A stretch of DNA of 62,399 nt, the filler included, from Rhabdomonas costata (Eukaryota), in the NCBI GenBank assembly GCA_019059605.1. It is 31 parts of 31 records of this genome, joined end to end, with 100 filler letters (N's around TTAATTAATTAA, not from the genome) between each part and the next. Parts side by side here need not be neighbours in the genome. Positions count along the whole stretch, not along the records: positions 52,404 to 54,318 come from JAHMHO010007422.1; 30 more parts are not named here. The stretch is one strand, 5' to 3'. How positions within the stretch are numbered: position 1 is the first letter of the stretch; each line of letters begins with the position of its first letter. Shown here one piece after another: positions 1-62,399 of the stretch. The notes under the pieces were generated by a model that had not been told where the DNA came from, ran no database searches, and saw only the letters and a program-made list of their open reading frames with translations. The position numbers and the translations under genes are program-made.

Positions 1-1914
1 TTTGTGGGGGGAAAAGGAAAGAGCAATGGCCATTCGGCCAAAATGAGCGGTAACAGACCTTAGGAGGAAGGACGCTCCTGAAGGCGGGCGCTGAAGCAGT
101 TAGCGGCGCCAATGAATTTACGGTCTGTTTCCCCAACTTTTTCGAACAAGCGGCTAACGAAAATACGAGTGAGCCAAAAACCGCCGATATTTTCCTTTGG
201 GAACACAGGATGCAACTGGTTAGGGCCATTTTTCGGGAGGCGAGCGCTTGTATGGGGGAACCGTCAAAGAGAATTCAATCCGACCGTCCCTCCCACCAAA
301 TTGCTCTTTTGAATCGTGTGAAGAAGGCTGACCCCGAAGAACTGGTTTTGCTCTTGCTTTGTTCTTCTCTTGCTGTTGTTTGTTTCGAACGCGCCAGTTG
401 GGAGGAAGGCATCGACCCGACGGACGACCAAAGGTCGAATCCACAAAACGAGTTGCCGCGGGGAAAGGAAAGCCATGCCACTGTTGGATGTCAGCTTTCG
501 TGCGGGCGTCCGGTTGCAAGTTCCCTTTCCCGGTGCAAGAAAAAGTCCTGGCGAAAGATACACCCCAACATGAATCGTTTTGCACACAAATCAGGCGTAC
601 TCACACGTCCGCAGAACACACAAACGAAGCCACGGCACCACACGACCTTGGGGGCCCAGCAAACCCCCAAGCGCATTCCCACAAAGTCGCCCCCAGTCGT
701 GGCCCGGATGGGGGTACGGCAGTGGAGCCGAGAAAAGCATGAAAAAGGACAAAGAAAGAGAGCCAGCAACAACCAATTAGCTGAAGGGAGGCGGCACCCA
801 GATGTCCAGGGGCGGATTGGCCACCGCTGGTTCAATTTACCAATTGGTCACCCCCCCAGACCCAAAGCTTTCCCCTCCGCAATGGTTCGACCGCCCCGTG
901 CTCCCTGTACTCACGCCAACCTATCGTGCACACAGAATGGCCAGGGGCCTGTCCAGGCACAATCGGAGAGGCGCGCGCAGACGAAAGGTGAGCGAAGGAA
1001 GGATGGAGGCGGTGCTGGAAAAGGGCAAGCGCACATTGACACAGAAAAAAGACACGAAGGGAATCGTAAGGCGAGGGGAGGGGAGGGGAGGGCTGAGTCA
1101 CACCCATGATGCATGGCTCAGAAACAAAAAGCACGGACCACACGGACAGGCACGGAATGTACAGCGGACGCACATGGCACAGCACATCGCCTTTTTTACA
1201 TGGAGGCGGTGAGGTGAGTGCGGGAAACCACCTCCTGTTTTCCACAAGGGAGTGGGTAGAGGGGAGAGAGAGAGGTGATTTCCCGGTCTTGCCAGCACCG
1301 CTCCGTCCTCACTTTTATCGGCCTTTGCTTCGCTCCCATTGTCCCGTGGGACGCGGGTGCCGATCGTTTTATGTTGTGAGACTGCGAGAGGCCAGTAGAG
1401 ATGAGAGATAATAAGGCAGTGAGAAATGGTCGGAAGAGACTATCCATCCATTTGGGGTTTGACGGTTTTCAGTGTGTGTAAGTACAAGTGTGTGCGTCAA
1501 TAAGTGTGTACCTGTATTTGAGCGCTTCCTTGAAGCGGAAGTAGAACCACGTGGTGACATGGGTTTCAGGTGTGTGGGGCGTAATCACAGGTTGAGTGAC
1601 TGGCCAGAACACACCTCACGCCGAAGCACACCCCACCATCTTCTCCACTCCTCTCTTTCTTCCTCTGAAAAGCACACTGCCACAGACCGGCGCCCAAAAC
1701 TACCAAGCAAGCCTGGAAGGAGGAGAAGGGAGCGGGTGCGTGTGTGTGGATGGTGGGAAGTCACCAGGAGCGGCTCTGCATCCAGCTCCAGGTTTGTGAT
1801 TGTGTGTGTAGGTCTGTGCGATCGTATAACAAGGGTACACTCGCGGTGGCCGTCCAACCAAGGACGTCATCTCCGCAGGCGCATCGATGAGTAAGGTATG
1901 TCACGCAACACCAC

Positions 1915-2014
1915 NNNNNNNNNNNNNNNNNNNNNNNNNNNNNNNNNNNNNNNNNNNNTTAATTAATTAANNNNNNNNNNNNNNNNNNNNNNNNNNNNNN
2001 NNNNNNNNNNNNNN
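1915..2014. other. Artificial contig spacer (N44-TTAATTAATTAA-N44); first of 30 such spacers
   Basis: The same 100-nt N/TTAATTAATTAA linker recurs every ~2.0 kb. The 12-mer puts stops in all six frames, a standard concatenation linker. Confidence 0.99.
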
Positions 2015-3650
2015 GCGGTATTTTACAGTTGACGAGAGGGATGGGGAGGCGATGGGATGCAATGCGTGTCTATACGCCAATCCTCACTGGAGCCTTATTC
2101 CACATGTTTTGGCAAATGTCTGTCGAGAACGATCTCGGCTGCTTTTGGTGACACCAGAGTGGGTTGAAGCCCCCTGATATCCTTTGCTTAAAGAGCTGAC
2201 GATCAGATGCCAGAGGTGGAGTGGGAGATTGTATTTAGGATCCACAGGAAATCTTAGACCAAGGCCGCGGTGGGCCACGGTGTTTTCCTGCGTGGTTGGA
2301 AAAGAGATTGATGGAGTGTAGAGTGTAATAATTGGGTTATCCACATAGGAGGTCAGAGTGGGTTATCCACAAGTGGAAAGTGGAGTGGAGTGTGTTATCA
2401 GATGGGCAGAAGACGAGTTTTTGATGCTTTGTCCTGTGTGTTTGTACCTTTGTTTCCACTTCAGGAGCAAGGAACAACTCGCCTAAGAAAGAAGAGGACG
2501 GGTAGAAGTTCCTCCCCTCAAGCTACTTCCACAGCGAGACCAAGGTACTGCGCCCGTGGTGTGCCAAATCCACAGCTGAGAGAGAGCAAACCCTCCTGAG
2601 GAGCGGCGAGAGAGATTGCGTGGGTGTGTGGGTGAAGGGTGTGGCTCCACAGCGTTGGTGGTTTGAGAGTGGAGAATCCACAGCGTGCGTTGGTTGTGTG
2701 GAGAGCTCTGACTAAGCTACTGAGTGCTTTTGAGTTTCTCTTTGAGAGTCTTTGAGAGTCTTTGAGAGCTCTGACTAAGCTACTGAGTGCTGAAGTACTT
2801 TCCAGTGTTGCTAAGTCCAGAGTTGAGAATTTCGCAACCACCTGCAAGAACGAGTTAAAGTGATTAGGGTATGCCAGCTGTAGAGTTCGAGAGTTGTATG
2901 TTTTCATCCTCAATCAGAGCTATGATGGTGTGTGATGTGTGAGTGTGTGTCGTGTTTCCAGAGCGTTTGTGGTGTGCTTCACAGCGTTGCGTAAAATCCA
3001 GATGTGTGAGGTTTGTGGTGTGTGGGGAGCCTTTCCGCAGACTGTTGCTCCAGCTGGTGTGTCCTTCTCATCCACAGTTGGTGCAGATTCATTTCATGCT
3101 TCACGAAGACGAGTGCTATACCTACACATACCATTACCATATACACGGGTGTATAGAGGAATCCACATCTAAAGGGGAAAAGGTGCTTTCAAAGTTCCAC
3201 AGGTGGACCGTTCGGGTTATCGGCCGTCTTCCGTCTGCTGGATACGTCCTCCATCCTAGCAGTGGAGAGTGTAACGGTCCAGATCACCCAGGTGTTCCAC
3301 ATCCAGAGACACAGGGGAAAACTAACATGCGTTGGACAGAGACATTTTCCAGAGGTTTCCATGTGCCCTTTTGTCAAGGGTCAGCTGAGACAGAAGTCGA
3401 AGCTCAGCCCATCGTGAGCCAGTTCCTGGCCAGGCCATGGGTCAGGCTATATATCAACCAGCTTGGCGAGAAGGCGAGCAGAGCAGGGCCAGATGAGAGA
3501 GGGAAGGCCAGCAGAGAGACAGTGGGGAAGACCCCGGGCGAGGCAGAGAGCCAGGCCAAGGGAGGAAGTCACGTGAAAGGATTTAGACAGCGCACGAACC
3601 GAAAAGAAATCCACATGGTGTGTTACAGGGTTCCTGAGGAATAAAGTTGC
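2015..3650 (+). repeat. Degenerate interspersed repeat (retroelement/LTR-like), same family as the minus strand of contig 28232-30148
   Basis: 3204-3308 and 3415-3450 align by eye with the reverse complement of 29108-29213 and 28968-29003. Internal 28-bp direct repeat (2701-2728/2764-2791). Strong strand-specific TCCACA enrichment. Ends near an LTR-like TGTTACA (~3626). Confidence 0.5.
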
Positions 3651-4884
3651 ATTCTCACCTTTCTCCCGAGTTTTCACAGGTCAGGCGGATTTTGAGATTT
3701 TGTTCTGACCACCCTTGTGCCCTTGAACGCTAGAAACTACGAGAATTACAGAGAGAGAGAGAGGAGACTACGAAAATTATTGAGCGTGAAAGAGGGGGCG
3801 AGAGAGAGAGGTCCTTGATTAGTTTTTGGTAACTTTTGTGGGTCAGTTAATGCGGAATTAAACCTAACAGGTCGCTTTTTGTTTGAATTTGTGTTGTGTT
3901 TCGCATTAACTGACCCACAAAAGTTACCAAAANNNNNNNNNNNNNNNNNNNNNNNNNNNNNNNNNNNNNNNNNNNNTTAATTAATTAANNNNNNNNNNNN
4001 NNNNNNNNNNNNNNNNNNNNNNNNNNNNNNNNGTTTTTTGTGCTTTTCTTCCTGCTTTTGGTTTCCTTTGGTACCGCTTTTCCCCCGCGGACCTTTGTTC
4101 ACTTGACCCTACCGGCTTGTTTTGAAATTTGCTACCGCAATAGACCAAAACTAAATGAATCCAAATGGAAACCCCCTTTTGCTAGACCAAAACTCCCATC
4201 CCCACAAAACCGCCGGATTTGACCCGAAAACTAGTCCAATGAATTGTTGTAAATAACCCATTCTTTTCATGCACCTTTGCTTTACTTTTCCAAGTTTTTA
4301 CACTCTCTTCTTCCATCACTCAATCCCGTATTTTCCTAATTCCGAAGTGGAACGTGGAACCTGTGTGTTTGTTTTTGGGTTCCTTCTAACGCTTTTGTTT
4401 TGGGATTTGGAAAGAGAAGACTTTAAACTAAAATCCTACCGAAATCAGTGAAGTATTTTGTAAAGTAAGTAAGTATCAGTAAACCGGGCCCTGAGACCAG
4501 TACGAGGTTCGGGAGACAGAGCCCATTTGCATCATCTTTCCGTAATTCCTTTTGTCCATGGGCGTACCGGTTCAAGTTTTGTTGGATCTTGGTAGTGAAA
4601 GTGCCTCTCTCCTTCCAATTGCGCCATTCATCCCCCCCCGAACGGTTATTAAAAACGGACGCAACCCATACGAGGGAAGTGATTGATGTGAGGGGGAAAC
4701 GGTTATGCATCGACCTTTCCCCCCCATCTAACGCTGCCAAATCTTCTATCTTTTCGGAATTTGTTTACTATGTCCTTCCTTCATGCTCAATCTTCTTGTA
4801 TGTCGGCACGCGCCTTTTGAAAGACTGCTGTCGTTGTTTCTTTGCTTGGCGTCATGTGGGACCACAAGGATCTGTAAAAACACC

Positions 4885-4896
4885 TGGTAGCAGAGG
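4885..4896 (+). promoter_or_regulatory. Retrotransposon primer-binding site complementary to the 3' end of initiator tRNA-Met
   Basis: TGGTAGCAGAGG lies 2 nt after an LTR-like ...AACA end and ~200 nt upstream of gag. It matches the complement of eukaryotic tRNA-iMet ...CCUCUGCUACCA. Confidence 0.85.
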
Positions 4897-5096
4897 TTTG
4901 GTGCGACCTACCGGCCTCAGCAGTGTGAATTTCTTTTGTACCTCCTACCGTGTGTCCATTTTTTCTACCGACGTTGAAAGAAAAGGGGTTTATTTCGAAG
5001 GTTTTTGTTTATTTCTACCGCTTTTTTACTACCGGTTTCCATGGAGAAGAAATTCTTTTGAAAAAGGAACCCCCACGCACACATACCGAGAGAAAA

Positions 5097-5950
5097 ATGA
5101 GTGCACCCCCGCAGTCCCCTACCGTGCCCCATGCAGCCCCGTCTTCTTTTAACGAAGCCCCCGCAGTCACCAGACCCTTTACCCCCGAACTACTGGGAGA
5201 AGCAATCACACTAATGGCTCAGAACCAGACCCATCTAATGACCATGATGCAAAACTTTGTACAAGCTACCGGTGCCTCTTTCCAAGCGGTCTCAGGCTCA
5301 CGTTCAGCTGAAGCCTCAGGACTCAGGAAACTACAGGAAAAAGATCCTGAGTTCGAAAAGTTTGACGGCAAGCTAGAACACTTCATGTACTGGCTGGTTA
5401 GAGTGAACGAAAGAAAATGCCAGCGAGAAGTCCCAGACCAAGTTGCCATCCGCTACGCCCAGATGGCCTTTGGAGACGCGGGACGAGGCATCTTCGCTAA
5501 CGGGCAAACCTTCACCTCATGGGACCAGTTCACAGACTTGCTAAAGGCGCAACGCAACCACCTTGTGCAAGCAAGGTCGGGATACAGTCCAACGCGCGCC
5601 GGATCCAGAGGCATCACCACCTCCACAGGTAGGAGCCACGTAAGTGTTCCCGCAATATCGTTAGAGTGTGACACGCACTACCTAACGAAGCACTACCATT
5701 ATCAACATATCTACGAGCTAACGCACAATGTTAAGATGTACAACGGAGATTACCCTGCCTACCAAGCTCAGTTCAAAACATACGTGGATGCCCTACCGGA
5801 ACGCTTCCGTACACCCAACTTGGTTTTTGATTTCATGCAAGGCATGGAGTCCTGGCTTGCTCACAAAGTTGCCAAGAAGAACCCCGTCACCATTGAAGGC
5901 GCTTACGAGATTGGATGGGAAATTTTCAGGGAGCCAAGACCACCCCACAG
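5097..5950 (+). mobile_element. gag: Ty3/gypsy LTR retrotransposon gag (3'-truncated by contig end), with a 126-bp in-frame insertion
   Basis: Intronless ORF after the PBS with capsid-like motifs: FEKFDGK..FMYWL, FTSWDQFTDLLK, Y.AQF..Y, FMQGM..WL...V....P.TIE.AY. Confidence 0.8.
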
Positions 5951-6435
5951 NNNNNNNNNNNNNNNNNNNNNNNNNNNNNNNNNNNNNNNNNNNNTTAATT
6001 AATTAANNNNNNNNNNNNNNNNNNNNNNNNNNNNNNNNNNNNNNNNNNNNAGGCTGAGGATTACAAGCAGAAACGTATGAAACATGAACACAGTAATGCT
6101 GCCTTATAGTTTGGCTGACTCTGAACCACCGGTAGTTTGTTTGCCAGCCGATCTGACCGTAAATTACACCTGAATCCTAAAAGCGAGTCAACGGGAGGAC
6201 ACATCCACTGAAAAACGTCTGATTCCAAATAATTGGTTTTCCAAAACAGAAGTGGCCCTTTTGCAACGGAGAAACGCTCATCCAACCTTTAAACGAGGGT
6301 TTCAGGTCAAATAAGGAGAGCGCACGGTCTTCAAGGTGTTCTTCAAATCAGGCCCATAAGCACCCAGAAGTGCTGGTTCACTCATTGGGCGGGTTATTAA
6401 ATTGGTGAAGGCAACACAAGGAAAGAAGCACACAC

Positions 6436-7670
6436 CGACGTACTCCTCCTCCTGCGGAGTGAGATACAAAATCGAGGTCCCCGCATGGCCCATCCTATGC
6501 AGAGCGAACGTTTTTTGTGCAAGGAGAAGCAACATATCACGTGACCGTCTTTACACGTTTTGGTCTCGGCATTAGCTCACATTTACAAACGAAGTCCTTT
6601 TTTGAACTGTTCTTTCACAAATGGAAGGAAGAACGCGACCTCGGTGCAATACCCAGAGAATCCAATGAATCCAATGAAAAAGAAGCAGGCAAAACAGCTC
6701 CTCACCCAGCGCGGACACCTATGCAAAGGGGAGTGGGTGGGACACAATTGCGGACCTCGCCGTTCTTCCAGCACGATGAATGAAGGTGTCGGGGTCCTGC
6801 GGGGCATCAAACCTGCCGAGCAATTGCAGACGCACTTTTTTCTTGTGAACAAGAAGTATGTGGAAAGCAGCGCGCAATTGTGTCCTACTGCAAATGGGGT
6901 ATGGTGGGCTGGTGAACTGCACTGGCTCGAAACTCTTTTTGCTTGCGATACGCGCACGTGTCACGTATGCTTATGCGCCGGTCGGTGTGGACTACATCCT
7001 TGCTTGCAATCACACATACAGCCGGTGACGACATCCTTCCCGAAAGGAATCCGCTCGAATTGTTTCCTCTCCAGCATTGCCAACCTTTCTCCCCACTAAG
7101 TCATTTAACAACAAATGTGCATTGTGCCCGGCTTGCTCGGGATCCGGCTCCCACTGCAAGACCAGGTTTGGTTTTCACCGCCAGCGGGAAGTCCGTGCGA
7201 AGCTCATGCTCACGCTCTGCTCACATTTCCCGGCTATTCGGATGCATGTCGCACCAACCACGCCGTATACACCTTCACATCTTATATGTTTGTACTCTAA
7301 ATGAAGATGCCTGCCGCATCTCCGGAGATCTGCTAAGCACAGCGCGGGATCACCGACAGCGACAGTCGCCAAGTCGGTTTCTTTGGTGGCTGAGATTCTG
7401 GGGTTCATATGACGAAGGACAGATGGCCAGCCTTCTTTCCAAGCAGCCTTTCCAATCCCTACTCACCGCTGTAGTTTCTGCTTGTAGAGAGTTGAGAGAA
7501 TCAATCTTTCGGTGAAGCTCATCCTCAACTTTAGCTCCCCCAAAATGCTGACGGAGGAAAAACGTACTGAACAATGTAGGGCTCATTGCGGAAGTCAATT
7601 CCTCGCGAAGCCAGGTCGGTCGTCAGCAGCACCGAAGGCCCAGGAGTCACTTGAAACCTCTTCAAAATCC
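6436..7670 (-). CDS. DEAD-box RNA helicase, DDX55/SPB4-like (internal exons 7670-7568, 6812-6756, 6494-6436)
   Basis: Spliced via phase-compatible GT-AG introns: VLLTTDLASRGIDFRNEPYIVQ|FDAPQDPDTFIHRAGRTAR|MGHAGTSILYLTPQEEEYV (helicase motifs V and VI). Confidence 0.88.
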
Positions 7671-8201
7671 CTGAAATCGCCATATTGCAACATATGCCAA
7701 ACAATTGACCAAATGGTTTCGACCGCAACTTAGGTTTCAAAACATCTGGGGAAAAGAGACAAAAAGACGGGGGTGCGCTGGAAAATTGACGGTGCGGTGA
7801 GATCGGATGACTCAAAGGCTTTCTGCCCATTTTTATCGCTGCGCCCCAAACCCAGTCAAAACAGAAATGAGCCAAAATAAAAAAAGTGCGAAAAAAGATT
7901 AGCACTCAGCATTGCGATGGATTTTGTGCGCGAAAGCGTACCCGAACGCTGATTTGCAAACCACAACNNNNNNNNNNNNNNNNNNNNNNNNNNNNNNNNN
8001 NNNNNNNNNNNTTAATTAATTAANNNNNNNNNNNNNNNNNNNNNNNNNNNNNNNNNNNNNNNNNNNNTTCTCCCCAACCCTTTGCGCTTTGAAGCTTCCA
8101 CGAGTTCGGTCCATTTCTCGCTCTGGCCCGCCAAGAAGAGCAGTGCAGAACTCCGTACCGACCCTTTTTTTTTTGACGCCGTGGATGAAAAGGGGTGGAA
8201 C

Positions 8202-8901
8202 CGTGTTTGCGGAAGAAGAGGAGGTCGAGGAGGGCGCTGTCGTGGTCGGAGACTTCGAGGCGACCTCCAGGGTGGACTTCGGATCCAACTGCAAACATAC
8301 CCCCAACCACAGGCAGGTAAAAAACCTTTCCGCTCAACATGGTGAAGGTGACGAGAAAGGCAAAGGCAAAGGGGCCATTCAATGAAGTCAAACCAAACAA
8401 AAAGGAATGGCCCTGAATTCGGTTGGGTTTTTGAACTCTCACTCGTCACAAACATCGACTCAAGTCAGGAAATTTCTCTCCAAGAATTCCCTGTTAAGTC
8501 GACTCAGGAGGAAAAGTCCTTGTGACAGGCTCCAAAAGATTGCATTTGGTTGCGAAAGAAAAGGACAGCTGTGGGCATGTGTCAAAGACAAGGCACAACG
8601 AAAAAGCGAACCTCGATGTCCTCCATGCTCATTGCAAGGGCCTCAATCGCCTCAAACGTGAGACTCGGGTCACTCCACCACGCACGAGCCTCATACTTCT
8701 GCCGGATGTGCTTGTCCAGTCTCCTATACAAGACAAGAGGGAGAAGTGTTGAGACTAGACAAAGAGGGGGGTGTACGCGTACAACATGACCGAAAGCAAA
8801 GATACGACATACGAGTCTGGCCAGCTGCTGTTCGGCCGCTCTGGCAATTGCCTGCCTTCGTATATCGCCTTGGCACGCTCGTTTCCCATTCGTGCAATAA
8901 A
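8202..8901 (-). CDS. ArfGAP-domain protein (exons 8901-8813, 8723-8612, probably 8288-8202)
   Basis: Spliced FIARMGNERAKAIYEG..LPERP...DS|RLDKHIRQKYEARAWW matches the C-terminal half of the ArfGAP domain (GN..A..(W/Y)E; I..KYE). GT-AG boundaries are in phase. Confidence 0.8.
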
Positions 8902-9483
8902 CTGAGGATCCCCAGGCAAACAGTTTTAGAGAGGGCCACCCATCGGAAAAAAAGAAACCCAACAACACACACTAAAATTGCAGGTCAACGTCAGTCAGTC
9001 CAGGTAAGCTGGGTTTACTGCAAGGAAAACCATGGGGAGTACCGACCCACTTAAAGCTTCCGAAAACCTTTGTGGCGTTCAGTTCTCGAGGCGATGAAGA
9101 AGAAGGAGTGCACTTTACTCAATGTGGGTGGGTATCCGAGCCGAAATTGAGTGAAGGATGCACGCATTCAGGTGTTTAAAGGATTAAGGCATGGCTTGGC
9201 AATCAGAAAGGAAATGGGGGAAGACGGGTTGTGCTGGTGCACTTGGCCCTCAGTCTTGTTATGTAGGGTTGGCTTACCCCATGTGACCCCTGATCCACAG
9301 TGTACGCGGGGCATGTACACACCCACACCCACGGAGAAGCGCACTCGTTTCAAGGAAACGCACGCCAGGATTGCAATAAGGAAGCCTCATAGTTGATGCC
9401 CGTAATTGTCTCCGTTGGCAAAAAGAAAACTCTGCCTCCTCGTAATAAATAGGGGGGCAGTGGGGACGCAGTCGCACCGGCCC

Positions 9484-9575
9484 AGATGCTGGAAAGAAGC
9501 TCCACAGAAAGTGCCAGGGAGCCCACCGCGTTGGGCAAATTGTACCCAATCACCTGACAACCACAGTCACGCAGT
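9484..9575 (+). repeat. Copy of an interspersed repeat (probable decayed non-LTR retrotransposon), homologous to 12104-12196
   Basis: AGAAGCTCCACAGA(A/G)AGTGCCAGGGAGCCCAC(C/A)GCGTTGGGCAA is shared by two different contigs. Confidence 0.65.
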
Positions 9576-10084
9576 ACCGCCGCAGGCCCTTTCCTTGCTG
9601 CAGAAACGGGGACGTTTTCTTTCACGTTCCTTTTAGCCCGACACCAGCCACGGCTAATGGCAGCTTATATCCCGCATGAACAGGCACATGCACACATATG
9701 GGCTTTGGCGCGACTGGCGCGAGGCCCAGCCTACCATGCAACCGAGCTAGGATCACAACCCGCGACCTTCAGCCCAAGAACCTTACTTTCCATTCACAAA
9801 GCGCGAGCGCATCAAGCGTCTTGTGCTCATCAAAATCTCAGCCCCACTATTCAAGCTGTCGCATGTCGCAGCAGCAAGGAGTCCGCGCTGAGTTCGCAAG
9901 TCGTTTGCACACAAACTCACCGGAGAGCAGCTGCCCGAGGAGACAAGTTTCGGACGGTGGGGGTGCCACGTGCAACGGCCACCCNNNNNNNNNNNNNNNN
10001 NNNNNNNNNNNNNNNNNNNNNNNNNNNNTTAATTAATTAANNNNNNNNNNNNNNNNNNNNNNNNNNNNNNNNNNNNNNNNNNNN

Positions 10085-11841
10085 TTTTGGTGGTAAGATC
10101 CGCGAGAAGGCCTCCGGGGCGATTTACGCAATGAAGGTGGGGCTGCGCACCACACATATGTCCGGCACTGGAGGGATAGAGTGCCCTTGCATTGGCTCTG
10201 CTGTCCCGTCGCGTTTCTCTGATTCCTCTCACGGGCTCGCTCTCCTCAGGTGGGGAAGGAGGAAGATCATGAGCGGAGGGTGGGTGACGACGAGCAGGTA
10301 ACGAGTCCAGAGGGAATCCGGTTGCAACGGCCTAAGCAGTAGGTGGGAAGAACATTAAAGCAAAGAGCGGCACAAACCCAACAGATCGACAGTCTGCAGA
10401 AAAGACCACCACCATGCATTGTCTACGGTCGTTTGGGTGGACTGCTAAAAAACGCAAAACAAGCAGGGGGGTGTTGGGAATGCTCATGATTGGAGTATTC
10501 CTTCGCTCGTTCGTGTGGGGATCGGTGGTGCACACACCACACGGCGGCGCAGGCGATGTCGAAGGGCCACCTGGTGAAGAACAGCATGGAGCGCACCGCG
10601 TTCGTGGAGCGCGGCGTGCTGCTGGCGCTGCGGCACCCCTTCATTGTGCGGCTGCACCACTGCTTCCAGACCGAGAAGTGCCTGTACCTCGTGATGGACT
10701 TCCACTGTGGTGGCAGCCTAGCGGTGCGCCGTGTGTTTGCGTATACTCAGTGGATACTGGCGTTGTTTTCAAGTTGAGTGCTCTGACGTATATTAGGGCT
10801 CTCCATCATGTGGGGACCCGGGTTTTTCGGTGGCAGAGAGTTTTGGTCGCGATCAAGTTGAAAACGCTGAAGTTAGAAGTATGATGATCACACAGAGATG
10901 ATGTGGACTGTATCTTACGGTCTTATGTGATTTCGATTCGATTGCTTGATAATTGGGGTGACAGTGAATGGGTGGAAATTTGGGTACGCACAGCTGGTTG
11001 AGCCATCTTGCTGGAAGTCGTTAAGCGTCCTAAATAAACGAGAAAGCGTCTTGGAGCAAGCGTCACCTCCACCCCCATCTGTTCTGTGTGTGTGTGTGTG
11101 TGTGCGCGTCATTTGTGTTTTTCTTCTTCTATTTGTGCCCCCCGCGAAAAGGTGCACCAGCAGAGGCTGCGGCGGTTCAGCGAGTCCCACACGCGGTTCT
11201 ACATCGGGGAGGTGGCGCTGGCGCTACGGTATCCCCACAACAAGGGGTGCATGCACCGGGACCTCAAGCTGTGCAACGTCCTCCTCGACCGTGAGGGGCA
11301 CTGCGCCCTCACCGACTTTGGCCTGGTATGGCATCTTTTCCCCGGCTCTCTCGTCTTACCCGACCCGATTTTACCAGTGGGAACTGAATCCGAAGCGTCT
11401 CAGGTCTTTTTTAAACATTCATATGCTGCAAGAGATTACAGAAGGAAGTTTTTCAAAAGCGATATTCCCGGTTTTGATGGAGCAAAAGCACTGGAACAAT
11501 AATTTACAGAAGGAGTACAAAAACTATGAATGTGCCAAAGCAAGGCAGATGCAATGGGATGCTGAGGAGATAAAAGAGAAAGTGAAACGGGTTGTATGGG
11601 GGAAATGGTGGGTCGAATGGAAATAGGTGGGCACTGTGTTTTTTAATCGCCTCTGTGCACTTGGTTGCCTCCTTGTCTTACCGTCCTTTGGGCCACCTCC
11701 ATGCCGAGTCTTCTCGGACTGCACTCGCAGGCCGTGTACAGCTCGGAGGCTCAGACGTTCTGCGGGACCGTGGCCTACATGGCCCCGGAGATCCTGCGCC
11801 ATGAGACCTACACCAAGGAAGTGGACTGGTGGAGCCTTGGA
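10085..11841 (+). CDS. AGC-family Ser/Thr protein kinase (RSK/SGK/PKB-like); exons 10085-10136, 10553-10723, 11152-11325, 11731-11841
   Basis: IYAMK|...[27 protein letters not shown]|..[22 protein letters not shown]|..[12 protein letters not shown]...[11 protein letters not shown]. All introns are phase-0 GT-AG. Confidence 0.93.
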
Positions 11842-12103
11842 GTGTCGGTTTGTTTGTGTGTGTGTGTGCGTGTGTGTGAGTAGCAGGGTGGCGATGCTTG
11901 CGATCTTCGCCTTTTCTCAGATTTGCTCACTGGGTGAAACGTGACATCACCCACAGTTACCGAAACTCGATCCAGTTTCCTCTTCATTGCCCCCCAACAC
12001 CNNNNNNNNNNNNNNNNNNNNNNNNNNNNNNNNNNNNNNNNNNNNTTAATTAATTAANNNNNNNNNNNNNNNNNNNNNNNNNNNNNNNNNNNNNNNNNNN
12101 NCA

Positions 12104-12196
12104 AGATGCTCGCCAGAAGCTCCACAGAGAGTGCCAGGGAGCCCACAGCGTTGGGCAAGTTGTATCCAACCACCTGGCAACCCACAATAACGCAGA
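12104..12196 (+). repeat. Second copy of the 9484-9575 repeat family
   Basis: Direct sequence similarity to 9484-9575. Confidence 0.65.
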
Positions 12197-13149
12197 GCCA
12201 TCGCTGCTGTGTACCCTTCACATTGCACTAAGGACCTGACCGAGGACACAGAGCGTGACAGACCCCACTCCGAGCGGTGCATCCGAAGTGATGAGAATGT
12301 TTTCTTGCGCAGAAGCCGCCCCCAGCCTCGCACCTACACAAAAGCACAAATACTCCCATCCCATATTGATCAACTAGCAGCTACTGGCAGTTACTTGCGT
12401 ATCGGGCACGGTCACCTTCACCACGCTCGTTTCATCCTGCGCCCTAATCCATCTCTTACTCGTAAACCTGTCGCTTCGCTCCCCGGCGTTTGGATTCTGC
12501 TAGAGGGGGGGAGGGGCACATGACAAATGGGTCGCACCACAGGAACCACAAACAGCGGCAGCAGCTGGATCTTCTTCCCACTGTTGTAGTGCTCGGGCGT
12601 TGGGGCGACAAAGGTAATCGCGAAGTCGGCCTGGCGGGAGAGCAGCAAAAACGGAGGATCAGCAAGCAGAAGCAGAGAGGCGTGGCTGTAGTTTCTTGGG
12701 GATGGCAACTGATGACCACTGGTCGAACGGTTCACTAACTACAGGACAAGTTCTGGAGGCTCGAACGTTAATATACGAAGTTCCATTCATTTTTTCATGC
12801 CCCCCCCCCCTCCGTCACAAAAAACACCCAACAAATCAGCGGAGTCAAAGCGCCTATATTTCGGCAGCAGTTGATAAACTAGAACTGGAACCCCACAAAT
12901 CTGCACTGCTGATGGAGGGGAGTCAGGAATTCAGAAGCAGATGGGTGAACTGGCAGCACAGGAGCAGAGAAAAAGCGACACAAAGCAGCAGGGAAAAATG
13001 ATATTCATTAAATTTGCACTCTTAGAAGTAGCACAAGCATCTTACATTTGTATTGAGAAGGAGGATTATTAAAGTCAGCTAACAAAGCCAGACCAGCCGC
13101 GGGATGCCCCGACAGTGGTAGAGAGTCCCAAAAACAAACAGACACATAC

Positions 13150-13389
13150 GGTGCCCTGCAGCAGATTGGTGATCCCCGCGAAACCCGTGATGGTGGTGTA
13201 TGCCACCGCAGAGGTGTTGGGGTGGCCCGCCGCGAACATTGGGGTAAGAGCGGTCATCAGCGGAACGGCGAACGCGCTCTGGCTGCACCGCACTGGCGGC
13301 GGCGAGCTCTGGCTCCCCACGGCCCACGAAAGGGGTACCAGCCCCAGCAGCAGAAGCAGAAGTTGTTGCAAAACAGGGGGCGCAGTCAT
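13150..13389 (-). CDS. First exon of a secreted/membrane protein with a PstS-like periplasmic-binding-protein domain (possible receptor cyclase)
   Basis: Signal peptide (LLLLLLGLVPLSWA), then PLM...F...HP...V.Y...G..GI..L..GT resembling the PBP/PstS N-terminus. A polypyrimidine tract + TAG acceptor lies just upstream of the ATG. GTATGT donor. Confidence 0.55.
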
Positions 13390-13860
13390 CCCAAGGGACT
13401 CAGTTCAGCCGAACGCTAGGAAGAGAAGCGCAGCGACCGGTAAAAGGGAAAAAAAACACCGGAGTGAAGCAAAAACGTAAGACGACAAAAAAAAAGAGTC
13501 TGCTGGCTGTATACGAGGATAAAGAAGTCCCGGATCCCGGAGGGTATCATCAACGCACACAAGCTTAGAGGCACATATCCGGACGGGGATAACCCCTGAG
13601 GGCTTGTGTTGCCAAGGAAGATGTAAAGAGAGAGAGAGACCGTGTATGTGTGTGTGGCTGGAACAAGACAAACGCCATATTCGCAAAGTAAATCTCCTCG
13701 AAAGTTCCCAGGAAAAACGCAGCAACCAGAGCAAAGATCAGACAGGACAGAAGTAAAGACGACACACTGGTCCACACCAGTGCCGGTAGAGAACCGGGAA
13801 GCGAGGGGACGGAGAGCCGGAGAGAACCTAGGAGCATGCAACTGACAGCAGATGCTGGCA

Positions 13861-14010
13861 GGTCCTGAGCTTAGTCAACGGGCCCTTGCCCTCCTGTCGC
13901 TGACGCCCTCGGATGCTTCGATTGAGAGAGCTTTCTCCTCGCTGTGGGGAATTCAACGAAAACTGCGAACCAATCTGAGCGCGAAGAGCCTCAAGGTCCT
14001 GACGTTCCCA
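13861..14010 (+). mobile_element. hAT transposase C-terminal dimerization domain remnant
   Basis: ELSQRALALLSLTPSDASIERAFSSL..IQRKLRTNLS..SL..L fits the hAT dimerization signature (L.S.P.S.A..ER.FS...R..L). Confidence 0.75.
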
Positions 14011-14182
14011 CCCCACAANNNNNNNNNNNNNNNNNNNNNNNNNNNNNNNNNNNNNNNNNNNNTTAATTAATTAANNNNNNNNNNNNNNNNNNNNNNNNNN
14101 NNNNNNNNNNNNNNNNNNTTGTTTTGGGGGAGCCAGTGCCGACGCTGGAGGTATTGGAACGCGAGAGCTTCTTTCACTGCAG

Positions 14183-14500
14183 GAGTATCAGCTAGACGTC
14201 GTGCGGCGCCAGTGGTGTGCTCAGACCCTATTTCACAACCAGACCCACGTTGTTCAGCAGCTTTCGCACTTGGCTGAAGAAGAGAAAGAACTTTTGCACG
14301 AAGACCGCCAGCTTCAGAGGTTTGAAGCACATTTACGTACCGCCCATGCTGAAAAGGTGCCCGTTGGACTTGGTGAACTGCTTGAAGAGGCGAAGGCAGT
14401 GCGAGAGAATCTCTTTCGGGGGCTTCAGTTTTGCCTGCGCGATCTTCAGTGTAAGCTGCAGAACAATGAAGATCTCCAAAAGAGTGTTTTTGAGGGGCAG
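14183..14500 (+). CDS. Exon of an uncharacterized coiled-coil protein
   Basis: Open E/Q/L-rich frame bounded by CTGCAG| and |GTTGAG. Confidence 0.45.
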
Positions 14501-17500
14501 GTTGAGGTGGCGGAGTTTCTGCGGAAGAAGCCTTCTCATTTGTTGACGAGGTTCCTCACACGGAGAGACTGCCGTTCTCGACCGGGAGGTCAGTCTTCCT
14601 TATGCAAAATCGCCCTTCCTTTCGGCGCCCTTGTTGGGTCTGGTTAACGAAAAATGTACGCCGTCAGTATATAGTTGCTGAAAAGTTAAAAAAAACGCAC
14701 CTGCTGTTTTTCATTTACGGCATGCTCGGCTGCAAGTCTCAGTTACAGCGTCTCAGCTATCCCATATTAATGTGGTTGCATCGCAACTCATTAGAAAAAG
14801 GTCAATCTTGTCCTTTATGGCTTATGCTAAGGTGATTCTGTGCAGGTCCCTTGCCCTTGAGTGCTAGAGTTGAGTTGTTAGAGCATGTTTGTGCTGTTTT
14901 GCAGCAACAGGGACTGTGGAGCCCTCTATGGACCTTCGGTCTCGCAAGGATTCCGACGCTCTTTCTGGCAGAGCTGCAGGGACCACTGTTGCCCACCTTG
15001 TTGACGCTGGGCTGCTTCAGATCGGCGAAGTTTTGTGGTTCATGCGTTCCGGAGCGCGGCTGGAGGCTACTGTTAGCCGCTGCAAGCGCCTGACATGGAG
15101 GCTTCTGGGCCACCGCTGCTACGCAACCAAGTTGTCCTCGCACCCTTTCTTTATTCCTTTATTCTTGCAGTTGGCCAGTGTCAATGTGCCAGTGTAGTTT
15201 GGTGCGCCCTTGCTCCCGTTTCTGTGTTATAAGGGTTACTTTTTTCAGGGGGTGGGGTGTTACTTGGTTTTACGTTGAAACTTGGTCAGTTTCAAAAACA
15301 AAATCATCATAACATCATAACGTTACGCATATTATGCATGACACCCCCCCCCCGGCCCCGGAACGATAGGGAAACTTGCATCTTTGCATTTGGGGTGTCG
15401 AGTGTGGTTCCTTTCTCCTGTCACCGCGTGAGCAAGTGTGTGAATTTAGGTAGGGTGGATTCGGAGAAGTGGTGGCTGCACCTTTTTCGATGGTATTCCT
15501 TTCAGTCCGAACGCGATGGTTCGGAGCAAGTTCGGATGGGAAAGAGTCTTCACCAAGGACGGCACTCCGCTTGAAGCCCTTCGGCAGGCTCTCGCTGTTC
15601 AGCAGCCAGAGACTCGATAGCACGCGTTGTGTCGGAACTCATTTCTATGTGTTGCCCGTTCCTCGCTGGCCCTGCTGTGCTTCTCAGCACTGGGGTGAGG
15701 ACTCTGTCACATTATTACTTTTAGCTTGTCTTGGTGCACCTTTGTTCGTTGTTTCGCTCGCCTTCACGGTTGCCATGGTGGTGTAGGTTGCCCGTCTTCT
15801 CAGATCGTATATACTCGGGCATGGCTTCGCAATCACAAGAGCTTTCAAATCCCATGTCAGCCTCCAACCCAACAAAAAGCGCGAAAGTTCTTGGCGTGTT
15901 CAACTCATTTCCTGCTTCGGTTTCATCGCCAGTTGTGGTTTTTGGAATTCCTTTTATCCTCCCTCCTTTCTGGCCTTCTCATTCCAACATCTCTTTTCCT
16001 GATTCGCTGAATCCCCCCTCCCTCCCCCCACCACCNNNNNNNNNNNNNNNNNNNNNNNNNNNNNNNNNNNNNNNNNNNNTTAATTAATTAANNNNNNNNN
16101 NNNNNNNNNNNNNNNNNNNNNNNNNNNNNNNNNNNTTTTTTGGGGTCTTTTGTACATACAAGGTAGGTCTCCTGAAACGGTGCGCGGCCGGTCCTAGGGT
16201 CAGTATTTCTTGACCTTTCACCCTCGGCAGGTTGTGGTGCCCTTGGGCGGCTGTTTGGTATCCCTTTTGTGCCGATTCTTGCCCCATGCAGCGGAGGGTT
16301 TACGACAACACGGTCTGTGTGCTTTGCAACCAAAAAGCAACACAAGGCTGAAAAGCCGATAAAACGGCGCGATTCTTCGAGCCGAACCCAAAGGCACAAA
16401 AGTAATTCCCGGTATGGGGAGGGGATACCTCCGAAAGCAGGCGTAGGCGAACCGCAGCAGCCACCGGCTCTGCCGGCCCGCCATCCCGTCGAAGATCTTC
16501 TCAATGTCACGCTGGCTTTTCCCACTGTGTGAGTATGTGTGTGTTTGCGTTGGGAAATGAAGGCGAGGGAGCAGAAGTCGGCAGAGGGGTGCTATGCAAG
16601 GCTATGCAATGCTGTCCGACAGTATTACTTAACATTATGGAAAGACATGTTATTTTCACGGCAGCGCACACGTTGTTCATGGTCCGGGCCATAGGCAATG
16701 CAATAACTGGCAACAAAGGAAAAGCGTTCGGTGGAGAATGCGTGGAGGTCAAATGATCATAGAGGGAAACTAGAAAGAAAAACGAGGAGAACACGCGCCG
16801 TGGATGTGGTGTGATTCCAAAGCGGGCAAAGGCAACAAATGAACCCGGAAGACAGGGTGAGGAACACGGATATAAGAAGGGTAACAAATGATGGAAGGGG
16901 GAGGCGGTCTTGTGTGCTCAGTGGTGCCCTAATCACAAAAACGACCGGAAGGACGAAGAAAGAGGAGAGGTGCACAGTGGTTTTTCCGGCAGTTGGACAA
17001 GAGAGCGACATAATGGAAAGATGTCATTTCTGATTTTTGCACTCAGTGTGACATGAATGGAGCACCAGCCTGCTATTAGATTATTAGGTAGAGCTCTTTC
17101 AGAAGAGAATCTGCATATTCCTGCTGCAAAAAAAAACAGTAATTCAAGCGCATCTGGCCATTTATCCAGGATGTGGTGAGTTTCTGTCCCAACCACGTAA
17201 AAAAGGCACCCCAATTAGCTGCCCTCCCCTTGGGGGAGTTGAGAATGCCCCGAGGCGGAGCATTCTTCGTTGGTTCCCTATGTGCATATTAAACTAAAAT
17301 GGCAAGTGGGAGCAAATTTGGGCCCAGCAGGCGGCAACAACAAGGACCGACGAGCGGGTGCGGAGAAGGCGTGTGGTCAGGCGGTGATGGTTGGGGAAAG
17401 CGACCCCCACTCGCGCAAAGAGAAAAGCACAGACTTGTCGGCGGCAACTTTTTGCACCATGCGGGAGCCCACGACGGCGTCACGGAGACGAAAGTGAGCG

Positions 17501-20500
17501 TCGTAGGTACGGATTGTGATCGCGGAGGACTGGATTCTGAAAACAGTCACCCAGACAGTGCGCCAAGCCCAGTAAGCATTCAGCTAAAAGCACGACCGTA
17601 GACACAAAGCAAACGAAAGGACATGACCGAGCAAACGGGGTGCCAGTGTCTGTGGGCAGGCAAAATAACAAACATACCCCCCCCAAAAAAAAGCTAAAAA
17701 TGTCATTAGGTCATTCACTCCAGATTCCCTAAAAATATGAGCTCAAGAGAGAGAGCAATCTGTCTGGTCCAGATGCATCATTTCACGCCGCCTTCCGTGC
17801 AGCAGGCGACTAAAATCTCCTTTTCATCAACGAGTCGCAGACTTCGGCGAGTTGGTCGCGGAGAAGGGAGAAAGGCTTTGGAGCGGACGGGAAGGAGTTT
17901 AGCCCCTGCTGCCCCCCCCCGTATGTGCACACAAGTTCGATCAAATGCCAGATGCCCAGTACACATGGCATAGTGTTTGCAGGCCAAGGAAAGGAAGGAC
18001 AAGAGGCAGCCGGAAAAAAGGAAAACATACAAACATCCAAACACCCCAACAANNNNNNNNNNNNNNNNNNNNNNNNNNNNNNNNNNNNNNNNNNNNTTAA
18101 TTAATTAANNNNNNNNNNNNNNNNNNNNNNNNNNNNNNNNNNNNNNNNNNNNGGGTGTGTGGGCATAACCGTGGTTCACGGATCGTTTGTTTGTTCCGTC
18201 CATTTGCCTTAAGCTTCCGTCTTCAAATCCTGGGGGAGGAAAGGGGTTGATGATTTTATGCTGTTCATGAACAATCTGCCCTCTGAGAGTCCTGATTGTG
18301 TTCACTGTCGTCTGTCGTCGTTTCCCACTTGGCCGTACCAAGCGCCAATTCACATGGCCCAACCCCTTGTGAATTGTCAAAAAAAATTGAAAACTCAAAT
18401 TTTTCCGAAAGTTTCTTTTAATGTTCAAAATTTTGAGAAGTAATCGAAGTTTCGAAATTTATTTTTCCCAGATTTTCCGATATTGGAAGGTTTGGGCGAA
18501 ACGGGGCCCCTTGCCCTGTTCATGGGGGAAGAGCCGCCATGGCGACTCTTCCGGAATTTCAAGAACGCACGCACGTTCTGGGACCCACCTACCTAGAGGG
18601 AGCATACACGCCCGGACACCGCATTTAGGGACTGCCCTTGGGGGGCCCTGCTCAGCAATGATGTGGGGTGGGGTGACTGTCCCTGGTACTTTTGTTGCGC
18701 GGATACCCACTTCGGTGGTTTTTCTTTTCCGGAACTTCTGTTCTCTCGCGTTGCACCTACTCTGAGCTGCATAGTGCAAGTGCTGCATTAAATATTGTCG
18801 TTATCCGGGGATGTTTTCAATCCTAACTTCAGTCTGCCTGAGAGAGCCCCGACGCCAGCCTCGTGCCATTAGCTGCACTCGCCGGTGGTCCTTGCAAATG
18901 CCCCCCCCCCCGAAGTGTCCCACCTTTGAAGCCGGTCGTTTTTTTCCTCCCGGAAGCTGAGCTGCGGTGACTCCCGTGCAGTATCATGCAATGTGTCATC
19001 GGTGAAGGAAGTCATTGTACCTGCAATTCGGAACAGAGGAAACTGCAATGCCATTCAAAAGAAAGGTGTGTTGGTGTGTGCTTGACAAGTTTGTCGGTGT
19101 TTCCCGTATATGTATGTGATGATTGGCGACGACAGTGTGGTGGCCTTTGCTAGCGTTCAGGGACCCGACACACTGAGTGATGTGGGGCGACCACAACCAG
19201 CAAAGATTTCAGGATGAAGCCGCACTCGCACCGGCGGCGGTACGGCTCACGTGTAAGCTGAGGAAAGAGTTTTTGCGGTGTATTTTTTTTATACCAAAAA
19301 ACTGTTCATTTTCATTTTCCGCTCTCAATGCTCTCCCTTATTTCCAAGATGTCCATGGCTAGTGCTTCGCATCCGCAGACCGTTCCGTGCGATAAGCCCG
19401 CTCAGGAATGCGAGCCCGCCTGTGGTAGTGCGGGCGCGAGTTCGCCGAGCAGCCAGGGTGAGTTTCTTTTTTTTCTTTTTCTTCTTCTTTTTTTTTTTCG
19501 ATTTTTGATTAGTATTGAGCTTGAGATGTTTGGCGTGTGTGTCCGAGCGCGTTATGCGCTTTGGAATGCCTTAAAACGGGAAGTGTGCGTTTCCCCCAAC
19601 CGCGACAAAGTCCTGTTCTGGAGATTAGGAAATGTGACATCGCCACTTAACCCGAGTGAAGTGCCGAAACACTGCGGGAATGGACGTACGTCAATATGTC
19701 CGCGATAAAAAGCCCGAAAGCCGCAAGCGAATGACCGACAGAAGTGCATCTAGCGCCGAGCGTGGTTCCCGCCGTTTTTATCCAGGCAGCAGTGTTTCGG
19801 CTCTTCTTTATGGTTGCTCTTTTGCAGTTGATAGGCAAACCTTTACTTGGATTAAAACCAACCCTGGGATCAAGAGGAACTGTGTCTGCGGCCACACACT
19901 TGCAAGTGTGCCTGCGGGGTTGGTTTTGCGTTATTGCCTGACTCGTTATGTGCATATTTCAGGTCGTCGCTCTGGGAACCTCCAGGAGGGAAAGAGTGAG
20001 GGAGGGGGGCGACGAATACGTTTAGTGACATTTCTTTCTCATTCCGAGAGCCAAAGGTACGACCAACNNNNNNNNNNNNNNNNNNNNNNNNNNNNNNNNN
20101 NNNNNNNNNNNTTAATTAATTAANNNNNNNNNNNNNNNNNNNNNNNNNNNNNNNNNNNNNNNNNNNNTTTTTTGTGTTTAAAAATTTTCCACTGTTTAAC
20201 GGTGTTAAACGTTTAACGCACCCCCCCCCCAATACAACAGCCCCCAAAAGACCACAGGCGCAACGCACAGATATGCACAAGCGGCACGGCAAGATGCAGC
20301 TACATGGCGGATTCGGCGAGAGGTGGCTTCCTGATGCTTGTCGTGAGAGGATGCGTGGAGGGTGATTGCAACGAAGCCAACCAGCTGAGCCGGCGGTGCT
20401 CCAGGGCCCGAGCGCGACATGCAGCATGTGCTGCACCACACAGAAGAATACAAAAAAAGTGAGACAAAAACGAATGTGCGCCGATGGGAAAAGGTGCCAC

Positions 20501-20595
20501 GGATGACCGCAAACGGGCCCCTCCCAACCAAAGGAGATGTGGGAGGGGGCGTGCATGCGTGATTGCAAGAGTGTGTGAGTCTGCGCAAGGCATGC

Positions 20596-21353
20596 CAACG
20601 CAGCACTCCGCCACGCTGCAGCCTGGGGCGCTGCAAGCGGTGGAGACCCCGTTGGGGGTGAAGCCCGCGGGGCAGCTGACGTTGCTCCCTCCACAGGTCA
20701 TCGGGTTTGGATGCGCTGAAATGAGGAAAAACAAAAATGGGGCATCTCAAAATAGCCACCGAAATCAGTGTATGGAGGGGGGGGGGCACATGTCTTGGGT
20801 GTCATTTGATTCATCGTCAGTACGACATTGCGACCGTCGCAGCAGTTCATTTGAAGAGGGAATAATGGGCTCTGGAGGGCTAGGAGCTTGATTCACAGTG
20901 AATCACCATCACCCCATTTCCAATGGACAGTTATCAGAAGCAGGAACCACCACATGGCATCTGTGAAACGAATTAAAAAGCACAGCGAACGAGGAAAGGG
21001 GAAAGAGAAGACGGCACAATCGAAGGCAGAGAGCACAAGCACAAACAAAAAACTCATACTACGGTACACGGAATTTGAAGCAGACCCCCCGCAGATCTGC
21101 GAGGGGTCCGCGTCGCACGGAACGCTGCAGCTTCTGGACAACCCGTACCTGCCGTACTGAGTCCCACAGAAGCAGGTCCCCCCTTGTTGCAACCCGGCGT
21201 ACGGGTAGCCCTGGACCTGGCAAAGGGCAACGCACTGCGCAGTGGTGGCACCGTACGCCTTGGCCTGGTAGAACAAGTCCCGAGATGCCACCATCGGAAA
21301 CATGTTCAAAATCCAGTACCGGTCGGCGAAGCAGCCCAGGTACTGGTACGGCC
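20596..21353 (-). CDS. WSC (carbohydrate-binding) domain protein with a following Cys-rich module; exons 21353-21060, 20715-~20596
   Basis: YLGCFAD...QCVALC...GYPYAGLQQGGTCFCG...YG....CSVPCDADPSQICGG..SNSVY is a canonical WSC pattern. Splice phases are compatible. Confidence 0.88.
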
Positions 21354-23110
21354 CTGCGTGAATGGGAAAAAGTTGAGCTCAGTGAGCCAAAGCAGGTGAC
21401 GGGTGCACAAAGTGATGAAGGACTCTGATGGGTCAGAGAGTAAGCAGGTGAGGTGACAGGTGGACGCACAAGACGAAACCTTTGCGAAGGCCAAGCGACA
21501 TTGAACTGCGGCCGCGGTGACTTTTAAGCAGGAGGGTCACATCAGTTGACCGTTGACCAGAGACCACCCTCACGTGAATTAGATGTGCCTGTCAATGAAT
21601 TCTTGCGCATCGTATTCTGGTATACATCGACACCGTCGACACTTGCCCGTTGGGGGTTGTAGCATTGAGGAAATCAAAAACGGCAAACATTTACACGATG
21701 AAAAGGCAAAAGCACCAAGTACAGTACTAAATTGAACAAAGTATTCCTCGGGAGGAAGGCAAGGATGGAGAACGGGGTGAAACTAAGGGGGAAACCAGGG
21801 ACAACAGTCAAGTTGCAGATGTAGGACGGAGAGGTGGGTGATGCGAAGATTAGAATCGGAGGACAGAAAATTGGGAGGAAGGAAGGAAGGAGGACGGCAT
21901 AAGCTTGCGGAGAAGGCGCCCGGGCGGAGCGGACAGACATACAAACCAGAACAAAGAAACAGGTGACAGGGTTGCACCGACCTCAAAGTTCAATGTTGGG
22001 GTGCCCAACGTCCAATTCCATTCAATTAATGTCAACGCCAAAAATTCAAGATCCTTCAAAACACCACCAAACACACCCACCACNNNNNNNNNNNNNNNNN
22101 NNNNNNNNNNNNNNNNNNNNNNNNNNNTTAATTAATTAANNNNNNNNNNNNNNNNNNNNNNNNNNNNNNNNNNNNNNNNNNNNTTGTGTGTGAAAATTGG
22201 CTTTACATTGAATTCCCAGATACTCAACGTCCACTTCCACAAAGTATCTAAGGTAATCTGCATCTCCATGCCTTCCATACTTACATACAAATTCTACACA
22301 GGAGTCACGTTGGAGTATCCTCAGGCTTCTCATCTCTTTCTTGTTCCGTACGTGTTGGTGCTTGCTGTTTGCTAATTGCGCGTGGACTACCAAGTGTCGA
22401 ACGGTGTTGCTGTTTGTTCCTTTTCGCTGCTACCACAAGGAGGAAACAACAGGAAACAACAGCTTTACGAAAACACCAGAGTACACCTGGAGGGAACTGA
22501 GGACAATTCATCAGGCTCGGTCTGAAGCTGGTGTCGCATCGCTGGTTCGGCGGACACAGCGAACGCCAGCGCATTCTGCAGAAACTCGTCCGCCTGTGAC
22601 AACCCCAAGCAGGAAAAAAAACGGCTGGCGAGAAAAAATAGCGGAGCATTTTCAAAAGGCAACCATTGAATCCGAACCTGCCTCGGAAATCCGGACGTTT
22701 GCCGTTGTACGCGAGAAGTGTTTGTTTGTCAAAGAGAGCATTGTCTACTGTGTCCGGATTGCACGCTGTCGTCAAGCTTCTTTAAGGTGAAGCTGTAGTC
22801 ATTACACTGTCCCACCTCCAATGAAATGAGTTCTTCTTTGTGTCCTTAAAATTGGAGTGAAATTGGATTGGAGTGACACTTTTTCCATGCCCGCAGCAAT
22901 ACTCACGATTTTCATTCGTCGTGATCTGACTTTGTACCATTTACGCCTCTGAAAATGTTGGTAATCTTAAAAAGTTCCAACCGCATCGTTTCCTCCAGCA
23001 GAAAACGGTGTGGCGTCAGTGGTGATATCAACACGAAAGTAGTTCCTAACTAAGTAAGGAACAAGCGAAAACTCGAGCACTCGACCACTATAGCAAGAAC
23101 ATCAATGCAC

Positions 23111-23990
23111 CTTTTCCTCGGATGCGGGCCACGTCGGCGCGGCAGCATCGTCCTCTCTCGCAAGGGTTTTCCAGGATAGCCCACCGACGTAGGTCCAGTA
23201 AACCTGATCCGGCTCCTTCGGGGTCCCCAGCCGCAGTCCATTGAGCCGGAACCTCGACAGCGGAGGGAACAGCAGTTCGTCCTCCTTGGGATAAAGCGAG
23301 AGCGCCGCCAGGGGAGCCCCGCGGGAGTTCTCGATGTGGAACACCGTGGCTAAGGGGGAGTGCAGGAGCTCATGCCTGACACAGAAGAAAACGGAAAAGC
23401 CGCAACCTCCGGATGCAACGAGTACACCCGCCAATTCAAGAAGCAAGCATATGAGAAGCTGCTGAAACCAGAGAGCGCCCCAGCATCAAAAAAGGCGCAT
23501 GGAGATGACGTGAAATTAACAATCCCAGAGACATGAAGGTGACTCTCTAAAAAGCATGCGAAGAACTGGTTTTCGGAAAAATTCAGTCGGAATGAGCCTA
23601 ACGCCAAGTGGGTCCCCCGTCTGAAAACGAAGCATTCCACAAAACGTCCAGCACTCCCTATGCACAGCTCAGAAGCCGAAACAAAATAAGGAAGCACACC
23701 GGCTTTCGCGGTCGCCTTCGCCGAAAAGAGGCTGCAGCCACATCTCACCATTCTCGCCCTCCACGGCGTACGACGCCCCGGGAAGGACCTGGGACCCAGT
23801 CTGATTCCATCCCTGGAGCATTTTCGCAATCACAGCTTTCGTATCGTCTTCGGAGACCAGCGTCTCCACTCGCGGAAAGCAGCCCCCCTTGCGGTACACC
23901 CACCGAACATTTTGAAACTCTGTGTTGTCCAGGATGTCCTGCACCCGGGAGGAGGCCGTGAACTCGTACACAGGCATCTCCGCTCCCAAC
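23111..23990 (-). CDS. Protein containing an ART/ADP-ribosyltransferase (exotoxin-like) domain; exons include 23990-23749 and 23375-23111
   Basis: TVFHIENSRGAPLAALSLYPKEDELLFPPLSRFRL matches the ART C-terminal S.YP.E.E.L.P...F motif. GT-AG-bounded exons. An intervening exon is not resolved. Confidence 0.7.
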
Positions 23991-25995
23991 CTGAGGGATC
24001 GCGCACAAGCCAGCACATGTGGCAGTGCTCTCCTGCTAAGATAAAAAATACCATTAATATGGCTGCAGCAGGCACCACAAAAATCAGATCTGTGTTAAGN
24101 NNNNNNNNNNNNNNNNNNNNNNNNNNNNNNNNNNNNNNNNNNNTTAATTAATTAANNNNNNNNNNNNNNNNNNNNNNNNNNNNNNNNNNNNNNNNNNNNG
24201 TCCGAAAATGGCTCTCCTAATGGTCCTAATTTAGCATTTCACGTAGTGAGTGTGCTGGGCAAAGGTTCACTATGGTTGCAATGAGATTGGAGGAGATTTG
24301 GGTGCAATTATGAGCTGAGTTCTTCTTGTGCTTGCTTCCTCTTTGCAGCTGACGGAGTGCCCGCCTTCGGTGTGCGCCTCTCTTTTCCTGCGTCTTGCTG
24401 GATCCCTTTTTTTCGTACATGTGTGGCGGGGCCAAAACACTGAAACAGCCGGATGCGCGATGCAAGCCCGTACTATTGTTCATCTGAGTGACCGAGACAG
24501 TCCCCCCGAAATAGAGCTTTTGCTCTGCTTCACTGCAACTTTCACCTGTGGAGCGAGATGGAATGACACTGCGCAGTTCAAGGAAGCTTCCCGCTTTTAC
24601 ACTGTATTGTCCTTTCCGCTTTGGAAGGAGCCACACATATACTAACACAAAGAAGGGGCACCGTCAGTCATTTGGTACACGATCTGCAAAGGAATGCAGG
24701 AGCGGCTTCTCTCCATCCAGACTTACAGAACGTATATGAAGGCGAAAAGGAACCGCGCGTGCAAAAGCAGTCGCGGAAGCATGGCACACTTACAGATCAA
24801 CAGCCCCTCTCTGCCAATCTTACTATCCACCGAGAACCACGCCATAACAAATTCTGTATTCCAATTCCAATTCCAATCTCAGGCCTGGAGGTAATACCAC
24901 AACCGCTGCCCGCTGATTCCCTGTCTCATGCCTCTAGGCACCTGCTGAACCCCGCCAGGCAAAGTACAAGGTTCCCGCGGCATATGAAGGGGCTCTAAAA
25001 CCCTCCCTTTTGCCCCGGTATAATGCTGGCTGCTTTTGACCTGTACGTCTAACACACTCTTGGTTTTCCTATTCTGTGGGGCTGAACGCAGCAAACCGAG
25101 TTCGACCCCACTCCTCGGAGCACTATCAGTACCCCAAAGGTAACGGGGACAGTACGGGGTCGGCGCCCCAGCGTGACCTCGGGGAAGACCTCTTCTTCGG
25201 GTCTCCGCCGCTCGGAGAAGGCGACCCTTCCAGACGGCTCCTCGAAGCTCATCCAAAGAGGGGTACCGCTCCTGCTCCCGCCTTTCGTGTTCCGAGGCAT
25301 TTTTTTGGGTGGGTGGGTGTTAAATGGTTTTACCACTTATTAAACCGTTGAACACGCCTTTTCCGCCCCCTTTCCCCTGTCTGTTTTGTTGTTGGGTGTA
25401 TAATTCCAATTCGCATTGAAAGGCTTTTACAGGTTAAGCCCCAAATCCGAGGCGATTATTCGCACCACACACACAAGCACACGAACACGGGTGGAGATAT
25501 GCACCTGCAGAGCCTTGCGTTGGGCGAACGAGATGGTTTCAATCCAAACATCGCTAATCGCAAGGACCTTCTGCCTCGTTGCCACGGGAAACCAGCGGGG
25601 GTGTGCGTGCCCACCCGGTGGCACAGTTTCCTAACAGACGCACTCAGATGGGACACTTCCACCAGAGCCGCCTCAGGAGAAACGGTGTGCTCCTTGAAAA
25701 TTCCCGGACTGCATCCGTCGACGGTTTTCCGCGCTACCCTGAACAAGGCCCCCTGTAACCGTCGGCGCCCACATCAGCGTCTTCTCTCCCCCTCATGGTG
25801 CATAAAGCGGAACAAGCACCAGCACAAGCCTGCAGGGTGGTTGCCTTCAACAAAGCGGAGCGTCCAATCTTGGGGTCATTTCACACCACAGATGAGATGT
25901 TGTCCAGGGCTTTGCTGCAGCCCTGTCCTTATTTAAGGCCTCGGCAGCTGACCTTGAACTTCGCCCTGCTCTCTTCTCTGCATTTCCATTCGCAG

Positions 25996-26090
25996 GTTAC
26001 TGTGATGGTGTTGCGGCTGGCGAACTTCCTGCCCCTGTTGAGGAGCAGAGGAGAGGCTATGCTGCAGGAGCACAGTCACTTCCTTCAAGA
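25996..26090 (+). CDS. Exon resembling the start of a (degenerate) adenylate/guanylate cyclase catalytic domain
   Basis: CGCAG|VTVMVLRLANFLPLL......QEHSHFLQE resembles the VTV(L/M)F.D..GF helix region but lacks the catalytic Asp. Confidence 0.3.
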
Positions 26091-26708
26091 GGTCGCGCCT
26101 GCGTTCCCCAAACCCNNNNNNNNNNNNNNNNNNNNNNNNNNNNNNNNNNNNNNNNNNNNTTAATTAATTAANNNNNNNNNNNNNNNNNNNNNNNNNNNNN
26201 NNNNNNNNNNNNNNNGTGTTTTGTGCAATTTTCACACAGATCATTCCCTAAGATCCCTTTCTTTGTCCCCTGCTTCGCACCCTCCGATTTCTCTTTCCGG
26301 TTTCGAGTTTCCCTCTGCTTTGCATTCCATCTCAGATCTGCTCGACTTCCATCTTGTCAATCGTCTGTTTGTTGCCAAACCCCAGCCGCTTCATCATCTC
26401 ATGTGCCTGCGCCGCAGTGCAATCATCTAATTTACGTTCTGTTCTTTATATTTTTCACCCTTCGTTTTTTTTCGTTGTTCTTCGGTGCGAGTGCGAAAAA
26501 TTGGGGGATCCCCCCGCTCCATCTTTCTGGGGGTGCCCCTTCGCGCATCGCAGGGACGGCAACATGCCGCCCTTTTCAGCGTGGCGCGGTGCCATCTGCG
26601 GAGCCAAATGCCCCGCCAGCATTCCGGCAGAACCCGCGCTAGCCCGACCTCACCGGGGCCTGCTTTGCCTGGGGAAGTGAATGCGGGTGAGGGGTGCAGG
26701 CGGCTTAC

Positions 26709-26930
26709 CTTGGCGGTGACGGGGGCCCCCAAGGTGATCAGCTTCTGCACCACGGTCATGGGGGCCGCCTTCCGCACGGCCAGCAGAAGAACTGTGTTCT
26801 CCCCGCAGGAGCTGTTGCTGGCCACGGAAAGGTCAGGTCGAAGCTCGTCTGGCAGGGCCAGAATTTTCATCAAGAGCTCCCAGTTGCCAGTCTCGGCCAC
26901 GCAGTAGGGCACAGTGCGCTGCATCAAATC
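26709..26930 (-). CDS. Ankyrin-repeat protein exon
   Basis: QRTVPYCVAETGNWELLMKIL...GENTVLLLAVRKAAPMTVVQKLITLGAPVTAK; 222-nt exon with CAG/GTAAG boundaries. Confidence 0.75.
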
Positions 26931-28967
26931 CTGTGCAGACCCATACTCACTCACACAAACATGGAGAGAGAGAGAGACTGTGTAGTGGGCTAGCCTATAC
27001 CCGAAGTGCCTCCTCCATTGCCGTGGCAGGTGAGCTATGTCCGCAACTGTCTCCCCAGACAGTCAGCGAAACAGTCAAGCAGCCATCAGAAAAAAGAGCA
27101 AAGCCACGACGATGCCAGTAGACTGGGGGGTGGGGGAGGTTCGGTGGTAAAGATGCTCGGCTTTAACCAGCGGGATTATTATGGATAGGCCCATAGTTGT
27201 AACGAAAGGAATGCTTCAGAGAGACCATAAAGCCGCTGGAAGCCATTAAGTGGAAGACTTAGCGGACTCCCCAGATGCACGGAAATATCATATTCAGCAA
27301 TGGGCTCGACTACGACGCGAAAAAAAGAAAACAGAAAGAAAATGCAAACAGAAACGGGTGAGGCAGCGCACCCAAGCGATCTTACCCATAAAAATTAACA
27401 ATGCCGTGGAGGAGCACTCTTTGTCACCCCGATGTAACTCCGTTCCAAGCGGGCATTTGCATCGTCCACTGACCCGATGTGGCCTAGAACCTGTCCTATG
27501 CCTCAGGGAACATCCCATGGGCCTCAGTGATAAGCAATGCTGCAGTTGACCACGACCACCCCCCCTCCCTCTCTCCCTCTTTAAATATTTACAAATAAGC
27601 CAGTGACCGACCGACTGAGGTCTTCTGACCCAGCTGGAGGAGGGCTTCTAGTGCCTCGAACACACAAAAAATTTTCATCATCATCTTTAATCAAGCTGAA
27701 TTCGCTGGAGGAAATTTTGAGAACAGGAGCTTTTCGAGGGATGACCCGGAAACCATCTTCTTCCGCACCATAGTGGCGACTCAACCATGGCATGGAGTGG
27801 GAGCTTGGTGAGTGTCAAACAGGTGGCTGTGCCTGAAAAGCGTCAATACGTTCTCGTTGCGGCGGCACATGGCTCGCAGGGCAGCCGGAGTCCGCTGCAG
27901 CGGTTGCCTTGCACAAAGGTTGGGGCACCGCCGCACCTCAGCTTCCCAATCCTCCAGGGCCAAAAGAAAGCCCAAGTTCTGCGGCATGGATAAAAGCATG
28001 TGCGAACAACCCCTTGTGCAATTTAGCAACTCAGTTTCACTCTTTCGCGATTCATTCGGCGCTCCTGCACCAGCCCGGCACATTATTTAGGTTTCTTTTT
28101 GAAGGGGTTAAGACGTTATGTATATGAGGGGNNNNNNNNNNNNNNNNNNNNNNNNNNNNNNNNNNNNNNNNNNNNTTAATTAATTAANNNNNNNNNNNNN
28201 NNNNNNNNNNNNNNNNNNNNNNNNNNNNNNNGTGGATGGTATGGCGAGGATCTTCTGATGTCCAGGAATGCCATAAGACATCTCCAGAACACTGAAACAA
28301 AAATCTGATCTCGATCGCTCACAATACTCCTCGGAAAATCATGGTGTCTCACTACCTCTCACCAGAACAACTATGCAATGTCGTCGGCATTCATTTTGTT
28401 ATGGCAGGGAAGGACAGGGAAGGAGACACGTAGCACAACGGAACCAATAGCCACAACCACAGGACCGAAACCGCACACTTGAGGGCCGAAAACGAAGACA
28501 TACCCAGCACCGCAAACGCAGAGACCAAAGCCGAAGACAGATCACACTAGCACCCAAGAAGCAAACCAAGCCACATAAGCACCCCAAAAGTACAAACCGA
28601 CACCGTAGAAACAGCAACCGTAGCGAAGGAACTTAGAGACACAACAAAATCAAGAAGTCCAGACACCGGAACCAACACAGACACCCCACAAGAAGGCCAA
28701 CTCCCAATTACAACAAACCAAAGAAGTGAAACCAATCCCAGAAACCCGAAACCAAAACCCAGGCCATACAGTCATGTTCATGGAGGCAAACGCAGGCCCC
28801 TGTTCTTCCTTTGTGTCCATAGAAGCAAACCCAGAGATGCGGAGGGCAAACCACACGACGACAGGATACATCCAACCTGCAACCGGCAACCAAAAGACCA
28901 TACACAAAAGACCACACCAAACCCAGTAACGAAGGCCTGCCGACATTTCCAAATAAAAAACAGAACC

Positions 28968-30148
28968 ATAGCCTGACCTGGAGTTTGGCCAGTAGCTGGC
29001 TCATGAGAGGATGAGATCAGTCTCCGCTCACCTTGTCGTATATCTGTAATTTGTTTGAAACATAAGATAACTAGTCTCTTGAAACACCTTGATGTCCTGG
29101 CGTCTTCCTCTGGAATGGGGAACACGTTGGTGACATGGACCGTTACACGCTCCCCTGCGAGGACGGAGAACGTCCCAACAGACGGGCGACGGCCGATCAC
29201 TCATGAATGTCCAGCTCTGAACATCACCTTTGTAAACTCTGCACAAGATATCTTTCCACGCAATTTGCAACACGCAGACAACACACGCTCTGGAAAGACA
29301 CAACATCACGCAACACGTTCTGGAAACACGCCACATACCATCTGGAAACACCACGCAACCGCACACACGTCTGGAATCACAATCCACATAGCACATCTCT
29401 GGAATCAGTTACAAAACCTGAGCTCTGATCAACACCATCTGTGGAAAGGATCTTCCATCTCTGAAACGTTCAGGCTCTGTGCAACTCTCTAGAACCTCAA
29501 CAAGGTGGGGGTCCAAAATATGTTAGGTACTTGCTCAGCAAGTCTTATCCGCTCCCTGTGTACACCGCTCCTCTGCCTTTTCTCCAAGTAACGGCCTGAT
29601 CATGTGGAACTCTGGATTCAACCACCTCACTTGAGTATTCTATGAACTCTATGTCATCACCATAATACTCTCTGAATTGTATAACACTGGGTATTTACAA
29701 AACAATCAACTTTGGAACTGTATCTGGAGCCGCCTTGGGAACTGCATTCTCTGTGGAAGTCGAGGCGTTGCTCTGGCCACCCCTGTCATTGTTGTTCCCG
29801 TCCCTTGCTGTGCATTACCTTCTCTGTGAGGTTCCACCAACGGTCACCTACCCATCTTCAGCTGTCGCAAAATCTCTGCCAACGTATCTGCAACTGGTGG
29901 CTGTGGAGGGGGATTCGATGCTCGAGGGACATACTTCACCCACTGCCTCGTCTCTGGAAGCTGGGACAACAACTCTCTGGAAACAAGCTTCCTCCTCAGA
30001 ATCTCATTAAGCAACCCCTCGATATTCTTTCGTTCTTAAATCATAACCGATCCATCAATCTGTTCAACCACCTCCATCATATACGTCACAATGGCATGAT
30101 CATCCAACCCTTGTGAAATTGTACTCAGTGTCGGTAACTGTGGAGATC
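28968..30148 (-). repeat. Degenerate retroelement-like repeat, homologous to contig 2015-3932
   Basis: Shared segments (see 2015-3650), a stop-riddled ORF1/gag-like reading on the minus strand, and TCCAGA enrichment on that strand. Confidence 0.5.
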
Positions 30149-30309
30149 NNNNNNNNNNNNNNNNNNNNNNNNNNNNNNNNNNNNNNNNNNNNTTAATTAA
30201 TTAANNNNNNNNNNNNNNNNNNNNNNNNNNNNNNNNNNNNNNNNNNNNTGTTTTGTGTCAATGACAGAAAACGTGAGCAGACTTTGCCTCTGCCTCTTTG
30301 CCTCCGCAG

Positions 30310-31364
30310 CCCTCCGTTGCGCCGGAGGTGAACTTCAATAGCGTCGACGAGGCGCTCGTCCAAGGCCTGGAGATGCTGCTGGTCAAGGTAGTCCTTCCCC
30401 GATTGCGTGTTTCACTGGTTCGTATGAGTTAAATCCTGTGTTGAGAACTCGCTGGAATGTTTCCGGCTGGAGGCTGGATTCTCGCTAATTTTAGATAAAT
30501 ATCGATCAATACATCTTGTGTGCGTGGGTTACGTATCTAGCAAGGTTGGGTAAATACGTACCTTAGGCATCTTCACCAGCTTTTGCAAAAAAGTTTCGGA
30601 TTCACCTCGGAGAGCAAGACTTTGAAGGGTCTTTGCTTCCAAGTTTTTCATTAGCGTTTGCAGCATACTCGGGTGCCACTTGTTCGCGCGTGCACACGGT
30701 CTATGCTCCCTCGCGCAGATTCGGGGGTTGCTGCCCACGCTGCCCAACACTTATACTGTGCGGTTTGGGGACCTCAACTACGTGGTGGACCTCGTGCCAG
30801 ATGATCGAGTGACGATCCCCAGCGTGGGCTCGTCCTTGCTGAAGATGCTGACTCCATGGGTGCGACCCAAGAAGGTGCCGCGCTTGGTGCTGAACCACCT
30901 CACGGGGACCCTGAGGCCCGGGCGGCTGACCCTCATTCTGGGGCCACCCCGGTATCTGCAGCATCCTCCCTCCTCACTGACTTTCTCGCACCCACAGATG
31001 CGTAAACCGTCTCTCGGGAAGCCTGGAGCTTTCTCTTCGCGCGTCAATACTCTGTTGGTTATTTATTTCCGGTGTTTGCTCAGGCTGATTCTCTCCCAAT
31101 CAATGAATCTATGAGGCCCTTTTGGTGTGTTTCGAAAGGCTGTTGAGAGCGACTCGAACTGGACATGAAGAGCAATATTTCGAGGAGACGCCAGGCCCCG
31201 AGGTGCCCTTTACTGCACCCGAGAGTGTTTCATTTGTCATTGTGTAATTGTGCGGAAGGTCGGGCAAGTCAGCGTTCATGAAGGTCCTCAGTGGACGTGC
31301 GGAAGAAGGCTCCGAGGCCAAAGTCCGCGGCACCGTCACCTACAACAACCAGGACCGCAAGAAG
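30310..31364 (+). CDS. PDR/ABCG-family ABC transporter, N-terminal NBD; exons 30310-30387, 30719-30951, 31259-31364
   Basis: VRFGDLNY...IPSVGS...VLNHLTGTLRPGRLTLILGPPR|SGKSAFMKVLSGR...V.GTVTYN. Walker A is reconstituted across a phase-2 GT-AG intron. Confidence 0.92.
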
Positions 31365-33249
31365 GTTGTATTTTTCGCCCAATTCTTCCTTCCTTTTTTC
31401 GCCCAATGTCGGCTCCCCTGCCCAGCGTTGGTCTCCTTGCATTCCTTGAAACACATGTTTTTGGGACCTATCATCTGTCGTTGTTACCGTGGTTCCTGTG
31501 TTACTGATGACCACTGATTGCAATTTCCCAAGTGTTGCCAGACAACAGTACCAATCTCCCCTCCAACAGCAGCAGCCCACTTCTGAGCTATGTGTGTTCC
31601 CCTTGTTCTTGGTCTGCAATTTTCAAGATTAGCTAGCCTAAACCCTAACTAAACCCTGAAATCCAACGAAAGCCATCGATGGCATCCTGAGGTCCGTTTA
31701 TCGTGAATGACCTCCTTTGGTCGGTGTTGGGAGCAAGAATAACATGCCTAGGGTTCAGCGTTGTCAGTGGCGGACGTTTTTCGCATCCTCGCCCGCCAGC
31801 GGTTACGCGGGTGTGTTTTCACGCTCTCAGGGCACCACGGAAGTTCTCCGGGCGCCATAATGCCCGATATCATAATATTGCCCGTGTCACCTCAAAAGTG
31901 AGAGGTGAAAAGTTTTATCTGGTGCTGAACACCTGATATTCCATGCTCGGAACCTTGTTAGCCAACAAGTGTTACGAAAAATGTTACCTTTTGGAGTTAC
32001 AGAGGTTTTAGGGATGGTAAAAATATCTCAGCACCGTTGTTTCATGTGCATTGAAAGCTTCTAAATTCAGGTTGCTTTTTCTGAGATATGCCGACGAAAT
32101 ATGCGGATGAAATAGGAAATATCTCACATCTTCTCACTTTTGACATGTACCGGACCAACAAAACNNNNNNNNNNNNNNNNNNNNNNNNNNNNNNNNNNNN
32201 NNNNNNNNTTAATTAATTAANNNNNNNNNNNNNNNNNNNNNNNNNNNNNNNNNNNNNNNNNNNNTGCCCCACCACTCATTTCCACATTCCTCACTCAAAG
32301 AGAGAAAGGGAGAGGGATACAGAACCTGAAGCTCTCATTGATCAAACAACGAGTGGGCGGAGCAGCTGCGCGCTTCCCCCAGCACCGTAGGGGGACCTCA
32401 AAGTCTGCAGCCCGTTCTGCCCGCCAATTAGCCTCCACGAGCCGAAATGGGGATCCTCTCTTCCCCTTAATTGAGAGCGAGTCATTATCAAGGATCCCGC
32501 TCTACATCTACGAACGAAGAAAAAGCATGGAAAACGATTGGAGATGATGAGGTCATACTACGGGATAAGTTTTCGGACAGAGCTCATGGATATGAGACAG
32601 AGCGAAATAAGAAGAGAGATGGAGAGAGGAAGGGAGAACGAGGAGGGAGAACGGGGAGAGGGCGCAATGGTGGAGAGGTGTTTGAGTGAGTTGGCCTCGG
32701 CTGATTGGATGGCCGTTTGCGGCTAGTTTTTCTGACCCCCCCCCCCTTCTTTCCTTGTCCCCAATTCCCAATGTTGTAAAGTCTGTTGGCAACATTAAGC
32801 CTGTTGGGCAGAGGGAGTTCATGTCCCCTGCACCTGTTTTTCCTTCTGCCTGTGTTTGCGGTCTCTTTCTACTAAGCCTCTTCCTTTTTTTTTTGCTTTG
32901 ATAGGTCTGTCTCGGCGAAGCGTGTGCCATCCTCTGCTTCTGCTCCTCGCCCTCCCTCGGCGGTCTCCAGTCGAGCCAGTGACTCGACGCCGCCCCCACA
33001 ACCTGGGACCCGTGAAAGGGGCAAGGTCTGCGCTTCGTGTAAGGCGTCGCAGCGTGTGTCAAAATGGATCCTTTAGATTGCCATAATTTGTGGGGCACTT
33101 GAACTCTGCCAGCGCACCCTGGATGTGTGTCACTTTTTTTTGGGGCGAAGGACAGACCAATGAACACAAACTGCTGGAAAGTACTGACCGTTGCCAATAT
33201 TCTAGTCTCTGCATGTGTTTCACGGGTTTTTTGGGTCTTGCGTGTACAG

Positions 33250-33453
33250 GCCTCGGGAGGAAGCCCGAAGTCTCCCTCCTCCTCTTCAGCACCCAAGCTG
33301 GATCTTTTGGGGAAGCTCTTCCCGTTTGCTACCCAAGCTGAGGCCAGGGTGGCCTTGGGGTCAGGCATCCCCAGGCTGGTGCGGAACTCGCCGTTCTTTG
33401 CGGAGTTCCCCTCCAACCGTGAGGCCCTGCGAGTGCTGTGCCGCGGCCCGTAG
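33250..33453 (+). CDS. Terminal exon of an uncharacterized protein
   Basis: TACAG acceptor, GC3-rich 68-codon frame ending TAG. A probable upstream S/P-rich exon lies near 32905-33024. Confidence 0.4.
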   Translation, partial: ASGGSPKSPSSSSAPKLDLLGKLFPFATQAEARVALGSGIPRLVRNSPFFAEFPSNREALRVLCRGP

Positions 33454-35617
33454 CCCGACGCCAGCCCTGTTTGTGGTGTGTCCCACACCCGAGAGAGAGT
33501 TTCGTGCACCTTAGAGTCCTCTTTGTCTCTCTCTATTTTTGTTCGTGTCGTGTTCACTGTGTGTTGCACTATTTTTGGCGAATCTTAGCCAAAGGGCAGG
33601 TGTTTTTGAACCACAGTGTGATCGGTGAATCGCTTAGAGATTGAGATTTGAGATGGGATTTGGAATGGTGTTACGAGTTCTGTGAGTTTTGCATTTGCAT
33701 TAGGTTTGCATGCAGAAAGACTAGAGTCAGAAATCAGGTTTCACCTGTTCTCGGATGAGAACACGGAAGCTATGTAGCGGGGAAGATTTTCTTTTGGCCA
33801 AGGTTCTTGCAGTACTTTGGGCACTGACGTTTTGATTCGCATCCCCTTATTGCAATCATGCAGACATCGCCCCTGGCGCTCTCTCGGAAGCCCTTCGTTA
33901 GCTGGCGGCTGGTTGGCTGGTCGCGCGGTTCTCATTGTGAAGCTTCTCAGGTTGCACTGTCGGTCGAAAAGCTATTCACTTCTGCAGTTGACTTCTGTTG
34001 ATCTGCTGCCGTGCTGTATTATAGTCTGTATTTTGTCAATTAAATAGAGCTTGTTTTGACTGGCTGTGGGCCGCTTTGTGAACTGTTACGCCCGTTCTTC
34101 TCCACCCGTCTCCATCTCTCCGCTAGCACATTCTTCTCGCGCGGATGCAGTTCACAAAGCGGCCCACAGCCACCCAAAANNNNNNNNNNNNNNNNNNNNN
34201 NNNNNNNNNNNNNNNNNNNNNNNTTAATTAATTAANNNNNNNNNNNNNNNNNNNNNNNNNNNNNNNNNNNNNNNNNNNNGTTGGTGGGGCAGAAGGTGAG
34301 GGCTGTGGCGGAGCGCATGGAGTGGGAGGACCCTGTGATGGCGAAGCTGCAGGCTGAGCTGACGAGGAAGGGCATCCAGCAGGTCGGGAAGGAGGGGAGA
34401 AGGCGTGAGTCCACGTTGCATTTTATGGCAAGCATACAGTTCTGGATTATGTTACTAGTGGTTTCAAAAGTCGAACGCATGCAACTCCACTTCTTTTTTT
34501 GCTCTCAGTAAGTCCGAATCTCCTCCTTCTGAGCTCGTTACTCGCTCAGATATGAGTTAACTTCGTGCCAGTTTCGTCAACTCCATCTGTCTCCTTCTGC
34601 TCGCAAGCTGTAGCTACCGTAGCTACCGTCAGTTGACCTGCACTGCGTTGTATGTTGGCATTCCACCTTTCCTGGTTTCTGTGGCTTTGGTCCAAAATTC
34701 GAACCTTTGGCATAATTCTCCAAGTTTTCGCAATCAACCCCACTGGACTGGTGCACAGGCGGAGCAGCTTCTGCAGGCCCTTCAGCAAAGCAGTGCCCCC
34801 GCCTCCTCCTCGTGGTGGCCCAGCTCCTGGCTGCAGAGTGCCGCGCCAGGCCCCACTCCCCCTGCCCACCCTGCCCACCCGGGGCTGCACCACGGAACGG
34901 GCTCCAGCCAGCAGCTTGCGGTGAGCTTTGACCTGCGGCTGGCCTCGGTGAGCTCGGGCAGCCCCGCTAAGGCCAGCACGCCTCCTGGCTTGCCCAGCTA
35001 GGGGTCAGGAGTTTGGCCCTTTGGGCTTCTCTGACCCTGCCTGCGGTCTGCCAAAGACAGAGCGATAGAGGAGGACGTAACTGGTCGTACTTCTTTGGGC
35101 ACACCCACCCCCGTAGAGCGCCGCTCCCTGCACATGGATCCTGTGGGTTCTGCGTGTACAGGTGTCAGGGTCACTCGCATTGTGTGTAGGTGCATTTGGA
35201 GTGTGGAGCACCCAGACGTTTGTCTGAAATGACGAAGTTGTTTCGCAGTGAGAAGACCTTTGCCCGGGCGAAGTGACCTCCTATCGGAATTTTAGGGGTT
35301 GGATTGTTTTCTGCGGCCTCCAAAAGCAGCGATAGAGGGAGGATTAGTGTGGGTAATTGTTCTTACTTTTCAGGTCCGGGACTGCTTGCATACGTGTGCT
35401 TGTGTGATTGAAGGACCAGGAGAAGACACATGGGACCACGCACCATCGAAATTGGGGAGCTCAGGAGAGATGTGGATCTCGAGATCTCCTCCGAAAAAAC
35501 CCTTGTGCCAAGTGCACAATGTGAGTTGGTGTGCAGGTGCAGACAGTGTTGGTTTTAAACTGTTGTCAGTGACCTATACTATTTTTTTTGTTTCCTTGTT
35601 CTTTTTTTCTTGTCGCA

Positions 35618-36194
35618 ATGCCGAGGTGCCCGTCTTCATTTCCGATCGTAGCTGTATTTGTAATCATTGTGTTGGGAATCTCCGGGGGGCTGACGGCCTC
35701 GCTCTGGGTGCCGTTCAACGCCGCGGCGATGTCCTCGGTGGACGGGGTGGCCTCCACCCTCTACCGCGTGGAGATGCAGAGCCTGCAGCAGCGGATCACC
35801 TGCATCTTCGCCACCATGGCCACCATCCTGCAGACCTGGGGGTCCCTGGATGTGTCCACCCTCTCCGACTTCTCCGCGATGTCCCGCTACGTCTGGATCG
35901 TCCTCCAGGCAGCCCAGGACGGCTGGGCGGTGCAGATTGCTAGCCCCACTGGGGAGACCGTCGGCTCCGTCCGGCTTGCCCCCGGGCATGTTGTCTTAAT
36001 GCGCCAGCATGCGTTCCCTCCGAACACTACCTCCAACCTCACCTATTGGACGATGTTTCCCAACCCCACTGAGGACCAGATGTATGCCTCCATCCCGTTC
36101 GACGCGCGTGCCCGGCCGTGGTACATCAACGCCGTGAAAAGCGGGCTGCTCGCCTTTACGTCGCCGTTCGTGTCTAACATCCACCCCCCCCCAG
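35618..36194 (+). CDS. Membrane receptor with N-terminal TM and dCache-like sensor domain (probable receptor adenylate cyclase), 3'-truncated
   Basis: TM helix (IVAVFVIIVLGISGGLTASLW) followed by FDARARPWYINAV...FTSPF, the Cache D.R.RPWY motif. Very high GC3. Confidence 0.78.
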
Positions 36195-38551
36195 NNNNNN
36201 NNNNNNNNNNNNNNNNNNNNNNNNNNNNNNNNNNNNNNTTAATTAATTAANNNNNNNNNNNNNNNNNNNNNNNNNNNNNNNNNNNNNNNNNNNNGTGTGG
36301 GGTTGAGCGTGGTTGTGGATTGGTATATCACCTCCGGGAAGGCAGGAGCGGCCGAATTCCATTTATTTACTTCTAATACCACTTGCAAATGTTGTTACAA
36401 TCAATGTTGCATACTCCAAACTACTCTTTAAAAGTTATGGTTTCTGAGCCAGAACTTTCAGAAAGACAAAAATAGAGAAAATCGTGTGAACGGCAATCCA
36501 CACAATATAACACTGTATAGTGCCTAGTTGCCTATGTTACTGTGGCGCCAACATTACCCAATTACGGTAGAGTCCACCGTTCAATTCCATAAGATGGTTA
36601 GGATTTAGCCTAGAGGTACAACCGCCTGAGTCAGTAGTTTATGACATAATACGTATATTAATCAAAGAATAATACTACATTTGCCATTTTATGGAGTTCG
36701 TATTTTACCTTCTGGTGTGTGCCGACACACTTGGGTACTGGAATGTGACATCTTTGGAAGTAATTGTTTTCCAAGTGAATCAGAAAGTCGTTGAAAATCC
36801 AGAGATTTCGCCCGAATGAAACAATCAGTAACAACGTGGTTACCAACAATACTATCCATGTGGAAACCACATGTGTGAATAGAAGGGGGCCAATTGCGAG
36901 GATATTTCCTCCCAAGCGCCGTTCCGCAAAGACCGCAGTTCATGAGCTTTTTTCGGCTCCAAATTGGAAACCCAACCATCTCTGCAGTCTCCTGGCGTGG
37001 TGGCGCGCCCTTTTCCCGACACAATCCGTGAAGCCCCCACCACTGCGGCGGAATTCCCTTGACTTACCGCGACATATCCCACCTCGATTGGGAAGGGTTC
37101 GAGGCAGGTCGCGCCACGGCCGGGGCGCGGTGGGTGGAGAACAAAGAAGAATGTGAGGGATGAGGCGGCGACCATAACCATAAAAGGTCTACGGGACCAG
37201 ACGGCTGGCGGGATTGAAGGGCCTTCCATGAAACACGCCGGGTTCCTCGAAAGGAGGACAGGACAGGAGCAGTCACGGATGATTTGGGCTTCGGCGCCGT
37301 CGTTCCGGTGCGGCAAGAGCAAAGGTCCTGTGGTGCCGTCCTCTTCGGTCGACGTTGTCAGGTGATGGGTTGGTCAGTGCTTTTCGTCCGCCGCCTCACC
37401 ATGGCAGGTCTTCAATGCCGCCCGTCCCCTCCCCGCTGTAAAAGCCAGTTTACTCACCTTTTGTGACTTTGTTTCTGTGTTGTTTCTGTGTGCCGGGGGT
37501 TCCGCTTTTCACTTGTCCCTTGCGAGGTAAACGCGTGCCCAACTTTCTGTACATGCCGTCTGTTTTTTTGCTGCCATGGAAACTCCGTGGCGCAACACCT
37601 TACTATAGCAAGCCAAGGGAAGGAAGTGTTGCAGCGGAAAATATCAAAGGGGGTTAGTATTCCTCCGCTTCCAAAAAACAGTGCCGATCGGTGCTCGCGA
37701 AGCACTTTGTCGTGATCTGGCGGGTTCTTATGCCTTTAGAAAATATACATCCAAAGTCATGGGGTAAAATGTCCACACGCATTTTACGCATACTTTGTGA
37801 AATGATACTTAGGGGGTGCCAGTATAATGGGGTATTACAGCCGTTATTTTTTCATTATACCATATTGTATTATATGGAAGAACACATACAATATAACGGC
37901 CTGTGTTTTTCGACATATTACGGTGGGAGCCGTTGGGTAACAGTCCCGAACAACTCACGCCAAAGTCATCATGTCATTTCCCCGTCCTGGCAGCACAGTG
38001 GCCACCAAACCTGAATCTTGAACCAGTCAATGGAGACTGAGGAGTTCGACGCGTCAACAAGGAAGCAGAAAACGACGATGGACCGACGCAGCAACCAAAG
38101 TACACAACAAAAACTAGAAACCAACCATGCACCAAGTTCTCCAAGAAGCCGAGCAGAAACCTGGACCATATACGAGACCGCTAAATAATGAGTACACCAC
38201 CACAANNNNNNNNNNNNNNNNNNNNNNNNNNNNNNNNNNNNNNNNNNNNTTAATTAATTAANNNNNNNNNNNNNNNNNNNNNNNNNNNNNNNNNNNNNNN
38301 NNNNNGATCCACTGCATCTGCCACGTAGTCATTTTGTAAATGCTCGAAAGCACCTTGTATCCCCAGCAAATGCCGTTTAAGATGGCACCTAGGGCACCCT
38401 CGTGCAAATGTTCCCATTTAGTTTTTGGGCCGAAGAAGGCAGAAACTTCGGAATGTTATGTGCGGGATCAGTCGACTCCGAAAGACCGCATTTGAAAGTT
38501 AAACTCCCACTGTTAAAATCCCACTGTGGAATGTGGTTGCTTTTCTTGCAG

Positions 38552-39210
38552 GCCACGCAGGGGGTGAAGAACCTCACCGACGACCTGAAGCACGCTCGGC
38601 GGCTTGTGGCCAAGGCGATTGAGGACAAGAACAAAACCTTGGCGGAGGTTAAGAAGGTAGTATATGCCCGCTTTCTCTGTATTGCCTAATTTTATGGGTT
38701 TTTCCCGTTCTATGATGGGTTTGGTGGAGCTTCGTTTCATCGAAGCAACAACAAGCACACAACGGCAGGAAGCGTCCGCAGAGATCGTGTCCGCTTCGCT
38801 TTAAATCTGAGTACTAACCTTTTCTGACTTCAAAGCGAAATAGAGGAGAAACGAAAGTTTACCTAAAGAGGGACATCTGTTCTCCGGTGCTTTGGTGTGT
38901 CCCCTTCCCAAGCCTTACCATTTGTTCATCAAAGCCAAAAACGCTCAGCAGTGCTGATCATTTAGCTTTAGTCCTGTTTTGTATTTTAACAAGGTTGCAA
39001 TTGACATGGTGGGTCGCAAGTGTGTAAGGGGGGGTGGTGCAGCATATGTCTCATCTCTCGCAGAGTTGGGCGGCGAGGAAATTCTTCGCGAAAGTGCTGC
39101 GGGAGAAGAGCCCAGCCGCTCTTGAGCAGGTGTCGGACCTTGCCCTGGCTTTCATTGTCGTGTTTGCCCGCAACAATTGGAGCGATGAGGGAGACCACTT
39201 CAGCAAGAAG
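38552..39210 (+). CDS. Two exons (38552-38656, 39064-39210) of an uncharacterized helical protein
   Basis: GC3-rich open frames with CAG/GT boundaries, phase 0. Confidence 0.45.
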
Positions 39211-40436
39211 GTGCGGAAGTTCGCCTATACGGGCTGAGACGAGCTCGCCGTACCACCGTAACTGTTGCAGCATCGTTGTGGGCACTTGAGCGGACTGATG
39301 CCGTTCATTACGTTATCATTTCTCCTGAGGAGTGGCAGTGGGTTCCAGCGTTTTGCGGGTTTTGGTGTGGAGTGTCGTTGTCTTACGGAAAGTCTTCTGG
39401 TCGTACATGACCGTTTTGAAAATGGGGGGGCGTTCAATTCCAAAAAGAGGCCGGATAGAAAGAAGTTGGGGAAGCAAACCGCGGGGCACATAGTCCGAAG
39501 GAAGAGGCACAGGCAAGGGCAACCTGCCGACAAATTTTGGGCGCGCTCTTAAGAATGAACTTAGCAACACAATCCGTGCCGGCAGATATCTCCGTGCCGT
39601 TCCAAGGGGGCCCATCCACTCAACGGTCATATTTTTCTGGTCCATTACGGGTGTTTAATTCCTCCCGTGGCGCCTTGGTACTTCTTCAGATTGAAACGTC
39701 GGGTTAAATGGCCCATTTGTATGCGCAAAGCTGGCCTTTTCCAAAAAAATGAACCTAATAATAAAAAACGGCGATCAGTAGGTGGGCGGTTGGGATGTCA
39801 CGTTTAATCTGGCGGTTCGCCGGTTGCTGTTGCCACTTTGCGTTTGGATATCTGCGCGGACGTGGAAACCATGGTTCATCCAATTAGCACAAATTCATGG
39901 TGATACCCCACGGCGCCATTTACAACAAAGTGTTGTTTCGACGTTCGGTGCTGGAAAAACATTTGGTGGCCGAGTCCCGCCCCGCAAGCAGAACACAGAA
40001 TTCAGAACTCAGGAGCGGTAACGCCGGCAGCCAACAGATGAGGATGTGCGTGCGACATTTTGACTATGCGGTTAAAGTTAACTCGCAAAATATATTAATC
40101 TTGGCGTCGTTTTTGCTTGAAAAAAATTCATGTAGACAGCGCCGGTTGCTACACTGCTGGTAAGAATTAACGAATTTAAGAATAACTTCCTCGATTTGCA
40201 GGTTGCAAAAAAACCNNNNNNNNNNNNNNNNNNNNNNNNNNNNNNNNNNNNNNNNNNNNTTAATTAATTAANNNNNNNNNNNNNNNNNNNNNNNNNNNNN
40301 NNNNNNNNNNNNNNNTGTATTGGGTGAGTTTGGGGGAGGGGTTGACATGCGCGGTTCCACCCTGAGGAGCTTTGGGCTACATTTCTCGCGTCAACATTTG
40401 CCGCCGAAATCCCCGTCCTAGCGTGGCCCATGAGGC

Positions 40437-42230
40437 ATGGACTTTAGAAAGTGTGAAAGTGTATTGGGCACCATGTGTGTCTGCTCCTTTCCAGGCATCT
40501 GTGGGTTCCATCCGGTCCTCTGGAAGGCCTTCCAGTACCCGATGTTGCAGGCTGTAGCTGACCTGCTGCGTTGTGTGGAGCTCAATTGTTCCTGGCCGCC
40601 GGAGCTGTGTAAATGGTACGTGGGCATGATTCACAAGGCTTCCTGCGGCACCCGGACGCATGACAAGAGCCCCATCGCGGTACTCGATGTACTGTACCGT
40701 CTTTGGTCCAAAGGGACGGTCATCTGCGCCGACGTTACACGGCCACTACTTGGGGCAAGAGGCCAAGGGATTCCGGTCCCAGCTGGGCACCCTCCATCTC
40801 GCCCAACTCCTCTCGTACGTGATTGATCTGCAGCCGAGGCGGGGTCATCTTCTGTGGCTCATCCTTCCTTACTTCCTTCAATGTGTAGAAGTGCTTCCAC
40901 GCCTTCCAGTTGTGGGCCATTTTTGGAATCATCAAACGGGAAGTCATATCGACATCCCTTATCTGAAGCTTTTGCAGCTTCTACGCGACGCTCCGCCAGC
41001 GCTTCCGTTTCGGACAGGTATATGGTGCCGAGTGGTTCATGTGCAATGGCCTGGCCAAGTGGTGCCAGGCTAGCCCCGACCTCATCAACCTGAGCCATTC
41101 CACCGCTGGGCGGTCGCTCATGGTGTGGTCGTCCTCATTCAGGATGCGGTGCGTGTGGCTTCAGGCAGTTTGACTACTACGTCTCCATGGTCGACACGTC
41201 CCTGCCCGAGGCGGTTCTCCTGGTACAGGGCTACCGCGACTGGTGCGACCTCCTAGGTCTCACGGTACACTTGGGGCAAGACGCAGATCTGGACATCGGA
41301 ACAATACTTCCGAGGCCCGGTGACCCTGTATCTCCGCTACTGACCCGCGCCCCACATTCCGCATTATCTCAGTGGAGCTGGGCGTGGACTGAGTCTCCGT
41401 TTCTGCTATCCACACCCGGCCACGCGTGGCCTCCTTACTCTTTGCGTGCAAGCGCCTCCACTGACTCGCGGTTCAGGCTGGTATCGCCGCCCTTCTCTGG
41501 AGCTCTGCGGTTCTACATCAATCCATCTATGGGTGCGAATTAAGGACGTTAGATCGCCACTCTGTCGGTGCCCTAGCCACTCAAGTCATGGCCATCGTCA
41601 CATCATCTTCCCCTCTGCAGCTCTTCCACTTCCGCGCAACAAAAGCGGTGTGGTTCTAGACCCTGGGCGCGTTCGCGGTTCGGGACCCAGCCATGGAGAT
41701 GCAGGCGCGCCACCTGCGTTGGCTCTGGACGCTCTCCAACCAGTACGGCTTGGCCGCATCGGTTTACCGCTTCTTGGCCCCCACCTTCTGTAACACTTGG
41801 ACGGAGCCCACTCCGGCACTGGCTGCAGACCTCGCCTCTATCAAGTGGAGCGTGAGCATCAATTTATTCTCCCCAGCTTCAGCCTGTTGCCACAGCTACT
41901 ACCCGAACCCAGCTACCATGGCGAAGTCTCCATGGCCCCATTAGACGATGCCCCTCCACCGCAATCCGTCTGGACAGACGGGTCCATGTGTTCCTGGAGC
42001 GGCGCGGCCGCTCTTTAGCCGGAATCGGGCATTTTCCATTCCGCCCGTACACAGGACCCCTCAGCTACACACAGTGCGAACTGGTGGCACTGTCATTGGT
42101 CTCACGCTTACACCCTCAGCCTCCGCTGATACTGACGGATTCTCTGGTCTCCATGCAGCTGATCCGCTCCTGGGCAACCCGCCCGATGGCCGCCATCCTG
42201 GCCTGCCAGGAACGAGCGGCGGTGCGTTCC
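40437..42230 (+). mobile_element. Degenerate non-LTR retrotransposon (LINE) ORF2: reverse transcriptase + RNase H
   Basis: RT N-terminal motifs (WPPEL..W.V.MI.K...PIAVLDVLYRLWSK; LGLTVHLGKTQ) and RNase H motifs (VWTDGS; ELVAL; ILTDSLVSMQ), across several frameshifts and stops. Confidence 0.88.
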
Positions 42231-42602
42231 NNNNNNNNNNNNNNNNNNNNNNNNNNNNNNNNNNNNNNNNNNNNTTAATTAATTAANNNNNNNNNNNNNN
42301 NNNNNNNNNNNNNNNNNNNNNNNNNNNNNNTGTTGGGGTGTCGCGTGGGGGGCAACATGCTCGATATTAGGAGGTGAGGCGCCCTCGGTTTGGTTTCGGG
42401 TTACCCAAGGCAGGGGTTTCGATAAACTCTACCAGTTCAATTCCTCACGTTGTCCAAGAAACAGGGTTGGGTGAACTTCGCCACCCTCTGCGGCCGTCTA
42501 TTTGCCTCCCAAAAGAGAATGCTTGCTAGTCTTGCACTAAAGCAGCGAAATTGTGCAGACAAGCGCTACTTTCTTTCCTTTCTGCTTTCATCTTTCGAAC
42601 AG

Positions 42603-43411
42603 TTCTGGCGCAGTGACCTGGTGGTCTTTTACTTGGGGTGCTCCTTCACTTTTGAGAACGCCCTGCAGGCCTCAGGGGTGCCGGTTCGCAATGTTCAGCA
42701 GCGCGTGAATGTGCCGATGTACAAGACATCCCGTCCTTGCGCTGCCGTGGGGTATCTTTCGTCGTTTCCGTGCCCACGAAATCTTATTTATAGGAATTCC
42801 GAAATCGTTTACACAGACGCAGGCAAGCTGGAAGCTCGGGAGTATGACAAGGGAAATGTCTCTGAGGGGAAAGAGAAAAGATTCACCGTTTTTAGCAAAG
42901 AAGCTCCTGTTCTGTAATACCCTTTGATGAACCTGCCGGTTAATCTTTCTTTTCATCAAGCACCACCAAACTTTCCGCTTTGCGGAAGCGCTGTTCACCT
43001 CCTTCATTGCTTCTATTTCTTCTATTTCGCTTGTTGTGGTGAGTGGTTCACAGACCCTTCCAAACCAACCTCGTGGTGTCGATGAGGCCACTTCCTCGGG
43101 ATTTGATTGGCAAAGCATCCAGTGTCACCGCGCCTTTCGTCCGCGCTCATGGGGCTCCAGTGCACAGGTTCGGGTTTTGCTCGCATCCTTTCTCCTGACC
43201 CGTGAAGATTTTGCCAGAAGGCTCTATCTTTAGCTTTGCGGGCGCAGTGGGGATCCAGTGGAACTGGGGGTGAAGGACGTGGCCACGCCCGACTTTGGCG
43301 ACGCTGTCACCTTCGAAGACGGGGATGTACCCGTTTTTTGGGCCTGCGGGGTGACCAGTTCGAGTGCTGTTATAGCAGCTGCTCCTGAGCTTTGCATCAC
43401 CCACTCTCCTG
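42603..43411 (+). CDS. DUF1445 / D-glutamate cyclase (DGLUCY)-like hydro-lyase; exons 42603-42751, 43054-43167, 43248-43411
   Basis: [13 protein letters not shown]...NVPMYKT..C...[11 protein letters not shown]...AHGAPVH|SGDP.ELG..D...PDFGD.V.....[10 protein letters not shown].....CITHSPG. Phase-compatible GT-AG introns. Confidence 0.92.
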
Positions 43412-43426
43412 GTGTGTGTCAACCGT

Positions 43427-43506
43427 CTTTCTTTTCTTTTCTTTTCTTTTCTTTTCTTTTCTTTTTTCTTTTCTTTTCTTTTTTCTTTTCTTTTTTTTTT
43501 TTTTTT
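43427..43506 (+). repeat. (TTTTC)n-type intronic pyrimidine microsatellite
   Basis: Directly visible. Confidence 0.9.
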
Positions 43507-46500
43507 GCGAAAATGCATCAATTTGGCTCACCTAATAGCAGCGCGTTGCTGGCAGTAGCATCTTCGTCTCTCTCGTCTCAATGTTCTGAGTGTGAAATTC
43601 CGTTCGGACGTGACCGGCTGTTCCGTTGGGACACTTTATCCCGTCAGGAAGGGGATGAACAAAACGAGCACGCGAAGCCGAACACACCTGATAAATATGC
43701 ATAAAGTGACTGAACGTCCCTCAACGGTCCGGTCTATTGGGGTTAACCGTATAACGCCGTTGCAAGGTATAACAGCGTTATGCGGTCATGGGGCGGCATA
43801 TTAAAAAACGATTTTTGGCCATTCCGTTGTCTTTCACGTTGGTCAGTATTGGTGTGGGAACTCATTCCTTGCTGGGCTTTGGCCAACAAAAGGGATTCGA
43901 TTCGTTTAGGAGCGGAAGCCAGCCCGCGGCTCGGCCTTGCTTGCTGGAGGGGGGGATTTCAACAGTTCGTGGCGAGGTACCTCAAACCGAAGCATGTACA
44001 CTAGTGTCGTGGTGGGCCGGGCCTCGTCGTTTCGCACCGCTAAACCGTATAACAGCGTTTTACCATATAACGGTGTTCTACGTCCCTCAAACTCCCCATC
44101 CCCGCTGTTGGAGATTTCGACAGTATCAAAGAACTGTCTGATGACCGTTCGCTAAATGCGTTGGTGGAGGGCCTTCAGGTGGAATGTTCATCTGCGACAT
44201 TTTGGAAAACGATCCTCTCGTGTTGGGGAAGACCGTGGAAGCTCGNNNNNNNNNNNNNNNNNNNNNNNNNNNNNNNNNNNNNNNNNNNNTTAATTAATTA
44301 ANNNNNNNNNNNNNNNNNNNNNNNNNNNNNNNNNNNNNNNNNNNNTGTGGGTGTGTTTGGTTGGTTGGTTACAGCTGACATCGCACAAGAGGAGGAAGAG
44401 GAGGACAAAACAAAAAGAAAAAAGAAAGGGTTCGTAGAGAGGAGGAAAGCTGGGAGTCACTGAGGCGCTGGAAACGCCTGCCGTGTGAGTCTGCAAAGGG
44501 AGCTCGGGGGAAGAAAACAGAAGAACTGCGGGAAGAAAGGAGGCCAACGCTGAACGACGCCCTCGACACAACTCAAACGATACCAACCCATGTTAGCTTC
44601 GGGCGGCGAATCCGCAAGTCTGCGCACGTCTCCAACCGCAGTCCGACGAAACAGCCCGATGGCAACCCCAGGAGATTTTGTTTCCATATTAACCAAACCC
44701 CGGGAAGCTCGCCACCGCTCATGGAGCGAAGAAGGAAGTGGCAGCAACATTTCATGAGCTTTCGTGGTCTCATCTCCCTCCTTGAGAGAAATGCAACAGT
44801 CAAATGTGCACAGGACCCTCAGCCCGCCGGGCCGGGGGGAGGCACTGCAACTTTGGGCCCCGCAGGAAAGGGCAGCTTTCGGTACAGCAGGGTCACTACG
44901 GGTGGAGAGGCTGCACTGTTCCGGAAGAACTGCGCCACGGTGCCCATGTCCATGCCTGGGTCCAAGGGCTACGCCCACCCAGAGGCAAAAGGATAAAGGA
45001 GAACTCAGGCAACCACTTACCAGACATACCAAATACACCAAATGCGCAGAAAAAAGAAGGGCACGTGGGTGAGTACAGAGGGGGGAACTGAATCGATTGA
45101 TGCTTTTTTTTTAAAGAATGGTTGCTCACAGGCTGCACGAAATGCAAGCAAACGAAGGATCCCCGCCTCCCTCGGGAAAACCTTTCCATCGTGGGAGAGA
45201 ATCTGCACGAAGTCCTCGGCAGGATGCACTCCACACTCCTTCCCATCGGCGTCTCTGGGGAACAGGAATCCCAATGTGGCAACCCAGCGGATCGGCAAGG
45301 ATACACGGAATTCGCAAAAGTAGAAACAATTTTCATGTGCATACCACACCCCACCTCCACCCATACCGCTGCACGGGTGCCTCCAGCCCAAGCTTTTCTC
45401 GCACGTACTCCGCGATCTTGTGCACCCGCAGCAGCCGAGAGGCACTGAGCTTGGTGTTTCTGAACGAATGAATGCAATCGCAAAAGCTGCGCGAGGGAAA
45501 AACTAATACAAAATGAGTCAAAACAAGCTACAAATGTCCCCACTGTGTTTTGTTTTCAGCATTCTGCTCAAGGAAAGGCCTGGTGATTGTGGTATAATGC
45601 CCCGCAACGCACGTGTAGCCCAGACATATACACGCTTGTTCAGGAGCACACTTGGAAAGCACTTGCTCACCGGGGTCCCCGCTGCTGCTGAAGGGCTCGA
45701 CGTAAAAGGATACTTTGACGTCCTTTTCCCGCGGGCACTGCTGGGTACCCTGTATGTCAACAGAGAGCAAACCCCGTCAGCTCTCCAATTCTCATTCAAT
45801 GTCAAAACTTGTGGTGTATGTGGTGGCAGCATTGCCGTTTCCTTTACTGCAGCCTCATCTACAGATGAGCAGACGAGCAACGAGAAAAAGTCAAGGGCAG
45901 TTTTTCCTCTTTTGCTTTCGCTCATTAAGTTAACGATCCCAAGTGTTCACAAGGGTTCCGTTTTCTCAAGTTTTGCATGCTCAAAGGAGCCATTCCAGCA
46001 CTTGACGCAATGAGGCGCAGCCAGGACACATAATCCAAAAATCAGGGTGATGTCTTGGCGAAGGGAGAGGTGATAGCAACGCAAACACAAAAGCGGTGGG
46101 GAGGCAAAGTCGCTGCGCCAACACCCTTCAGATGTCAGGGGCAGGTACCATCGCAGGATTTAGTGGTTGGCGAGGGTTCCCGGTGCAAGACTTGCCGGAC
46201 GTTGGAAAGGTCCACGGTTGGTTCGGCGCAGAAAAGGGTCACCAATTACCACAAACCCGNNNNNNNNNNNNNNNNNNNNNNNNNNNNNNNNNNNNNNNNN
46301 NNNTTAATTAATTAANNNNNNNNNNNNNNNNNNNNNNNNNNNNNNNNNNNNNNNNNNNNGTGGTGGGTGTGTTTGGGTGTTGTGTTATGCAAGTTACTTG
46401 GAAGGCGGCAGCGATACTTGCATGTTGTTTTTCAAAAAGGTCAAAAGGTCACGATCTAAACTTGAGGCAGTGGCGTCGTGCGTCCTGCGAACTGCGAACG

Positions 46501-46641
46501 CGGGGTCTCGGTGCGTGAGGCACCGGTGCTAACAAGGAGGTGTGGGGTTGGTGATAGGTGATAGGTGATAGGTAAACAACCAATATAATGAGATCCCTCG
46601 TCGTTTGCGCCCTTTTTTGTTACACTTATTTCTTCACATAG

Positions 46642-47892
46642 TGAATTGGCATTTGGTGGCCACCGAGGTATCCCGTGCCCGTGACTGTTATTTTTGTTAT
46701 TCTTGCCCTTTGAGATTTTGCTCTTTCAGTCATTTTTCTTTCGCTGCCAAGCCTGCGCGTTGCAAACCCGCTGCGTGCCCCACAGGTCGAATTCATGGTG
46801 AACCACTCTGATTCTGATGTGCTCTTCTTCGACACTGTGTTTCTGCCCACTGTGCTTGCAATATACTCAAAACTAACTCCTGTCGGGTATGTGAACGAAC
46901 GTGTGCTGTTCCTTGATGATGAAGCTCTTTGTTTGCAATTCGCAGGGCACTCACGTTTGATTTGTTCACAACACAAAGAAGCTTTGCCCTTGTGTCTTTT
47001 TTGCTCATCAGATGGTGGGTTCAGATGCAAGTGCCAACCGCAGAAGATTCCTCTGGGGTGGGAAAGACTCCTCCTCTTGTGCCGTTCTGCCCGCCGGAAA
47101 GGCTGTTTGACATTCGGCAGCTTCGAATGCACGGATCTGCAGCGTTTCCGGAGTGTCCCGCAGGCACGGATAAGATTGGGGGCAACATGCTATACACCGG
47201 CGGAACCACGGGAAAGCCCAAGGTCGTGTTTCGCTTTTTCGGCACAGCTGACTTTCGATTTCATTTGAAGCTGGCTAAGAGATGGGGGGGTCACGACAGG
47301 GCGCCGTCCGCCTGGCGATGCCCTTGCCGCTAGCCTCCTTGGCCACTGCTGGGTTTGATCGCTCCGCGGAACGTCACGTTCAGCTGGTCCGTTGGCGCGC
47401 CTTCATTTCTGCAGTTTCTCCTGCATCACCGTGTCTGCTCAAGCGCTAGTCTTTCTATATTTCCTTTCCCACCTTGGGTTGTGAAAGTACCAGAAGAGTT
47501 TGTGTTCTACTGGTCTTCTCCCGAGTGGAAAGGAAACCTTGGTCTTTGAAGCTGAGTCTGGTGGGAACATACCGAAGCGCAATCCAGTGTCAAGATTTGG
47601 GCAGCGTTTCGCCATTAGTGGCATCGCCTTTATGAAAAACTTCGTCAACCTGCAGTGAGTTTAAAGTGAGAAATCTTGGAATGGCGTTCGGTACATGGTG
47701 CCTTTCCGGGCACCATGGCCGTTTCTAACTCATTTCTCCCGTGACGCCAGGGTAACTTTCGCCTGCTGGCTTTCACGCTGCGTTTTTCTTTGCCTTTTTT
47801 TTTTTGCAGCTGTGCGCTCCGCTCTACCACGCCATGCCATTTATCTGGAGCGCGATCGCCATTAATTTGAAGGGGACGATGGTGCTAATGAA
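46642..47892 (+). CDS. AMP-forming acyl-CoA synthetase; exons 46642-46667, 46786-46886, 47012-47222, 47300-47386, 47810-47892
   Basis: VNWHLVATE|VEFMVNHSDSDVLFFD...|..GGNMLYTGGTTGKPK|GAVR...HVQL|LCAPLYHAMP, giving the AMP-binding P-loop and PLYH motif. Splice phases are consistent. Confidence 0.9.
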
Positions 47893-48735
47893 GTATCTTT
47901 TCTTGCTTCGCTCCCGTTCCTCTTCTCAAGATTTCAACGAACCTTGAGGCCTTCTCTGGCATCGGCAATGCCGTTCTTTCCGAAACCGCGAAGCCCCTTT
48001 CCCACTCTTTGGAAGTGTCGACTCCCGCGGTTCCCCAGGCCCAGCTGTCGCAGGACCAGGTGCCCATTCTGGAACTATTTTGTCAGCGACCCTCCACCAT
48101 GCTCGGGGAACCTGCTGGCGCTCAACCGCTGCCGGAGCCTCGGCTTTCTCTCTCCCAGCAAAACTGCAGTCTGAGACACAGGACCTAGGCTAACCTCGTG
48201 AGGAAAGCCCTTCGCCCACGGATGACGGGGGGAGGTCGGCTTCCGTCCCAGACCAAGAATTCACCACCCACCCNNNNNNNNNNNNNNNNNNNNNNNNNNN
48301 NNNNNNNNNNNNNNNNNTTAATTAATTAANNNNNNNNNNNNNNNNNNNNNNNNNNNNNNNNNNNNNNNNNNNNCGCAAACCAAACCAATGCGCTGGGCCA
48401 TAAGAAACTCCATCGTCCCCTCGTCCCTGTTTGTGAAGGATACTGAGATCATAGAGCCTCAGGCGTCCTCTCCTCGGAGAACGACTTCTAAAGGCAACCG
48501 GCACAAAATGAAACACTCGCTGTTGACACAAGACATTGAAGATGCACCGCCACTCACCCCACCACTGTCACTATGCGGTCTTGAAGCCCGGCTATATTGG
48601 CACAATACGAGGCCACCTTTACCGACCTGCACCACTTTGTCAGCCTGTTTCATTCTCCTCCGAATCTTGGAGACGTTTCACGCAGTTTGTACGGTGTGAC
48701 GTCTGTTGCCACCATACGTCTGTTGCGCAACACAC

Positions 48736-49586
48736 CAGTCCACATCCAATCCATTTCAATAAACAGCACAGGAGAGGTGCGATCGGGCCTGGTCAGCACG
48801 TCGGTCACTGCGATGATGCAAGGGCACTGCGAGAGGTGCTGCATCACTCGAAGTTCTCGAAGAAGGCATTTGGCGACCCGGAGGTTTTCTTTCAGTGCCA
48901 TCTGAATCCCGTCCCCGCCCCTTTCCCCTCGCCTTCAAAGAAGAAATATAGGAAAAACCACTGTAGCGTTGCGCGAGCCCCATAGCAAAGTAATACATCA
49001 TACCTGTTGGGTTGGAAGCGGTTGCCCAACCGCAAATTTTCGAAACTTAATTGCAATGTGTTTATTCTTTTTCCAAAATAGTGACCCCATCATAGGCGCT
49101 TTTTTAAATCTTTCGTTGTCGCCAGTGCTGAGCTAAAGGGTGAGAGGACCCTCGCTAAGCACGCCCATTGCAATGTGTTTCATATTTCGGATTTATGGGC
49201 CCATTAGAAAACACAAAAGAATTCCCCTAAGAATAAGATCCGATAAACACTACCATGGACCCCGATCCAGCAACGAAAGCCAAAGTTGCCGAAATTATTA
49301 TTAAAAAACTGTCACGAGTGGGACAAAACCAATGGCAAAAGTCAATGGCAATCACATTTGCGGTACCAAAAAGACCCCGAAAAAAAACGAGAAGGGGAAG
49401 CACTCGCGCAGACACCCGCTCGTAGGTCATCTCAAGCTCCTTGAGCGCAACTGGGTGACCACTCCGTGTGTTACGGGCTTTAAACACCCGCCCGTAGCCT
49501 CCCTCGGCAACGAAACCAACGGAGTCGTAGTCAGTGCTGCCCACCCGAAGCAGATTTTCACGAGCGGAGGCGACTTTGTTAGTCAT
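48736..49586 (-). CDS. CMGC-group (MAPK/CDK-like) protein kinase, N-lobe; exons 49586-49416, 48901-48736
   Basis: VAEGGYGRVFKAR...VALKEL|...AKCLLRELRVMQHL..CPCIIAVTDVL; GT-AG, phase 0. Confidence 0.82.
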
Positions 49587-52403
49587 TTGACCGATAAAAG
49601 CGAAACGTTTGTAACGAAAAAGCTGAGGGTGGGAGGGGCATGGGGTGTACGTTTCCTCCATCCAATGCTTCCACACACCGACACCCCCCTCTCCTCAGAA
49701 ATGAGGGCCGCCGCTGAACACAGACTGGTACCCAGGTACCTGATGCGCACCCCATTGATTCACGCCAAAATAGATACGGGCTCTCTACCACCATTTGACT
49801 CCAACATATATTAAGCTCACTATAATACTGTGCCTCTGCGAGGGTGCTCCAAGGGGAGCGGGTATGGGGTGGAGCGGTGTGGCAGCCCCGCCCCTACCGT
49901 TAAGGTATGGCAAGCAGTTCAGGAGCTTGGGCATTCCCAGACCAACAATGAAAAAATGAAACAGGACATGCTTTTTCCACTCCCCATTTTCAATGTTTGC
50001 AAAATGACAAAGCGGCGGCAGCATCCATCTCATCGGCAACAAGAGGACAGGAGGTATTTTGTTTTTGAAGGGCGACCTGAGTTAATAAAAGGATCCAAGT
50101 CACAAACTACCTTTGACCTTAAGAAGGCAATGCGGTGCTCTCAGAAAGTCCCAAACCAACAGACACACAATATAACAAGCGGGTGGCCAAGCGAGCTGTA
50201 CTAGGCCACAACAGCTGAAGTCATGGCGGGCCTCAATGCCGTTGCAAATCAGACGCATACAACCACCCAACCCAAACACACCCACCACNNNNNNNNNNNN
50301 NNNNNNNNNNNNNNNNNNNNNNNNNNNNNNNNTTAATTAATTAANNNNNNNNNNNNNNNNNNNNNNNNNNNNNNNNNNNNNNNNNNNNGGTGTGGGTGGG
50401 ATACCAGGTGCCCACAGTGTGGTTTGGCTGGGGAATAAGAAAAAGCCATGATTCCCAACAGAACACGGATGCTCCGTCAGTAGGTCGGTCGGTCTGTGGC
50501 TCCATTCCGATACAGAATATCCATGGAGCACAAACTCCCGGCTGAGGGTGTAAGGACTAGCACTTCAAGAGGTCTGCTGGAAAGACGTCAAGCCAGCTTC
50601 GGACGCGTCCCTTCCCGTGTCTTCTTTTCTCTGATCGCTTCTCTTTGGACTTGCCCGTGATTCCCAGCCATTCATGGAAGAAAAGAACAAACGTTAGCCA
50701 CCCCCTATCGTGTGGTTCCCTATGTGGCTCACAGGTGGGCGAGACCCGGGGAACGAAGCGCACCTTTGAGCAGCTGTAGCAGCGCTGAGCTGGCGGGGCT
50801 GTGCTGTGTTTCATTTACCCCCTTCCCCGGACGTGCGGTCGACATTGAACCGTGGTTTTTTTCTCGCGAAAACCCTTACTCTTGCACAAGACTCGGTTGG
50901 TTGATGATAGTGGTGCACTAAAACGTTGCTCGTTCTTCTACCATCCCTCATCAACATACACACTCACGCCAGAACGAACCAGAAGTGAATTTTCGGTTTT
51001 CACCTTTTGCCGAATCTCTTTTTGCACCTTTCTGAACCCTTGTGGGACGTTGGGCCATCCGACATCTGCAGTCCCCTGGCGCAGCTGCCGTCGTTCGTTG
51101 GGATGCATGTCATAGCCACTTTCCCAGACCGAAGTCACTGGCAGGAGAGTTCTTTACTGATCTTTGCGCCTGAGAGAAGCAGAGAAAGCATCGGTTCTCG
51201 TCCCGTGCACGCTTGAGTGAGACGAAAGAACAACTACCAGAAACGATGGGTGGTGGTCGGTTTTGGTCGCCCCCCCCCTTCCTACCAGATAAGTCGCCTC
51301 CGCCTTTCCCCTTTGGCCGCATGTCAGTCTGGAGGTGAGTGAAGAGGAAGGGGTGAGCGTGGGGTCTAATCCGAGCAATGGCTGCGAAGCTGCAGACCGT
51401 GGCGTTCTTTTTCCGCATCGACCGAGCCCCCACCGGGGAGTGGGTGTGCACTCTTTGACGCCATATTTCTGTTGACCCCCCCCCCTCCTCCGTCCCTCAC
51501 TAGGATTTCCGGTCGTTAGGTCGTGCGATACCGTTGTTTTTGGGCAGTTTTGACTAATTATGAGTGTGCACCCCGCGAAATTCCCACCGGTATGCAATAC
51601 CGAGATTGCGATGGACGTCGAGAAAGACGTCCTCTGTCGACCAATTACACCAATTACTCTTTACAGCGACTTGGGAGGCGCCTTCCATGGTAAGGAACTT
51701 GTAAAATTAAAGCTGAAAACTGGCCTTCCGTGATGCAAAAGACCCTAGGCCTGCTTCGGCATAGCCTTCTGTAAGAAACCGGTTGAGGTCTACCATTTTC
51801 ACTCAGGAGTTTCCGGACTGCTCTGCAATTCTGCAGCACTACAGGAAAGCAGGTTTCAGCACTCTCCATTTTATCTTTTCTCATCCCTTGGTGGGGTCAT
51901 CCCCTCCCGCCTCTCTCCCCCTCATTGGGGGCTTCGGAGTTGCAGCAAAGTAGCCGATTATCTTAATGATCTTGTCGTTGGGGAGAAGCTCTTCCCAGCT
52001 CATCAGGCACCACAGCACACTTTTCGGAAAAGAATCTTCAGCATACGAAGAATCCGTCCATCGTCCATCGTATACAAGGCTTGCTCAACGGCGCAGCAGC
52101 AGCCGTTGCAATTACCAGTTCGACACGCAAAGCTTCTGTGATAACCTCATGATAACCTCACGATATCGCCGTGGACACGTTAATTTAAATTACCAAAAAC
52201 CTGAAGCAAAACATGCTGAAACTCCTAGAATAACAGAAAAACAAAGACCTATTGAATTCACAAGCAGACTATCTCACGGTATCATTGTTCTTCAAAACCA
52301 ACANNNNNNNNNNNNNNNNNNNNNNNNNNNNNNNNNNNNNNNNNNNNTTAATTAATTAANNNNNNNNNNNNNNNNNNNNNNNNNNNNNNNNNNNNNNNNN
52401 NNN

Positions 52404-53322
52404 ACCACCTTCCAAAAGAGCATATGTGCCCACACCTCCGCGACTGAGTGCCTGCCGTAAAGCTTCTATCAGCCGCCGTCGTCAGCTGGTCAATTTATAT
52501 CGTGGCAAAAAAATTGTCGTGGAAAGTCGCTGGGGACCGAAGGCCAGGCCAGTCCTGCTGACAAGAAGAGAATATCCTTCGTGTGCATCCATTGCCAGGA
52601 AGCTGGCTTGTGCACATAATGTACAGGTTAGCTCTATGACTGTGCGGCGTGATCTGCGTTTTGCCGGTGCTACTGCTCGCCGACGGCCAAAGGCCGCTCG
52701 TCTGAGGATGGGAGATTGTAAGCAGAGACTGTTGTTTTGCAGACGAGTAAAGGCAGGTCTCAGCTGTACTGACCTTCTGTTCAGTGATGAGAAGTACTTT
52801 GACTGCAATGACCACGGTTGTGCTTGGGAGTGGGTTATGAAGAATGAGTCGGTGCAGCCGCTTGGTCGTGATCGGTGGGCACCAAAAGTTTCTGTATGGG
52901 GATTGATCGGAGTTGGGGTTAAAAAACTTGTGATCCTTCCACAAGGGACCTTAACTGCGGAAGGATACCGCGATCGCTGTCTGAATAAGTCCCTGGATGT
53001 TCTGAAAGGCAAGGTTCTGATGCATGACGGTGCGAGAGTGCACATGTCAAGCGTAGTTGGGGCTTACCTGAGCAAGAAGAAAGTTAAGGTTCTTGAGCAC
53101 TAGCCTCCGCGCTCCCCCGATCTGAATCCTATCGAGAATTTGTGGGGAATCCTTTCCCGCAAAGTGAGCGACTATGGACCAACAGACGAAAAAGAGCTAG
53201 TGAGGTTTGTGCGAAAAGCGTGGGATGAATACCCACAAAGTGAGGTTGATAAGCTCGTGCTGAGCTTTCAGCGCCGCGTTGTACAGTGCATTGCTAACAA
53301 AGGAAGAAAGGTGAATCTGTGA
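52404..53322 (+). CDS. Tc1/mariner-IS630 superfamily DD35E transposase, main part (in-frame TAG at 53101-53103)
   Basis: VSSMTVRRDL (HTH), LFSDEKYF (D1), VWGLIG, LMHDGARVH (D2), EH*PPRSPDLNPIENLWG (E, 35 residues after D2), SFQRRVVQCIANKG; ends TGA at 53322. Confidence 0.93.
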
Positions 53323-53521
53323 TGGTGATTACGTGCGTATATTTTGCAGAAGCTGGAACGGAGAGGTCTTTCTAAGCACAAGTGTAAGGTTATGCGATAG
53401 TTTGTGACGAATAGATTTTGGGTGTGTGGATTGCACGCCGAAGGCGCGGAAATTTTTTTATGAATTGGCCCTTTTAGATTCGTCTTGTCTTTGCCTGCTG
53501 TGTTTTTGTTATACATGTGAC

Positions 53522-53983
53522 ATGCCCAACAACTCGCTCCGCCATGAATGGGGGAGTCAGCCTACCAGTGGTAGAGATAACCGCACTACCAATCGGCGCT
53601 GGAGTAAGGACCGCAAAAGAGGCAGGCCTGCTCAATCTGGTGCGGAGCGCATGAGGAAGCTGAGGCTTAAAAAGACCCGTGTGCAGCTGCGAATTGAGAC
53701 TGCAGTCCTCTTTGCCCGCCGTGAAATTAAGGCAGGACGGTTACCTGCTCGCCGCAATCCCAAAAAGCATGTGTTGAAGTCAGGGCAGCACGTTCGGTAC
53801 TGCCCCCTTGGGTATGATGAGCCTGTGCTGAGAGGCACTGTAGTGAAACTTTTTCAGTCGCCCGCCGATCGTAAATCGCAGTTTGCGTGCAAGCTTGTGA
53901 TTGTGCAGCGTGATCGGAAGGACCTGGAAAGGGACAAGCGTCTGTCGAAGCTTGTTGCTCTCCCTCCTGCAAATGTATACTGA
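53522..53983 (+). CDS. Uncharacterized 153-aa basic protein (AT-hook-like KRGRP; C-terminal SH3/KOW/Tudor-like segment)
   Basis: Intact intronless ATG-TGA ORF filling the non-transposase part of the unit. R/K-rich. Motifs RKRGRP..SGAERMRKLR and LKSGQHVRY...V.RGTVVKL. Confidence 0.7.
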   Translation: MPNNSLRHEWGSQPTSGRDNRTTNRRWSKDRKRGRPAQSGAERMRKLRLKKTRVQLRIETAVLFARREIKAGRLPARRNPKKHVLKSGQHVRYCPLGYDEPVLRGTVVKLFQSPADRKSQFACKLVIVQRDRKDLERDKRLSKLVALPPANVY

Positions 53984-54069
53984 TGTGCTTCTACTGACTG
54001 GTTTATCTGCAGCGTCACAGCTTTTTTGTTCGTCCAATGCCTGTTTCTTATGCATGCCCAAAGGGCAGA

Positions 54070-54318
54070 ATGACCGATGTCGGATTTTATCTGTGTCATG
54101 AATGGCACCGGCAGGGTAGAACAATCAATCGCATCGCTAAGGATTTAAAGGTTGCCTGGGATACGGTTCGCCATCATCTTCGGCAATCAAAACCACCTTC
54201 CAAAAGAGCATATGTGCCCACACCTCCGCGACTGAGTGCCTGCCGTAAAGCTTCTATCAGCCGCCGTCGTCAGCTGGTCAATTTATATCGTGGCAAAAAA
54301 ATTGTCGTGGAAAGTCGC
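54070..54318 (+). CDS. N-terminus of the same transposase (first HTH); continues at 52404 via the terminal overlap
   Basis: MTDV...WHRQGRTINRIAKDLKVAWDTVRHHL is a paired-like HTH, in frame with the 52426 ORF through the repeat. Full length ~346 codons. Confidence 0.88.
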
Positions 54319-54418
54319 NNNNNNNNNNNNNNNNNNNNNNNNNNNNNNNNNNNNNNNNNNNNTTAATTAATTAANNNNNNNNNNNNNNNNNNNNNNNNNN
54401 NNNNNNNNNNNNNNNNNN

Positions 54419-56333
54419 CGCGCATGGGCCCACACAGCGGTCCGTCGAAAGACACTGACACAAAAAATTTACATTCCTGTATTTCTCCAAGGCTCGCTTC
54501 ATCTATCTGATGACGCGGCAACGCGTCCGCTGCAACATTTAGCCTTCCAGGAACATCAGAAATCTTCAGAGTATATCTCTGCACCTTTTCTAGACATCTA
54601 ACGTGTCTTGGAGACGGTATATGTTTCTTCTTTAGGTAACTCAACGCTGAGTTATATGTGTTCAATATAACTTCTGCTCCCAACAATAATGCATCCACTC
54701 CTCCAGTGTATCCACCAACCCTAACATTTCCTTCTCGTGGACCTGGTAATTCTTTTCTGCCGCAGACATTTTTCTCGACCGGAACGCCACAAAGTGTAAC
54801 TTCCCGTCGTCACCTTCCTGCGACAGTGCGTCTCCAATACCCACTTCTGAAGCATTGTTTTAAAGCACCATCGGCTTCCGAAAGTCTGGTATTACAGAAC
54901 AATATGCTTTAGCAGTCTGTCCTTTAGCCTCTAAAACACAGTCCACTTCGCTTCACTCCAAACCCATTCTCTTTTATTTTTAATCAGGTCCTTCAAGGGT
55001 GCTGCCGCTGTGGTGTAGTACTTCACTAAATTCTGGTAAAATCTACACAGTCCTAAGAAGCTTTTCACGTCCACCGGGTTCTTCAGCTGCGCCACTTATA
55101 TGTACATGAGCTTTCCATGAGGCTGTTGCCTGATTCCATTCCTTCCCACAATGAAACCACAGTACTCTACCTCTGACTGAGCAAACGCCCATTTGTACAG
55201 ATTTTCATATAGCTTTTCTTTATCCAACCTCTGTTATAGCACTTGCAAAGCCTCGAATGAAATCAATGGTCAGCTGAAATGTCACTGGGGCGTTACACAC
55301 GGCGAACTGCATCACCAAAATCTGGTAGTATCTGTACTTTGTCTTAAATGCCATCCGCTCCACATGATCTGTGTGCATCATAATCTGGTGAAATCCTGCC
55401 TGCAATTCTAACTTTAAAAACCATTTAGCTTTGACCGAGTGATCAATCATCTCGTCTATCCGTAGCATTTGGTACAAATCCGTGACATTAATTGCTTTTA
55501 GCTGTCTGTAGTCCACACACAGTTTCAATTTACCGTTGACTTTTGGCACGAAACGCACTCCAGCTCCGTAAGAAGAGGTTTCTGTCTCTATGAAACAGAG
55601 CTCCTGCAAATTTTTTGGGGTCTCTGGCCTTTCCGCTGTCTCGCTCTGCCTCCAACACTCCAGTGGTGGGACAAGTGATACGGAAAGAATCTATAACTGG
55701 TAACGTCTGAATCTCATATATCCATCCGCTTCTCCACACTTTAACAAAACGAAGTTTCCAATCAAATTGGTGTTGTAGCCGGATCACGAACGGGTATCCA
55801 AGAACCACAGGGATCGCCGTATCTATCACACTCAAGTATAACTTTACAGGCATTACACACAGCATTCCACCGATCCTCACGAAATGAGTCACAGGGAGTC
55901 CTTCAACATTGTTCAATATTACTGCGAGATTCTGATGAAGCGGGAACAGCTGTAGCCTCAAACGCTGCACCACCTCTCCATTATAAAGGAGTCCAACAGA
56001 GCTCTCAATTTGATAGTGCCAACCCACAAAGGCAGAAACAATAGCGGCTGGTGGGATGGGGTCTGGTGGAGTACCGACAAACCCATCCCCTTCTTTGCCC
56101 ACTTTTTGGAAGGGCAGCACAAAAAGTGGTACTGGGCAACTTCACTTGCCACGGCCGATGTTGCTGACGGCTACCTCCTGCCGTTATTCTAACAAGTCCT
56201 CAGATAAAGCATTCTCCGAAATATGTTCTATCACAACACTCAACACACAAAGCAGCGCTTTATATTGAGTAAAAGAGTCAGACCGTTCACTCGAGAACTT
56301 ACATTTGGAACTTCCATCACTACCATCTGTTAT
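54419..56333 (-). mobile_element. pol: Degenerate Ty3/gypsy pol (protease-RT-RNase H)
   Basis: RALLDS (protease); YGAGVRFVPK.NGKLKLCVDYRQL, GFHQI, AFKT, MQFAVCNAPVTFQ (RT); GIGDALSQ..VAFRSRKMSAAEKNY.VHEKEML, G..NVAADAL (RNase H); multiple frameshifts. Confidence 0.92.
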
Positions 56334-57351
56334 NNNNNNNNNNNNNNNNNNNNNNNNNNNNNNNNNNNNNNNNNNNNTTAATTAATTAANNNNNNNNNNN
56401 NNNNNNNNNNNNNNNNNNNNNNNNNNNNNNNNNTTTTTTGTTGCAGCATTGGTTCTTCCTTCGTGCTTTGTCGTGGTTCTTGTTTTGTGTTTTTTTTTTG
56501 CCTCCCTTGCTTATTCTGTCCTTTTCAGTGTTTCCTTGTATCTGTATGTGCCTTGCTTTACACCCTGGTCTTCGTGTGGTTGCGGTGCAGCGGTGATTCA
56601 TTCGGCTTTCAGGACCTTGGTCCTCCCTCTCCTGTCCTCCAGGGCGAAGCCGGTGCAATGCCTCACGTAAACGTGTCTGTGGAGCACTGGCTCAAGCCAC
56701 TCTGTGGCTGGCACAAAGTTGCCGACAGAAAAATGAATACTCGAAGTCAAAGTCGCGTTTGGTCGGCACGTTCACGAAATCTCACGACATATTCTCTATC
56801 TTCCTATTGTTTCGCCTATTTTCGAAGGTGGACCAGCTGTGCTCCTAAAACATTTGCGTAAGAAAAATCTGGAACCAAATCAAACACAAAATTCGAACGA
56901 AAACACAGAGAAGAAATTAGAAAAAAAACACGATTGGACAGAATGCGAAACGCGACAAAGAATGGCTTCCATCCCAGGCAATGCCAGCTCAAGGTGAAGG
57001 ATTTCGCCCTCTTTTTCCATACCTTAACGAAGAACGGGATTATGCCAAAAAAAACTTTTGTGTTTTGAGAGGTTGGTCGCACCTTAGAGCCTCAATGTGC
57101 GGTTTTTAAATCGGATCTTTGGGCCAGAACGTACCTTTTTTTTTTGCCTCTGAAAGAGGTTAAAATAGTGTCGTCTGTGGTTGTTTGCACCTGCTGCTCA
57201 TGCTACACCCTTTTAGTTACTTTTCACGTTGCCTTTTGGTGCTTCTTTTTTATTGGGGCTTTAGATGCCAACCCTTTTGCGTTAGGGTACACCTTCGTCG
57301 CAAGAAAGGACCCTGTTTTCCATTTTGATTCGCTCTGTTTTTGTGGTGCTA

Positions 57352-57823
57352 ATGCTTTTTCTGCTGAGTCTCGTGCTTGCCTTGAGCACGGGAATGCTGG
57401 AGGGCACTGTGATCCGTCTTGCCACTGTGCTAACGACGCCGCTGCAGCCCTTCAGTAGCTCCGGTGAGGCTTGCAACAACATCACCAGCTGTGTGGGAGG
57501 GTTCCCCATAGTCAGCGCGTTCCTGCGTGACAGCGCTTCCACTCACTCGCAGGTGTGCCTTTTGATTTTTGTTGAAATGTGTGCGCGCACATTGGCACAA
57601 GGGCAATACAGCGAGGGGAACGTGCCATTTGCTTTATTTTCTTTTCAGTATTCCTTTGCGAAGCTGCCACTGTTCCTTAATTTTGACTTTCGCTTTGCTG
57701 GCGGTTTGTCCAGACAACTGTGTTGTGGGTTGACACCTCGTCGAAGCTGGTCGAGTTCCACCCGCTGGGCCTCGCGTTCAACCTGGAGGCTTGGCGGCGC
57801 GCGAGCAATATTGGACTCTGTGG
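57352..57823 (+). CDS. Signal-peptide protein with a degenerate 5'-nucleotidase/metallophosphoesterase-like N-terminal domain; exons 57352-57552, 57714-57823
   Basis: Hydrophobic leader, then ..LQPF....AC....CVGGF.IV..FL|TTVLWVD, resembling the 5'-nucleotidase C...GG..R and LLLD region without the metal ligands. Confidence 0.4.
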
Positions 57824-58143
57824 GTATTTGTTTGTTTGATTGTGCGGCTACTTTGGAGTGCTGTTTGTCCTGAATTTGCAAGTGCCATGAATAGGGCTTG
57901 TCAAAGTTTTCACTGTAGAAGGCAATCACGGAAAATATGCAGTTGAAGATATTGTGCCGCTTGATTTTTATCCCAAAGATGAATGTGGTGCCAGCTGACT
58001 CTTCTCTTCCAGGAAGGCGGACGGTTTGCAATTTCTGGACCAAGAATTTTGCTGCTTGGAAACGCAACATGCACAATTATTTCCGTTGCCCTTGGTTGGA
58101 AAAAGTGTGACACCTTTTGGGACTCACATGGGTTTAGGAGGAA

Positions 58144-58238
58144 AAACGAAACGAAACGAAACGAAACGAAACGAAACGAAACGAAACGAAACGAAACGAA
58201 ACGAAACGAAACGAAACGAAACGAAACGAAACGAAACG
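58144..58238 (+). repeat. (AAACG)n pentanucleotide microsatellite, ~19 units
   Basis: Directly visible perfect tandem. Confidence 0.97.
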
Positions 58239-58597
58239 AGGAACAAACGTGTGGTTTAGTAATCACACCCAAGCAGAAAATGTCCGTACGTCTTTTTCTT
58301 TGAATTTTGCGCCTTTTTCCTGCAAAGTAAAGTTTCGACGTTTAAAGGNNNNNNNNNNNNNNNNNNNNNNNNNNNNNNNNNNNNNNNNNNNNTTAATTAA
58401 TTAANNNNNNNNNNNNNNNNNNNNNNNNNNNNNNNNNNNNNNNNNNNNGGTGTGTGGAAGAGTGGAGAGCGGCAAGAGAAGCAGCCCCTGCTGCCCAAAC
58501 GAAGAAGCGAATTTGCAAAGCGAATGTTCTCCCGGTCACAGTGAGAGGGCGCGGGCACAGGAGCAAAAATGTATGAGCCCTTACCACAACCTCTCAA

Positions 58598-58599
<2 letters not shown>

Positions 58600-58636
<37 letters not shown>
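58600..58636 (+). repeat. (TG)n microsatellite
   Basis: Directly visible. Confidence 0.95.
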
Positions 58637-58639
<3 letters not shown>

Positions 58640-60177
58640 AGATCACCCGAGCCGTGTGCCCGACAAAGAGCTTCGCGATGAGTGAGAGAAAGATCTGCCC
58701 CCACGATGTACGCGGAGGAAAGTGCCCCCCAAAATGCTTTGAGAGAGGAATCATCCCATCCTGCACCGCCAAAGTGAGAAGCGGAAGTGCACACGCACTC
58801 TGGTGACAACGGAGCCTCGGTAGCGTGCCCGCCGAAGGATTACTCAGACGTACTCGTACTTGTATCCAGCAGCAATGAACCAAGTAAGCACGAGAAAAAG
58901 AAAAAGAACACGGCGAGACAAACATGACACAATGCATTAAGTCTCCGGTCACTCGAAGCAGGACGTCTTCGGGGAAGGGTCCTCCGACTGCGTCGTACAT
59001 TCCCAGGAGAGATTATGGGTCTGCGGCACGCTCCCCTCTCTGCCCAGCTGGGGCGGAGGTAGTGTGGTACGGCAACTCCAAGGCGTCCATCAGTTCCGAG
59101 TGCGGGGCCTTCCACTTCACACCGCACTCAAAGCAAAGCATGTGGTCCACACCCTGGAACCGCAACACGACAACTGTGAAGTATTGTGTGTGTGTGTGGG
59201 GGTACCCGGTACCGGTGGTGGGCGTGTTCCACGGCACCCGTGGTCGCCTGTTGAAGGTGAAGGAATCACTGATTCAGACAGTGATTCGCAGGGGGCAACC
59301 TGGGGTTTCAATAGCAGCGGCATATTATTCTAGCCCCGCAGAGCTCCGAGGCCCAAGATCCTGAGCTCGGCTACTTATTGCTCGGCTACTTATTGTTTTT
59401 CGGCTAACCAATCCAAACGCGCACCCCCAGACCATTTACCTTAAAAGGCCCAAAAATGCACCCATCAAGATGCCATAACTGCGTGTTGAGAGAGTAAACT
59501 CGACTCTCTCAGGAGTACAACCATCCCACCAAGTATGGGCCCCAACCGGCCAGTCTGGCTCAAGTTATGATCCCGGTGCCAGGTCCTTCGGCTCCAGCTC
59601 CTTCTCCGGTCCCAGCGGGGCCAATTTCGGAAGTCACTCGGCAAATAGGGGGAAGATTTGATCGGAAGCAAGTTTCATGGGTGACCCCGGCGATTGGTGA
59701 TTATTACAGGTCAGGAGGCCAGCAGAATAGAATGGATGGGTGCAGCTGGAGGACCCCCCCCCAGAGCGACAAAAAAAATTCATGTGATGCCAAGACCCAA
59801 GGGATTGGAAACCTTCATATTTCCAGCCATGCTTCCCATGATCTTCCTGATACAAGTCCTTTCGATTGTCTTTCAACCACTTGCTCACTGATGGCACACA
59901 CAGAGAGAGAGAACGAACTTTCACCAACACACTACAATACTACAATAAATTCACAAGCTGACTTGTAAGCTTTCGAAGTTTCAGAGGGTCTGAAGCTAAG
60001 TGCATGTGTGTGCGTGCGGGTACCTGGCCAAAATTGCAAATTCAAGATATGTGCACGCTACTGCAACAGTTCGAATGTCGGGAAACATCCTTTGACCTCA
60101 CCTGATAGTTAAGCAGTTGTCGCGCACCCCCCCCCCGCCTTCTCTCATCACTTCAGCTCACTTCATGGCCAGTCTGT

Positions 60178-60178
<1 letters not shown>

Positions 60179-60216
<38 letters not shown>
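60179..60216 (+). repeat. (AC)n microsatellite
   Basis: Directly visible. Confidence 0.95.
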
Positions 60217-60218
<2 letters not shown>

Positions 60219-61092
60219 CCAGCACTGGGAGGGAAGACTGCGCCTCTCGGACACCTTCTTCGTTCGAAGTCTCTTCCAGTGATCCACGTGCTGACAAAGG
60301 GCACCCATTGCTGCGAAGTCCACAATCCCCGGAGGGAGAAGCCCTCCCCCACTCCCGTAGCCCCGCAAGTCCGAACACCCCAACNNNNNNNNNNNNNNNN
60401 NNNNNNNNNNNNNNNNNNNNNNNNNNNNTTAATTAATTAANNNNNNNNNNNNNNNNNNNNNNNNNNNNNNNNNNNNNNNNNNNNGGTTGTGGTGGATCTC
60501 GATCATGGCCACGATGCACCGCACGCTCCACTGCCCATCCTTGGGGTGACGTCCGAGGTTGAGCTCCCGGAGAGCCTCCCGAGGATTGTTAGAATATCTG
60601 TGCCATCATGACAAGAACGAAGTTTACATGGCAAACACGCCATACCATAACATCACAGCCCTAGTGTGTGCGTACCCATGGCCGTTTCTTTGGCTGAATG
60701 CAATTAAGAAACCAACGCACAGATCTGTCAAGGCTGGTTGTACAATCCCCTAAGGAATGCTAGCACCGTTCATTGCCTGCAATGTTCATGCGCCTACATT
60801 CCTAATTAATTATGTTTCCGGGTGGGGCGGCAGGGATGCCATGCATTCGGGGTGAAACATGCAAAGCGCTTTTAAACTAACGACCCACTAGTATCTCGTT
60901 CAATGATTTTCAGTAGTAAAATGGGAACCGACATGGAGAGGTTTCACAGCATCTTGAGACCAGTGAGATACAACTGTTCAACACCTCACTCTCACCCCCC
61001 CAAAAATAAATAGCACCATTTTTTATCGTTTTTTACCTGATGTGCATGCATCAATGAGGCGCGTGTAGGACAGGCCGGTCTATCAAACAGAC

Positions 61093-62179
61093 CTATAGAA
61101 GAGCCCTTTGGCGTAGTGTAGCCCAGGATCCATGCGGGCGCGGTTCAGGGCCTTCTCCGCAGCCTTAAAGAACTTCGGGCACTCATACAGCCGCCCCGCG
61201 CGTCGGAGCAGCTGCACAAACTGCACCTGAAGTGGGACGGCACCGACACCGCACATCAATGACCATGCATCCTCTTGTCCAATTCGGTGAAGTCGGGAAA
61301 TAGACAAAACCAAGGTCATATTGAAACAGCTGACTGGTTCTCTGGCCAGTGATGTCCCACACAAAGACAAACACGCTTGCAAAGGGCAGATAGACGATGT
61401 CGAACAGACAAGCGAGGTAGTACAGCAATGAACACAACTGCAAAACTGCGATACCGCTGCACCAAGGCACTCAGAGAGAAGGGGCGCAAACGAGAGAATT
61501 CTCACCAGCGCTTCATGGTTGTTGGGCTTCTTCTCCAGAAGCTGCTGGAAGTGGTATATGGCATCCTCAAACTTGTTCTTCCTGTTGTTTTTCATGCATC
61601 CATTACAACCGAACACAACGTTTGCGATGATCAACACGCGGAGGTACTGGATGAAACGCTGACGGACCACATGCTGTGAGCAAATAGGCATTCGGCCTGG
61701 GAGAAGGGAAGCACTTCAGAGAGGGTAAGATACCCACAAACCCATAGTTAGCTCCATACCCCAACGGACGTTCTGAGATGCGACACTTCCGACAATTGGG
61801 CTACAGTGCCAAACGTTCGAGAGGATACCAAGATATCAGTGCAGAAGCGGAGAGCGGAGCACCACACAAATAAGTGAATGAAGAACTCTGCAAGGATAGA
61901 CAACAGGGATTTGTGACATGGGAAACCGCTAGAAATGGAAATACAAATCGACATCGCAGAAAAGGAAAGCAATTTTTGTGAGTGCATTGACAGTCAAGTC
62001 TTTGTGGAGAGGGAGGGGGGAACGAAGCTGCATGCTGCCGGATACCGGAACATCAGGTCGGCGAGCATCATCGTGGCCTCCTCGTTGGAGGGATCCACGC
62101 GGAGCAGGGCGTTGCACTGCAGCTCACAGCCGTCGAGCTCCCCCTTGCGGAGGTAGAGCTTGGCCAGCGCCAGCATGCT
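61093..62179 (-). CDS. TTC21B: Intraflagellar transport protein IFT139 / TTC21B (TPR protein); exons 62179-62046, 61581-61506, 61226-61093
   Basis: MLALAKLYL...DGCELQCNALLRVDPSNEEATMMLADLMFR|KNKFEDAIYHFQQLLEKKPNNHEAL|VQFVQLLRRAGRL...DPGLHYAKGLFY matches the conserved TTC21/IFT139 segment. GT-AG introns are in phase. Confidence 0.9.
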
Positions 62180-62399
62180 CTTTGGGGATGAAACAGAGAG
62201 GGATGCAATTTTATTTCGAGGAACAACACAACATCATGGTGCAATCAGTACCAGCGGGTGGGACTCTGAAACTATCAGCACATCCGTGCATAGCTCTGAG
62301 GATGGCTAAGTTCGTGTCAAGTATTCAACAGCAGAGAGCGAAAATACATGCACAGAAGCTGAGCGCGCGGCCAAGAGACCGAAAAGGAACCCAAAACCC

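Follow-up and report, generated by a model that had tools for sequence, protein, structure and literature searches.

A cyclic 1788-bp Tc1/IS630-type transposase cassette without terminal inverted repeats in Rhabdomonas costata, and its head-to-tail relatives

The contig at positions 52404-54318 of the window, the 62,399-nt stretch of Rhabdomonas costata DNA analysed here, closes into a 1788-bp cycle carrying a DD35E transposase and a second gene, and is not a linear Tc1 element bounded by terminal inverted repeats (TIRs). The reading we favour, with moderate confidence, is that this contig represents one repeat unit of a head-to-tail, TIR-less Tc1/IS630 cassette, most likely held in a chromosomal tandem array. 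The feature is real and belongs to an unusual, apparently undescribed Tc1-like lineage; in the open-access literature searched, no description was found of Tc1-like elements that lack TIRs and form tandem or circular units.

The cyclic unit and its genes

The window comprises 31 unrelated contigs of ~1.9 kb each from a highly fragmented assembly, joined by artificial linkers. Those enclosing the present contig, at 52304-52403 (an N run, TTAATTAATTAA and a further N run) and 54319-54418 (of the same kind), are non-biological separators. Elsewhere in the window, a Ty3 capsid and TTC21 repeats point to a eukaryote. The two ends of the contig (52404-52530, within transposase coding sequence, and 54192-54318, both + strand) are 100% identical over 127 nt at an offset of 1788 nt, in agreement with the earlier note on this DNA, and none of the other 30 contigs overlaps itself at its ends. 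The earlier interpretation of these ends as the trace that an assembler with a k setting of 127 leaves on a cycle fits the exact length of the overlap. Around the cycle ORF2 and the transposase share one strand, with a 53-nt spacer leading from ORF2 to the transposase and a 199-nt one leading back to ORF2. A contrast drawn previously between this intronless unit and intron-dense host genes is uninformative about genomic context, because the adjacent sequence consists of linkers and unrelated contigs.

The transposase gene is made whole only by the circular join. Its frame runs from a probable ATG at 54037 to the contig end (54037-54318, + strand), encoding the N-terminal part with the first helix-turn-helix (HTH) region and ending ...PPSKRAYVPT...VVESR, and it resumes at 52531 after the overlap, the frame from 52405 onward starting PPSKRAYVPT.... 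The remainder, with HTH_Tnp_Tc3_2 and DDE_3, occupies 52405-53322 (+ strand) and closes with a TGA at 53320-53322; full-length homologues align through the circular junction without a break. Alignment with homologues places the catalytic residues at 52786-52788 (D128), 53026-53028 (D208) and 53134-53136 (E244) on the + strand, invariant in 14/14 aligned rows, with 35 residues from the second D to the E. The DDE_3 profile (PF13358) matched with an E-value of 5.5e-12 and 46.2 bits against a cut-off of 28.6, spanning an in-frame TAG read as X. HTH_Tnp_Tc3_2 matched (E 2.6e-07) with 31.5 bits, equal to its cut-off of 31.5, on the 232-aa segment preceding the TAG and with 31.2 bits on the read-through, and the first HTH gave weak matches only (E 0.03-0.4). 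The best solved relative, by family profile, is the Sleeping Beauty catalytic domain (5cr4, E 7.4e-36). The DDE_3 fold, the D/D/E triad and the bipartite N-terminal HTH place the protein, on sequence grounds, in the Tc1/IS630 superfamily. The prokaryotic IS630 model NF033545 of NCBIfam scored 47.7 bits for the window protein and 66.2 bits for its relative P0004, both below the cut-off of 100.

The earlier note had also traced the transposase through the junction, from a start at 54070. That the frame continues across the join stands, but two details do not. An N-terminal motif, ..Y.CPKGRMTD, conserved in P0004, P0009 and P0010, reaches upstream of the ATG at 54070, so that the ATG at 54037 is probably the start, and the frame is not open. 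The TAG at 53101-53103 (+ strand) replaces the Trp that homologues conserve in the motif WP.RSPDLNPIE (W in 13/13 of them), a single TGG-to-TAG-type nonsense codon between the second catalytic D and the Glu that cuts the protein before the Glu. The window copy is therefore probably inactivated, and may represent a recently inactivated member dependent on intact copies, although the codon could also be a sequencing or consensus error. A sense reading of TAG in an alternative code was dropped, as both genes end in TGA, which leaves mutation or error; we know of no genetic code that reads TAG as Trp. The ORFs here read in the standard code without reassigned stops.

ORF2 (53522-53983, + strand; 153 aa) is open, as translation bears out. 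An AF2 model (pLDDT 77.8) predicts a disordered basic N-terminal tail, a helical hairpin (residues 40-70) and an SH3-like barrel (residues ~79-153) of Tudor/chromo-like type. When this predicted barrel was compared by VIA, Tudor, chromo and KOW domains came out best, with a Z of 5.7 (50-57 residues aligned), which lies in the range of common arrangements. Pfam and NCBIfam profile searches gave no match for ORF2, Foldseek of the model against the PDB returned nothing at E ≤ 0.001 (best E 0.07), and the top score against the Atlas, 0.77, is below the useful range. The family is real but rare, with 14 representatives among 1.84 billion proteins, in end-to-end alignment. Its C-terminal domain lies directly upstream of the transposase in the related locus L002 (E 3.6e-10) and, more circumstantially, family members sit on contigs that match the transposase-cluster contigs in size and source. 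These observations support ORF2 as a conserved partner of the transposase. A complex prediction for the ORF2-type protein P0147 with transposase P0010, whose cognate pairing is an assumption from matched contigs, scored 0.00 and gives no verdict. The two-component element proposed earlier thus holds for the partnership but not as a constant two-gene composition, since partner ORFs vary by subclade: ORF2-type, a basic ORF of ~90 aa, a GIY-YIG nuclease (L009, L013), or none found. Homology between ORF2 and the ~90-aa basic ORFs was rejected at hhalign sensitivity (probability 0.5%). Minus-strand ORFs of 82-187 aa, without a Pfam match, were taken as antisense noise.

The spacer between the transposase and ORF2 (53323-53521, + strand) has the 199 nt previously reported. 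That from ORF2 to the probable transposase start (53984-54036, + strand; start ATG 54037) measures 53 nt, the earlier figure of 86 bp being correct for a start at 54070. In the longer spacer a T7 run (53453-53459) lies downstream of a CGCC-GAA-GGCG hairpin (53436-53446), a pairing that is a lead only. The spacer hairpin appears conserved; RNAalifold on four spacers, too small a set to judge by, returned -25.8 kcal/mol, and few of the pairs were informative. In Rfam searches nothing in the window reached the gathering score, and loci L001-L018 gave no match at E ≤ 1; a mir-500 match in the contig was at chance level (E 3.2). When the unit was doubled or circularised, its best inverted repeats were of 9-13 nt, at chance level, with none longer than 13 nt, and CAGTG/CACTG occurred in coding sequence only, which upholds the earlier statement that the spacers hold neither a TIR pair nor a CAGTG-type junction. 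No rolling-circle Rep-like family was detected on either strand of the unit, the real ORFs being the DDE transposase and ORF2.

Relatives of the cassette

The relatives comprise 80 metagenome contigs, giving 81 loci with that of the window. The careful tree was built on 40 rows, 41 of the 81 loci being left out for short profile coverage, and some of the contigs from which its rows were labelled may be truncated. In this tree the window falls among 17 rows (direct end redundancy in 11, TIRs in none) that are divided with 100/100 support from the other 23 (TIRs in eight, direct redundancy in one). The homologues could have been ordinary TIR-bounded Tc1 elements, but the nearest are not: TIRs flanking the unit were found in 0/17 clade rows at the threshold used, and the weak pairs in L001 (38 nt, 79%) and L009 (33 nt, 91%) are not located at the unit's borders. 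The lineage appears, from database searches, to be neither prokaryotic nor viral, with one weak match in the genomes of 185,579 prokaryotic species and no relatives by transposase query among 2.9 million viral contigs (IMG/VR). At least one pair of relatives (L003/L005) has transposases that, at a dN/dS of 0.10 and a dS of 0.21, show the signature of purifying selection.

Direct redundancy was present in 11 of the 18 closest loci (L001-L018), while L005, L008, L011, L016 and L018 gave no head-to-tail sign. The units are small, at 1.6-2.5 kb, and densely coding. Five redundant relatives (L001, L002, L003, L009 and L017) have exact overlaps of 90-123 nt. Adjacent copies are diverged in L010 (608 nt, 90.7%), L006 (154 nt, 84.4%), L013 (106 nt, 98.1%) and L004 (131 nt, 99.2%), so that neighbouring copies in the lineage can differ by 1-16%. 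This redundancy enters coding sequence, namely the transposase in L006, L010 (a decayed array) and L013, whereas in L004 it is the partner ORF whose end is reached. L015 carries the C-terminal and N-terminal parts of the transposase at opposite contig ends on one strand, and L014 matches L013 in circularly permuted order.

Other relatives leave the unit. L005 tracks L003 around the cycle (92-94% identity) and exits just after ...CACACTTT into a WD40 gene. The first 126 nt of L007 are repeated at 1799-1924, with an exit after ...CATACTTT into sequence that is 28/29 identical to that following the exit in L005. Two cassettes with transposases only 49% identical adjoin near-identical downstream gene starts at different offsets. 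As regards a TA target-site duplication, the window contig lacks flanks, and in the relatives both exit points read ACTT-TA (two cases, with an ambiguous boundary). A relic spliced leader was considered for the ...ACTTT junction and set aside. L012, in which 62-nt direct repeats are flanked by differing sequence on both sides, lacks ACTT-TA, and no TIRs were found at the ends of its repeat.

Array, circle or other explanations

The window contig by itself would fit a tandem array, a free circle or a single copy with a short duplication. Chromosomal head-to-tail arrays are favoured over free circles because relatives show diverged neighbouring copies and exits into other DNA; this evidence comes from relatives whose transposases are 30-51% identical to that of the window, the closest relatives (P0004-P0010) being 58-67% identical. 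In principle, an assembler path that switches between variant circles could also give the appearance of diverged neighbours. Of the earlier alternatives of a circle or a tandem array, the cyclic form is borne out by the 127-nt overlap, the relatives lean towards the array, and nothing tested shows a free circle. Under the array reading, at least one full copy and part of the next would be present, and the assembler would have collapsed near-identical tandem copies into a cycle with a k-length overlap. Unequal crossing-over would let such arrays expand and contract, and could also set free circles one unit in length. In place of inverted ends, the putative site of action for the transposase and its variable partner, directed at DNA or chromatin and here basic and Tudor-like, would be the unit junction or the conserved spacer; that a DDE transposase would have to work with no recognisable end sequences counts against this reading.

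A free, unit-length extrachromosomal circle (an episome, or an excised or amplified circle) could instead be the main form, with integrated copies secondary. The exact k-length overlap, the lack of an exit path from the cycle in the window contig, the exact overlaps of the five relatives named above, and the small, densely coding units, whose partner protein is basic and whose spacer holds a conserved hairpin, would all suit it. We nevertheless consider it quite unlikely, as a tandem array yields the same contig, the relatives have diverged adjacent copies and exits into other DNA, the unit contains no replication-initiator gene, no relatives were found among the viral contigs searched, and the transposase of the window copy is truncated. 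Similarly unlikely, and ranked after it, is a dispersed element with long terminal direct repeats, of LTR type or of the LTDR-INT-LTDR type of KolobokP, whose repeats the assembler merged while pruning low-coverage flanks. An overlap at k=127 demands a repeat of at least 127 nt, and the sole non-coding stretch of that length is the 199-nt spacer. Furthermore, redundancy or a cut falls inside the transposase in L002, L006, L010, L013 and L015 and at the partner ORF end in L004, so that more than one unit is needed rather than mere terminal repeats. L012 is, however, exactly such a monomer, L007 (a 126-nt repeat, then flank) fits as well, and KolobokP offers a precedent for a DDE transposon with this architecture and with multimers (PMC9587614).

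That the transposase and ORF2 are a domesticated pair, immobile host genes kept as a tandem array for expression, would explain the purifying selection on the related transposase, the transposon ends not found in the unit, and two genes on the same strand with short spacers. We hold it to be improbable in view of the nonsense codon before the catalytic Glu, the decay of the L010 array and the change of partner ORFs between subclades. In addition, seven diverged in-clade loci share a contig-name prefix (L004, L005, L007, L008, L010, L013 and L018), and 49%-identical cassettes abutting near-identical gene starts at differing offsets suit multiple element families better. An assembly artefact, with a false cycle through a 127-nt repeat, or contaminant DNA is very improbable: the join restores a full-length gene collinear with its homologues, independent assemblies show this cyclic order of genes again, and in trinucleotide composition the contig is no outlier (rank 22 of 31 by distance from the others), a weak test. 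On the other side are the reliance on one 1.9-kb contig of a highly fragmented assembly and the metagenomic source of all known close relatives.

Comparison with known elements and significance

Tc1/mariner transposases are textbook cut-and-paste enzymes that recognise inverted ends. The window unit resembles members of the Tc1/mariner-IS630 group such as Tc1, Sleeping Beauty and Mos1 in its ~350-aa transposase with an N-terminal HTH, a DDE_3 core and SPDLNPIENLW around the Glu. It differs in the absence of TIRs from the unit and the 17 clade rows, in its second gene, and in a head-to-tail or cyclic arrangement rather than dispersed single units. Among ciliates, TBE, Tec and the Paramecium Tc1/mariner elements combine a DDE transposase of the IS630/Tc1 kind with additional ORFs, and circular excision products are known for Tec. 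These are elements of 4-5 kb with several ORFs and long TIRs or telomere-like ends, whereas the window unit has no TIRs and uses the standard code without reassigned stops. In the bacterial elements IS21, IS30 and IS911, abutted head-to-tail ends form a reactive transposition intermediate whose junction joins two inverted repeats. By analogy, such tandem dimers and circles may offer a model for a transposase acting at the unit junction, although the palindromic junction is absent from the window unit and prokaryote genomes hold next to no members of the lineage.

A parallel in architecture is KolobokP, reported from animals, which pairs a DDD/E transposase with a second, small protein, has terminal redundancy that is direct instead of inverted, and occurs as monomers alongside multimers in which neighbours share a repeat. 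Among the relatives, L012 would correspond to the monomer and L006, L010, L004 and L013 to the multimers, while the window contig shows only a cycle. A homing-type nuclease partner has its counterpart here in the GIY-YIG nuclease of L009 and L013, and Kojima and Bao (2022) proposed unequal crossover for the growth of these elements (PMC9587614). As described there, KolobokP belongs to the Kolobok superfamily rather than to Tc1/IS630, its direct repeats of 450-660 bp have short TIRs of their own, none of which were seen here, and its partner is a His-Me finger nuclease, whereas ORF2 of the window lacks a nuclease signature (PMC9587614). For tandem organisation the precedent is Bari1, a Tc1-like element with ~80 precise head-to-tail copies at h39 in the heterochromatin of D. 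melanogaster; a review states that it knows of no comparable example described among transposable elements (PMC8834629). Bari1 units, according to the same review, bear TIRs and a single gene, are also dispersed, and form the cluster at one locus in one species (PMC8834629), in contrast to the whole diverged, TIR-less lineage with partners considered here.

There is a minor but appreciable chance that the lineage is a new kind of mobile element, in which a TIR-less Tc1-like transposase with a swappable partner would interconvert circles and head-to-tail arrays by cutting and joining at a precise junction. This reading covers the 1.6-2.5-kb cassettes with a Tudor-like basic protein, a small basic protein or a GIY-YIG nuclease as partner and, if true, it would give eukaryotes an equivalent of the circle or tandem-dimer pathway of bacterial IS elements. 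Head-to-tail Tc1-like arrays have so far been described for essentially one locus, Bari1, and direct-repeat DDE elements with a nuclease partner for one other superfamily, that of KolobokP. In practical terms, small 'circular' transposase contigs in eukaryotic and metagenome assemblies should be checked against the reads before they are called plasmids or viruses. With a transposase that is intact and selected in at least one pair of relatives, no inverted ends, head-to-tail units and changing partner genes, the lineage would reveal either a new use of a transposase, in junction action, array maintenance or circle formation, or a path along which transposons have repeatedly become tandem gene arrays.

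The cyclic unit and its transposase

The window (1-62399) is no single piece of genome: 31 contigs of 1,910-1,936 bases each follow one another in near size order, separated by 100-nt linkers (N runs flanking TTAATTAATTAA). The contig at 52404-54318 therefore stands alone, adjoining contigs are uninformative on its context, and claims that span a linker or rest on neighbours are unsafe. Elsewhere in the window are retrotransposon remains in the form of a Ty3 capsid-like ORF (4950-5948, plus strand, E 4.9e-05, under the gathering score), and an ORF (61083-61691, minus strand) that matches TPR and the fifth ARM-repeat of TTC21 (E 2e-18), an intraflagellar-transport-type protein; both mark the DNA as eukaryotic, and the latter suggests a source with flagella or cilia. 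On the adjoining contig (54419-56333), the translation of a minus-strand ORF includes a stretch that we take to be typical of Ty3/gypsy RNase H regions.

The ends of contig 52404-54318 are identical over 127 nt and the two copies lie 1788 nt apart, as the earlier note had reported; none of the other 30 window contigs has a terminal overlap. The N-terminal 94 residues of the transposase are encoded at 54037-54318 (plus strand) and the frame resumes in frame at 52405, with 42 residues common to both pieces, and full-length homologues cross the contig join gap-free in alignment. Since the overlap lies inside a gene and homologues align across the join, the circular order is meaningful and the linear contig is not. 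The feature is real, a cyclic unit of 1788 bp.

The claim that the transposase reads through the junction thus holds for the in-frame join and the collinearity with homologues, but it overlooked an in-frame TAG (53101-53103), at a position occupied by Trp in 13/13 aligned homologues (WP.RSPDLNPIE motif). Sequence 3' of the TAG still aligns, which points to a single recent nonsense change or an error; the stop precedes the catalytic Glu, and the window copy is probably inactive. The start previously placed at 54070 gives way to the ATG at 54037, which appears likelier because the conserved N-terminus (..Y.CPKGRMTD..) extends upstream. The frame of the 153-aa partner gene, ORF2, is open over 53522-53983 as described in the note, and the spacer between ORF2 and the likelier transposase start is 53 nt. 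The spacers contain neither a terminal inverted repeat (TIR) pair nor a CAGTG-type junction, in agreement with the earlier note: the best inverted matches in the doubled unit were 9-13 nt, and CAGTG/CACTG is confined to coding sequence. Minus-strand ORFs of the unit gave no family match. Overall, the note was mostly right in observation and partly supported in interpretation, having missed the stop codon and the chain of unrelated contigs.

The transposase has Pfam-type matches to DDE_3 (E 5.5e-12) and HTH_Tnp_Tc3_2 (E 2.6e-07), and D128, D208 and E244 are invariant in the homologue alignment; 35 residues separate the second D from the E. Compared with solved structures, the family profile matched the Sleeping Beauty catalytic domain (7.4e-36), followed by SETMAR and Mos1; the prokaryotic IS630 model scored 47.7 bits, below its curated cut-off of 100. 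The protein is a member of the Tc1/mariner-IS630 superfamily in an element without that family's defining end structure.

A TIR-less head-to-tail lineage

A total of 782 proteins matched the transposase (E ≤ 0.001), the best at 58-67% identity, with nearly all of the encoding contigs 1.2-2.5 kb long. Prokaryote genomes essentially lack the lineage (one weak match among 185,579 species), and no relatives were found among viral contigs. We compared 80 related metagenome contigs, which fall into two well-separated patterns. The closest 18 (L001-L018) include 11 with direct end redundancy: exact overlaps of 90-123 nt (L001, L002, L003, L009, L017), 126 nt in L007, near-exact redundancy in L004 (131 nt, 99.2%) and L013 (106 nt, 98.1%), clearly diverged redundancy in L006 (154 nt, 84.4%) and L010 (608 nt, 90.7%), and an internal 62-nt pair in L012. 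Head-to-tail order also fits the arrangement of L015, whose 5' end carries the C-terminal part of a transposase gene and whose 3' end, on the same strand, carries the N-terminal part, and of L014, a circular permutation of L013; no head-to-tail sign was found in L005, L008, L011, L016 or L018. Many distant loci have classical flanking inverted repeats (e.g. L026, L031, L038, L050, L053, L056, L079).

In a maximum-likelihood tree of 40 rows, with bootstrap not fully settled and related rows not independent, the clade of the window (17 rows, support 100/100) had direct redundancy in 11 rows and TIRs in 0, and the remaining 23 had TIRs in eight and direct redundancy in one (L048). The other 41 of 81 loci were left out because a single frame spanned <200 profile positions. 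The distant L048 (1-4719), outside the clade, belongs to a larger tandem structure (periods near 1.8 and 2.6 kb, copies 95-97% identical), bears 30-nt inverted repeats as well, and may consist of TIR-bearing copies within a duplicated block.

Partner genes and spacers

Clade members commonly carry a second ORF immediately 5' of the transposase and in the same orientation. Two genes are typical of the lineage, as the two-gene description had it, but the partner family varies and no partner ORF was found in L001. ORF2-type partners occur in the window and L002 (C-terminal domain E 3.6e-10), and a weakly ORF2-like one in the circularised L004 (E 0.0022, small search). L003, L006 and L007 carry a basic ORF some 90 aa long with no detectable relation to ORF2 (hhalign probability 0.5%). 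In L009 (265-1122, E 3.6e-05) and L013 (618-1457, 1e-07) the ORF 5' of the transposase is 280 aa long with a GIY-YIG nuclease domain above gathering score, so that these 2.5-kb head-to-tail units pair a homing-type nuclease with a DDE transposase.

ORF2 itself has no Pfam or NCBIfam match. Fourteen full-length relatives (106-200 aa) were found among 1.84 billion representative proteins, none of them a fused longer form, and most family members share its start position. Contigs of the ORF2 family and of the transposase cluster agree in size and source (2004, 2106, 2303, 2125 nt), a circumstantial link. The AlphaFold model (pLDDT 77.8) predicts a basic disordered N-terminus (residues 1-31), a helical hairpin (40-70) and a small barrel (about 79-153), the modelled likeness of the barrel to Tudor, chromo and KOW domains (Z 5.7) being only a lead.

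The spacer 3' of the transposase has a mean identity of 77% across L005 (1082-1496), L006 (137-553), L007 (1515-1927) and L010 (1396-1806), outranking the transposase genes of these loci (BLASTN about 65-71%); within it an invariant GCCC-CGCA-GGGC hairpin precedes a T run. In the window, the spacer has a small CGCC-GAA-GGCG hairpin and T7 (53436-53459), whose similarity to that of the relatives is a lead; no Rfam match was obtained for the spacers of relatives or window.

Tandem arrays, circles and known systems

The earlier note allowed an episomal circle or a tandem cassette; exact overlaps fit both alike, and the relatives make a tandem array more likely than a free circle, with three types of evidence, all from relatives, favouring chromosomal head-to-tail copies. 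Redundant copies are 1-16% different in L004, L006, L010 and L013, in stretches that lie within the transposase gene or, in L004, reach the partner ORF end; L010 is a decayed array, with its transposase and its small ORF each disrupted. L005, 92-94% identical to the cyclic L003, tracks it round the cycle and diverges directly after ...CACACTTT into a WD40-repeat gene (Pfam WD40, 7.9e-63; L005 1494-2702). L007, whose first 126 nt recur at 1799-1924, exits the unit after ...CATACTTT, and its next 29 nt (1925-1953) match the start of the L005 WD40 gene at 28/29 positions; the two transposases are only 49% identical. This subclade has a precise junction, the motif ACTTT just 5' of the partner ORF ATG being common to L003, L006, L007 and L010. 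Both L005 and L007 exit right after ACTTT, at different distances from the WD40 gene ATG, and both junctions are readable as ACTT then TA. Repeats of 129 nt, 85-88% identical, occur within the WD40 gene. As the third type of evidence, L012 holds a single cassette (partner ORF and transposase) between 62-nt direct repeats (162-223 and 1822-1883, 98% identical), with unrelated sequence beyond that differs on both sides; it resembles either a unit followed by a little of its successor or an element that ends in direct repeats.

We moderately favour a head-to-tail array of a TIR-less Tc1-like cassette, collapsed to a cycle by the assembler. Near-identical tandem copies would be collapsed and output with a k-length overlap, and k=127 is a common assembler setting; array size would shift via unequal crossing-over, unit circles could be shed, and the transposase and a DNA- or chromatin-directed partner may act on the junction or within the conserved spacer. 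A free circle as the main form is unlikely given the relatives. A dispersed element whose terminal direct repeats were merged in assembly is about as unlikely. The transposase is under selection in relatives, and the cassettes are more than dead satellite: transposase ORFs of at least 336 aa are kept in most of the 18 closest loci, and L003 and L005 differ mainly synonymously (dN/dS 0.10, dS 0.21). We regard a domesticated tandem gene pair as improbable. An artefact or contaminant is very improbable; in trinucleotide distance from the other contigs, a weak test, the contig ranks 22/31 and is not an outlier.

The closest published architecture is KolobokP, for which PMC9587614 describes a DDD/E transposase alongside a small homing endonuclease, long terminal direct repeats and repeat-sharing multimers, with growth by unequal crossover proposed. 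KolobokP, however, is from animals, has a transposase of a different superfamily from the Tc1-like lineage, and its direct repeats bear their own TIRs. The Bari1 cluster of Drosophila is the known head-to-tail array of a Tc1-like element, and a 2022 review states awareness of no comparable described example (PMC8834629); Bari1 units have TIRs, whereas the window lineage does not. No account of this lineage was found in the main texts of the open-access literature searched. The boldest reading, in which an end-less DDE transposase drives a circle-and-array life cycle, is rather unlikely; the element is apparently an undescribed, unusual variant of Tc1-like elements.

Follow-up and report, generated by a model that had tools for sequence, protein, structure and literature searches.

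The small basic open reading frame (ORF) at 53522-53983 of this Rhabdomonas costata DNA lies between two stretches that encode parts of a transposase, and this raises the question of whether it is a genuine gene and, if it is, what its product does beside the transposase. The window, which is the whole stretch of DNA that was analysed, comprises 62,399 bases and is made up of 31 unlinked contigs of approximately 1.9 kb each, with N44-TTAATTAATTAA-N44 linkers between them. Because the contigs are unlinked, adjacent contigs carry no information on one another, and the ORF must be judged on its own contig, at 52404-54318. Other contigs of the window carry a Ty3 capsid-like ORF, a reverse transcriptase and a TTC21/IFT139 repeat, which indicates that the assembly came from a flagellated or ciliated eukaryote. 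We believe that the ORF opens a two-gene, Tc1-derived element whose 1788-bp unit is joined to itself, and that its product would serve the transposase as a cofactor that binds nucleic acid or chromatin; we put the probability of this whole reading at roughly 55%.

The ORF, hereafter the partner gene (O153), runs on the plus strand from an ATG at 53522 to a TGA at 53981-53983 and comprises 153 codons and the stop. The initial annotation had described an intact, R/K-rich frame of 153 aa, and this was confirmed: the protein contains 40 lysine and arginine residues and 13 aspartate and glutamate residues, its computed pI is 11.5, and the motifs RKRGRP (residues 31-36), AERMRKLRLKK (41-51), LKSGQHVRY (85-93) and LRGTVVKL (103-110) are all in place. 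Two minus-strand ORFs opposite the transposase, of 187 and 149 aa, were attributed to chance. Since chance ORFs of like length exist, length alone is no proof of a gene; the partner ORF stands above chance because full-length homologs keep both its start and its end. A scan of 1.84 billion representatives returned 11 relatives of 144-200 aa, with E values from 2e-39 to 2e-6 and identities of 35-55%; nine of them had E <= 1e-10 and two had E <= 1e-30. Nearly the whole query was aligned in 10 of the 11, and P0012 aligned from residue 29. The best pair showed 51% identity in an alignment of 152 residues that begins at Met1 and reaches the final residues. A word-indexed search yielded 41 candidates, with one of the 11 relatives among them. 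The core family alignment of 12 sequences has nine invariant columns (W27, R43, R48, A61, R66, G88, Y93, G105 and R130); in an alignment of 24 sequences, R48 and A61 were still invariant and R66 nearly so. The best-conserved part of the protein is an arginine-rich hairpin.

Known families did not take in this protein. No Pfam family matched the 153 residues at E <= 1, the Tudor, KOW and SH3 models included, which agrees with the earlier view that the protein is not a TnpB/Fanzor, Rep or capsid protein. Among PDB sequences the best match to the family profile had an E of 0.46, the best feature score in the Protein Atlas was 0.77 (a viral cluster) and below lead level, and fused or longer forms numbered 0 among 892 candidates, which is weak evidence. 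The dN/dS values were taken from the distant branch of the family with DNA, and not from the window copy or its closest relatives: in this branch pS was 0.65-0.88 (saturated) and pN was 0.18-0.33, and the three unsaturated pairs gave 0.40, 0.095 and 0.135. The transposase had a similar dN/dS of 0.12 (L015-L023). The initial annotation had suspected selection from the fact that the partner frame stays open while the transposase carries a stop, and it had named a lack of homologs and a dN/dS near 1 as signs of a chance ORF. Eleven homologs and dN/dS values of 0.10-0.40 were found, so selection is upheld by the family and not by the window copy; the comparison of the open frame with the stop has no statistical weight, with one nonsense codon in 357 codons and none in 153. 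Judged by its homologs and their substitution rates, the partner ORF is a genuine conserved gene under purifying selection, and its family is absent from Pfam.

Three parts can be distinguished in the predicted structure, all encoded on the plus strand. Residues 1-39 (53522-53638) form a basic N-terminal tail, predicted to be disordered, in which W27 is invariant and RKRGRP is not conserved. Residues 40-70 (53639-53731) form the arginine-rich helical hairpin, with predicted helices at 40-50 and 53-70, and contain R43, R48, A61 and R66, which are invariant in the core family. Residues 85-150 (53774-53971) form a small SH3/Tudor/KOW-like beta-barrel with predicted strands at 90-93, 103-112, 124-130 and 144-147 and the invariant G88, Y93, G105 and R130. 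The AF2 model of the window copy, based on the 12-sequence alignment, had a mean pLDDT of 76.8, with values below 50 at residues 1-25 and 27-32 and values of 80-91 in the barrel. A second AF2 model, of the L015 member, which is 21% identical to the window copy, had a pLDDT of 79.2 and the same tail-hairpin-barrel order. A small SH3/KOW/Tudor-like barrel in the C-terminal half and a basic helix at AERMRKLRLKK had already been proposed from the sequence; the barrel is now predicted in two AF2 models, and the helix is conserved and corresponds to the predicted helix 40-50 ahead of the barrel. In the partner alignment Y93 is invariant, and positions 110 and 121 are often aromatic.

Structural comparison matched the barrel only weakly to known domains. 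Foldseek against the PDB gave nothing at E <= 0.001 for the window-copy model, and its best match was to SAWADEE tandem-Tudor domains (E 0.012); the viral structure library also gave no match at E <= 0.001. In an exhaustive structural alignment (VIA) of residues 79-153, Tudor, chromo-barrel, PWWP and KOW domains came out on top with Z of 5.4-6.7, led by the TDRD3 Tudor domain (Z 6.7, rmsd 2.9, 56 residues aligned). There were 83 chains at Z >= 5 and none at Z >= 8, and a Z below 8 may, according to the aligner, reflect only a common arrangement. For the L015 model the top matches were again SAWADEE and Tudor domains (Z 4.5-5.0). The partner protein therefore resembles Tudor, SAWADEE, chromo-barrel and KOW domains in superposition, whereas it has no membership of these families at the sequence level. 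The models support the barrel as an SH3-like small fold, and the Z values do not support a family assignment. The partner represents a new protein family with a confidently predicted fold; the barrel matches, all at Z < 8 and with none at E <= 0.001 in Foldseek, are weak.

The initial annotation had also proposed an AT-hook-like motif in the tail, and this claim is not supported at the level of the family. The window copy does contain R-K-R-G-R-P at residues 31-36, as in the minor-groove motif of HMGA type, but the G-R-P core is kept in 1 of the 12 aligned members, namely the window copy itself, and it lies within a stretch of pLDDT < 50 that is predicted to be disordered. We infer that the partner protein may bind DNA, chromatin or the transposase. 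It would do so with a disordered basic tail, an arginine-rich hairpin and an SH3/Tudor-like barrel, which together might contact nucleic acid or chromatin in the service of the transposase. Possible roles would be binding of element DNA, target DNA or chromatin, targeting, nuclear import, or assembly of the transposition complex.

The ends of the contig explain how the gene and the transposase are arranged. The first 127 nt (52404-52530) are exactly identical to the last 127 nt (54192-54318) in direct orientation, and such a perfect end overlap occurred in 1 of the 31 window contigs, this contig alone. The overlap indicates that the unit is 1788 bp long, circular or tandem, and closes on itself, with its end joined directly to its start in the same orientation; the contig has no host sequence at its flanks in which a TA target-site duplication could lie. 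Because the contig overlaps itself, the transposase sequence before the partner ORF and that after it belong to one wrapped gene. Its N-terminal 94 aa, which include the putative helix-turn-helix region and align with homologs, are encoded at 54037-54318 on the plus strand and continue at 52531 via the 127-nt overlap; the rest is encoded at 52404-53322 on the same strand, with 357 codons in all and a stop TGA at 53320-53322. In windows of concatenated contigs, adjoining features may be unlinked, and what looks here like a transposase on both sides is a single gene in a self-overlapping unit. Read along one strand, the unit consists of the partner gene, a T-rich spacer of 53 nt (53984-54036, partner stop to transposase ATG), the Tc1-like transposase and a spacer of 199 nt (53323-53521, transposase stop to partner start), the last without an inverted repeat or a stable fold (RNA fold z-score 0.10). 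No further copies of the unit were found within the 62,399-base window. Rfam gave 0 matches over the whole window, and the unit has no SL RNA, 5S or other RNA gene. One promoter-like and two terminator-like sites of bacterial type were found on the contig, a count not above that of shuffles, and both terminator-like sites fall on the wrong strand.

The adjoining transposase named by the initial annotation is real. Pfam DDE_3 matched it at E 8.4e-13, and the catalytic residues are encoded at 52786 (D), 53026 (D) and 53134 (E), and 35 residues separate the E from the second D. HTH_Tnp_Tc3_2 scored 31.2 bits against a cut-off of 31.5 (E 2.6e-7), several weak helix-turn-helix matches fell on residues 22-50, and PF01498 is present in the homologs according to precomputed Pfam. 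With the family profile, E was 1.9e-34 for the catalytic domain of Sleeping Beauty and 1.9e-12 for Mos1, which shows that the enzyme is Tc1-like. Codon 285 of 357 is an in-frame TAG (53101-53103, plus strand) at a Trp site that is invariant in 13 aligned homologs, the W of W-P-x-R-S-P-D-L-N-P-I-E. Since this stop lies between the second D and the catalytic E, the transposase as encoded is shortened and lacks the E. With the enzyme cut before the catalytic Glu, the window unit is probably no longer autonomous, and recombination, not transposition, may be what amplified it.

We then asked how closely the partner gene and the transposase belong together. At E <= 1e-10, 592 homologs of the transposase were found, and 113 of 120 among the matches listed lie on contigs of <= 3 kb. 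From a metagenome scan with the transposase profile, 135 relatives were confirmed and 80 loci were kept. The partner-family HMM found a same-strand ORF in 11 of the 80 loci at first, a number that rose to 15 on iteration (L001, L002, L003, L005, L006, L010, L013, L015, L023, L030, L033, L037, L039, L042 and L050). In these loci the partner gene is always on the strand of the transposase, and the distance from it to the transposase downstream is 51-68 nt wherever both gene ends could be located, apart from L003 (120 nt to the first ATG, with a transposase that lacks its N-terminus) and L005 (109 nt, with a split partner gene). The relatives reached via the transposase show the same partner-then-transposase layout as the window unit, and the partner gene is physically linked to a Tc1/IS630-type transposase. 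The identities of the two genes co-vary across 12 units (Mantel r 0.91, p 1e-4), a signal that comes from close pairs, with a Spearman's coefficient of only 0.28.

The initial annotation had proposed to ask whether homologs of the partner always stand beside IS630/Tc1 transposases. The same-strand neighbourhood was seen in 15 of 80 loci, but these loci were fetched through the transposase, so that the adjacency is partly by construction, and searches from the partner side yielded no DNA: 12 pattern matches in viral contigs and 398 in metagenome contigs (with a 5-sequence alignment) left 0 confirmed. Context from the partner side is given by P0012, identical to the gene of L001, and by one contig-length match (P0005/P0022, both ENA, 2004 bp). 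The 13 partner homologs among the matches listed all come from contigs 559-2303 bp long, in keeping with the size of the unit. In other branches of the clade the place of the partner gene is taken by different small basic ORFs, and one such family of approximately 90 aa, found in 15 loci, begins M-G/V-R-P-R/K-K-G. In a different partner family of sister lineages, which begins M-G-R-P-R-K-G, 5 of 14 members have G-R-P and 13 of 14 have R-P-x-x-G. When the barrel family was compared profile against profile with the families of the other small ORFs, the best probability was 24% and nothing was significant. The presence of other small ORFs in sister branches indicates that the barrel protein is not essential to the whole clade. 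A complex prediction for the intact L001 transposase and its partner scored 0.00 and weighs neither way on binding. As far as the layout and the co-varying identities tell, the partner gene is inherited jointly with the transposase across deep divergence.

Terminal repeats were looked for in the window unit and in its relatives. The window unit has no inverted pairs of >= 14 nt, a seed of 7 gave only short pairs at chance level, and its best inverted match was below that of shuffled controls. Most of the 52 related loci were not above their controls either; the exceptions were A-run/T-run or short GC palindromes, located in spacers or in coding sequence. A-run/T-run palindromes occur in several spacers, and contigs break there. 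Perfect end overlaps of 49-141 nt were present in 15 of the 80 loci and define units of 1.45-2.16 kb. Among the 52 closest loci, 32 had head-to-tail repeats, of which 14 were perfect and 18 were imperfect or ended short of the contig end. Different assemblies yielded contigs that are circularly permuted relative to each other. Second, non-identical copies were found in L031 (609 nt, 91%), L043 (402 nt, 96%) and L025 (155 nt, 85%). A diverged second copy after the first favours tandem arrays, although mixtures of variant circles could also give this result. Telomere repeats were absent from the window unit and the 52 loci, and ciliate nanochromosomes were ruled out on this ground. Without inverted repeats, transposition of the unit itself may be in question. 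We believe that the partner gene, the 53-nt spacer, the Tc1-like DDE transposase and the 199-nt spacer would form one two-gene element, and that its head-to-tail joint would reflect either a tandem array collapsed by the assembler, which we favour, or a circle.

The circle deserves to be weighed as an explanation in its own right, since an extrachromosomal circle of approximately 1.8 kb, either an episome or an excised form that persists, would make the partner a DNA-coating, partitioning or packaging protein. It would account for the perfect overlaps of assembler k-mer size in the window contig and 15 of 80 loci, for the circularly permuted contigs across assemblies and for the missing inverted terminal repeats, and a pI of 11.5 suits a protein that coats DNA. 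Contigs are seldom longer than one unit, as the sizes of the listed transposase matches (113 of 120 at <= 3 kb) and of the 13 listed partner matches (559-2303 bp) show. However, a single circle would give second copies at 100% identity and not at the 91%, 96% and 85% of L031, L043 and L025, though a mixture of variant circles could mimic the cases at 99%. The unit also has no replication initiator gene, its Pfam matches fall in the transposase only, and no relatives were found in 2.9 million viral contigs; we consider a free-standing circle unlikely. The chance-frame reading, in which the partner ORF is accidental or the conserved stretch is a non-coding part of the transposon, can point to the like-length ORFs opposite the transposase and to the lack of a Pfam match, but it fails to account for full-length homologs at 35-55% identity with the same start and end and no stops, for dN/dS values of 0.10-0.40, or for two independent confident AF2 folds, and we regard it as extremely improbable.

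Loss of mobility offers another way to read the same arrangement: both genes might be domesticated host genes in a tandem gene array, of the kind found in protists whose genes are repeated head-to-tail, with the partner as a host chromatin protein and nothing mobile any more. Purifying selection on both genes and the absence of terminal inverted repeats would be expected of such an array, the eukaryotic contigs of the window (TTC21/IFT139 repeat, Ty3 capsid, reverse transcriptase) would suit it, and the short T-rich spacers before both genes (pyrimidine 0.57 vs 0.47) fit polycistronic expression. A host gene in use sits poorly with a premature stop at an invariant Trp in the window transposase, and other copies are broken by frameshifts as well, for example L038, L047/L048 and L005. 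Moreover, the many deeply diverged lineages (30-70% identity) with differing partner ORFs among the fetched metagenome loci have the look of a selfish-element family, and for these reasons the domesticated array appears to us improbable, about as much so as the circle. The two-gene Tc1-derived element, with the partner as its first gene, remains the explanation that we prefer.

Classic Tc1 elements carry a single gene between inverted repeats, and Tc1/mariner is the textbook minimal transposon, with one gene and two inverted repeats. The unit described here shares with Tc1 and Sleeping Beauty a transposase with a putative N-terminal helix-turn-helix region and a DDE domain whose D, D and E are encoded with a 35-residue D-E spacing, although in the window copy the TAG precedes the E. 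In contrast to them, it shows no detectable inverted repeats, either in the window unit or in the 52 related loci, has a second conserved gene upstream of the transposase, and is joined head-to-tail. On the pattern of these loci, this is an unusual, recurrent two-gene form of a Tc1-like element that is head-to-tail and lacks terminal inverted repeats. Bari1, which has one gene, terminal repeats and a unit of approximately 1.7 kb, is the closest structural precedent for an array of Tc1-like units joined head-to-tail. In the heterochromatin of Drosophila melanogaster, Bari1 forms approximately 80 precise head-to-tail copies, and it has been proposed that this cluster arose as a concatemer, in a rolling-circle-like manner, from a transposon in circular form (PMC8834629). 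The array is specific to one species, and according to this 2022 review no comparable example is described (PMC8834629). The units here differ from Bari1 in two respects: a partner gene accompanies them, and many diverged lineages show the head-to-tail form, which was seen in 32 of the 52 closest loci.

For the partner protein, the closest working analogy may be found in another two-gene DDE transposon. The transposase of PIF/Harbinger relies on a separate Myb-like DNA-binding protein that the element itself encodes, and the partner described here might likewise be the second small protein of such a system. The two differ in transposase superfamily and in fold, with a helical Myb/SANT domain in PIF/Harbinger and a predicted hairpin and SH3-like barrel here. 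In a literature search, mainly at the level of abstracts, no paper was found that describes recurrent head-to-tail units or this partner gene beside a Tc1-like transposase. If a branch has a co-evolving second gene, no inverted repeats and 1.8-kb head-to-tail or circular units in many assemblies, it would represent a new Tc1/mariner layout, and the Bari1 array would gain a counterpart. The predicted fold also opens the question of whether a Tudor/SH3-like reader guides a DDE transposase. We speculated further that the units could belong to an undescribed Tc1-derived class of uncultured microbial eukaryotes that has lost its terminal inverted repeats, maintains itself or spreads in the form of circles of approximately 1.8 kb or of head-to-tail concatemers that it makes itself, and encodes a transposase with a dedicated small basic protein; here the hairpin-barrel protein would recognise either the junction of the element or a mark on chromatin and guide the transposase; this wider proposal is tentative, and on balance we doubt it.

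The host range was approached from the transposase. Its profile gave 100 pattern matches in 185,579 prokaryote species genomes and 25 matches in the 2.9 million viral contigs, with 0 confirmed in either set. Thirty plasmid records matched, all from Deinococcus, and those among the matches listed are the IS630-like ISDra3 at 24.6% identity. As far as these prokaryote, viral and plasmid scans reach, an origin of the transposase clade from bacterial insertion sequences was rejected. The negative prokaryote and viral scans, together with the eukaryotic contigs of the window, point to microbial eukaryotes as the likely hosts of the units. The short T-rich spacers before both genes are compatible with polycistronic expression and trans-splicing, and the pyrimidine fraction upstream of 36 starts was 0.57, compared with a background of 0.47.

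The same transposase clade includes sister lineages in which another basic ORF, approximately 90 aa long, lies directly upstream of the transposase. Among the metagenome loci retrieved with the Tc1-like transposase profile (L-numbers), this ORF was found in L007 (130-408), L016, L021 (258-554), L025 (554-832) and L049 (723-1001), and in 10 more loci. The N-terminus of this 90-aa family reads M-G/V-R-P-R/K-K-G, with R-P-x-x-G present in 13/14 members and G-R-P in 5/14, and is closer to an AT-hook than the partner protein of the window (the basic 153-aa ORF at 53522-53983) is. Profile comparison of the 90-aa family with the window partner family revealed no significant similarity. When the partner ORFs from the window, L010-L050, L020/L022 and L041/L044 and those in the 90-aa family were compared by eye, every family showed a basic helix carrying two arginines at a five-residue spacing (R-x4-R, for example, E-R-M-R-K-L-R), and such a pattern could arise by chance from basic composition.

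The 45 nt before both genes of the unit, the partner gene and the transposase, were pyrimidine-rich, with a mean of 0.57 compared with a background of 0.47 (36 gene starts in 22 units). In the window, these tracts occupy 53476-53521 upstream of the partner gene and 53991-54036 upstream of the transposase. AG often immediately precedes the ATG in these tracts, which, judged from sequence, appear similar to the splice-acceptor tracts of trans-splicing organisms.

Palindromes composed of A runs followed by T runs were found in related units, namely in L004 (1673-1704), L010 (2382-2401), L027 (1804-1819), L029 (1377-1398), L031 (2096-2124), L040 (1557-1572) and L047 (1856-1888). In the loci checked, none of them fell within the transposase ORF. 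The contigs of L010 and L027 end or start at such a palindrome. These palindromes may serve as an origin, a terminator or a junction.

The window (1-62399) is composed of 31 contigs of 1910-1936 bp, whose lengths fall roughly from first to last and which are separated by N44-TTAATTAATTAA-N44 linkers, for example, at 52304-52403 and 54319-54418. There is no physical linkage between features of adjoining contigs. Contigs other than that of the partner gene carry a reverse transcriptase (RVT_1) with broken frames on the minus strand (54419-56333, E 3e-8), a Ty3 capsid-like ORF (4950-5949, E 4.9e-5) and a TTC21/IFT139 ARM repeat (61083-61691, E 2e-18), which are marks of a flagellated or ciliated eukaryote.

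Decayed copies also occur among the related units. In L005 (1266-1813), the partner gene is broken into two ORFs; L047/L048 and L038 have a transposase that is frameshifted or in fragments. In L011, the spacer of the unit (1911-2688) is filled by a 129-nt internal tandem repeat of approximately 6 copies, 86-88% alike, from which a repetitive ORF of 338 aa arises.
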